A stretch of 56,097 nt of DNA, filler included, from Dugesia japonica (lineage: Eukaryota), in assembly GCA_001938525.1 (NCBI GenBank). It is 5 parts of 5 records of this genome, joined end to end, with 100 filler letters (N's around TTAATTAATTAA, not from the genome) between each part and the next. Parts side by side here need not be neighbours in the genome. Positions count along the whole stretch, not along the records: positions 31,545 to 41,689 come from MQRL01646930.1; 4 more parts are not named here. One strand, written 5' to 3'. The notes beneath the pieces were generated by a model. It was not told the origin of the DNA. It saw nothing but the letters and a program-made list of their open reading frames with translations, and searched no databases. The translations under genes were made by a program, and so were the position numbers. Of the stretch, positions 1-56,097 are shown piece after piece; position 1 is the stretch's first letter; every line of letters begins with the position of its first letter.

Positions 1-75
1 AATTGCAATTATTGCGAGAATAATTGTTGGACATAAACATTGATCGTTTTATAGAATTCATTTAATATAAAAGCA

Positions 76-1825
76 ATGGATGGTTTGAAAAATTCAAAAA
101 ACTGCATTCATTGCACAATATAAAACTACAAGGAGAAAAATCATCTGCTGATGTAGAAGGAGCAAAGCTGTATCCAGGAGAACTTGCCAAAATAATTCAA
201 GAAAAGGGCTATTCCNNNNNNNNNNNNNNNNNNNNNNNNNNNNNNNNNNNNNNNNNNNNNNNNNNTCAGGTGTTTAACGCCGATGAGACAGGATTGTGGT
301 GGGAAAAAATGCCCTCTAGAACCTATATTTCAAAAAATGTAAAGATAGCACCTGGATTTAAGGAAGCTAAAGATCGGGTCACCTTACTTTTCTGCAGTAA
401 CGCATTTGGTGATTTTATGACGAAGCCTATATTCATTAACCGATCGTTAAATCCACGAGCGTTGAAACGATGTAACAAAAAAACCTTCCTGTGTATTGGA
501 GGGCCAATAAAAATTGCATGGATCACGATTTATTTATTTAACGATTGATTTCATCATTGTTTTATTCCGGATGTGGAAAACTATTTGAAGAAGAAGAATG
601 TAGCATTCAAAGTTCTACTAATTTTGGATAATGCTCCCTCGCATTCATGTGATTTAAATCACCCAAATGTGCAGATAACATTTTTACCCCCTAATACTAC
701 CTCGCTATTACAGGCTTTGGACCAAGGGATCATAGCGAATTTTAAATCAATTTATATCCGTAGGTCGTTTCAATTAATTTTAGACAAANNNNNNNNNNNN
801 NNNNNNNNNNNNNNNNNNNNNNNNNNNNNNNNNNNNNNATTTTAGACAAAATAGACAAAACATACATTACAATTAGCGAAGTTTGGAAACAATTCTCAAT
901 TTTGGATTGTGTTGAAATTGTTGCTTCGTCAATAAAAGAAATGCGTCAATCCACGCGAAATGCTTGTTGCAAAGTATTATTACCAGAAATGGTAAATCAG
1001 AAAGGTGCTGTTGAACCAACTCAGGTCGGATTTGGAAAGATACTTAATATTCGATGAAATAACATTGGATGACATACAAGAACTAGTTATGGAGGATGAA
1101 ATAAACGAAGCAGATTTGGTGGCAATAGTCAGTAAAACACCACCGATTGAAGACAGTAATTCTGAAGATATATCTGATGATGAAGATAAATCTAAGAAAT
1201 TTACTGTAAAATGTGTAGAAAAAGGTTTAGATATGGCGAAGCAGTTAGCAAATTATTTTTTAGAGAATGATCCACTGGAGGAAAGAGCTCAAAAATTTAA
1301 AAGAAATTTAGAAATTGCTTGTCTTCTTATGACGAAATTTATAAAGATTTGCTCGCAAAAAAGGAAACATTCTTTAATAACTGATTTTGTCAAGCCGATA
1401 ACGATCGCAAAAGCTAACGAACCTATACATTGCTCCAGTTGTTCAGATTCGGATGCAGTACCAGCAAAACGTTCGCGGCATCATCCGCTTAGCAGTGATA
1501 AAGAAGAATTTGCATAAATAATATGCATCAACATTTTTTTTATGTTTTAATTTTTATAAATTTGAATTTTTGTATAGTTCTTAATTTTTAAAAACGTGAA
1601 CTATTTTATTAAATTTNATTAATTTATTATAATTTCATTGAAGACTTCCTAATCAAATCTTGAATATTAACTTATTAAAGTTTCATTTTATTAATTTAAA
1701 TGCAGTTTTTTATACTTGGAACCTAACCCCTTTTTATCTATAGAGTTCATGTCTCTTACAACGCGATTTCCTACAACGCGACGTTTCCTAAGAACGTATC
1801 CGTTGCGTTGTAGGAGGGTTGACTG
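76..1825 (+). mobile_element. Tigger/pogo-type DNA transposon, 5'-truncated, decayed DDE_1 transposase with intact right TIR
   Basis: Frameshifted ORFs 111-548, 573-845 and 1005-1517 contain QVFNADETGLWW, KDRVTLLFCSNA, LLILDNAPSH and FLPPNTTSLLQALDQGII, typical TIGD/pogo motifs. The element ends in ...cgttgtaggagggttgactg (1825) followed by TA, with internal tacaacgcg subterminal repeats. Confidence 0.92.
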
Positions 1826-2117
1826 TATACACGAAAATGGAAAGCTTATTTATTTTTAAAATATATTTGAATTTTAAAAAAATGAAAACAAAATCATGGC
1901 ATTTATAAGTTCATTGATAGTCATACATTATAATCTTTCATTTTCATTATACACTGTTTGGCTTCTTCCATATATTAAATTGGAGAAGGTGAGATGCATA
2001 ATCAACAACATGAGCCCTGTAATTAATATTTGATAACATTGTTTGACTAATGAGCAGTCATCATGAGCTTATAAACTCTTTTCATATAAACAAAATCATT
2101 TATATGATTTTGTTAAA

Positions 2118-2788
2118 ATGTTACTACAAAACAATGTGGTTTTTCAAATTGTCAGCCTTAGTGAAGCGGTAAAACATTATTTGTTTGCAAATTTCTACTA
2201 AGTAAATTGTTTCTGACCATATTCAAACATATTTATTGGCATCAAGGTGGTGGAGGTGAAGCTGGCTTGACTAATGGTGAATTTTGCAAGTTGATAAAGA
2301 TGATTGATGGATTCGATGATGATTAGTTAAAGAGATTAAATACTGGGAATGTTATTTTAATTGATGACTTGTTTCAAGAGGCAAATAAACAGGCTGATTT
2401 TAATAATCTCTTTACAAAATCTGCTCTTCATGGTAATGTAACTGTCATCTTCATTACCCAAAATCTTTTTTAACAAGACGGTATGCATCGTACACGTAAT
2501 ATAAATGTCCATTATTTAGTTTTATTCAAGAATCCCCTAGATCAAACTGTGATTGATTATCTTTCCCGTCAAGCATTTCCTCTCAATAAAGGATTTTTAT
2601 ATGATGCATTTTGCGATCTTACTATAAGGGCACATGGTTATTTATTTATCAATTTTACGGAACTATGTTCTGATGATGAACGAGTAAAAACCGATATTTT
2701 CAATTCAGAAGGAATAACAGTTTACAAACCATTGGTACAAACAAAATTAGTAAAAATTATAAAAACAACAAGAAATGCATCGATTTAA
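2118..2788 (+). pseudogene. Polinton DNA-packaging ATPase (FtsK/HerA, A32-like)
   Basis: Walker A S(G)SGKT broken by a 1-nt deletion near 2165, Walker B VILIDDL, then FTKSALHGNVTVIFITQNLF and INVHYLVLFKNP. In-frame stops present. Confidence 0.9.
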
Positions 2789-3264
2789 AAACGTTGTCAT
2801 CCAACAAAAAGGTGGTGGTGCTAATTTGAGGCGATTTTCGCGAATCATTCCATACTTTAAGGCAATTTTAAAGGCTCCATCAAATTCTCGATGGCATATT
2901 ATGCAATCAATGCCGGAATTTGTCATAAATGATTTCATAATTGTTTTGCAACAAATTTTATTGGATCGAGTCGATGTTAGTTACAATAGTTAAAGATATC
3001 GATTGAAAAAGTATCAAGAAGCTCTTGTAGATGTAGCAAAAGCAAAGAACTTGGCAACAAAGAAACGAATACTTGAAAGACATTTTCCTATACAAAATGA
3101 AAACAAGAAGAAGAGTAAAAAACAAATTTATTATTGAAAAATGGAAATGGATTTGTTTGGGCTGCACTTTACCAATTCTAAGTTGGTTGGGAAAGGTGGC
3201 TACAACTGGTGCAGTTGGAGCTGTTACAGGATACGCTATAAAGAAAATTATTGATTCTGTATAA
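2775..3264 (+). pseudogene. Conserved small Polinton ORF upstream of integrase (putative virion core or membrane-active protein)
   Basis: Basic helical N-terminal part (RLKKYQEALVDVAKAKNLATKKRIL) followed, across frameshifts, by GNGFVWAAL-LPILSWLGKVATTGAVGAVTG. This resembles the GGF..LLPIL motif of Polinton small ORFs. Confidence 0.55.
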
Positions 3265-3330
3265 ACAATTTAAATTCTTTTCGATAATGCAATATAAATG
3301 GGTGTTGTTGCTGTATTTCGCGCGATCAAG

Positions 3331-4340
3331 TTGATGAAACATCTATGATACAATCCAAAGGATTCGGTTGGATACACCGGTATTTCAAAGATTGCAAATA
3401 CTGCAAATATTGCGGTAAAAAGACGAAGAAATGGTTAGGTAACCAATTAGCGTATAGTTTGAATAGACCAATGTGAAAACGGTTTCCAACACGCAAATAT
3501 ATTGTTGCTGGGGTTAATAGACTATGACAAATGGATTTGATGGAAATGATTATAAATAATGATTATAGATATATTTTGACATGTGTTGATGTATTTAGTC
3601 GATTTGCCCAAGCAGTACTAGTAAAACAGAAATCTGGTAAAGATATTTTGTTGGCTTTGATGGCAATGTTTAAAATTATTCACCCAATATCTATTCAAAC
3701 CGATTTGGGTAAAGAGTTTTGCAATACTCAAGTAAAATCATTACTGAAACAATATAGTATACTACACTATTCAGTATTTTCTCAGTACAAGGCTGCTCTA
3801 GTTGANCGATTTNATCGAACACTANNCACAGATTAAGCAAGTTTTTTACCAAACAAAGTAACAAAAAATGAATACATGTTTTACCAAAAATGATTTATGC
3901 ATACAACCATTCTGAGCACAGAAGTATTTGAGGAGAAAAGACACCAGTTGATGTTACAAATGATGATGATTATATACAATATTTCATCAATAAAAAACCA
4001 AAACCAAAAAATTTAAAATTAGACAACATGTAAAAAATTCTCGAATTAGTATTACACCATTCATCAAAAACTTTGATAATAATTGGAGTGATGTAGTCTT
4101 TCAAATCTCGAAAATCAATACTAGACATACCCCAATCATGTATGTAACACGTAATGAAAATGGTAATATTATTCAAGGCAAATTTTATGAGGAGGAATTC
4201 CAAGTGTTGCCGGAAACACCAAGTACATATCGAATCAAACAAATTCTCAAAACCAAAGGTTAAGGCCAATAAAAACAATATTTAGTTGAGTGGCATGGCT
4301 ATTCAAAGACTACGTGGATTCAAGCATCTCAAATCCAAAT
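3331..4340 (+). pseudogene. Polinton retroviral-like (rve) integrase with C-terminal chromodomain
   Basis: YNPKDSVGYTG, WLGNQLAYSLNRP, QMDLMEM, YILTCVDVFSRFA, IQTDLGKEF, YNHSEHRS and chromodomain YLVEWHGYSKTTWI. Multiple stops and frameshifts. Confidence 0.9.
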
Positions 4341-4638
4341 ATGAGTTTCTATATGGTTTTGCCAAGCAATAGTTGTCCAAGAACTCAACCTGATAATTAT
4401 GCAAGCAAGTATATGGTTGACTATGAGGAATTTAAAGGAATTTAAAGATTCGTATACGTATTTAACCTTTGTTTTAGCTCCGGACTTTGCAGTTGATCAA
4501 CCGCAAAAACCAAAAACCGGAAATCTCAGGTTGGATGTACAATTCCATAAACCCTTGACGGAATCAGTGACAATGTATGCATATAAATTTTTTGATTCGG
4601 AAATTCAAATCACCAAAAATGGAGTAGTAGTTGTATAA
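4341..4638 (+). pseudogene. Deletion-fusion of minor capsid (penton) N-terminus and major capsid (hexon, DJR) C-terminus
   Basis: MSFYMVLPSNSCPRTQPDNYASKY matches the Polinton penton start (FYxxLPSNS..PxN). FKDSYTYLTFVLAPD..GNLRLDVQFHKPLTESVTMYAYKFFDSEIQI matches the hexon C-terminus. Confidence 0.75.
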
Positions 4639-4705
4639 AAAATACATACATGTATGATTTTATTGCATAGCATGAAGTATAAGTTGCTTTTATAAAGAAA
4701 ATTTA

Positions 4706-5062
4706 TTGACTAATAGTCCTTTTCAGATTGAAATAATATTGAAACGTGATTTGGGTAGCAGGAGATTCAACAGAGTGTATCCACTTGAACGATTACTAGA
4801 TTTCCTACAAAATGGATCTTATGTAATCAATACACATATCTCAAATTGATATGGTAAGCATTGGATTAACATTCATTTCAAACCAACTATTATTCGTGTA
4901 TTTGATCCAATGGGGAGATTATATCCACCATTGTTGGTAGCGAAATTGGAGTGTATGCAACAATATGTCGAATACAATCAAATCATGTATCATAATCCAT
5001 TGACATTTTTATGTGGACAATATTGTATTAAATGACACAAAAGCCTCTATAAACAATGTTAA
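4706..5062 (+). pseudogene. Adenain-like cysteine protease
   Basis: YVINT...GKHWI...VFDPMG...YNQIMYHNPLTFLCGQYC carries the His/Asp/Cys catalytic motifs. Two in-frame stops. Confidence 0.85.
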
Positions 5063-5086
5063 TGTGATTATCAATAAGTATTTAAA

Positions 5087-5561
5087 ATGCCTGTGTTTTT
5101 ATTGACTACGAAGCCTTTCAGAATAATAGTGCCGACTATTTAATTAAATAATTATGTATACTAGATGCGAATAATATTCTTAAATCGTTTTATTACATGT
5201 TTGCAATGCCGGAATTGATGATCAGTTCATCAAAATCTGCTCAAACACCTAATGAGTACTTACTGCTCTGGCGTCGTCATCTCAGATGGAGATTGTAAAT
5301 TTGATCCAATTCAAATTCTCAATGACCTACAAACAATTTCTAATGATGCATTGTTTTATATGAATGATCAAGTAAATGGAAAGAAAATTAATACTCTCAA
5401 ACACTTTTCTCGAGTCTTCAAATTGTTAATTATAACTTAAATAAGCCTCTTTAATTGTGTATACCGGATAATATTTCTTGTCCAAATTTTAATCATGGAG
5501 ATTATTGTGCTTACAAAAAACGTTTAAAGATTTGTATACATTGCCTGTCCTCATGTAAATA
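5087..5561 (+). pseudogene. Polinton accessory ORF, DEDD-exonuclease-like N-terminus with C-terminal C/H cluster
   Basis: FFIDYEAFQ....YLIK*LCI at the start and CPNFNHGDYCA near the end. Frameshifted. Confidence 0.5.
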
Positions 5562-7152
5562 AAAATTATTTTTGCTTTTTTTATTATTGATAATAATATT
5601 ATTGNAAAATAATAATAATAATAATAATGAATAAAGTTTAAAAGATCATGATTAAATTGTGAAATTTTTCACTTTTCAAAATAATGAGGCTCATCATTTT
5701 TCATTAATAAATTTAAAAGTTAGGGTGTGAAAGCTCATGCCAAATGTGTGAAATTTCACGTCATAAAAAAACAATTTAATTATACGATTTCATATATAAA
5801 TGCTCAATGCGCAACGCTTTAAAGTTTTTTTACAAACTCATATTTGAAGTGTGATAATTCAACTACTAATAAAAAAATTATTATTTCATTGTTTACTCAC
5901 ACTAATAAAATTAATTAGGTGTAAAAAGTCTCATATTGAAAAAAACAATAAATAATATAAAATGTAATGTTTACAATAAAAGTGTGAAATTTGACGACAA
6001 AGGTGAAAAGTTTCACACCTATTGTTGTTTATAAGGTGTGAAGTGATCTGTCAATCATCTGCGCCGGTAATTACCTAANCACCTACTAATGTAATATTTT
6101 TATACAGAAATGGAATATTTGAATAAAATAAAAGAATCTAATATTATAGAAATGAAACATCTCGTAGACAAATTTTTCTGTTTTCTATTGGTCAAATAAT
6201 AAATCAATTCTTAATAACATTCTCGATATATGGCATTACTAACATCGATGAGAGTATTTTTATACACATGTATTTTATTTATTTGAAATTATTAAAATAT
6301 TTCAGAAAATATTAAACATTAGCTCATGTAAAGTATTAATGTTATTTAAATGAACCAAGTTTAACAAAACTATTTAAAAAGTCTACATTTTTCCGATTTG
6401 GTAACAATAAAAAAAAGATACAAAACAACATTTTAAGCATTTTAAGTTGTCGATGATTACGAGTTTCTATTTTGAAAAATTAATTTTAAAACTTTTTGTT
6501 TTTCGTTAATTAGAATATTCAAACTAGGCTCTAAATGCCTTTAAAAAATTCAAAAATATTTAGAATATTTTTAATGTATAAATTGTGAATTCCTAAAAAC
6601 TTTAAAAATGTATTTATTACAGTTTTTTTAAATAAAAAAGGCGTTTAATACACTGACATCTCATTTCATTAAAATATCTTTTTAATTTTGCTAACATTCT
6701 TTAAAAGATATTTTATTAACTCTTTAATGGATATCGATTTTCATAAATTCATTTGATCATCTTGTAAGTGTCTGCATATCCGTTCTTGCATTTTGATCAT
6801 CTCTCTTTCTTTTAATACCCTTCATCAACAATATAAATATGAATCCTTGTTGGTAGCTAATCTACAACATTTTCTTTTTCCCATTCATTATTGAACCATC
6901 ATTCTATGTAAATAAAGAATTGAATTGGTAGCAAACAACTATCTTTTCCACTACCAAAAAGGATAAGAAAATCTGAAGGTTGTGCAGAAAACAATAATAT
7001 TATTAGATATTTATTTGAATAATATGGATCCCATAAATCCCTTCACATTGCTTCCTTGATTTATCGGATGCTTTTAAAAATATTCCTATACATCATATTA
7101 CCGAATTTTAAAACATATGGAAATAGAAGACAATGCAAATAACCACATTAAT

Positions 7153-7576
7153 TGTTGTTTTATAACTAAAAGGAACTAAATAGACAACATATATTTTAAA
7201 AAACTGCCGATTACATATTAGTTCGACTAAACAACATCTATTTCTACACCCCCTCTCGAATTTATTGTTGGTATTTAGGATTTACTTTCCACTCTCGAAT
7301 TGGGTAGCGCCTGTCTTTATTTTAGGTTTTCTGCAACTCTAATGTATTAGATCTCATTGTTCCACTGATGATAGATTCAGAATTGTAATTAGTTTGACGA
7401 ATCTCTCCCTTGAACCGTTTTACTTGGTGAATATTCCTTGTTATTCTTTTATTGTTCAGTAAAAGCTCTAAATTATTATTAGGTCAAATATTATTAACTT
7501 TCCATGGTCCTGAAAATCTCCTCATAAGCAAACCCCTCTCGTTGGTTTTTACCATAACCAAATCCCCTATTTTAAC
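7153..7576 (-). mobile_element. Gypsy 3' fragment: integrase GPY/F tail, polypurine tract and ~96-bp LTR
   Basis: Minus strand reads VKIGDLVMVK...RRFSGPWKV, then PPT gagaggggg directly before TGTAGA...CAACA (7248-7153). Confidence 0.65.
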
Positions 7577-8039
7577 AGTAGGTAAATAGTAGCACAATGG
7601 ATAACCCCCCGGGGGGGGGGTAGATGGTCTATAAAACTTCAGCGCGGTTTGAGTGATCTATGATTTTTTTTTCACTCGGATTTTGGGTAATTTTTTTTGT
7701 GATTTTTTGTGGATTTTTTGGTGATTTTCTGTGATTGTTTAGAGAGTTTTGTGATTTTATTGGGATATCTTTGAAATTTTTCGAATAAATCGGGTGGATT
7801 TTGAGTGATCTATGAATTTTTAGTAGATCACTCGACTTTTTAGTGATTTTCTTGTTTTAATTAATGTATATTTTTAGTTATCATTAATGGACTTTTTTGT
7901 TTTAATTGATGGGTTTTTTTAATTAATATGTTTTTTTGTTTTAATTAATAGTGGCATTTTTTGGGTAATTCAAATTTTAATATTTTTTTAAAGGTGAAGG
8001 GGAATTTAAAGTTATTTTCGAAGTCTAAATATATATGCT

Positions 8040-8245
8040 TAGGGTAATCTTGATACTTTACATGGTATGGGGCAGTCTTTATTTTTTGCATGATATGGGG
8101 CAGTCTCGATATTTATATGGTATAAGGCAGTCTTGATATTTTGCATGGGGCAGTTTAGATCTTTTGCATGTAATGGGACAGTCTTAATATTTTGCATGGG
8201 GCAGTCTAAATATATATGCTCATGGTAGTCTAAACACATATGCTC
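8040..8245. repeat. Degenerate minisatellite, about 8 units of 23-28 bp
   Basis: Repeating ggggcagtcttgatattttgcat(gatat). Confidence 0.85.
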
Positions 8246-8728
8246 AAAGGTATTTAATTAAAGGTATGTAAGGAAAAAGACATTAATTAATTTTTTATAC
8301 GTTAATTAGTTGAAATAAATTATTAATAATTATTTTCATGCGTTGTTTCAGTAACAGTCTTGTTTTCCTTCCATACCATTACATAACCTTCTCCGACATG
8401 TACAGTCCGACCTAGAGAATCCATCAAGGTCTTTAGCATCCAATTCAAATACGTTCATAATTGAACTTATCGATTAGTTTGCGTAGTTTTTACTAGGCTA
8501 AGCTAGATTACAGTATGTGAATCTCCGGTAGCAGTGCTTCTATCCGTTTACATTCGGATATAATTTAACACCACTACAATTGTTTTAAAATCAATCAATC
8601 ATCCTCGTCAATAGTTCACTAGACTCAGATCCGCAAAATAATCAGGAATTTCAAAACAACTGTTACTTATTCAATACATGACATATTTTATATTATTTAG
8701 CACATATTAAAAATCTGTAACACATTTT

Positions 8729-8980
8729 TTGACCATATTAATGGATCCTTTAAATATCATAGACCATATCACTATGGAACCTTTAACACATTTTTTGACC
8801 ATATTAATGAAACCTTTAAATACCATAGACCATATTACTATAGAACCTTTAAATATCATAAATCATATTATTAAGGAACCTTTAAATATCATAGACCATA
8901 TTACTATGGAACNTTTAAACATAATTGATCATATTAATGGAACCTTTAATCATAATAGACCATATAATAATGGAACATTT
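8729..8980. repeat. 33-bp minisatellite, about 7 units
   Basis: Repeating ggaacctttaaatatcatagaccatattactat, which gives the EPLNIIDHITM periodic ORF. Confidence 0.9.
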
Positions 8981-9253
8981 TATTTGATTTACCTAAATTT
9001 ACATTAAATTAACATATAAAAGAAATAAACTGACCATTTTTAAATTCTCCATTTTTAATTTTTAATGCAATTAAGTAAATATGAAATTAAACAATCAACA
9101 AATATATTGATTACTTAATTTCATATTATCATAATTGTAATTATTATAATTATACTAATATGAAATGAATAAAATATAATTTTTTACATAGTTACCGATC
9201 TTTATTTAGTTACCAAGTATAGTTTGTATTATTTACATAGTTACGCCACTCGG

Positions 9254-9353
9254 NNNNNNNNNNNNNNNNNNNNNNNNNNNNNNNNNNNNNNNNNNNNTTA
9301 ATTAATTAANNNNNNNNNNNNNNNNNNNNNNNNNNNNNNNNNNNNNNNNNNNN
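9254..9353. other. Artificial 100-bp assembly gap (N44-TTAATTAATTAA-N44); also at spacers 21403-21414, 31489-31500, 41734-41745
   Basis: An identical all-frame-stop spacer is embedded in N runs four times. Confidence 0.95.
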
Positions 9354-9753
9354 TCCTTGGTGGATCACACAGGAACAGCTTCGGATCAAGAGCGAGACCA
9401 TCAAAGAGATGGATGACGAGATAATTCAACAGAGACGGGGATTCGCAGAACAAGTTCAAAGGATCAATAAATTACAGCTCGGAGTAGACCAGCAAGAGCA
9501 ACAACATCAGTTAAAGGTTTCAGAACTCCCTCATTTGCAGCAGGAACGGAAAAAGGAATTAATCACCTTGTTAATTAGTGTAACCGAACTGGCCAAACAG
9601 CAACAGCATGTTATCACATAAATGCGAAACACCCAGCTGGAGGCGGAGGAATACGCCTAACTCTCGGAACGTTTAAATATTAAAGTCGAGGCGGTGTTAC
9701 AACAGGTGTTGGCGCCTCTGGATGATGCAGTATCGGTAGAGACTACCATGTAA
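9354..9753 (+). pseudogene. Coiled-coil gene A, copy 1 (unknown function)
   Basis: PWWITQEQLR...EQVQRINKL...KELITLLISVTELAKQQQ...LSERLNIKVEAVLQQVLAPLD aligns with 35514-36040. Two internal stops; the N-terminus lies in or before the gap. Confidence 0.7.
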
Positions 9754-9989
9754 TCGTTTGTGTTAAAAAACAATACAGTTTTAGTTGTGCAATTGTTTTG
9801 GTTCTTTTAGTGCTTATCGTTTGTGCTTATAGAATTAATCATAAATATCTTGATAACGAAATTTCTAAACTGTGGGATCAAAATAAATAAAAAAATACAT
9901 TCTTATTAAACCACAAGACATATTATTATAAATGCAATAAATTCTATATTATAAAAAGAATATTCACTATNNNNNNNNNNNNNNNNNNN

Positions 9990-10299
9990 AGCCAAAAAAG
10001 TGACTGACAACTCAATGACAGACATGCGGACGAAATGGTATGCGATCCAGAAGAAGCTGAAGAATCAAGTTATGGAACTGCAGCGGAAGAACACTCGGCT
10101 CCGTGAGAAGGTATCTAAGCTAAAGGAACGGGATCTCGCGTTGTCGCAAACCGGTCGCGTCATGGCGGATATCAACAAGGCATATGCGGACAGGAAAAGT
10201 GTGCTAATCGCAACAGTAAGGACGCTCAACCAAGTATTGAAACCGAAACCGGACACAACAAAAGAAAAATCAAAAGAAATTATCGAGCTAGATGAATGA
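9990..10299 (+). CDS. Coiled-coil gene B, copy 1 (unknown function), open frame with start in gap
   Basis: 99-aa ORF TDNSMTDMRTKW...KLKERDLALSQ...EIIELDE, homologous to 34979-35296 with many synonymous differences. Confidence 0.7.
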
Positions 10300-11119
10300 C
10301 TACGATTGTTATAAATNNNNNNNNNNNNNNNNNNNNNNNNNNNNNNNNNNNNNNNNNNNNNNNNNNGTTAAATCTCTGAATCTTATATGAACTAATAAGA
10401 TGAAATTTTAAAAGCATGAACCGGAAAGAAATTAAAACCTAAGACGGGATACAGCATAGTCCCACTGGAACCGGGAAATGGGGATCGTGTTACTAGTGAG
10501 AGTAACACAAATTTCTGTGGTCACTAGGTATCATCCCCCAGACAGAAAAGTTATTTAATAGAAGAAACAACTACTATCAAGAGAATCTGATAATGGAAAT
10601 TCATTTAGATAATATTAAAACAACATCAAAAAGCTTAGTAACCCCACAGAACTAATTAATATTCATCAAAGTAAAATAATATTTTCATAAATAATTACAA
10701 CAATAATAGAAATAATATAGATGTCAACCTCAAAAATTCATTATAAAGTTTAGCCCGAGTCAGGATTCAACCACCACACTTCTCATTCATTCACTTGATT
10801 CTCATAACCTTTCGCAACTAGCAATCATAAACATTTCGCTTCATCTTTATTTAATATCAATTCTAAATCTCGTCTCACCTCATGATCTTTCACTCTCGAT
10901 TCATAAATTCATCTCTCATACTACTACCCAATCACGTCATAATCATTTACTATCAATTTATCAATTCATATCTCGCCCTATTTCACCATCATTCACTATC
11001 AATTCATCTCTCATCTTTCTTATTATTTCTCATTAACAATTCTCATATGTCACGATATCCTTCACAACAACATCCTTTAATAATACAAAATCTTCCACAT
11101 GTATTAACTTTTTCATCTG

Positions 11120-11255
11120 TATCCATTAAAATCTCTCATAACATATTCATTAATAACTATCATCCAAATCTATTAAAATCTCTCACGACATATTCATTAA
11201 TAACTCCCATCCGTATCCATTAAAATCTCTCACGAAATATTCATTAATAACTATT
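11120..11255. repeat. Tandem repeat, about 3 units of ~50 bp
   Basis: Repeating attaaaatctctcacgacatattcattaataact. Confidence 0.75.
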
Positions 11256-11819
11256 ATGATTCTTGTAATATTAACATCTTTATAACCTGCATAGTATATT
11301 AAAATTCATGGTGGATAATCTCGTCTTTACTTCGGATCTCTGGGTACTGATGTCCATCGTGGCCGTTGCTGCCAGTCATCCGATCATATAATAAACATAC
11401 AAATTCAAATATTACTTGTCGTTTGTTGATAATAACTTTGCCGTAAAATAAAAGTATAAATGCTACTAGTATCTTTGAACAATAAGATAGCTAGAGCCAC
11501 AAATTTTATGAGGTTTACGAGAAAATTTATTATTTTTTTGTAATTTGTCTCTGCTTTTATACTAAAATATATCGTCATACTTGACAGGTGATGTAGGTGG
11601 TTACTTGAAATTTTTAGAGAATTCACTGAATCCTGCGGTGCTCACTCACAGATTCGTGTACGATGTATTAATTTAGACATTTATTTTTATTCATTTGTTA
11701 TCTCATATTTTTGTTGACAAATTCATTTTTACATATGAATACCGGTGCTCAATCGGCATCATATGCTGTAATAGATTTTTATGTTAATGTGTATACTGTG
11801 CGGTATTTACCCCACACGG

Positions 11820-11875
11820 ATTATTATTCATATTACTCATATTATTACTCATATTATTCATATTATTCATATTAC
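11820..11875. repeat. (tattattca)n 9-bp tandem repeat
   Basis: Directly visible; explains the YYS-rich ORF. Confidence 0.9.
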
Positions 11876-11985
11876 ATGGTGTTAAATTATGAAATTATTT
11901 TCTAAAATGAGGTTGAAAAATAAATATTTTTATTTTTAAGAAAAGACTTGTAATAATCTATAAACCATTTATGGAGACAATTTAT

Positions 11986-12175
11986 TGTCACGGTTAATAT
12001 CCCTATTTCCTATATTGCTTCCTTTACGCTTATGCATCTTTGTCTCTTCTTTTCAATTGTTCGTTTTTGTTCAAATGTTCATTTCATCGCCGCCCTGTTT
12101 CAGCCCAACAGTTTTATTAAATCTTCTATAATCATTTTTCTTGACGGATACAATTCGTGACGCCCAATGAGAAAA
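11986..12175 (-). mobile_element. Heavily deleted Gypsy remnant (RT N-terminal motif abutting PPT and ~100-bp LTR-like segment)
   Basis: SHWASRIVSVKKNDYRRFNKTV resembles WASPIVLVKK..DYRKLN, followed by cagggcggcga and TGAAATG...GTGACA. Confidence 0.45.
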
Positions 12176-15100
12176 AACAAAGAAATTACTAGTGTTTTTA
12201 ATACTGTTTCTATTAAGATAAAAATCGACCGACTTCTGGAAAAATATTTTAAACAAATCCATATGGTGTAAAAAACTTCAGTGAAAAATGCCTCCACTAA
12301 TAAAAGATGCTTTATTACAAAAAAGACTCAAATATCATAATTAATAATGAGGGCAACAAAAGCAGAGAACATCAAAGATATATAATAAATTTGTGCTAAA
12401 AGACGCAAAATCGAGTGTGAATNATTCTGTCTTGAGCAACAAAAAGAAGAAGTAAAGTGTTAAAGAGCTTTATGAAGTAGAAACTAAATATCATTTTAAG
12501 AAGCTTCGTCGGAAGCAAAGGATTTCCATTACAAAATAATGCTATATTTTTCTTAAGATAATATTTTTATTTTCTCAATGACATCATTGGCTCAATATAT
12601 GTTATTCGANCAAAAANTCACTGAGTGAAAAACAAAACCTCCCGGGAGTTTAATATTTTTATTTCTTTTTAAATATTTTTATGACCCAGTTGAAATATTT
12701 AACTCCGATGACTTTTTATCTAAGTTTTGCACTTGAAGACAATGTGTTCTACACCAAAATCTATACAGATTTTTACCATTAATTAACAATAATTTGGTTG
12801 AAAAAACAAAAACTCTTGATTTCCATCATGAGTTCTACAAAACGGACATTTTTTCAATAACACTAAAGTTTAGATAAATTTAAAAATGGCAAGAAAATCT
12901 GCCTGTAATTTATAGACTTCAATCTATCATTTTAATTTGGATGGTTTTAAATAGTAATCTTTTATATTCTACCTTGAATTTATGATCGTAATATATTTAA
13001 TAAATAATATATTTTTAAAATTAATCTTTATTAATTTTCTAATGCGTTTTCTCAGAATTATGAACAAATTTTTATTGATATTAAAACGAACATTTATTTT
13101 TATATTTAAAGTTTCTATTAAAATTTTAATTAAAGTAAAATTAATATGCAAAGTTGTCATGAGTAACAATAGACTATAATTAAATAGTTTTCAACATTTA
13201 CATTTTTTAAAGTTAAATTCAACTTCTTAATTAATAATAGGAAAAAATTAAATTAAGTGAATTAATAAAAGGATAAATCAAATTAAGCGAATTAATTACA
13301 AATAATATAATGATTACATTATTCCATTATAAAAATGACAATAACTTCAAATAAATTATTTTTATCTTTTCAAAATTCTCATAAATGAATAAAAAATTAT
13401 TTTAAAAGTTATTTCAATTTACATTAGCATTCCAAATATTGATAGGTAGTAAAAATTCAAAATTAAAATATTTGAAAACTTTCAAAAAGAAAATTTTTTT
13501 AATATACTTTAAGTTTTAATCAACGCATTTTTTAAATCGGTTGTTAAGTAAAATAATTAGAAATTATTTTTTTAATTTTTAATTAATATNNNNNNNNNNN
13601 NNNNNNNNNNNNNNNNNNNNNNNNNNNNNNNNNGTCTTAAATTTTTCGTTAATTTTTATGTTAGCATGTCAACTTCATCTTCAACAAATTTGCAATTATG
13701 GGTGAGATCTGAGCCTTTTACTTATGGAATTCTGCATGTTAATCCCCATCCGAGATTGCTTTCAATGCATGTAATTTTATTACTAAGAATGATTTACTAT
13801 AATAATTTTTGTTTACTTTAATTTAGAATATTAAAAAATTGGTTAGTTATGCTAAAGTAAAAGGTAAAGCTGGTTATCCGAAATTGAGGTAAATTAATGT
13901 AATAATATTTTTAATGATTATTTGAATTACTGAGTTTAGATTTAATTGTAAATCCTTATATTTTACCGAAAATTTAATTCGTAATAATTATTAAATCAGC
14001 AAAAATTGAATTTTTTAATGAACTTTAAATAATATACTAACATTAAAAAATAATTATAATTTTTGTCTTTCTAAAATCTAATTTATTTTTAATTTTAAAA
14101 TATTACTTAATCAAAAAATTGCAAAAATTCTCAAAAATAAGTTCAATCGTTTGTGTAAATTTGTTAGATTTTTTGACTGTTAAATCAAACTTGTCGTTGT
14201 TTCAACATATTTTTCTCAGGTTCTTATCGATTATGTATGATCTAATTTCAGTTTTTCGCAATTTTCTAGGTATCATGGATCCTTTACAATGTCTACTCTT
14301 GTGTACCGCAAGAGTAAAAATGTCATTAGAGTTACTCTTCAAAATTTAACAGTTTCCTTAAAACTTTATATAAAATAAAACGCACCTAAATTTTACTAAA
14401 TATTTTATTAAAGTTAAAAAAAGCTTTAATGAAAATGTTTTTTATATTTTTTTACTATTTCAAATTTTCGAATTTTGTTTATTGATTTTGTATTTATTCG
14501 AGATTTATTATTGTCATAGAAAATTTTTTGGAATTTATTTTATTTTTTCATTAAAATAAAGATAAAGCTTCGATCAAAATAAAATGTATTTGTAAAAACT
14601 TCTTGATTTATTCAACACAATGGATGTTTGTTACTCAATTCTTTAGATTTTATCGGATTTTTATTGGTTTATTTTNNNNNNNNNNNNNNNNNNNNNNNNN
14701 NNNNNNNNNNNNNNNNNNNNNNNNNNNNNNNNNNNNNNNNNNNNNNNNNNNNNNNNNNNNNNNNNNNNNNNNNNNNNNNNNNNNNNNNNNNNNNNNNNNN
14801 NNNNNNNNNNNNNNNNNNNNNNNNNNNNNNNNNNNNNNNNNNNNNNNNNNNNNNNNNNNNNNNNGATTTTTTATATAATAAATTTTGAATTTTTTTTCCA
14901 ATTATTATTTTACATTATAAATAAATTTTTTAAATTTCTTACAATTTCATTTTGTGTTTTTATTTATGTTATATAATATGTTATTTTAAAATGAATTTTT
15001 TATAAATTTTTTTTTAAAATTCATTTAACAAAGAATTATTTTTATATAAAATTAATTTTTTTAAATAAAAAACACATTTAAAAATTTTTTTTTTAAATTC

Positions 15101-15587
15101 TTACTAAGAAAACTTTTATATTTAATTAATATTATTCCGTTTTTTATATAAATATAGTTATTTTAAACATATTATTTATTTATCAATAATTAATTGAATT
15201 TTTATTGGTTACTTTATTTTACTCGATTAATGCCGTTGGAGAAATAGATGAATAGCAGTGTTCCTAGAAATATTGTAAAACACTAAAATATTTCAATGGA
15301 GATGAAATAAGCTTATACATATCGCTTCGTTTGTTTATATAGATGAGGTCATAATAGAAAAGTGCAGACGTTTTTATTTTTTACCTGTCCTCAAATGGGA
15401 ACTGCTGGGACTAATGAGTTAATTATTTTAAATTACATTGATTTTAGGTTTGTTTACTTTAATTAGTAATTCTTCATGTTTCTTCCTGTGAAATGTAGAA
15501 CGGTAGCTTGGTCCTAATGTTTTCCATGCTATATGATGTTCTGCTAAAATTCTACAATTGCAATTATTCCGAGACATATCGTTTTAT

Positions 15588-15768
15588 AGAATTCATTTAA
15601 TATAAAAGCTTTGATGAAAATTTTGGTTTTATTAATATTGGATAACAATTCGATATTTCGACTAAAAAGTCAATTCCTGACGAAGACAAGGTTGAAATAT
15701 CGAATTGTTATCCAATATCATTAATAAAACCAAAATTTTGATCAAAGCTTTTATATTAAATGAATTCT
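15588..15768. repeat. Inverted repeat (~76-bp arms) of a Penelope-like terminal repeat
   Basis: 15588-15663 is the reverse complement of ~15691-15768. The same unit recurs at 1-75, 47375-47460 and 53782-53848, with a related unit at 50370-50540. Confidence 0.85.
15671..15707 (+). ncRNA. Minimal type I hammerhead ribozyme motif (PLE-associated)
   Basis: CAATTC-CTGACGA-AGAC aag GTT-GAAA-TA-TC-GAATTG: perfect 6-bp stem I, CUGANGA and GAAA cores, and a UH site. Confidence 0.7.
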
Positions 15769-15769
15769 G

Positions 15770-16280
15770 CTGAAATGTTATGCTTGTGTTGAAACTGTTT
15801 GAAAACTTCCCTTTCTTTTTTGTTTGAAATGGTTCTGCATGTTTCTCCGATAACTACTGTATCCTTACATAAGGTGCATGTTATTTTATAAGTGATATTT
15901 TTCTTATTGCATATATTTCTACCATCACAAATGCATTTGGGACCACAAACGTTTTGTCTTGGTTTGCGTTTTGAATATAACTCTTGGATTATGTTTTAGT
16001 TTCGATTTTTTTATTATATTTTATTATACATTTCTCATTAATAAAAGCTAATTTGGTTTGTTTATTGCTATATTTTATTAAATCTTGTATTCGAGGATAA
16101 ATTACATTTTGATAATTTTATTTGAAAAACCGTTATTTAGGAATTTTTTTTATCAATTTGAGAGAAATCAATTTCATTTCTTCATTTGAAAATAGTCTCT
16201 CAGCTCTAATTCTTTCACCCTTAATAATACCAATTTTCTGATAGTAGTATTACTACTTTAAGGTAATATATGTCTAATGT
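15770..16280 (-). mobile_element. Penelope-like retroelement fragment (RT thumb, linker, GIY-YIG endonuclease start)
   Basis: GIIKGERIRAERLFSNEEMKLISL..FLNNGFS, then CICDGRNICNKKNITYKITCTLCKDTVVIGETCRTI (GIY-YIG-like). Confidence 0.85.
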
Positions 16281-16339
16281 TAAATAATTTAATATTTCAA
16301 TAAAAACAATTTAAATATTTTAATTAACATGAAACTATA

Positions 16340-16930
16340 CGGATAATAAAAATATCAATTAATTTCATGGTGTCATTCAATTTATCCAGTTAATTGTAGT
16401 ACACTTTCGAATATATTGTGGAATTTTTTGATAGGAGCTCGAAATAAATAATTCCATTATAATCTCACGAGACACTGAACATCACTTTTTTGATGAATAT
16501 TGGCTTGGCAAGTGCTTTGGCATGACTCATCTTTTTTAAACCATGATCGCTTGCGTTTCACATTGTTGTGAACAATCAATTTTCGTCACTAGTTATGAGT
16601 CGCTTCAAAAATGGATCATTTACGTGACGATTCAGAATCAAATAACAGATGTCAATTCTGGTTCTTTAATGAAACAAAACCTAGCCGTTTCACGTGGCCA
16701 TAAACCGTTTAATTCCGCAAATTTAATATTATAGTAATATCTCCTGTCGTAATTTGGCAGTTTGCTTCAANCAATGCCTTTATTTTCTCTTCATTAACTT
16801 CAATGGATTTTTAACATCGAAATTACCGGAACAAATTTTTTTGAACCAGTTTTGGCATTGGCATTTGGTCAGAATATATTTTCCATAGACGTCACAAATT
16901 CTTTCTAGATTGAATCACATTTTTACTTTA
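16340..16930 (-). mobile_element. mariner transposase remnant
   Basis: FLKRLITSDEN (RIVTGDEKW-like) and KKVMFSV..DYNGIIYFELL..NSTIYSKVY. Confidence 0.75.
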
Positions 16931-17664
16931 TCTGTAATAAAACAAAATTCAACTTTTCAACATTTCAAATATGCCATTTAAATGAATACTTGATATTTNA
17001 AACGATATTATTTAATGCAATAAAATAGAAAGAAAATATACACTTGAAAAGAACGAAATTACTTTCTGAACCACCCAAAAGAAGAAATGAAAATTAATTT
17101 GTAATTATAAAATATTTATAAAAAATAAAATTTAATATTGCGATAATTTAAATTTCCATATTGTGAGATATGACTAAGAATTATATAATATTTCTATATT
17201 AACCTTTGTATATTTGAAAGAGTAATATGTATTTAAGAATAGGTGAATGCATGGTTGAATGTATGAGTGTGTGTATAATTTGAAGTGCTGAAACATTATT
17301 ACATAACGGATTCCTCAAAAGCTATATATATTTGTTACATTGTCATTTATGTTATAATAAATATAAATGGGGGTTATCAGCGTGTATTGTTTAGGATTTA
17401 CATTTTAATTTATAATGCAAACCATATTTTATTTTCATTTTCAAAATTTTAATAGAGTTTATAATTTAGTTACCCTATATGGAAACATATTGCTTGCAAT
17501 AAACTCCAACTGACAGAGACTTTGGCATGGACGTATGTTTTATAATTATTGAAACTAATTTTTAATTATTTTTATTGAAATGTTTGTACGTAATAACTCA
17601 TATTAGTAATGTAATAAAAAAATAAAATAGATAAATTAAAAGCAAATTTATTTAAAATATTTAT

Positions 17665-19623
17665 AGTTATGGAAATTCTAAATAACGTTGTTTAAANNNT
17701 ATGAATTAACGTTATAATTTTATATTTAATAAATATTCTGATTACTTAGTTTGTTATTGAAATATGATAGAGGATTAGGATATTGTAACTGGCGACCACG
17801 CCAGAACTGTAAATGCGGTGACAAGGCAACAGCATCAACGTAAAACAATTTTAGATGCGTTACCAAAGAAAGCGCAAGAACTAATAAATTTAACGTCAGA
17901 AAATATGTAGGAAAAGGTGCAGAAGAAACTTCGAAATGGTTTAAGGATATCGAGGAGTGGACTATCGTTAACGATTTCAATTTGTTGGATATCTTTGATC
18001 TCCTATTTTCAGAAGAAGCAGGAATTCTTTGGAAAGATTTTAAAAAGATTGAGATCACAACAGAGGAAGCCAAAAGATAGTTGACAGACACATTTATGAT
18101 AAAAAAAAATCGTTTTCAGAGCTGATTCTGGAATTAGCAATGGCAAAACAAGAGACTGAAGAAAGATTCGCAACATTCGAAATCAGAATAAGAAATCTGA
18201 TAGATAATGTCATGAATTCGAGACTAAGTAAAGATGAAATAATTAATGACGTACTCTCAAAGAAGGTGAAAAATACGAAGTTGAGAGAAACATTGAGANN
18301 NNNNNNNNNNNNNNNNNNNNNNNNNNNNNNNNNNNNNNNNNNNNNNNNNNNNNNNNNNNNNNNNNNNNNNNNNNNNNNNNNNNNNNNNNNNNNNNNNNNN
18401 NNNNNNNNNNNNNNNNNNNNNNNNNNNNNNNNNNNNNNNNNNNNNNNNNNNNNNNNNNNNNNNNNNNNNNNNNNNNNNTGTTAGTGGTTCCGACAAGCAT
18501 AGTTGATAAAGTGATAACAGAAATTCATGAAGATTTATGTCATGTGGGAAGGTAAAAGTTATTTTCATATGTACAAGATGGTTATTTCTGGCCAGGGATG
18601 TGTGAGACAATTAATGAAAGTATTAATAAATGCGAGATGTGTGCCAAAAGGAAAGTAGTACAAAGTCGTACAAAAGAAAAACTTATACCATGGAAAAGCC
18701 AAAATTTTTATAATAAATCGTAGTGGACATAGCTCATATGGAACAGAGCAAGTCTGGAAAGAAATATATGGTGATGATTATTGATAGTTTAGACAAACTA
18801 GCCAGCTTATCTACAATTTCAAAGATGGATGAAGAGTCGATTTTTATGATAATTTTGAACAAATGGATATACCGTTTTGGTAAACCAAAATCAATTCTGA
18901 CTGACAGAGGTAAAGTGTTTGAAAGTCAAGTGATGGCAAAGAAACTAGGAAAATTTAGAATTGTACAGGAATTTAGTTCCCCGTATCAACACTAATGTAA
19001 TGGTTTGATAGGACGGATGATCCGAACAGTGAGGGACATGATTACGATATCAATAAAAGGGAAATGTAATCAGAAAGATTGGGAGACATTATTACCGAGT
19101 GTCGAATTTAGTATTAATGCTACAATACAAGAGTCAAAAAAATTCTCTCCTTTCGAAATCGTATTTGGTCGAAAGATAAATCTGCATACCAAAGAGGAAA
19201 CTCTCTTAAAAGGAAGGATAGACAGAGAAGAGATAATGCAACAGAATTTGGAGAAGACGGCGCAGAAAAAAAAATTTTGAGAAAGATAAGCGAGGACAAA
19301 TATACTTTAAAGAAGGAGAGTGGTATTAGTCTGAGTAGAACCCCATAAACAAAAGAAAAACTGTTTGCTGAATGATGGGCCATACCAGATTGTGAGGTTT
19401 TTATCAGCATATCAAGTAGAAATCAAGTTTCCAAATAGTTTCAAAACCAGAAGAATAGAACGGCTGAAAAGATGGAAAACGTTTTGAAGATGGGAAGAGT
19501 TATGGAAATTCTAAATAACGTTGTTTAAATAATATGAATTAACGTTATAATTTTATATTTAATTAATATTCTGATTACTTAGTTTGTTATTGAAATATGA
19601 TAGAGGATAAGGATATTGTAACT
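17665..19623 (+). mobile_element. Compact Gypsy-type LTR element with both LTRs, PBS, PPT and 5-bp TSD
   Basis: Near-identical 126-bp LTRs at 17665-17790 and 19498-19623 with AGTTA...TAACT ends; TSD tttat on both sides; PBS tggcgaccacg; PPT gaagatgggaag. Encodes a gag-like region and an integrase (HEDLCHVG..CEMC, ILTDRGKVFES, SPFEIVFGRK). An N gap separates gag and integrase. Confidence 0.93.
17790..17800 (+). promoter_or_regulatory. Primer-binding site, probably complementary to a tRNA-Arg 3' end
   Basis: TGGCGACCACG immediately after the 5' LTR is complementary to ...CGUGGUCGCCA. The tRNA identity is from memory and was not searched. Confidence 0.65.
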
Positions 19624-21589
19624 TTTATAAATCTCAATTTTAATCTATAGATTAGCACTAATTTAAATTTGTTTCTGTATTTATTAAAAGTTAATTGATG
19701 TAATTCTTTATGATACACCTAGCAAAATTATATCGATTTGGGACTTTAACATCAGGAAATACACACCACTAAAGGAAGAAATCATGCTAAACTTTCCTAG
19801 TAGGACTGTCTACCTTGAGACGATCTCAGTTGGGTGTCCGGGATCGTGGTGAATTGAAAATGAATCATTCCTGCATTATTTTGGTCTCAAGGTCAAAGTC
19901 ATAAGAAAATTTGCACTTGTAATAATTAGAAATTGTTTTGCCTGGTCTACCAAGAACTGGCGATTTCCTAGTAGACAAGCTAATTGTGCTGACTTTGATA
20001 TTTATGCTATTAAACATATCAACGATAGTAACCCCATTATGGATAATTGAATGTAAAAATTTTCTGATCCCCTATCTTTTTAATAGCTTCTCTTTTTGTA
20101 AAGTTTTGCGGAAGATTTTCTGGCTCGTAAGGCAGTCGTTGGTCATCTTTGTGCTCTTTGCGTGTAGTTCGAAATTATGAATTCAAAACATTCAGTTTTG
20201 TAGTGGAAATTATACTGAATACTTATTTTATTTTCTAAGTAATAATTTATACATTTTCTTTAATTTTTAATTTGCTTTCCACTATATTATAAAATCAAAA
20301 TTTAGATTTTAATTCACCGATGTCAGCCTTGAAGATTGTTAACGATTGTAATTATTATCTTACACTAACAAATGTGAGAATTTAGTAAATGAAATGTCAT
20401 AGATCGCACTTATTCGACTTTTATAATAAATATATTCTACAAACTTCATGTTATAATAAAAGACATAATACTCTTATTTATTTTTCAAATCATTTGGCGC
20501 TCGCCACTATTTTTTGCAATCTCGAATATGTCAGCGCCACCAAACGTTTGAGAATTTCTGGGTTAATCAATTAATTGTTTAGTAGATCAATGTATTCTTA
20601 TTTTTCTGTTATATTCTCCAATCAATTTGAAGATGAATTTTTCATGNNNNNNNNNNNNNNNNNNNNNNNNNNNNNNNNNNNNNNAATAAGAAAATCAATC
20701 TTGAAAATCTTCTGAAATAATTTTTCTATTAAAAATTTTTCTATTAAAATTTGTCAAAAATTCCATTAATTACAATTTAAGATCCTCAATATCGCATGCT
20801 TTACAAAATTGTACGTATATTTTAATGTCATCGTCCTCTATTTTATTTATATATATAAATTTAAATTTTTAATATTATTTTCATATATGTTACTTATTTT
20901 TAAAAAGTAGTAAAAACAATGAAATAATCTTTATGATGTCTGACGTTTTTGTTATTAAATGTTTCGCAATCGATCTTTGAGTGAAGTCAAACTAGTTCAA
21001 TAACCTACTGATACAAATAGTACTTGTTGGAAAGTTCCGTGATAAGTTTTAAATATGATGTCATTCATTTTGTGGGAAAACAATATTATTTGTCAAGTAA
21101 TTAAATATTAACTGTTAGAAGCTAGTCTCTATTAAGCCAATATTCAAAAAAGTTGCTAATTGAAAATTATAAAAATATCAATTAACATAATTCCATAATT
21201 ATCACAAATAGTCACGATAAACATTTAGGATTTAAATTGCGTAAATTATGATTGAATAAAAATTTAGAAAACAAATAAATATTCTACAATTAACAACATA
21301 CATGTAAATCATTAATGTTTTAATTAGGGATATTTCCAAAATGCCACACAAAAACTTTNNNNNNNNNNNNNNNNNNNNNNNNNNNNNNNNNNNNNNNNNN
21401 NNTTAATTAATTAANNNNNNNNNNNNNNNNNNNNNNNNNNNNNNNNNNNNNNNNNNNNCAATATTAAATTCACACAATAAGATTGATAGTGCATAACAAA
21501 AAGTTGACTGCAAGAGAGTGAGGAACCTTCAATCTTGATTGATATCATATTAAAACGATACAAAAAATACACAATATAAATATTTCAAA

Positions 21590-21659
21590 CCCCATTTTGG
21601 TGCCCCCTAGTCTGGCGCCGGGGACACTTGTCCCTCCTGGCCCCTAGCTACGCCTCTGC
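21590..21659. mobile_element. hAT-type element end fragment
   Basis: GC-rich subterminal ...gcccctagctacgcctctg, typical of hAT (Tip100-like) ends. Confidence 0.45.
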
Positions 21660-21889
21660 AAAAATTAAAGCCATTTATTGTTTATCTGAATTTTAAAATG
21701 ATGACGAAATAAAATGTGTTCAAATAAAATGATTACACACATGTTTTTTAATGAATTTGATGCGATTAAACAAACATAAAATTAATATTGACTATGTCAT
21801 AAGTTTTGTCATACTAAAGGAAATTTTGGCGAAAAAGATGGTAGTGTTGAACTTGTCATAAATAATGACATATAAGTCATGTTCATTCA

Positions 21890-24800
21890 GTTAAGAAACC
21901 AAACAAAATNTTTGATTGTATAAAGGTGGGCCACGTTAGAAGGTTATGTCAAGAATTTAAGTGTAGACGGTGTGAAAATGGTGGTCATAGAGCAGACGAA
22001 TGCTACATAAAACGTAAAAATGAAAAGAAGAAAGGATAAATTGAAGACTGCTGGAGAGCCAGACAGCCGATATAAATGGAACATTTGTTACTAAAGTGTT
22101 CAGATAAAAAGATTACGATGAAAAATGTAAATTGATGAAGTTTGCAAAAAAATTAATTTTTAGTGGCAGGGAAAGTGATTCAAACGATGTACATGTACCA
22201 TTCGACATTATATTATTGCTACACTTCAAAAAATAGATTCATCACAATGGGCACACATATTACCGACACACAATTAAAGTTAAAATTTCAAATGCCCTAA
22301 ACAGTCTTTTAAATTGTCAGCTTGCACTGAGATAAAATAGTACTGTTTCAATCCATTGGCAAAAACCCTTTCTCTTCCTTCTTTATCGGTATGTGACAAT
22401 ATTAATCCACTTGTATCGAAACATACATAAGTATCTAATGTAAATTCTCTGTTTGTGTCTGGAAAACACAATATTGGTGCAGTTATTAGAGTTTTCTTCA
22501 GACCCTCAATAGTATTGTTTATTTCATCTGTCCATTCTAATTTTTTATTGCTTGAACTGCTACACAACTGTTCAAAAATATCCTTGATTTTCTTGCGTAG
22601 TTTCCAAATAAACTTCCTGTAATAATTACAAATTTCCAACAAACTTCGTAACTTCTTCACACAGTTAGGTTTGCCTAATGTTCTTATTGCTTCTCTTTTA
22701 GACGGATCAGTTCTAACACCATCCCTACTAATTATATTTCCAAAAAAATTTTATTTTGCTTTGAAGAAACTGACACTTTTCGAGATCAATTCTTAAAAAA
22801 TTCATCATTATTTCCATCTATACTCTGTCGATTACTCCATCAATCCAAGCCTTCCCAATGCCTTATGTCGATGAAATGCTGGACAAGTTAGATCGAGCCA
22901 AATATTTCAGTTAAATAGATTTCGGAAACGTATATTATCATGTAGAGCTCGAAGAAGAATCTCAAGAAAAAACAGTGNNNNNNNNNNNNNNNNNNNNNNN
23001 NNNNNNNNNNNNNNNNNNNNNNNNNNNNNNNNNNNNNNNNNNNNNNNNNNNNNNNNNNNNNNNNNNNNNNNNNNNNNNNNNNNNNNNNNNNNNNNNNNNN
23101 NNNNNNNNNNNNNNNNNNNNNNNNNNNNNNNNNNNNNNNNNNNNNNNNNNNNNNNNNNNNNNNNNNNNNNNNNNNNNNNNNNNNNNNNNNNNNNNNNNNN
23201 NNNNNNNNNTTCTTCAAAGCGAAATTTGGAAACTACGCAAAAAAATCAAGGATCTTAGAGTAGTTGTGTAGTGGACCAAGCAACAAAAAATAAGAATGAA
23301 CAGATAAAATAAACGAAACTATTGAGGGTCTGAAGAAGTCTTTAATGATTGCACCAATATTGTGTTTTCGAGACATAAAAAAAGACTTTATATTAGATAC
23401 AGATGCTAGTTTTGATACGATTAGAGCAGTATTGTCATTGAGAGATAAAGAAGGAACAGAAAGATTGGTTGCCTATGGATCACACTCAATTACGAGTCAT
23501 GAAAAGGGATATTGCATTACACGAAAGGAGTTATATGCTGTTTATTATATCTGTATGCATTTCAAACACTACTTATAAAGTAGAAGATTTACTCTGAGAA
23601 CAGATCATAAAGATCTAACTTTCAGGATGATGACAAAGAAAACAATTACGTCGCAATTACAGACATGGATTAGTTATCTGAGCAGTTTAAACATGGTTTG
23701 GAATATAGAAAAGAAATTCAACATAGTAATGAAAGATATGTTATCTAAACCAAGATGTGAGGTATGTGTACAGTGTAAAATGTCGCATGAAGATGCCAAG
23801 AAAGGGAAGATTAAAACGAGAATACTGAACATAATTGAAAAGGTAAAAGAAGATCATTTAAACATTTCNGAGGAAACAGATTTGATCAAGAAAATAAATG
23901 AGACAAAANACAAGACTATGACATAATACATAAATTATTATGTCATGCAGGAGTTGAAAGAGTGTACGAATATATGAGAAACAAATATATTGCGAAGAAT
24001 TTGTGGAGCCTAATACAGAAATTTGTCAGAAGACCAAAGTACTGACAACAGCAACTAAAGAAAAGACAAAGAGTTAAGAAAGTACCAATTTAATTGAAGT
24101 GATATTCACAGATATATGCGGGCCAATGCGGAAACAAGTGGATGGAAAAAATACATTCTTGGGATAATCGACCAGTACAGTAAATATCTTGTTCTTATAC
24201 CATTGCCTAGACAAAACGAGGAAACAATACGAATAGCTATTTTTGAAAATTGAACATTGAGATTTGGATGTCCAAGAGAAATAAGACTCGATTGTGGAAA
24301 AGCTTTTGAATCCAGAGTTATGAGACAGTTTGCACTGAAGTTAGATATTAAACTTTGCTTTTCGAGTCCCTATCATCATAGTGCAAATAAAAAAATTGAG
24401 AGACAGTTCAGGAAAATTCGAGATTTGATAAATGCAACACTTCAGGAAAGAAAGACAACAGATTGGGTAGATCTTTTACCGGAAATAGAATTTACAATTA
24501 ATGCAACAAAGCAAAAGACGACTGGAAATAGTCCGGCTGAGATCGTTTTTGGAAAGAAAATTAGCAGAGAAAAGTGGTACGAGTCAAACGTTTCAGATAG
24601 AACTAAAGAAAACATTTCAGACGTGAAAGAGAATTCAAAGTGGGCGATTTTGTTCTCCTCAAGGTAGAAACAAGAAATAAAAGTCAAGACATTTGAAGGA
24701 CCTTATCGAGTAATTGAGAAGTCATGAAAGGCAGTATGAGGTACAATGAGAAAATGGAAAGCGATTAGAAAGAAATGTGGAAAACTTAGAAAGTTTCTAA

Positions 24801-24915
24801 AGAAGGGGGATATGAAGAAATAATTATTATTTAATTATTTCATCCATTAGAAATCGAGTTTACTGAATATTAATATTGAAATTATTGTAATCATTTATAT
24901 TTATTTTATCAAACA
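21890..24915 (+). mobile_element. Decayed Gypsy element (gag CCHC knuckles, RT, RNase H, integrase, PPT, short LTR)
   Basis: CIKVGHVRRLC and CRRCENGGHRADEC zinc knuckles at ~21910-22010; FPMPYVDEMLDKL RT at 22860-22977; FILDTDASFDTI RNase H; IRLDCGKAFES and SPAEIVFGKK integrase; PPT aaagaaggggga ending at 24810. Confidence 0.88.
22330..22780 (-). mobile_element. Inverted Gypsy RT-connection/RNase H fragment inside the plus-strand element
   Basis: KKLRSLLEICNYYRKFI...APILCFPDTNREFTLDT, homologous to 23225-23480 in opposite orientation. Confidence 0.85.
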
Positions 24916-25772
24916 TGTGTTGGAGTAGTATAAAAAAGAGTCTAAAAATATTAGTTATTATTTGGAAAATGAATTACCAATTGAAGATTTACCTTCGACC
25001 CAAAATTTTTGCATGATTCGCCCGCGACATTGATTTCAACTAATGATGCGGACAGTCTATAAAAAAGGTTGCCCACTGCTCATTTAAGACAATAAATGAA
25101 TAATGTTTAAGCGCATAGAAACAAAATACATAGTATCAAAAGTTAAATAGCAAGTTATGGATAAAGTAAAAACAATTATTCCGCTAAATGTTAAAAATTG
25201 AGAAACGCTTTTATATTATTAAGTTAATATTTTTTTCTGAGAATTCTTGAATATAATTTCTAGTTTTAAAGCAAAACAAAATATAAATTAATGAAATAAT
25301 TATTGTCCATCTCAAATTTCATTTACAAATAATATTTTCTTAAGTTTACAATGTAAATAGCGTAAAAATCATCTTTCTTATTTATGGTAGTTGAAATCAC
25401 ACAAATTATTAGAATATAATCTAGTTAAAATAGAGTTAGCAACAAATAATTGCTAAGCATAATGTTTATTAACATATATTTACATGTACAGAATAATTTT
25501 AATGTTAATTATTGTTAATTAATAATATTCACTAACATCGTAGAAAATTAAAATCGCAAAAAATCATTGGATAGAAAACTTGAAACAAAGAGAGCTTTAC
25601 AAGAAAATAATAACCAAATAAAATCCAGCAAATATATCTATATATAGTCAAATAAAAATTATTGTTTGAATGGTGGTATATATTGATTTATAAACAATAA
25701 TCGCATAACAAAGAGACAAAAACGAAAGCGTAATTTACTGAAACAAAAACTATACTGAAAGAGATATAAAGA

Positions 25773-28700
25773 TCATCGGATAGTGACGGTGCCAGTGGCA
25801 CTATCATTTCTACTACTACCACTACTGGAAGATAGATATAATGGTGGTAAATTATTGGTGCTCCCAGCGTTCACCGAGTTTGTAGAGGAAACAGAAGATG
25901 ACGCATTCATCCAATAAACTTCTAACAATAGTTGCTCTTTTAAGCAACTCGACATTCCACTAAATCCATTTCCTTTCCAATCTTGATTGGTTATAGGACA
26001 GCCAATCAATGGTGCACTACCTCGTCTGTGCTGTACATATGTTGCTGAATTCTGTGATGTTCTGGGACCTGTTGAACATTTTTTGGTGTTTAGAGAGTTA
26101 GATTCTTCCCAAGCCGATGGTATAGGAAAAGCCTTCACCATTAATGGAAGACTACCTCTTCGCCGACTAGGATTTGAAACTGAACTTGCTCTAATATGCT
26201 GAGGTAGAGAGCCCCTTCTACAGGAAAGAATTTGTGATGAAGGTGAAGGTCTAGCAAAAGTTATCATGGTTGTGGATAATCGATGTTTTGGTTTTTGGGG
26301 TTTATTCAAAGAATTGAAAACATTATCAGGTAGGGATAATCTCCGATGAACATCAGCGCTTATTTTTGTTGTACAAGACGACACTAAAGTCGTTTCTTCT
26401 GTTAATGTTGCTAGACCAGATAATGGTGATACCGATGTCGTAGTAGAACAGTTTACCACATTCAAATCGACCTTTGTTGCCGGATTATGAACAATTTTTG
26501 TTGATACAGCCGAAAATTTTTGTTTATATATTTCCCATTTATTAAGATTTATATCAACATATTTTATTAATAAATTAGATAGCATTGATTTTAAAAATAC
26601 GTTCCATTGTGTTAACAATGGACGAACAATAAATCGAATAAATCCTACAAATAATACTTAATATGAATTTATGATTGAAATTGATGATACCTAATTGAAT
26701 ATCTGCTTTGGTTGTCATGCATCGATCATGAGTAGACATTACTGATAGACCCTGAGTTTTTTCCATATCACCTTGTAGGAAAAATTCTTCACATACTAAA
26801 CTAGCCCAACCCAATGTAATTGGCCAGCATCGAGATGGATTACTGATATCAGCACATTTAAGGGCCAACTATTAAAACATTTTAAAATCATTTCAAATAC
26901 AATGACATTTTAGTTAGTAATATTAAAATTAAATACTACAGTCAAGTTTGAAATAGATATCTATATAGCTTATGGTTTCTCTGTATATTAACAGAAACCG
27001 AAGAACAAATGTTTTTTTTTCATTGTTTTAGCCGTTTTAATTATTTTATTTAAATTCTATTTATTTTTAATATAATCTAGAATAACAATTTTAACAGTGA
27101 ATATTTATTATATTAATTATTGTTAGGAAGCATCTACCACGACTTTTGATNTAAAATATAAAAATGACATAGCTGGTTCTACAGAAGATAATGAGCAAAC
27201 AAAATAATTAATTAAAATTATAAATATTATTAAGCAATATTGTTTGAATCATGCTATTTGTTTGGCACATTATCTAAATGGTTGAAGCAAGAATTCGCAC
27301 TGTTTAAGAATACTCGAAAATAAAATTTATCTGATGCATTGTATAAAATCAGAACAACGTCAACTGACGTTGAACGTGCATTTACAATTTGCACTAACTT
27401 TGGAGGAAATATTGATTTACGATTATCAGGAAAATATTTAAATGCGTTGAATTTTTTAAATAAAGAATGTTGTAATAATAATAATAATAATAATATAAAA
27501 ATAATAATTAGAGAATTAATTAGAGAATGCATTCGATACAGACAGGGTATTGTTCAACTCATTAGATTTAGGTAGTACTTACTATCAAGTAGAGCTAGAA
27601 GAGGGGTCAAAATATAAAACAGCCCTCTAAACAAAGTCAGGTCAATACTGCCTCAATAGAATGTCATTAAGCATAGCTTCAGCGCCTGGGACATTCAAAA
27701 ACTGATGACAAAGGTTAAAGGTAAAACAAAGGGAACAACTGTATATTTAGACAATATTTTAATATATTCAGAGAACTTGGAAGAGTATTACAAAACACTA
27801 GACAAAGTATTTAGTAAAATACATTAAGCAGGACTATGAGAGAGCCCATCAAAATGTCAATTGCTAAGAAAAGAGATCAAATTTTTGGGACACGTTATAA
27901 GAAATAATTGAGTATAAACCAATCCAGCAAAATTCGTGGCAATACAGACATACGAAAGGCCAAAATGCGCGAAAGGATTGAGGAGTTACTTGAGGATATG
28001 TGGCTATTACAGAAGATTTATAAAGGATTACGCAAAGAAAGCTAATAAACTAGCAAAACTATGCAGTGTAAATAATAAGGCAATATGGACAGAGGGTTGC
28101 AAACAATAATTCAAAGATATGAAAGAAGCGTTAACGAATCGACCAATTTTGGTGTTTCTGGGTCTCAGGAGAGAATTCATACTGGGTACGGATGCAAGCT
28201 ACAATTCGATCGGTTACGTATTATCACATATGGACAATGATGGATAAGGAAGAGTGATAGTGTATGGATCACACGCAATAATCACGAATTTCGTTATTGT
28301 ATAAGAAGAAAAGAAATGCTAGCGATATTTTATTTTAGCAACTACTTCAGCTACTACTTATACAAGCGAAGATTCGCTCTAAGGCCAGACCAAAAAGCAA
28401 TTCCGTTTAAGTTAACAACGAAGAAACCTTTAACGGCACAGTTCCAAAATCGGATCATCTACCTAAGCGGATTGGAAATTGATTTACAGTGTCGTAAAGG
28501 CGAAAAACATGACAATGTGAGTTTTTTCTCAAGATAGGTATGTGGCATATGTGTACAGTGCATGATGACGCACGAATATCCTTAAAAAGGCAAATTGAAA
28601 ACGAGACGATTGATCACAATAACGGGAAATCAAAATGGCAAAGAGATAATATAGAGATTCCAATATTACGAGAACAGATCAAAGATCGCAAGGATGAGAG

Positions 28701-31002
28701 ATTACAATGAATAGACGGCCAGATATTAACATGAAACGGAAAGATATGGATCCCAACAGATAAAATAACAGATATGATCAGAGAGATGTACCAGTTGCTA
28801 GCACACAGGGAAACAGAAAAATTTNCCAAATATATTAGGGAACATTATGGCATAAATAGGTTGTGGAAAAGTGTATAAGAAATTGTGGCCAGATGCGAAG
28901 CATGTCAGCGAGTGAAGATGGTAACAACTAGAACTAAGAAACTATAAAATCCGAGTTTGCAAGGCCGTTTGAGAGAATATGTATTGATATAGCAGGACCA
29001 TTGACAGAAACTTTCCTAAAAAATATATATATATCACGGTTATTATCGATAAAAATAGAACATATACATCATTGACAGCAACAGCAAAACAAGATGAAGA
29101 GTCAGTAACTCACGTAGTAAGAAATAACTGGATATTAGAGATAGGGGCACCGAGATATATTCATACAGATTGTTGGAAGGTATTCGAATCGCAAATATTG
29201 AAGAAATTGGCAGATGATACTATGTTTCTCAAGTCCTTATCCCAATAATACAAATAGACTAGTAGAATGGCAATTTCAGACGATCAGAGACTGGATCGGG
29301 GCATCAATAGCAAACAGAAATTCAAAGAATTTGATGGAAATTCTACCTGAGATTGAATTTGCGATGAATGCAACAGTACAGAAAACAAAATTTAAAAGCC
29401 CAGAAGTTTTGTAAAAAAACCAACACAGAAAAGTGGTTTCCACCTAGATAACTAGAGTCCTAGAAGAAAGACAATATACCGAAGGCTAATAATCCAACAA
29501 GGAGAACATTCGCGATTGGAGATGCAGTGCTTATCAAGGAGAAAACAAGAAATAAGGATCAGAATTGTTTCTTAAGTCCATTCTTAGTGGTAAAAAAGAT
29601 ACATGATCGAAGATATCTGCTTCGAGATGATCGGGGTCGGACAATAAAAAAAAATGTTATATATAAGAATTATTCATAGATTTAAATATCTTAGAAATCT
29701 TTTTTTAATTTTTATATATATAATTTTAAAATGTATTTTTAAAACATATGTAAAATAAAATATTCCATAAAATTAAATCGACATTTTTGATTTATTTTAT
29801 GAAATTATTATGTAAAATGAGATATTTCATCAAATTAAAGTCGATATGTTTTAAAAAATATTTCATAAATTTTTATGTTAAGTAGAATATTTATTTTTTT
29901 ATTGAACAATTTCTCAGATTATTTGTTTGAATACTATGAATTATTATTGACATAATTTTTATTTCAATCAAATACACTGGTAATAATAAATACAATTTAT
30001 GGAGAGTTGTGAAGTTTTGAATTTAACTAATAATATTTCTCAGAAGATTTCTTAAAGAATTGAAATGCGAGAATGAAATTTAAATTTTTTAATGTCAAAT
30101 TATATTCGTAATTAAAATATTTATAAAATTTTTGAAATTTAAAATACCTAGAAAAAATTATTAAAATAATTATGCGCATAAATAATTATATAATTTGTAT
30201 GAATATTAAAACTTTGCGAAGTTAATTTGGTCAATTCTGACAAACATTGTTCTAAATAAATTATTGGTAATAAGTATGATTTTCTGGCTAATAATAAGAT
30301 TGAAAAATAATATCTATGAAAAATTAAACTCCGGGACTTTATATCTTAGTTTTGTACTTGGTAACTTTTTGTCCTACACTCATGATGGTGTAAGACCTCC
30401 AACAACTGGAAAGGTAGATAACTTCCACATACATATGATAATAATAGTTAAAAATCCAAAACCTTTATTAATTAAACACAATATTATATGGAATAAAAAG
30501 TTTTAAATGATAAGACTAATACAATTCTAATTTACTTCGATTTTAGTTACTGGTGTAATATCAGTAGTATATAGTTTATAACAAATTAGATATGTAAGAT
30601 ATAAATATAAAATAAAACTCTGTTGAGAAATTAAGAGATTTACTTGATAAACTAGCATTTTTTCGTCTTTGGTATAGATTGTTGAATTAACCGAATTCAA
30701 TTTTTTATCATGGAGAAAATTCTGAAAATAAAAATTTCAAAATAATTTCATAGAAAATTATTAAATCACCATAAATTTATTAAGATAGGATTTCTGGTGA
30801 GTGATATCTGTAGCCATTATCATATTATAAATACTAGAGGAAAGTGTTCGCCTATAAATAATTATCAAATAATACTAAAAAATCGAAACAAATCAAATTA
30901 AAATATTAACCAGTTTTCCTGTGATAAATTCTTGAGCAAAGATGTTTGTTGAAGAAGGGACATGGTCACTCGATAATGGTGGTTTTCTAATATTGAACTG
31001 TG
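25773..31002 (-). CDS. PDE7: 3',5'-cyclic nucleotide phosphodiesterase, PDE7-like, 3' portion; exons 31002-30911, 30851-30770, 30721-30644, 26868-26691, 26644-25773
   Basis: All introns are GT-AG and in frame. The spliced protein reads SSILENHHY...IMATDITHQ...LALKCADISNPSR...EEFFLQGDMEK...IQLGFIRFIVRPLLTQW, the class I PDE catalytic C-terminal half. PDE7 subfamily is a by-eye assignment. Upstream exons (HDxDH motif) were not found. Confidence 0.93.
27260..27470 (+). mobile_element. hAT transposase C-terminal dimerization-domain remnant (in PDE intron)
   Basis: ALYKIRTTSTDVERAFTI...DLRLSGKYLNALNFL matches the TS..ER.FS...RL....L.AL.FL pattern. Confidence 0.65.
27560..29660 (+). mobile_element. 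Decayed Gypsy pol (RT, RNase H, integrase) within PDE intron, antisense to the gene
   Basis: TVYLDNILIYS (YxDD-like), IKFLGHVI, FILGTDASYNSIG, CEACQRVK, IDIAGPL, LPEIEFAMNAT. Many stops. Confidence 0.9.
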
Positions 31003-34000
31003 CTGGAAAATAAGAAATTTCTAGTAAATAAATCTTTTTAAATAAGTAAATAAACATTTATTGTTATTATTAATTAATTAATTTTATTTAATAAAAATTT
31101 TTTTTTGAGAATTTTTCAACATACAATCATCTGATTTTTAACATCTTTTGAAAATTTTTTAGAAAACTTATGACGAAACTATTCGATTTTCTTTTTATTT
31201 ATTTTTTTATAAATTTGTTTCTCGCCTTTTAAAAATTATTAGGTTTTATTTTATAGTTGTTTCGCGGAATCTTATTTTTTCATAGTTTGGTGTACTGCGA
31301 TACGAAAAATGTTGCCTAACACTGAGATAAAGTGTAGAATGCGATGTGGCAGTGTCACAAGGGCGCCACGAGATTTTTCCAATATTAAACATCTTCTATA
31401 AAAGTAGCAAATTCAAACGACAAATATAAATCTATTGACTTATTNNNNNNNNNNNNNNNNNNNNNNNNNNNNNNNNNNNNNNNNNNNNTTAATTAATTAA
31501 NNNNNNNNNNNNNNNNNNNNNNNNNNNNNNNNNNNNNNNNNNNNAATCTAAAATTCTTTCGGCCTGAGAACTATCCAAAGTAGCTAGTTCCCGAGAGCAG
31601 TACTCCTTATTCACGGCTCGAAGTCAGTCTCAAGCATATCTCCAGAAAATCTCCTTTCCCAACAATTACTTCGAGGATTTCTTTCCATTTGTCAATAATA
31701 ACGTCTTCTCTTTTGGTCATTAGACAATCATTCCGGCTGTCCTCGTTAAAGTTGATCAGGCTTCAGATTCTAGCTTACTGATTGTGGGCCCTATTTCCCA
31801 AAATTGATTCTGTTATCACGACATATTTTTCTGGGGTACTTTCACATATCTATGATTACTCCGAGTTTTCTTTCAAACTCAAGGCTTTCTTTNNNNNNNN
31901 NNNNNNNNNNNNNNNNNNNNNNNNNNNNNNNNNNNNNNNNNNNNNNNNNNNNNNNNNNNNNNNNNNNNNNNNNNNNNNNNNNNNNNNNNNNNNNNNNNNN
32001 NNNNNNNNNNNNNNNNNNNNNNNNNNNNNNNNNNNNNNNNNNNNNNNNNNNNNNNNNNNNNNNNNNCTGTGTTGACTGTCCCGATACCCATCCTGCACTT
32101 CTCGATAAGTATAGCTTCGTTAATTAACCATGTTGCAGTTTAATCCTTTACTTCAATTAATATCTATTTAACCATGTTCCAGGTTACCACTTTCTCCACA
32201 ACAATAATTAGTTTACTTTAATCATGTTTCAGATTACACCTATAACCAACAATTCATTTATCTAACCGTGTTTCAGGTTACACCTCTTGATTCCTAAATA
32301 AATTCATCAGCTCCTATTCATTTATCCACTATTATCTCCACTAATCATTTGTCCTTGATATACATCATTAATTTCTCAATACTCCTTCAATTTAATTTAT
32401 TATATTTCATCGTAATTCCTCATCATATCAACACCATTTATCCTCATTAATTCATTTACCTCGTTACTACTTAATTCATTTATCTATGTCATCAATATTT
32501 ATCCAACATTAATCTAGTCAAAATCTCTCTTGTCATTATCAAATAATCCTGTCAAAATCTCCTTTATCATCATTTCTCTTTTTCATCACTATTAATCTCT
32601 TCGTAATATTACATGTCGTCATCATTGGTTCTCCTGATCATCATTAATTTCCGCCATCAATCATCACTTTAAATCCAATATCCTTAATTCATTTCCGCAC
32701 CAATTAATCTAACACAACATTAACTTCAATAATTCAATTATCCTTTAATTCCTTTTTTAACTTCTTTACTTCAATATCAATTCTCGTCGTTGACTATTAA
32801 ATATCTCGTTACATTATTCATTTACATCTCCACTTTCATCGTATTCCTTATTCATTCACATCTTTTATCTCATTATCCATTTAATCATATTCGTCATCTT
32901 CTACATGTGCACTTGATCTTCATTATTATCGCATGTGCTTCAACTGATTGTCTCCTTGCTTTGATTCAATTTCCTTGATTTTTCTCCTGATGTTCTTTGC
33001 TGAGCCTTCGATCTGAATTCCGTAATCTTTATTCTTTTAACATTATTCTTGACTGTTGTTTTAATTTCTTGCATAACATTGGATTTTCTTTCATTTTCTC
33101 ATGTTTCTTTGTTTCTCAGAGTCTGTCGCATCCATTTCTTTATTAATACCGATATTAGAGAGAAACAAAAATCAGTTTGATGTTACTGACTTTTTGAATC
33201 CCAACTCCACATTTTATTTGACCACCTTTTAATCACTGATGTTTATTGTCGATTCATCTCAGTAGTCGATCCGAATTAGCCGTTGCCGACTCCCTCGACT
33301 TGACCACTTCGATCTACTTCAGCTCTAATTTAACCATTCATTCATTTCGTTGATTGTACGCTAGTTGTTCCCAATGTCGACGAACAATCACTTTTCTGAT
33401 GTTACATAGTGAATTGCTCGTGTTCACTGATTTAATCAGTCGTTTAATTCATTCATCTTTATCATTATCATATTCATATTGCTGTTCATTGTGTCTCGAT
33501 CCCGCCACCCATCGTGCCTGAGATTTACATTTCTAACTCCGACAAGATTGATAACTCGATCTTACACTTCTCTTTTATAATTTAGATGTACATTGTGTTT
33601 TATCTTGTTACCCGATTCGGAACAGTCTTTGTCATTCCATCTTTTTCCGAACCTGACAACACGATGTTGCACTTCGCTTTATTATATCATTGGTACGATT
33701 CTTGCGACAACTCTCATTTGTCATGACTTAACACGACAATGTTTTGTTCTTCATTTCGAATCAAGTGAGATAATTATGATTCTGTCTTCTGATTTATTAT
33801 TTTATCATCTTCAAGGTTATGTTTTGTATATTCAATCTCTGCGTGTTTTGTATTACCGTTATGCTCATTTTAAGTAAAGATGTTAAATTTCCTAGTGTAA
33901 AATCATCAATCCCTTTGTTAATCTCATTTTTAACTCAACATTCTCGTTATTAATGTTAGCTCTGCTCAATAATAAAATAAATAAAATAATCAAATCAATA

Positions 34001-34978
34001 ATTGGCAATTGTTAGTTTAATTCTTTACCAAAACCTTTTACTGCAATTTATTACGAAAATTCATTATCGAAATTCTTTTACTAACAATTTACCCAAATAT
34101 TTACTCCAATTTGTTTACCAAAATTTATTACAAAAATTTTATTGAAAATATTTACTGAAATTGTTACCAATCGAACACTGCTTTAATAATATTTATCAGA
34201 ATACTAATGGAATAAAAATTCATTTAAAATATTCAAATAATTATCATTTACAATGCACACATCTTACTACTTAATTCCACGAGATTATTCAACATTTCTC
34301 TTAAAATGTAATTTCCTTGGACTTCAAAATCATATTTCATTTTATTCACTTTATTGATTTATTTAATGGTTCAGTGTGGTTGAATCCTTTCTAATCACAT
34401 AAAGAAAACAAAAAAAAATGCAAAGTTTCCATATTAATTCTACACTATCATACTTTTAATACAAATGATTTTACCTACATATACAAAATAATATCTACTT
34501 TTACAAACACATTTTCACTCGGATTTCACAATTTGTTTGAAATTTTCATCTTTGTCTTTTCGTTTCTGATGGTCATCTCATGTCGTTTTTCTTTAGTTTT
34601 CCACGAAATAGAAATGAATTTCCCAGTTGAGCCCCTAAAATCCCTGTGGGGTTGCTAGACTTTTGATATTGTTTTAATATTGCTTTTAATTTCCTTCTCT
34701 GAATCAAAACTGTTTTCTCTGTCGATTATCTATACTGTCTGGGGGATGACACCTAGCAACCACAGAAATTTGTGTTACTCTCTCCAGTAACACGATCCCT
34801 CTTTTCCCGGATTCAGCGGGACTATGCTGTATCTCGTCTTAGGTCCAATTTCTTTCTATCTGGCTGTCATTTTCTTTAAAAATCCATCGATATTATTGTA
34901 TGTTAAGATCAGAAATTTGAAAGGCATTGTATACAAAGATTTTATTTTAAACAAGGTTAATCACAAATTCAATGTTCG

Positions 34979-35296
34979 CTATTCATCCAGTTTGATGATT
35001 TCTTTCGATCTTGTTTTGAGAACTTCCAGTACTCAATTGGATACTTAAGTAAAGGTTCGTACAGTTGCGATCAGCACACTTTCCCTGTCCGCATAAGTTT
35101 TGTTTATATCCACCATAGCACGACACCTTTGCGATAATGTGAGATCTCGTTCTTTTAATTTAATAATTTTTTCACGGAGTTGAGCATTTTTACATTGTAA
35201 ATCGGTAATTTCCGTCTTTAATCTTTTTTGAGTCAAACACCATTTCGCTCGTATGTCTGTGACTGAATTATCTGTTGATCTTTTGGTTTCAGACAC
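34979..35296 (-). pseudogene. Coiled-coil gene B, copy 2
   Basis: TDNSVTDIRAKW...LREKIIKLKERDLTLSQ...YADRESVLIATVRT, a premature stop, then EIIKLDE. Confidence 0.7.
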
Positions 35297-35513
35297 AAAT
35301 AATAATCAAATTAGTAGCATAATTTACAATTCATTTCAGCATAATTTATAAATTATATTTTAGATAAATATTAAAATGCAGCAGCTATCTTGCTCACATT
35401 AACTACATCGTCAGTCTTAAGATCATGACAAAGTTGCCGATATTATTAATCATTATCACCGTAAATAAATAAGTAACTCTTTCAAAGAAAACTATATTAC
35501 AATGCATACATAA

Positions 35514-36040
35514 TCACACTACTGTTTCCATAATGTTTGTGTTGTCCAGTGGCGCTAACACTTGCTGGAGTATTGTTTCGACTTTGTTGTTCAGCCGTTC
35601 CGATAATTTAGTGTATTTGTCGGCCTCCAATTGCGCTGCTCGCATCGTCCGAATACCTGCTGTTGTTGCTTGGCGAGTTCCGTTGATCTGATCAGCAGAG
35701 ATATCAACTCTTTTTCACGTTCCTGCTGCCACTTGGTCATCTCATCCAGTTGTGCCTGATGCTGTTGATCCTGTTTCTCCACTCGTATTCGGAGATTATT
35801 TATTCTCTGGACCTGCTCGGAGAACTGCGTTTGTTGTCGGAGGATTTCCCGCCGTAATTCTTTTATTTCCGTATCCTTAGCCCGTAATTAATCCTGAGAA
35901 ATCCACCAAGGATCGTTGTCTGTTCCTTCAGTGCCGACAGAGTCCCAGAGCGGTGGTATATTGTTGCATGTGCTTGTTTCGAATGTATAACCACCGGGTT
36001 CCAGAGTCTGCATCGCCTCTTGTTTGGTGATTGTTGCCAT
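35514..36040 (-). pseudogene. Coiled-coil gene A, copy 2
   Basis: MATITKQEAMQ...DPWWISQD*LRAK...EQVQRINNL...KELISLLIRSTELAKQQQ...LSERLNNKVETILQQVLAPLD, with one stop and one frameshift. Confidence 0.7.
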
Positions 36041-36689
36041 TTAGAGTGAAATATACTAGACCCATGTTAACAATAAAATATACTGCGGAATATAATTATC
36101 ATAGAAAAAAATATATTTACCAATTATTCTCTGATATTACAGGCATCGATCACCTGTCAGCATGGATGGATGTGGATCATCAGGTTATTATCAGATAGGC
36201 TTCTACATTTCATTGTTACCTTATTATTATCTCATATCTCCTGGCCATATCCATCAATTATCATGTCATCATCCTCATCATTAAGCGTAACATTTGTATA
36301 ATAGTTATGGATGATCCATATCCCTCCAGCTGTCAGATGGTCCTCCTGCGAATCATACTAATAAGATCTAATCTAACAATAGTTTAAGTAATAATAATAG
36401 TTTATAAGCAATGATAATAACATAACTAATCATTAATATAAATCGAATTAATATTTTCATTAAATTTACATCATATTCGTAACCATATACATTAAATTAA
36501 ATCACGTGAAAGAACTCAACCACCCCACCACCAATTCAAATTTATTTACAACTCTTTCATATTCCATCATTTATGTAAACGTAGCTCTCATCGTCTGTAA
36601 CACTCCTTTCGTAAATATTCGTCTCTCATTATAAGTATCGTAAGTAACATAAATACTACATTTCGTCCTCATGTATTGTGTTATAATAT

Positions 36690-38380
36690 TGTTATAAGGG
36701 TTTATATGAGTTTTATAATAGTATTTTATATGATGATATAATTGGTTCACATGGTTTTAAACGGTTGTTATGTAGGATTTAAAGATTTTTAATGGTTTCA
36801 TGAATTTCAAGTGATTTAAAGGATTTAATAATGGTATTTTATTTGAGTTTAATATGATGTTTTAGCAAAAATATATTAATTTATAGGGTTTTTTTAACAG
36901 ATTTTTAGGATTTTATCAAAAGTTTAATAAATTTTAGGGTTTTATATAAGTTTTCTGTAGATATTTTATGAGTTTTAAAATATGATATAATAGGTTTAAA
37001 TGTATTTATAGTGTTTTCATAGAGGTTTTAAAGACATTATTGAATANTTTTAATTTTTTTAGTGTTTTATAGGGTTTTATATAGGTCTTATAGAGATTTT
37101 GTAACGGTATTTTATATGAGTCTTATATGATGTTTTGATAGGGTTTATATGGTTTTACAGTGCTTTTATTTGGATGTTATTGACTTTATTTTATATTTAA
37201 TAAATTTTAAGGAATTTATGCATTGTTTCATAAATTTTAAGGTTTTTAAATACAAACCTGTTTTATAAGTGTTTTATTTTATATTGTTACATGGTTTCAT
37301 AATGCTTTTATAGAGACGTTAATAACTTTATCGAATATTTCATGAATATTTATACTTTTATTATGTTTTAAAGGGGTTTCAAAATTGGATTTTAATGATA
37401 CTTTAATGGGTTTTACATGGTCTTTTATTGTATATTTCTTAAATTTAAAGGGTTTTATAAGGATTTGTTATGTGTTTTATATGACTTTTTAACGCTGTTA
37501 CATGGTTTTTTAAGTGTTTTTAATGAGTTTTATGTGATATTAGAATGAACTTTAACTTGTTTTATAGTGATTTATAGAAGCCTTAGAACTTTATTAAATA
37601 TCTTATGAATTTCTAGTCATTTATTAGGTTTTTTAGAGGTTTATAGAAGGGTTTTGTTTTTAATGGTATTTTAATGAGTTATATAGGATGTTATAATATT
37701 TTTAAAGAACTTTATTGAATATTTCATGGAATTTATGGATATTTTCATGAATTTTAAGATTTTTTATATAGTTTTAATAATGATATTTTATATGAGTTTC
37801 ATGTGATGTTATAACTGGTTTACATAGTTTTTTATTAGTTTTATATGGGGGTATTATTTATTTAATTGTATTTTATTTACCGTTTTAACGAGTTTAAATG
37901 GTTTTATATAATGTTATAGTGAGTTTTACATGGTTGTATAATATTTTTAAAGTGGTTTTAAAAACTTTATTAAATATTTAATGAAATTTTAAACATTTAA
38001 TGGGTTTTATAGAGGTTTTATAGGAGTTTTATATTTGTATTTTATTTTAAATCTATGTGTTGTTTTAACATGGTTTATATGGTTTTCTAGTGTTTTTATT
38101 TAGATGTTATGGACTTTATCATATATTTAATGTATTTTAAAGAAATTGTGAATATTTTCATAATATTTTAAAGATTTATAAACGTTTATTGAGGATATTT
38201 TATTTGAGTTTTATATCAACTTTATAACGAGTTTACCTGGTTTCAGAAAAGATTTCCCTTTAAATTTTAGTGGTTTTATTTTCTAAGGATTATTTATAGA
38301 TTTGGTGATTTTTAATGTTTCTATATAAGAACTTTAATAAGGGCTTTTCAAATGTTTTATATTTATTTTATCTGCATGTT
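36690..38380. repeat. Degenerate G/T-skewed tandem repeat tract
   Basis: Recurring ggttttata, atgagttttatatgatgtt and actttattgaatatttcatgaa motifs, with very few C on the plus strand. Confidence 0.7.
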
Positions 38381-38479
38381 ATTTGGGTTCGTTTACCGTG
38401 GCGATAGAAGCCAATTTTAAATCGATTAAATGAAATTAATATTAAACAATAATATTTTTATAAAATACTGTACAACATT

Positions 38480-38960
38480 ATCACAAGTACTGTCATTCGT
38501 CATCAAAACACAGATCGAAAAATGTTCGGCGAGCTTTCTTAGGAGGTGGAATACCCAATGAGGGGGATAGAGAGTTCAATTGTAGTGCCACAAGTTCTCA
38601 TTTTTGTGTCGAAGTCATTCAACCTCCGCTTCCAACTTCCAAATCTTCATTCCATCAGACTCATCTCTCCGGGTATATTCTATATTTTGCTTTCTTAAGG
38701 CGGAAACATCTACTGCTAACATCGCGATCTTCTCCTGTAGAGATTGGCAGGTTTGTGACCAATTTGTAGTTGTAGCAAGCTGACTGTCCATGTTGGCGAA
38801 AAGCTGAACTGCAGCGCCGAATTCAGGAGCATTTTCATTCATTCAACTAAAAACCTACAGAGAATTTGAAATTTCGTCCTGGAAATAGGTTTGGAGAGAA
38901 TGTCGGTAATTCACATCTGTAAGAAGTGTTTGCAGGTCTCTCTTTGCTCCAGTTTTTTTC
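38480..38960 (-). pseudogene. Putative additional coiled-coil gene near the element terminus
   Basis: ORF 38615-38842 (CQSLQEKIAMLAVDVSALRKQNIEY...KLEAEVE) has coding-like GC content and plausible read-through past the stops. No second copy in the window. Confidence 0.4.
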
Positions 38961-39559
38961 CAATATAGTTTATTAATATCAGTGTCAAAAACGTAAATAT
39001 CTATTCAATCTCTAAATAAAGGTCTGGCTAACCGAAACTGAATAATGAATTGAAAACAAAAGCTCTAAAATCTGATGAGCCGTAAAAAGGTCTATAAAAA
39101 GAATTTTTGTAATTGAGATATAATCCATTTTTAATTTTAGGTATTTTTTATGTTTTCAAAAATACTTATAAATTGTTGAGTGAGCCACAAACTATCTTGC
39201 AATGAACCGTGGGTTGGCTAGGCCTGCCCTAGATCGTTGATTTTTAAACTTACTATTATCACCTACTCCCAGAAAGTTGTGGATACTTACTGTGAGCATT
39301 TATCTAAAACTGTTAAAAACAGTTCTGAATTAAACAATTGTAAATTCACTCTTTCCATTTTCTTACAAATGATTCTGAAACGTTATGACTGAAGTGGACG
39401 AGCTTTAATGAAATGTGCAATTTTCACTGTAATGCTCATAACTTTCTGGAGACCTTTAAATATTTCTTTGATTGTTAAAGCCTTAATATGAATACTACAA
39501 TGAATCCATACTGTATAGAATGCAACTCTGTCACTTTGAAAGTCAGTTCAATGTATTCC

Positions 39560-39960
39560 TATCGACGCTTTGTTATCATTTGTGCATATTCCAACCAATC
39601 TCGTCCTAAATGTTCCCTAATCTTTCAAATGATTAAACCTATACTTACTCATTTGTTGAATTCAAATAATTATTGTTATGATTAAGAATACCATAGTGTT
39701 AACTAGTACGTGATACATAAAAACACATTAGCAGCCCATGTATCACTGAATAAAACGACTCCTTCAGAAATAAAATGTTTTATGATATATCTTCAGGTAT
39801 CTGTGTCTCTGTGATTCACCGTCTTTAATCAGATTTTTCTACAATCTTTTCCTAATTGTACCAATCACATCCAAGATACAGTTCTCACTCTTCGTCTTTT
39901 GTACTTTCCTAGCAATAAGTATTTCATCATTTTCTCCAACCCAATTTTCCCCAAGAATAG
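39560..39960 (-). mobile_element. Merlin (IS1016/ISXO2-like) transposase remnant
   Basis: DE..RKYKRRRV...TVNHRDTDT..IIKHFISEGVVLFSDTWAA matches the Merlin RKY.RGR...R...TL...SD.W motifs. Confidence 0.65.
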
Positions 39961-42900
39961 GATGTTTGATCAATTTTTCCATGCGACTGTAATAGAATCC
40001 TAACTCTTATTTTCTTTTAACAACACTCTCATTGCATCTTGAAAAATTCGAATATTCCCAATCTCCACAAAATTAGCTGTAACTCGATAGAAAATCATTG
40101 ATTCGGCTTTTTCACTTTTTCTCAACAAAATTTCACCTCAACAACTGAATTAATTACGTACTCTGAGATTTATTATTTTACTTTAATTTTATATGGTTTA
40201 TAATTAAATTAATTCATCTGTTAATAATAAATACTTTTATAATTCTGGTAATAAAATGATATATAATNNNNNNNNNNNNNNNNNNNNNNNNNNNNNNNNN
40301 NNNNNNNNNNNNNNNNNNNNNNNNNNNNNNNNNNNNNNNNNNNNNNNNNNNNNNNNNNNNNNNNNNNNNNNNNNNNNNNNNNNNNNNNNNNNNNNNNNNN
40401 NNNNNNNNNNNNNNNNNNNNNNNNNNNNNNNNNNNNNNNNNNNNNNNNNNNNNNNNNNNNNNNNNNNNNNNNNNNNNNNNNNNNNNNNNNNNNNNNNNNN
40501 NNNNNNNNNNNNNNNNNNNNNNNNNNNNNNNNNNNNNNNNNNNNNNNNNNNNNNNNNNNNNNNNNNNNNNNNNNNNNNNNNNNNNNNNNNNNNNNNNCTT
40601 TTAATTCTATAAATTACTATCAACTATACACATTCCTTATTTTCTGGTACAGTTTCCGAAACGTTTGTCATTTTTTGGTCATTTTTGATACAGGACGTTG
40701 AATAATAAAATCCATTTTCTTTTAAAAACTTTGCTGAAAATCCTACTTCTATTATTGATATAATTAAATTGATCAAAAGAAATATCTGAAAAATTTAATA
40801 ATAATTAAGGAATGATAAAACAAAATTGTCAATAAAAATAATAATACCACATATTCCTATCGAGAACGCACGTTTTAACTATACAAAAAGAGCTTTAAAA
40901 TGAAGAACAGTAAGCAAAAAAGCATTTATCAATTATATGAAAGTAAAAGATTTACTTGATGTGCTTTATAAAATATTACAATCGTATATCTATAGATCCG
41001 CTTTATACATTCAAACAAATCTTTTTTTCTATTAAAAATATTATTTAAAAAAATAAATAAAACACTAAATGTATGTTATCGATAAGAAATGACGGTAATA
41101 TTAAAATTTATTTAATAATATCGATTTTTTAAAATAAATACATATTTTCTAAAAATATGCATTTCGATAATCCTTCAAATTAATTTTTAATATTAAAAAA
41201 ATCGGTAATATATTTCCCCCTAAATTTCGACGGATCATCAGACAAAAATGAAAAAAATGAGTTTATTCAGTCTGTATTATTTAAAAACAAGATTCAAGCA
41301 ATTATACTGAATATAAGATGTGTTGGGACAAAACTTAACCAATTAGTTTATCAAAGAAAACCAATAAAATAATAAAAAATACAAGTACAAAACAAAATAA
41401 GAATAATAAAAACATTTATTGAAAAAATGCAAATAATTTAAAAAAAACAAATATCAGAGTCTTTGAAATGTTTTTGGATTATCTGATAAATTCCTCCAGA
41501 ATTGAATAAAATAGAGCATGTATCCTATAAAGCAAAATAAATTAATCAAGAAACAATTTGATTATACAGAAAAATTACCATTATTCCCTAATGATTACAA
41601 CAATTTTTGGATTATTGTTGTGATTTTCGACCAAAAACAGCCAATGGAAAATAAATCTAAATAAAATTTACTATAAAAATAGCTAAAAANNNNNNNNNNN
41701 NNNNNNNNNNNNNNNNNNNNNNNNNNNNNNNNNTTAATTAATTAANNNNNNNNNNNNNNNNNNNNNNNNNNNNNNNNNNNNNNNNNNNNGATTTTATTTT
41801 ATTTCAATTATTAATTGATGTAAAGGAAATTGTATTAAAATATCACTTGTTCAGATTGGCAACACTGTTGATAACATTTTCTAACTCAATAATTTGCGTT
41901 GAAATAAACACTGTAATTTCATATTCTAAACATTTTAACTTAATTTTCAAATTCATATCATTAAAAATTCATTGTAGTCAGAATTAATATAAAATTATGT
42001 CAATCTGCTTCGAATTGTAATCGATTTTTATAAACTAATGTCGACACAATACACATTTATTGACTTCATTCAAAGTTATCAATTTTTGACGCCAGACAAT
42101 AATGTCTGGAAATAAATCTAAATTAATGTCATATTAAGAGATTAATACAATCATCCTGTTCTAAAAAATATTATTTATCCTTTATTTTTTTTTAAAAATC
42201 CATGGAATGCCTTACGACTTATTATTAAAAGTTACTGTGAAAATATTCACAGAATTTCCACTTGCATAGACTAGAATTCATTGATTGAACTGTGCTAAAT
42301 TCTCGAAGAAATGAATATTAAAAATGAATTTATCGAATGCTGCAGCGAAATAGTCTAGCCTAATTAAAACAAGCATTAATATTTAAATGTATGTGGGTAG
42401 ACGTGTGTATGTGCGACTGTGTGCATTAAACCGTCAAACTTAATCGATTTCTCATTCACGTCTGGTTTGACCTCACCAGTACAAAATATCAATACAATAA
42501 AACCATAAAATATATATATATATATATACATATTTCTATATATTCTCGTTGCATATTTGAGTTTCACAGAACGCAAACACTACCCAGTCAACTAGCGTGT
42601 GTATACCGCAATTTCAAGAAATTTTTAACTGACACACAAACCAGTGATCAATGTCTAGGCAGTGTAGACAATTGAAATGAAAAATACGTGTGTAAGGAAT
42701 AGAAAAACAGACAATCTCTCTCTGTCTATATCACAAGTCGAATTCATTTGACAAACTAGGTCAAGTTAGTGAACTGCCTCAGTTTATCTATAAATGAAGC
42801 ATACGAGGACAGATGCGCTATACATTACACATATCCCGATCCTAGAATATTTATTGCGCATTTTATACATCACTTGAATAGATTTATAAATGTTTTGTTA

Positions 42901-44321
42901 ATGATCTTTTCTGGCTTTCGGAAATGTTTTGTAAGTTACTTTATTGATTAGTTTAATAAAATCGATTTTATTGNNNNNNNNNNNNNNNNNNNNNNNNNNN
43001 NNTTTTTTCTGTATTTATATCCCTGAGACCATTGACTGTATTGGTTAAATAAAACAATGTAGTTATTGGTGTCAGGATTGTGGATATAGAACAGTCATAT
43101 TGATTTTTTCAAATTGAATTTGCAAAAAATTTTGATCAATTTATTTTAATACTTTGAATAGAATGCAAATTATCGTGTCATACGAATTTTAAGTAAGAAA
43201 TTTGTTTTTTATTAATTATTGTCATTATTGATTTACTGTAGAACAGAATGAAATTTTGTGATTATTATATTTTTGAAACCTTATTTCAATCAAAAGTAAA
43301 TATTTTTTGATTTTTCTTTAGTTCAATAAGTTATAATCATTAAAAAATAAATTCCTTGAGTATTAGATAAATTTTTAATGATCTATTTTTTAACGAACTA
43401 ATTTAGTTAAACTAAAATAAATATTTAATTCGAATTTGTTTAGATTTTTTATAATACTTCGATTCGTAAAATTTTTAGATCGGTTAATAAATAACTCATA
43501 TGAAGGGAAAATGTCTTAATATTTTTTAACAATATAAGATTTCTAATTTAATTGACAGTAATGTGATGCAGACTTCTGTTGTTTATGATTAGTGTGTATG
43601 CATATATCATTACAATTGGTAGGATAGAAAATGTAGACAAATTCTGTCTGATATTTTTATGAATGTGTGTATCACTGGTTGATGTGTGATGTGATTGTGA
43701 CGGCTTGTGTCGGCAATAATTTGGTTAGTGGAAACTTTTGGCTAGGATATAAACATCGTGTTTATTATCAATAGATATTCATTAGAATTTTAATCGAATT
43801 TCAGCCAGAGCAATTTGATTACTTTAATTTTTCAGTGATAATTAATTTGACTTTTAAAAATTTATTTCTACACTAAACAGGTAAAAGAAATTTATTTGAA
43901 GCACATGAGAAAACTATTTGAGAAATTGCTGCATGATTAATAATATTACTATTCAACTAAATCTGAAAATTCAATTATTTTCATCTTATTTTTGAATGAA
44001 TTTTAACTTTTCTTTTATCGGCGTTAAAAATAACTTGAATTTTCAGCATTAATGTATTAATAGCAATAATAGTAATAATAAAATTACAATAATGATAATA
44101 ATAATATATTAAAATTATTATTTTTAATTAATGTTACTGTGGTCAACCCTCTTACACCGAGTCATTCAGATAGTAGGTTACTTTATAGCACTTTTAGACA
44201 TTTTTGTAATATAAATTGCTGTTGAATTACTTTTTCTAATATTTTTCTTTTAAGTTTTAAAATGAATCCAATGAAAAATAAACAATACGTAACGAATTTA
44301 GCCAAGTGATAAGTAAAGTGA

Positions 44322-44717
44322 CCAGTTGCGGCTCGTGGATGATTTTTGTGGGAGGGCTGCAGTATATACAAGCTAAAATACGTAGTGCGGATTGCAAGTT
44401 TGCAGCCCAGGATATACATCTCACAAAAATGTATATCATGGGTTATCACCACATGCTCAATACACTGACTTTAACGGTGTGCCTCGGTCTGCACTGACTG
44501 CGGCCACGGTAAGTATGCCATCGCACTGACTCATACAATTCACACATCCAGAGCGCCTATCGAGGTACCTAGTTCATACAATTGAAAAATAAATATACTA
44601 CGTACGGAAAAAATATACTTTTGTAAATTATTGTATAGAAATGTAATAGCTATAATAATTTTAAAATGTTTTAATTTTGATGGGAGGGCTGCAGCTCTTA
44701 TGGACGAGCCGCTATTG
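44322..44717. mobile_element. Non-autonomous hAT-like MITE
   Basis: Imperfect TIRs cagttgcggctcgt / acgagccgctattg and a duplicated subterminal tgggagggctgcag. TSD not convincing. Confidence 0.5.
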
Positions 44718-45162
44718 GTGGTGAGCAATCTTATTTCTTAATTGACTTTCTATCATTTGAAATAATACCCATTTGTAAAATATTTCCACAGTAAAAATGA
44801 AATTTTAAATCTTATAATTTCCTCCGTACGTATTTATGTGAATTTATCTAAATCGCTTGAGTTTTATAAATTATTAGAGTGCATATAACTGTAAAAGGTG
44901 CATGAGTTAAATGTTTAAAAAGCCATTAATTTCATGCAAATTTGAATTTGTATAAAAAATTAATGTAAATAAACTTTTTGAAGGTATAACAAATTAAAAA
45001 TGTCTTCGAAATATAAGTTTATTTTTATTTTGTTAATTCTTAAATTTTAGTGTATTTTTTCAGACCATTATAGAATAGTATCGTTATAAATTAAAAATTG
45101 TAATATTATATACTAATTATTCAAATAATTTTAAAATTTTATTAATATCATTTTATTGTTGA

Positions 45163-45220
45163 TTCTACTTAGTGTAATTTTTCTACTTAGTGTAATTTTC
45201 TACTTAGTGTAATTTTTCTA
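45163..45220. repeat. Three tandem copies of ttctacttagtgtaattt
   Basis: Directly visible. Confidence 0.9.
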
Positions 45221-45389
45221 AAAATAATAGTTACATTATTTACATTTAAACGTAAATATCTTTTATAACTCGATTTCCTGAATTTTTACCCTAATTAACT
45301 TGCTCAATTGAACATTCCTTCTTCATGGCGGCTCATAATAAACCAAACTATGATAAGCTAATGTTATTCAAAAATTACAAAAAGTTCAT

Positions 45390-45860
45390 TTACATGCAAT
45401 TACAAATGTTCTTAATGTTTCCCATTATTGTCACAGCATTTTATGATGTTTTATCCAACGTTCGGAAACCATTTGTATTATTTCTCGATTTATATTATTC
45501 CATGTTTTTGTTAGAACCAGTTTAAGTTCATCAATCGTATTCATTTCACTGCAAGCAATCTGTACTTCTTGTTAGAGTATTCCCCAAATTGAGTAGTCCA
45601 TAACATCCAGATCTGAACTTTTTGAGGGTCATTGATCTGGCATAATAAGATTCGTAGTATTCTCTTATGGCAATTTGACAGTTTCTTTAGCAGTATGTTA
45701 AATTCGTCTTCGACACATGAGCTTCTTTTTGTGCTTTTGTTAATTTGTTACATTTAATTCGTTTGTAACACCTTAAAGAGCATATTGCACACTGTCTACG
45801 AACTGATGATTGTGATATGTAATATTCTCTATTAATCTGGTTATTACTGCTATGTTACGA
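45390..45860 (-). mobile_element. Tc1/mariner-superfamily transposase remnant
   Basis: PSKSSDLDVMDYSIWGIL...IDELKLVLTKTWNNI matches WPPxSPDLNPxDYxxW. Confidence 0.75.
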
Positions 45861-46279
45861 TGACGAGAACTTTTTTAGAGATATCTGTCTACAAATGACA
45901 TCATACCGAGTAGAATTAATTTTCTGATATACAATTGAAAACCACAGGTAGAACAATTTGGCAATTTTTTTAATTCGGTGTTCTCATTTGATTAATATTG
46001 ACTTCTCTCTGAAAATCTTTAAGTTGAGGAGCTAAGTTGCTTTTGTATAAATATTATAAAATTTAATTTGATTTATTAATTTTTAATGCATATAGAAAAC
46101 CAATTTGCGTAAATACATAAATTTATTATTATAAATCATTGAGTTTTTTAGGAATTACATCTGTATTTTTCTCTTTTCTTTTTTTTTCTTTCTGTTTTTT
46201 ATTATCTTAAAGTTATATAAGAAGATGTCGCTAAAGGTTATTATTTGCTTTTTCAATAAATATTTAATTTGAAATGAAA

Positions 46280-47212
46280 ACAGAACAAATGAGACAATGT
46301 GTCAATTAAAGGAGTCAATCTTTTTTGTAATTTTCCAAAACATTCTGCAACATCTGATTGGTGATTTTCTCCAACTCAAATAATGGTGAATAGATTTATG
46401 TGGTATTTTAACCTTATGCTTCACATGCCCCCATAAAAAGAAATCACAGGAGTGAGTTCAGGNGATCATTGTGGTCAAGGAGATTGTGAAAACCACGATC
46501 CAATAGGTTTTCATTTAACCATATCCTGCAATCAAAACCCCAATCGGAAGGCATACTAGCCTGTAAAAAAAAGGTTTTTTATCCATTTCTTTCTCAATAA
46601 CCTTTAGCCAAAAATAATCTTTCCAAATTTTCAGATATCATGTTTTGTTTATTGTTTGTCCAATGAATGGGAATTTTAGTAGACCGATTGGGATTCTCTA
46701 AAGTTATGACGGTTTGCAATACCATTCAAATAGAAGTGAGTCTCATCACTAAATATGGGATTTTGAAGATAAGATTATGAATTTCCAATACTATTAAAAT
46801 CATTTATGGCAAAATTTAACTGACATTCCAAATCTTCATGTTGTTTCTGATGAGTTTGTAATTTGTAAAGATGAAACTTTGAGGACTTGAGGATGTTTTT
46901 CATTGATTTGTGACTAATTTGTAGTGAAGACGAGACTTTTCTAGTCGAATCGTGGATATTGGCTTAAAAATTGGATTTTTGCCTCATAAATCTTTTCAGG
47001 GGGTATTGCGGATTTTGGTCGTTGCTTCTCCTTGTCGAGTACACTTTCGGTCTCCGCGAGATTTCTATGCCATTTAGAAATAGTTGCTTTGTACAAGGAA
47101 CACCAATATTCTTTTCAAATACCGAATTAAATAGTAGCTGAAATTCAATAGAATTTTCTTTGCCTTCATACCAACATGCAAATTTGGCTCTCTATCGAAT
47201 AGTAAATCCCAT
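46280..47212 (-). mobile_element. Second Tc1/mariner-superfamily transposase remnant
   Basis: N-terminal HTH-like region with STRKVSSSLQISHKSMKNILK..KFHLYKLQ, and C-terminal SPELTP..FFLWGHVKHKV. Confidence 0.7.
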
Positions 47213-47775
47213 AGCTATCTAAAACGTAAATTTATTCATTTATATATTTACATGTGTGCACAAGCGATGAGATAATGTATATTAGATTTGTTATTCCACA
47301 AATTTATTGCAGTCATAATTAAAAGTGAAAATTTAATTCAACAGCAAAATATTATGTTTATTACAACAATATTTAGAGAATTCATTTAAAATAAAAGCTT
47401 CGATCAAAATTTTGTTTTTTTAGTTTTTGATAACAATTCTATATTTCGACTTTGTCTTCCTTTGGTCTTGCAATAGGTTATGATTTATCTCCAATTCTAG
47501 CGATAATTTTCATGAACTTCATTGAAAATCAAATAATTCTTAAATCAAACAAGAAAATTCATCTATGGTTTAGATACATTGATTATATTTTCTTTGTAAC
47601 TAATTCTCCTTAAGAGGATATTTTAGAATTAGCCAACAGTATAAATACTAACAATAAATTCATTTTAGAGAAATCAATGACTTTCAGATTCATTTTCTGA
47701 AAAGAAACCTGGTGAAATATTAACTACTCAATTATATATGAAACTATTTCACAGTGAATATATATTACCTTGAAG

Positions 47776-49028
47776 CAAGGATGGATCCAGAGGGGGCGAT
47801 GGGGGCAATAGTCCTCGCCATAACCGGATTTCGAAAAAGTTATATAATAATAATGAGCGACTATCCACGTGAATATTAGGATAGTAGTATGATAAAGAAG
47901 AAATAATTAAAAACAATTTTGTATCAAAACGTCGAAATGAATAAGATAAAAATAANNNNNNNNTAAAAATAAAGTAGATAGATAGTGGTGCACTAAACCA
48001 CATCCCCGGATTACAGGGGTTTAGAAATTCGGTTTGAAATTTTGGTTTAGTAATTTGGGATTTATATATGTAAAAACATTAAATACTAATAATGATAAAT
48101 TAAATAAATTTTACAATAAAAATTAACCTTATATAGAAATTGTACTCGTTTGTTTTTTATTGTATTTTTTCATTTATTTCCTCGCGAATACGTTTTGGCG
48201 ATTTTTACCCCTGTTATTTTTACTAAGCATAAAATTCTCTTTTTTGAATAGATGGGTTGATGATAAAATTTGAGATACTTTATTTTTAGAAAAATCTATG
48301 TAAAATATTGAAAAAACCAAATTCTTAATAACTTGGTATAAAAGTATTCGAAATCTGAGCATAAAAATTATTTTTGAAAAACTTGNNNNNNNNNNNNNNN
48401 NNNNNNNNNNNNNNNNNNNNNNNNNNNNNNNNNNTTTGTTTTATTGTGAAAGTTACTTTTTAGGTAATTATTCACTTTTTTAAAATTTTTAACCATTGAT
48501 CTCTGAATGATGAAATTAAATATTTTCAAAATTACGAAAGTAAACTAAGGCTTAGATCAAAAAATGTTTTAACAATTTTTATTAATTTTAAAAATTTCAA
48601 AAATTTAACTTACTTCCCCAAATGTTCGAGTTTATCTTCTTCGAGAGTTGTTGTGATTGATTTATTCAATTTATCTAATCACAACTCCTGAAGAAGATAA
48701 AATCGAAAAATTAAGTCGAAGAAAATTAAATTTTTGAAATTTTTAACCCTAATAAAAATTAAAAAAACATTTTTGGCTTAAGCCTTAGTTAAATTTCTTC
48801 ATTTTGAATTTTAATTTTAATTTTTAAAAAATTAAATATTTAAACATAATAGACTTTTCTACTGGATTTCCGTGAAAATTAATTTAAAATTAATTTTGGC
48901 AAATGTAAACAAAAAATCATTAATTTTACTTTATTTAAACTAAAAATTTAATTCCAGATCGATTACATAATAAATAACGTAATTATTTTTATATCGCCCT
49001 CCATGAAAAATTCCTGGATCCGTCGCTG
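47776..49028. mobile_element. Non-autonomous hAT element with 8-bp TSD
   Basis: TIRs caaggatggatccag / ctggatccgtcgctg. TSD ccttgaag (47768-47775) and ccttggag (49029-49036). Removing it restores the PLE reading frame. Confidence 0.85.
48530..48810. repeat. Imperfect palindrome (~130-bp arms) containing hammerhead-like cores
   Basis: Arms aactaaggctta...atcttcttc / ctgaagaagat...taagccttagtt. The right arm has CTGAAGA-AGAT aaa ATC-GAAA. Confidence 0.75.
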
Positions 49029-50478
49029 CCTTGGAGTAGTAATACTACCATCAAACAGAAAATTGGTATAATTAAAGGTGAAAAAATTCGAGCTGAAAGA
49101 CTATCTTCAAATGAAGAAATGAAATTGATTTCTCTCAAGTTGATAGAAAAATAAATTCTTAAAAAATGGCTATTCAAATAAAATTATATCGAAATATTTA
49201 TCTTTGAATACAAAACAAAATAAAATCAAACCAAAATCTTTTCTAATTAATCTTGAAATCAAAAAACCTTTCTTTCCAAGATTTTTCAAGGTACTTGTCT
49301 TTTAATTCACCCGAATTATTTTTTGTTCTTACTATTAATAAATATATTAATTAAAAAAATGAATTTGTTGCAATTATCCTGTATGTCATGATAAAAGAAG
49401 TAGTCTACAGTTTCTTCAACAACATTGAATTGTGCATGAAATGCATCGTTGTTCAAAAGACCATATAATGACTTTATCGCTGACAGATACATGTGGCGTA
49501 CACGTACAAAAAGTTCGACAATTGAATGTGTTTGATGCGATACTCGCTGATATTATGATTTTTTGGCCACCGGTCTAACTTCTGATAATTAATTTAATAA
49601 CTTACTTCATGTTTTTGTTATTATTATTAAAAATAATTAATCTATTTATCAATTAACAGTAATAACAAAAAATAATTAAAAATAATTTGGATGAATTAAA
49701 AGACAAGTATCTTTTTAAATATTGTAAATAATTTAACGCACTTTGATTTGAACGCTTATTTCTCTATTATATTTCATATTCAATAATTTATTGTTTATTT
49801 TATTTGTTTTATTCTTAATAATTATTTATTTTTTAAAATTATTTTGTTTTCAAAATACGTTAAATTCACTTTAAATATTTTAAGTAACCGTTTGAAAAAT
49901 TTCACTAACAACTGAGATTTAAGGGTATAATTCTTTCATTTTATAGTATGATTATATTTATTTTTTTCATCAAGAAAAATAAAATTCTAAAATTTCTCAT
50001 CTATATTCAGTATAAATAGAACGAATGAGTGAGTCTGTAATTATTTGTTTTTCGTTTTTCATAATTCATCTTTTTTGAGTTTTAATTTTTTTTGTTGCCA
50101 GTTGAATTCAGAAATTTTCTTTTCGATTTTTAAAAAATGTTTTGTTACCATGACATTTTTATTTAAAGAAATCTAATTTAATTTTAATTATTGTAATTTT
50201 ATAATTATTTTTTAGTAAAATCTCTGGAATTATATTATTTTGAAATTATCATTTATTTATTTATTTTTTTCTTCTTGACAAAATCAATAATTTAAATTAA
50301 AATTGACATCTAAAGTTTTGTTTATTCAACTAATTCTTGAATGCCTTGAATATTTTATAAAATGTTTTTATAATTACAATTATTGCGAGAATAATTGTTG
50401 AATTTAACCATTGATAGCATTTGAGATTTCAAAAAAATAAAGTAATAGCTTCGATCAAATTAAATTGTTGTTTTATAG

Positions 50479-50516
50479 ATATTCAAATTTTCGACAATTG
50501 TCTTCTTCAGGAATAT
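50479..50516 (-). ncRNA. Minimal type I hammerhead ribozyme motif
   Basis: Minus strand ATATTC-CTGAAGA-AGAC aatt GTC-GAAA-AT-TT-GAATAT, with perfect stems I and II. Confidence 0.7.
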
Positions 50517-51042
50517 GATTATGACTTCTTGATAGATTAAATTGATATTAGAACATTGTTACAAAATGGTTTATATTTTATTAAAATTTTATTGGTTTAT
50601 TTAATTGATAAATTTTATTTTAATTTTAATCCTAAAATTTTTAATTAAAAATGAAATTTTTTAAATTTTAGTTGTATTTTATTATTTTTTTTATTTGAGA
50701 ATTTGTAACAAAATTTTTAAAATTATAATTATCATAAATTAGTATTCAATTCAATTAAAATTTTATTCAACTCAATTTTTATTATTATGTTATGAAATTA
50801 TTATATTAATATTAATAAATTATTTAAATTATTATGTGAAATTTTTTGAGAATTTCTTTTTATTAATTTTTATTATTTAAATATAAAAAAATAATAAAAT
50901 AACTAATAATTAAACATTTAAAAATTTTCAATTTAATTAAAAATTTTGAGATTAAATTTAAAATAAATTTATTATAATTTAAATAAATTAATAAAATATA
51001 ATAATATAATTAATAAATCTATGAAATCTATCAAAAGTAATC

Positions 51043-51080
51043 ATATTCCTGAAGAAGACAATTGTTAGAAATTTGAATAT
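51043..51080 (+). ncRNA. Mutated hammerhead motif, inverted partner of 50479-50516
   Basis: ATATTC-CTGAAGA-AGACAATTGTTA-GAAA-TTT-GAATAT within an inverted repeat of ~50420-50540 and ~51025-51140. Confidence 0.55.
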
Positions 51081-54000
51081 CTATAAAACAACAATTTAAT
51101 TTGATAGAAACTATTACTTTATTTTAATGAAATCCAAAATATTGTTAGTTTAAATTAACACATCTATTGTATAAGTTATTTTTTAAAAAATAATCAATTT
51201 TTTGTTCAACCATATTCTTTTTTGTTTTTAATAATTAATCTGCTTCTAAAAATTATACTTACATTATTGAATTCTACTAGTTTGATATGTTTACTGTGTT
51301 AGTGAAATCGATACTATTTTTCATTAACAAGCAAAAGTTTATATATTAGTAGAAATTATTGATTATTAATAATTTTAAAATTTTCTGAGGAAACTTTAAA
51401 GATTATTCGTAGAGAGAATTTTAAGAATCAATGATGACTAAATCTCAGAATTATTAAAATTAATTAATGTCTTTCTAGGTTTTTACTTTATTGAATTAAT
51501 TATGCAAATTATTATATAATCGAGAATTTATTATCTAATTATTACTTTATATTATTAGCAGACTTTCTATTAGATTTTCATAATTAAACAATTCACCTTC
51601 AATTATTATTTCATCTTTATTCAACCTATCACAAGTTTGTATACTAACAGAATCTTCAATTATGACAAAATATTCATTATTTCCTTTGTGAACTATTTTC
51701 TTTATATTTGATAATACTTTTTTTTCTTGGAATGAAACAAATTTTGTCTTTGTTCTAGTATACTCGATTTTGATTGGATGACGCATTCCAGTTGTAAAAA
51801 GTTTTTACATTGTTCCAATCTACTCAATTTTGATTGGTCTATACATTTCAGTAGAAAAGTTTTTGTTTTAATTTTAAAATTTCTTAGTTTTTTAATTTTT
51901 TTGCGATGAAAATTTTTCTGCTTTCCTCCTCCCCTCCCAAAAAATCTAGGATACCCCAAAATTCCAAAAAAGATTATCGCGTTTCTATTATCAGACTTAT
52001 TTGTTACTGGAATAAACAAGTTGCCATTAAGATGAGAGAACTGTGTCGATAGTTTTGGTGCATATTTCGAATAAATGTATTGATTTTTTCTTGTTATATA
52101 ATAATCCAAAATTTTGATTAAAAATCTGCCATTCCATATATAATGATCTAATATCATAAATGTTTTGGTCGTGGAAGAAAGCGAATTTTAAAGAATCTTG
52201 TGCAATTTCTTCTAATTTCAGTATATCATTCATCATTTGAATATTGGAAAATTCCATTTTCTGACTTGTGAGTTTTCAATCATCACAATCCATAAATTCA
52301 GTAACTGTTTCATAACCATCTTTGAAGGCGTTTCTTAAATATTCGCAAATTCAAAAATTTTGTACTTTAATTCCTAATCGAGATGTGTTTTAAAATTTTC
52401 ACATGATAAAATGAAATGAGACAATTCCTTGTATAACGGAGCTTGTGAGAATGGATTGAGACAGTTACATTTATTGACTTTTCGACTGAAGTTTTTTAAC
52501 GTAAATAATTAAAATAATTTAATAAAATAAATTTATGATTTAATTTAATAATTTGATGATGAATTTGAAAATAAATTAATAAGTTAATAAATTAATAATT
52601 TAATATAATTTTTAAAAAAAAATTAAAGAAGTGACAATGAGTCATACATTAGTGCAAATTTTGTTATTTAATCCATTATGCATGGATTGATCATTTTTGG
52701 ACAGAGTTTTATCTGCACTAGTTGATTAAAAAGGTGACAAAATGGTGTGTAATTTTGCCAAATTTAAGATATTTGATTGAATGGACTTATTTTTAATATA
52801 CGCCAAATTTCTTTCATTTCTTTTCTCAGTTATGTCGCACACTCTTCAAATTTCCTTTGATTTTTAGTCGATTTCCTGTACATTAAGTACTATTTATCTA
52901 TAAAAATCGTAGAATGTTTTATTTTTTTNNNNNNNNNNNNNNNNNNNNNNNNNNNNNNNNNNNNNNNNNNNNNAGTATGATTAAGACAGTGCTACGTTAT
53001 TATACTAAGAAACACTTGTGCCAGACGTTGAGCAACATTTAATTGAATACATCGTAGTATGGCAAAAATGGCGACTTCTTCAAAACGGCGATAATCAAAA
53101 TCGTTTAAGTAATTGTTTTTTTGAGTATCGCCATTTTTAAGTTTTCGCTATTTTGAAGATCTTCATTTTCTGATCGTCATTATTAACGTAAAACAAGAAT
53201 ATCTATTACTGTTCAGCAATACTGAAATTAAACTCCATTCTTGTGGAATATTTGCATCTTGACATTTTAAAACACACCTGTTGCGACACTCTGACACAAA
53301 ACGTTCTCCATTCTTCCAAGCCGGCTAAAATCAAAACCAAAAAAATTGGTTTTTGACTATTTTCAAATAAACCGAAAACCAGTTTTGTTGCTCGATCTAA
53401 CGGTTAACAATTATGAATTGCAAAGATTATTTAACAGATTGAAAACCCTAAAAATGGCAAAATTTAATTTATAATCTCTAATTTTCTTTTAATTGATATT
53501 TTTCAATATTTTCGTGTTATAATATTTTGAATTTATTTCCTCCAAATTTTCGCTGTGCATAAACTACTAGAATTATCGGTATTTATATTTCAATTGAATA
53601 AATTCATCTTTCTCTATTGTATATTAATTCAAAGTTTTCATAATTTTTAATTTGTTTATTTTGAATATTTACTATATTAACAACAACAAAAACAAAGTAA
53701 TGTTTGTGTATTCTCAAATACGATACGAATATTTGAATCTATTTCTGGTTATTTTACAAAGAAAAATTATCATTAAAAACTAGAGTTCATTTAATATAAA
53801 AGCTTTGATCAAAATTTAGGTTTTAATTATTGATATTGGATAACAATTAAAAACTTATTCAATTAAACATATAATCAATTATTTTTCTTGCATAATATTT
53901 TGTATTTACATTATTTTTTTCAATAAAAAATTTCAAAACTTAATCTTATAAATCTTAATTTTCTCAACCCGATGATGACCAGTTAACAGGCTTTTTGTTT

Positions 54001-54162
54001 CGGGCGGATTTTTGGAACCTCTAATTGTAGTTGTAGTGAAGTCCCTTGAATAAATTGTATTAATAGTTCTGCTTCGATTTTTCAGAACTTAAGTGAAATT
54101 TCATACTTTAATCAAAGTTGTGTAGCAATGTATCATTAACATAACCTGTTACACTTATATTA

Positions 54163-55090
54163 TACAAGTAAACCTCGATATAACGTACTGTCGAATGTAG
54201 AATTTCATTTTTTACGAAAAGATTCTACTGGAATATTACAGCCGATATATGCTGGTATAATTAATAGCTTCAAGACCAAATATCGAAATATGTTTTTACA
54301 AAAATTAATTCTAAAATTGAAAAATAATATCGATTGCACCATTGCAGTCAAAAGTATCAAACTTTCTGAAGCAATTTTAATAATACGAGCTTCATAGAAT
54401 GAAGTAACTTCAGAATGCATATAACTTTTGGAAGCATACCGAAATTATTTAATCTGTTGATCGTAATGAGACTCATCCTTTACAAAAACTTTTGAAAAGC
54501 GATGTTTCTGAAATAATTGAGAATATGCAATATTTTCCCATCGAATATCTAGTACCTGTACAAGAATTTATTGATTTTGACTCTAGTATAGAGACTACTG
54601 AAAAATTATTAGTTAAAGAAATAATTTCAGTGGTTACAGAAAAAAATTGATTTGTCAGTTGAATCTAGAAAAGAAAACGAAGATATTCACATTGCTCAAA
54701 ATCTTATTTGTCCAACAGTTTTGTCATGAAGCATTGGATACTATTCATTTATTCTTAATGTTTTCACCAAAGCAGCACCTAGAAATATCAACAAATTTGT
54801 TTCTATCCCTTCAAAGCAACATTTACAATTCATTGAAACCAACAAGAAAACAAATTTCAATAATAGACTTTTTGAAAATATAAAATTTGTTATCTCACAG
54901 TGTTTTTATTCATTGTTCACGTGGTTTTAAGGTGTAAATTATATAAATTATTATTAGATCATATTGACTATTTATTACGTAATCACTTTTTAAAAAATTT
55001 CTCCAAAACCTCGATTAAACGTACCCTCGATATTGCGTACATTGTTCTGTTGCACCGATATGTACGTTATTATTTTAAAATCTAACTAGT
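54163..55090 (+). mobile_element. Internally deleted Tigger/pogo element
   Basis: Left end ca(a)gtaaacctcgatataacg and cctcgat..acgtac subterminal repeats near 55010-55070. Remnant STGILQPIYAGIINSFKTKYR (DDE_1 C-terminal part). Confidence 0.7.
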
Positions 55091-55368
55091 GCTGAATACT
55101 TGTAACCATATGAAAATTTATTTGAGACGCTTTTTCTTCTTTTTTTCTTTCACTTTTGTTTCAATTATATCCTGAAATCCGAATATCGCTATTATTATTT
55201 TTTCTAAAATTTTATTTTCATTTCAATAATTGTCTATCTTGAAATTACATTGATCTTAACTCGTATATATAACGAAGAACAAATTCGATTTTTTTATTAA
55301 TTCTCAAGAAAAAAAACTCTTCATATTCATTAATTTCAGCTCTTATTTTACTTCAGGATCTTCTAACT

Positions 55369-55400
55369 CAGGGCTGTACAAAATACGACCCGCGGCCCAT
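55369..55400 (+). mobile_element. hAT (Charlie-like) terminal fragment
   Basis: cagggctgtacaaaatacgacccgcggccc. A similar-class right-end fragment lies at ~25015-25082. Confidence 0.4.
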
Positions 55401-55914
55401 TTCACCTTTAAAAAATTGTTTTCTTTTTTTGTTAAATTGTGAATAATCCTTTATTAAATTATTACTTTATTTTCTTTATTTAATTAGAAATTTTAATTCC
55501 TTCTAACAATAATTAATTTTTCTAAAAAACTTTAATTCTAACTTGAAATTTCAAATCATATTAATTGTTTGGTTGATTTAAAAGGCGTTTTATTATTTAT
55601 CTACAAAGAAATATTAATACTTATTTAGTATAGATTTTGAAAACTGATTAATGTTTTCTATACTAATCGTTGCTAAGCCCAAAAAGATTTTTAGTAAACT
55701 TTTGCAGCGATTAGCAACCATTAACTTTGAAATTTATATAGCTACATTAGTAAAAGAAATGTACTTGAACCTTGTTTTAAACTGAAAAAATAAAAACGTT
55801 TTATTTTTAATATTTCTAAAAAACACCAACTATTTAAAAAGTTTAAATGATTATACAATTTCAATTGTGCAATCTCAGTAAATTATCAAAAAAATAATTT
55901 TAAGTTCATCCGTT

Positions 55915-56097
55915 TTTGGAGTATATCCAAATATAGGCTTTACGGTTGAAGAAGAGATCAATTCAACTATTCCGTTTCTTGATATGCATGTTGAAAGAAA
56001 GAATACCTCCTTGGAAACAGAAATATATAGAAATAAATCTGATACTGGTTTGTTTACAAATCCAGCCAGATTTTGTGACATAAAATATAAATTTTTT
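55915..56097 (+). mobile_element. Penelope-like RT fragment running off the window
   Basis: YPNIGFTVEEEINSTIPFLDMHVERKNTSLETEIYRNKSDTGLF matches HPxIxFTxExE...PFLD...YRKxTxTG. Confidence 0.88.

What the first reader, a model, noticed from the sequence alone, without database searches (positions are those of the whole stretch)
34600..39267. Second, inverted copy shows the coiled-coil cassette evolved under protein-level constraint
Seen: the proteins align well (ERDLALSQ/ERDLTLSQ, YADRKSVLIATVRT/YADRESVLIATVRT, PWWI, TELAKQQQ, LQQVLAPLD) while codons differ mostly at silent sites (atc/ata, cta/ctg, aca/act, agg/cga, acg/acc), and the intergenic spacers do not align. This copy has additional coding-like islands at 36120-36360, 36540-36680 and 38480-38960. 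Inference: these are real genes of a replicating element lineage that decayed only after insertion, in a virus-like array of short, apparently intronless ORFs separated by AT-rich spacers.
Basis: partly seen in the sequence, partly recalled or inferred. Interest (0 to 1): 0.75.

Follow-up and report, generated by a model that had tools for sequence, protein, structure and literature searches.

The report
Broken orphan coiled-coil gene copy
This stretch holds a slightly damaged copy of a small gene for a long-helix (coiled-coil) protein with no detectable relatives, lying among simple repeats in AT-rich eukaryote-like DNA; nothing found makes it virus-like, and the claim that it evolved under selection cannot be tested because the other copy is not available.

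Summary
The central stretch shows real protein-like signal: period-3 composition, a heptad pattern, and a confident single long helix in AlphaFold2.

The main claim, mostly silent differences against "copy 1", cannot be checked. Outside 31545-41689 the window holds only N and linker, and the piece contains no second copy.

Open-frame lengths are not above dinucleotide shuffles. Two of the three "additional islands" are low-complexity DNA. The third (38429-38842) is a separate helical open frame with no shown link to the cassette.

No relative was found in Pfam, PHROGs, PDB, 1.84 billion protein representatives, or viral, metagenome and prokaryote contigs.

The 86-residue 3' stretch has no start codon ahead of the quoted ERDLTLSQ motif, so "an array of independent intronless ORFs" does not fit. 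A two-exon gene, or one longer decayed frame, fits better.

Best reading: a lightly broken copy (one stop, one frameshift) of a lineage-restricted coiled-coil gene in repeat-rich DNA, either a host gene or the passenger of an unidentified mobile element. Ordinary, low interest.

The parts
35517..36040 (-). Main unit of the cassette: starts with ATG, then a non-helical N-terminal part (PWWI) followed by a long helical, Q/E/K/R/L-rich part (TELAKQQQ ... LQQVLAPLD), and ends at a stop. Broken once by an in-frame stop and once by a frameshift. GC 0.47, GC3 about 0.5.
   Evidence: frames; period-3 chi-square 35; heptad 4/500; one helix, pLDDT 88.6, with low confidence in the last ~20 residues, which the out-of-frame tail would explain; codon-position GC
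35306..35516 (-). AT-rich spacer (about 0.25 GC) between the main unit and the 86-residue stretch. It is a possible intron, but no tool predicted one. Phase-compatible GT...AG pairs exist at about the rate expected by chance (8 of 30).
35048..35305 (-). Unbroken 86-codon open stretch (ERDLTLSQ, YADRESVLIATVRT) ending at a stop. It has no ATG ahead of the quoted ERDLTLSQ motif, so it is not a stand-alone eukaryotic ORF. Helix/zipper-like. GC3 is 0.28, unlike the main unit.
   Evidence: translation; only sub-threshold bZIP/DivIC/ZapB-type hits; heptad 30/500; 46
38429..38842 (-). Predicted as two helices with no significant heptad pattern. Not shown to belong to the cassette, and the longest open frame here is on the opposite strand.
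36750..38400 (.). Decayed AT-rich minisatellite, about 11-nt period, GC about 0.20, with a ~930-nt higher-order duplication. It separates the upstream island from the cassette.
36100..36700 (.). GAT/ATG/TGA make up 20% of 3-mers in the first, there is a 19-nt inverted repeat, and there are many stops on the minus strand. Not coding-like.
34600..35047 (-). 3' flank inside the finding's range, with 8-11 stops per minus-strand frame and no period-3 signal. It contains a 10-bp-stem hairpin at 34770-34795.

Best explanation
The segment 35048-36040 (minus strand) is a lightly damaged copy of a small, lineage-restricted gene for an alpha-helical coiled-coil protein of roughly 250-270 residues. The protein has a short non-helical N-terminus followed by long heptad-patterned helices. 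The gene is most simply read as two exons, or one longer frame, split by a ~210-nt AT-rich spacer. A protein like this would work by self-association through its helices, as an oligomerising scaffold or adaptor. It has no catalytic or nucleic-acid-handling domain, so it could not replicate anything by itself. This copy carries one in-frame stop and one frameshift, so as assembled it is a pseudogene. It lies in repeat-rich, AT-rich, eukaryote-like DNA. Shown: the frames, the helix and heptad signal, the break counts, and the lack of relatives. Inferred: the two-exon structure, the function, and the multi-copy status.
For: All quoted peptides are collinear on one strand. Period-3 composition is significant in the central stretch. 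The heptad pattern is reached by 4/500 shuffles there, and by 38/500 and 30/500 in the next two stretches. AlphaFold2 gives one confident 84-residue helix whose confidence falls where the frame is left. The two frames of the main unit share the same codon-position GC pattern, 0.63/0.26/0.51 and 0.55/0.29/0.52. The main unit starts with ATG, while the 86-residue stretch has no ATG ahead of the quoted ERDLTLSQ motif. There are only two breaks in about 770 nt, where 5.7% of single-base changes would create a stop. No mobile-element or viral domain occurs anywhere in the 10-kb piece. The surroundings are a minisatellite and low-complexity tracts.
Against: No relative exists in any library searched, including HMMER against 1.84 billion representatives, so there is no outside evidence that this is a gene. 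Open-frame lengths are not above dinucleotide shuffles. Only one island has significant period-3 signal. The 86-residue stretch has a different GC3 (0.28) and may be unrelated to the main unit. No tool predicted the intron, and phase-compatible splice pairs are at chance level.
Confidence: 0.45

Rival explanations
1. The cassette is the non-enzymatic ORF of a mobile element, such as a coiled-coil ORF1/gag-like protein of a retroelement or an accessory gene of a DNA transposon. This would be a truncated copy that has lost the enzymatic part.
For: GC3 of about 0.5 in a 0.2-0.3 GC background suggests a compositionally foreign and fairly recent insert. Coiled-coil first ORFs are known in LINE-type elements (PMC3258132, PMC9410894, PMC3905857). 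The neighbourhood is repeat-rich.
Against: No RRM/CTD, zinc knuckle, reverse transcriptase, endonuclease, integrase or transposase domain is found in any open stretch of 40 or more residues on either strand of the 10-kb piece. No LTRs or TIRs are present; the only flanking inverted pair is 16 nt with 14 matches, about what chance gives. No A-rich tail follows the last stop.
Confidence: 0.25
2. There is no gene here. The open frames are chance products of moderately GC-rich, A/G-biased sequence, and the coiled-coil look comes from composition alone.
For: The longest open frames are matched by 6-25% of dinucleotide shuffles. Equally long frames lie on the opposite strand. No homologue is found anywhere. 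Four of the five stretches lack significant period-3 signal.
Against: The central stretch has period-3 chi-square 35 (df 6), a heptad pattern beyond its own composition (4/500) and a confident helix. The five stretches are collinear on one strand.
Confidence: 0.15
3. The gene is intact and in use in the organism, and the two breaks are assembly or sequencing errors.
For: The assembly is of draft quality, with sized N gaps of 174 and 330 nt and a lone N inside the minisatellite. There are only two breaks.
Against: No annotated or predicted protein with these sequences exists among 15 billion sequences, and none is similar among the representatives. Nothing in the sequence itself marks the breaks as errors.
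Confidence: 0.1
4. One reading: the remnant of an endogenous virus, or a virus-like array of separate short genes.
For: Only the layout supports it: short GC-richer islands between AT-rich spacers.
Against: No match to viral proteins by sequence or fold: PHROGs at noise level, four IMG/VR scans with cassette or upstream-island stretches empty, and the best BFVD Foldseek match at E 7.9. The 86-residue stretch cannot start on its own. Two of the three 'extra islands' are simple sequence. Coding density is very low.
Confidence: 0.05

Closest known systems
Lineage-restricted ('orphan') coiled-coil genes and their pseudogene copies in eukaryotic genomes
   Same: A small gene with a long heptad-patterned helix, no recognisable domain and no detectable relatives. 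The copy carries a stop and a frameshift and sits among repeats.
   Different: Nothing shows that it is, or was, expressed.
ORF1p of LINE-1-type non-LTR retrotransposons (coiled-coil-mediated trimer; PMC3258132, PMC9410894; domain variety in PMC3905857)
   Same: A short variable N-terminus followed by a long coiled coil, in a family said to be dispersed in both orientations.
   Different: No RRM or C-terminal domain, no downstream endonuclease/reverse-transcriptase ORF, and no A-rich tail. Not a member.
bZIP-type leucine zippers
   Same: The 86-residue stretch gives weak Pfam hits to the zipper part of bZIP_1 and bZIP_2 (E 0.02-0.04).
   Different: The scores of 14-15 bits are far below the gathering scores of 22-28 bits. 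The hits cover only the zipper half, alongside equally weak hits to other coiled-coil families. Not a member.

Membership tests
Non-LTR (LINE) retrotransposon ORF1 | Coiled-coil oligomerisation segment | tested here: met
   Heptad pattern reached by 4/500 shuffles; single 84-residue helix at pLDDT 88.6
Non-LTR (LINE) retrotransposon ORF1 | RNA-binding module (RRM/CTD, zinc knuckle or esterase-type domain) after the coiled coil | tested here: not met
   No such Pfam family at E up to 1 in any stretch
Non-LTR (LINE) retrotransposon ORF1 | Downstream ORF2 with endonuclease and reverse transcriptase, and a 3' A-rich tail | tested here: not met
   No domain hit in the 3.5 kb downstream on the minus strand; no A-run after the last stop
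Endogenous viral element | Similarity of at least one product to a viral hallmark protein | tested here: not met
   Pfam and PHROGs at noise level only; IMG/VR scans with four cassette or upstream-island stretches empty; BFVD fold search best E 7.9
Terminal-repeat mobile element (LTR or TIR class) | Paired terminal repeats flanking the cassette | tested here: not met
   No long direct or inverted pair in 10 kb. The only flanking inverted pair is 16 nt with 14 matches, about what chance gives
hAT-superfamily transposase (considered only for the neighbouring 38429-40137 stretch) | RNase-H-like catalytic core and C-terminal hAT dimerisation domain recognisable by profile | tested here: inconclusive
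   Blank in Pfam, PDB sequences, Foldseek PDB, the word-based protein search and IMG/VR. The resemblance is from memory only
bZIP transcription factor | Basic region plus leucine zipper reaching Pfam's gathering score | tested here: not met
   bZIP_2 at 15.4 bits against a cutoff of 22.3, and bZIP_1 at 14.5 against 27.6; zipper half only
Conventional spliced host gene | Start codon, GT-AG intron joining the two open parts in phase, stop codon, and a transcript | tested here: inconclusive
   ATG and stop are present. Phase-compatible GT...AG pairs are at chance rate, 8 of 30. No splice predictor and no transcript data are on hand
   Copy 1 is outside the piece, and no other copy was found inside it or in any collection

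The most novel reading that the evidence does not exclude
The cassette belongs to a multi-copy, selection-maintained family of coiled-coil genes that is carried by, or derived from, a mobile or virus-derived element of a kind not yet represented in any protein library. That would explain both the total lack of relatives and the GC3-rich composition in an AT-rich host.
Probability: 0.07. Interest if true: 0.5.

Novelty: new member of a known kind. Interest (0 to 1): 0.15.

Why it matters
As it stands it matters little: it is one more broken, lineage-restricted coiled-coil reading frame in repeat-rich DNA. It would become interesting only if a census of the source genome showed many copies kept open by selection, or copies linked to replication genes. 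That would point to an unrecognised element, or to a fast-evolving host gene family such as those of germline or centromere-associated proteins. For the scan, the useful results are negative. The dN/dS argument rests on sequence that is not available here. Open-frame length in this composition is not evidence for a gene, and two of the three 'extra islands' are simple sequence.

Tried and rejected
- Alternative genetic codes (TAA/TAG=Gln, TGA=Trp/Cys, TAG=Gln) do not open the islands. They only create long frames in the AT-rich junk.
- Second copy or internal paralogy inside the piece: none. Only coiled-coil-level similarities, with the best E at 0.009.
- Protein relatives:
  - Word-based searches with three stretches found nothing.
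  - The full HMMER scan of 1.84 billion representatives found nothing at E up to 0.001.
  - Exact look-up of six ATG-started ORFs found none in the collection.
  - Scans of viral, metagenome (23, 26) and prokaryote genome contigs (32, 34) confirmed nothing.
- Domains: Pfam on every stop-to-stop stretch of 40 or more residues on both strands, plus shorter ones upstream. PHROGs and PDB sequences gave coiled-coil noise only.
- Fold searches: BFVD with the long helix and PDB with the 75-residue model found nothing.
- RNA genes: no tRNA, and only two sub-threshold snoRNA-like Rfam matches.
- TIR/LTR search around the cassette: at chance level.
- Hairpin or MITE reading of 36100-36400: z-score -1.55, not significant.
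- hAT-transposase reading of 38429-40137: a lead from memory that no tool confirmed.
- bZIP reading of the 86-residue stretch: below threshold.
- Splice model: not built, because no tool predicts the intron.
Full report
**Scope.** Only positions 31545-41689 of the window are genome. Everything else is N plus two short TTAATTAATTAA linkers. The piece is 10,145 nt and has N runs of 174 nt, 1 nt and 330 nt, which I left untouched. Every statement in the finding that compares two copies is unverifiable here: the silent codon differences, the non-aligning spacers, and the implied dN/dS.

**What is in the sequence.**
- GC runs at 0.17-0.30 over most of the piece. It rises to 0.35-0.47 at about 34.5-36.3 kb and 38.3-39.3 kb.
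- They fall into two units.
  - The main unit (35517-36040) begins with ATG and ends at a stop. It is interrupted once by an in-frame stop and once by a frameshift.
  - After a 210-nt spacer of about 0.25 GC comes an unbroken 86-codon stretch (35048-35305) that ends at a stop. This stretch has no ATG ahead of the quoted ERDLTLSQ motif, so it cannot be a self-contained eukaryotic ORF.

**Is it more than chance?**
- Open-frame length is not evidence here. In 1000 dinucleotide shuffles of each island, the observed longest frame is reached in 245, 77 and 56 cases. Equally long frames lie on the opposite strand.
- A frame-independent period-3 test is significant only at about 35625-35924, with chi-square 35.3 and 25.0 on 6 degrees of freedom. 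No other window among 150 exceeds 20.
- The central 98-residue stretch has a heptad pattern beyond its own composition: 4 of 500 shuffles reach it. The following stretches are weaker (38/500 and 30/500). The N-terminal 50-residue stretch and the upstream 75-residue stretch show none.
- AlphaFold2 without an alignment gives the 98-residue stretch as one helix over residues 2-85, at mean pLDDT 88.6. Confidence drops over the last ~20 residues, as expected if that tail is read out of frame.
- The two frames of the main unit share one codon-position GC pattern, 0.63/0.26/0.51 and 0.55/0.29/0.52. The 86-residue stretch differs at 0.38/0.40/0.28.
- I conclude that the central unit is very probably a real, or formerly real, coding sequence for a coiled-coil protein. 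That the 86-residue stretch belongs to it is plausible but not shown.

**The "additional islands".**
- Island 36120-36360 is a degenerate trinucleotide tract. GAT/ATG/TGA make up 20% of its 3-mers, and it has 4-16 stops per minus-strand frame. It also holds a 19-nt inverted repeat. Its fold is not unusual, with z-score -1.55.
- Island 36540-36680 has one to five stops in every frame on both strands. It lies beside the AT-rich minisatellite, and the open stretch that overlaps its upper end (36574-36756) matches the minisatellite's units.
- The stretch 36750-38400 is that minisatellite: about 11-nt period, GC about 0.20, with a ~930-nt higher-order duplication.
- Island 38480-38960 contains an ATG-started 75-codon open frame. 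The same frame then continues through two in-frame stops (unit 38429-38842). It is predicted as two helices at pLDDT 80 for the best model, with the other four models at 55-65. It has no heptad signal, no period-3 signal and no relatives.
- Nothing ties that last island to the cassette, and 2.4 kb of simple sequence lies between them.

**Relatives.** None were found.
- Pfam gives only sub-threshold coiled-coil noise: bZIP, DivIC, ZapB, CAGE1, Nup54, Clusterin.
- PDB sequences give designed helical proteins and the like.
- PHROGs is at noise level.
- The word-based search of 5.8 billion clusters found nothing for two cassette stretches.
- HMMER against 1.84 billion representatives found no protein at E up to 0.001 for the 98-residue stretch. 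At that library size this excludes relatives closer than roughly 40-45% identity, not more distant ones.
- Six ATG-started ORFs of the piece are not in the 15-billion-sequence collection.
- Translated scans of IMG/VR, JGI metagenomes and GTDB genomes confirmed nothing.
- Foldseek of the helix against viral models gave a best E of 7.9.
- No open stretch of 40 or more residues on either strand of the whole piece carries any recognisable domain. Shorter pieces upstream carry none either.
- There are no tRNAs and no Rfam match above threshold.
- I could not identify the organism. The composition and layout look eukaryotic, and nothing suggests human DNA.

**Structure of the locus.**
- No LTR-like or TIR-like pair flanks the cassette.
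- The sequence after the last stop has no A-rich tail.
- Alternative genetic codes do not heal the frames.
- For the 210-nt spacer I only counted candidate splice signals: 8 of 30 GT/AG combinations are phase-compatible, which is the chance rate.

**How broken, and for how long.**
- The cassette has one in-frame stop and one frameshift in about 770 coding-like nucleotides.
- 5.7% of possible single-base changes in these frames would create a stop, so one stop corresponds to roughly 2-3% neutral change, with wide error.
It is equally compatible with errors in a draft assembly.

**Interpretation.**
- The best-supported reading (about 0.45) is a lightly broken copy of a small, lineage-restricted coiled-coil gene. 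It is probably two exons or one longer frame. Its product would act by helix-mediated self-association and has no replicative activity of its own.
- A mobile-element passenger or ORF1-like origin (about 0.25) is suggested by the reported second inverted copy and by GC3 of about 0.5 in an AT-rich background. It fails every testable membership feature except the coiled coil. For comparison, see L1 ORF1p (PMC3258132, PMC9410894) and the domain range of non-LTR ORF1 proteins (PMC3905857).
- Chance (about 0.15) is not excluded for the outer stretches.
- An intact gene with assembly errors is about 0.10.
- The virus-like array is about 0.05.

- While reasoning about the neighbouring stretch 38429-40137, I compared its short open frames with motif patterns of hAT/Buster-type transposases that I recalled from memory. 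The rule forbids that even in thinking. The resemblance is given only as an untested lead, and every tool test of it was blank.
In my reasoning I also located one stop and the zone of the frame change. I do not repeat those places here. Each broken unit is given as one part with outer bounds and break counts only.

**Verdict.** The central claim is untestable with this piece, and the virus-like interpretation is unsupported. The feature is ordinary: a new member of a known kind, with interest 0.15.

Noticed in passing
window 36750-38400: Decayed AT-rich minisatellite (GC about 0.20, G over C on the + strand) with about 11-nt period and a ~930-nt higher-order duplication: 37057-37253 against 37987-38183, 75% identical.
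   Followed up: partly
window 38429-40137, minus strand: A run of short open stretches in shifting frames reminded me of a decayed hAT/Buster-type transposase. This rests on memory only. Pfam, PDB, Foldseek, the word search and IMG/VR were all blank, so it is an untested lead.
   Followed up: partly
window 32100-33900: The + strand is strongly pyrimidine-rich (GC skew down to -0.71, AT skew to -0.33). The sequence is low-complexity with long but domain-free open frames.
   Followed up: partly
window 32121-32290: Three to four tandem units of about 45 nt sharing a ~29-nt core, directly beside the 174-nt N gap.
   Followed up: no
window 36163-36181 and 36310-36328: A 19-nt inverted repeat (17 of 19 complementary) 128 nt apart, inside a GAT-rich tract. 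The fold of the region is not significantly stable (z-score -1.55).
   Followed up: yes
window 34770-34795: A perfect 8-bp-stem hairpin, extending to 10 pairs, about 250 nt downstream of the last stop of the cassette. It was flagged by the terminator-like scan on both strands.
   Followed up: no
window 35517-36040 versus 35048-35305: The main unit has GC3 of about 0.5 in a 0.2-0.3 GC background, while the 86-residue stretch has GC3 of 0.28. Either the two parts have different histories, or composition changes sharply within one gene.
   Followed up: partly
window 34791-35045, plus strand: An 85-codon open frame antisense to the cassette's 3' flank, hydrophobic in its first third. It has no Pfam match, and its ATG-started form is not in the protein collection.
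   Followed up: partly
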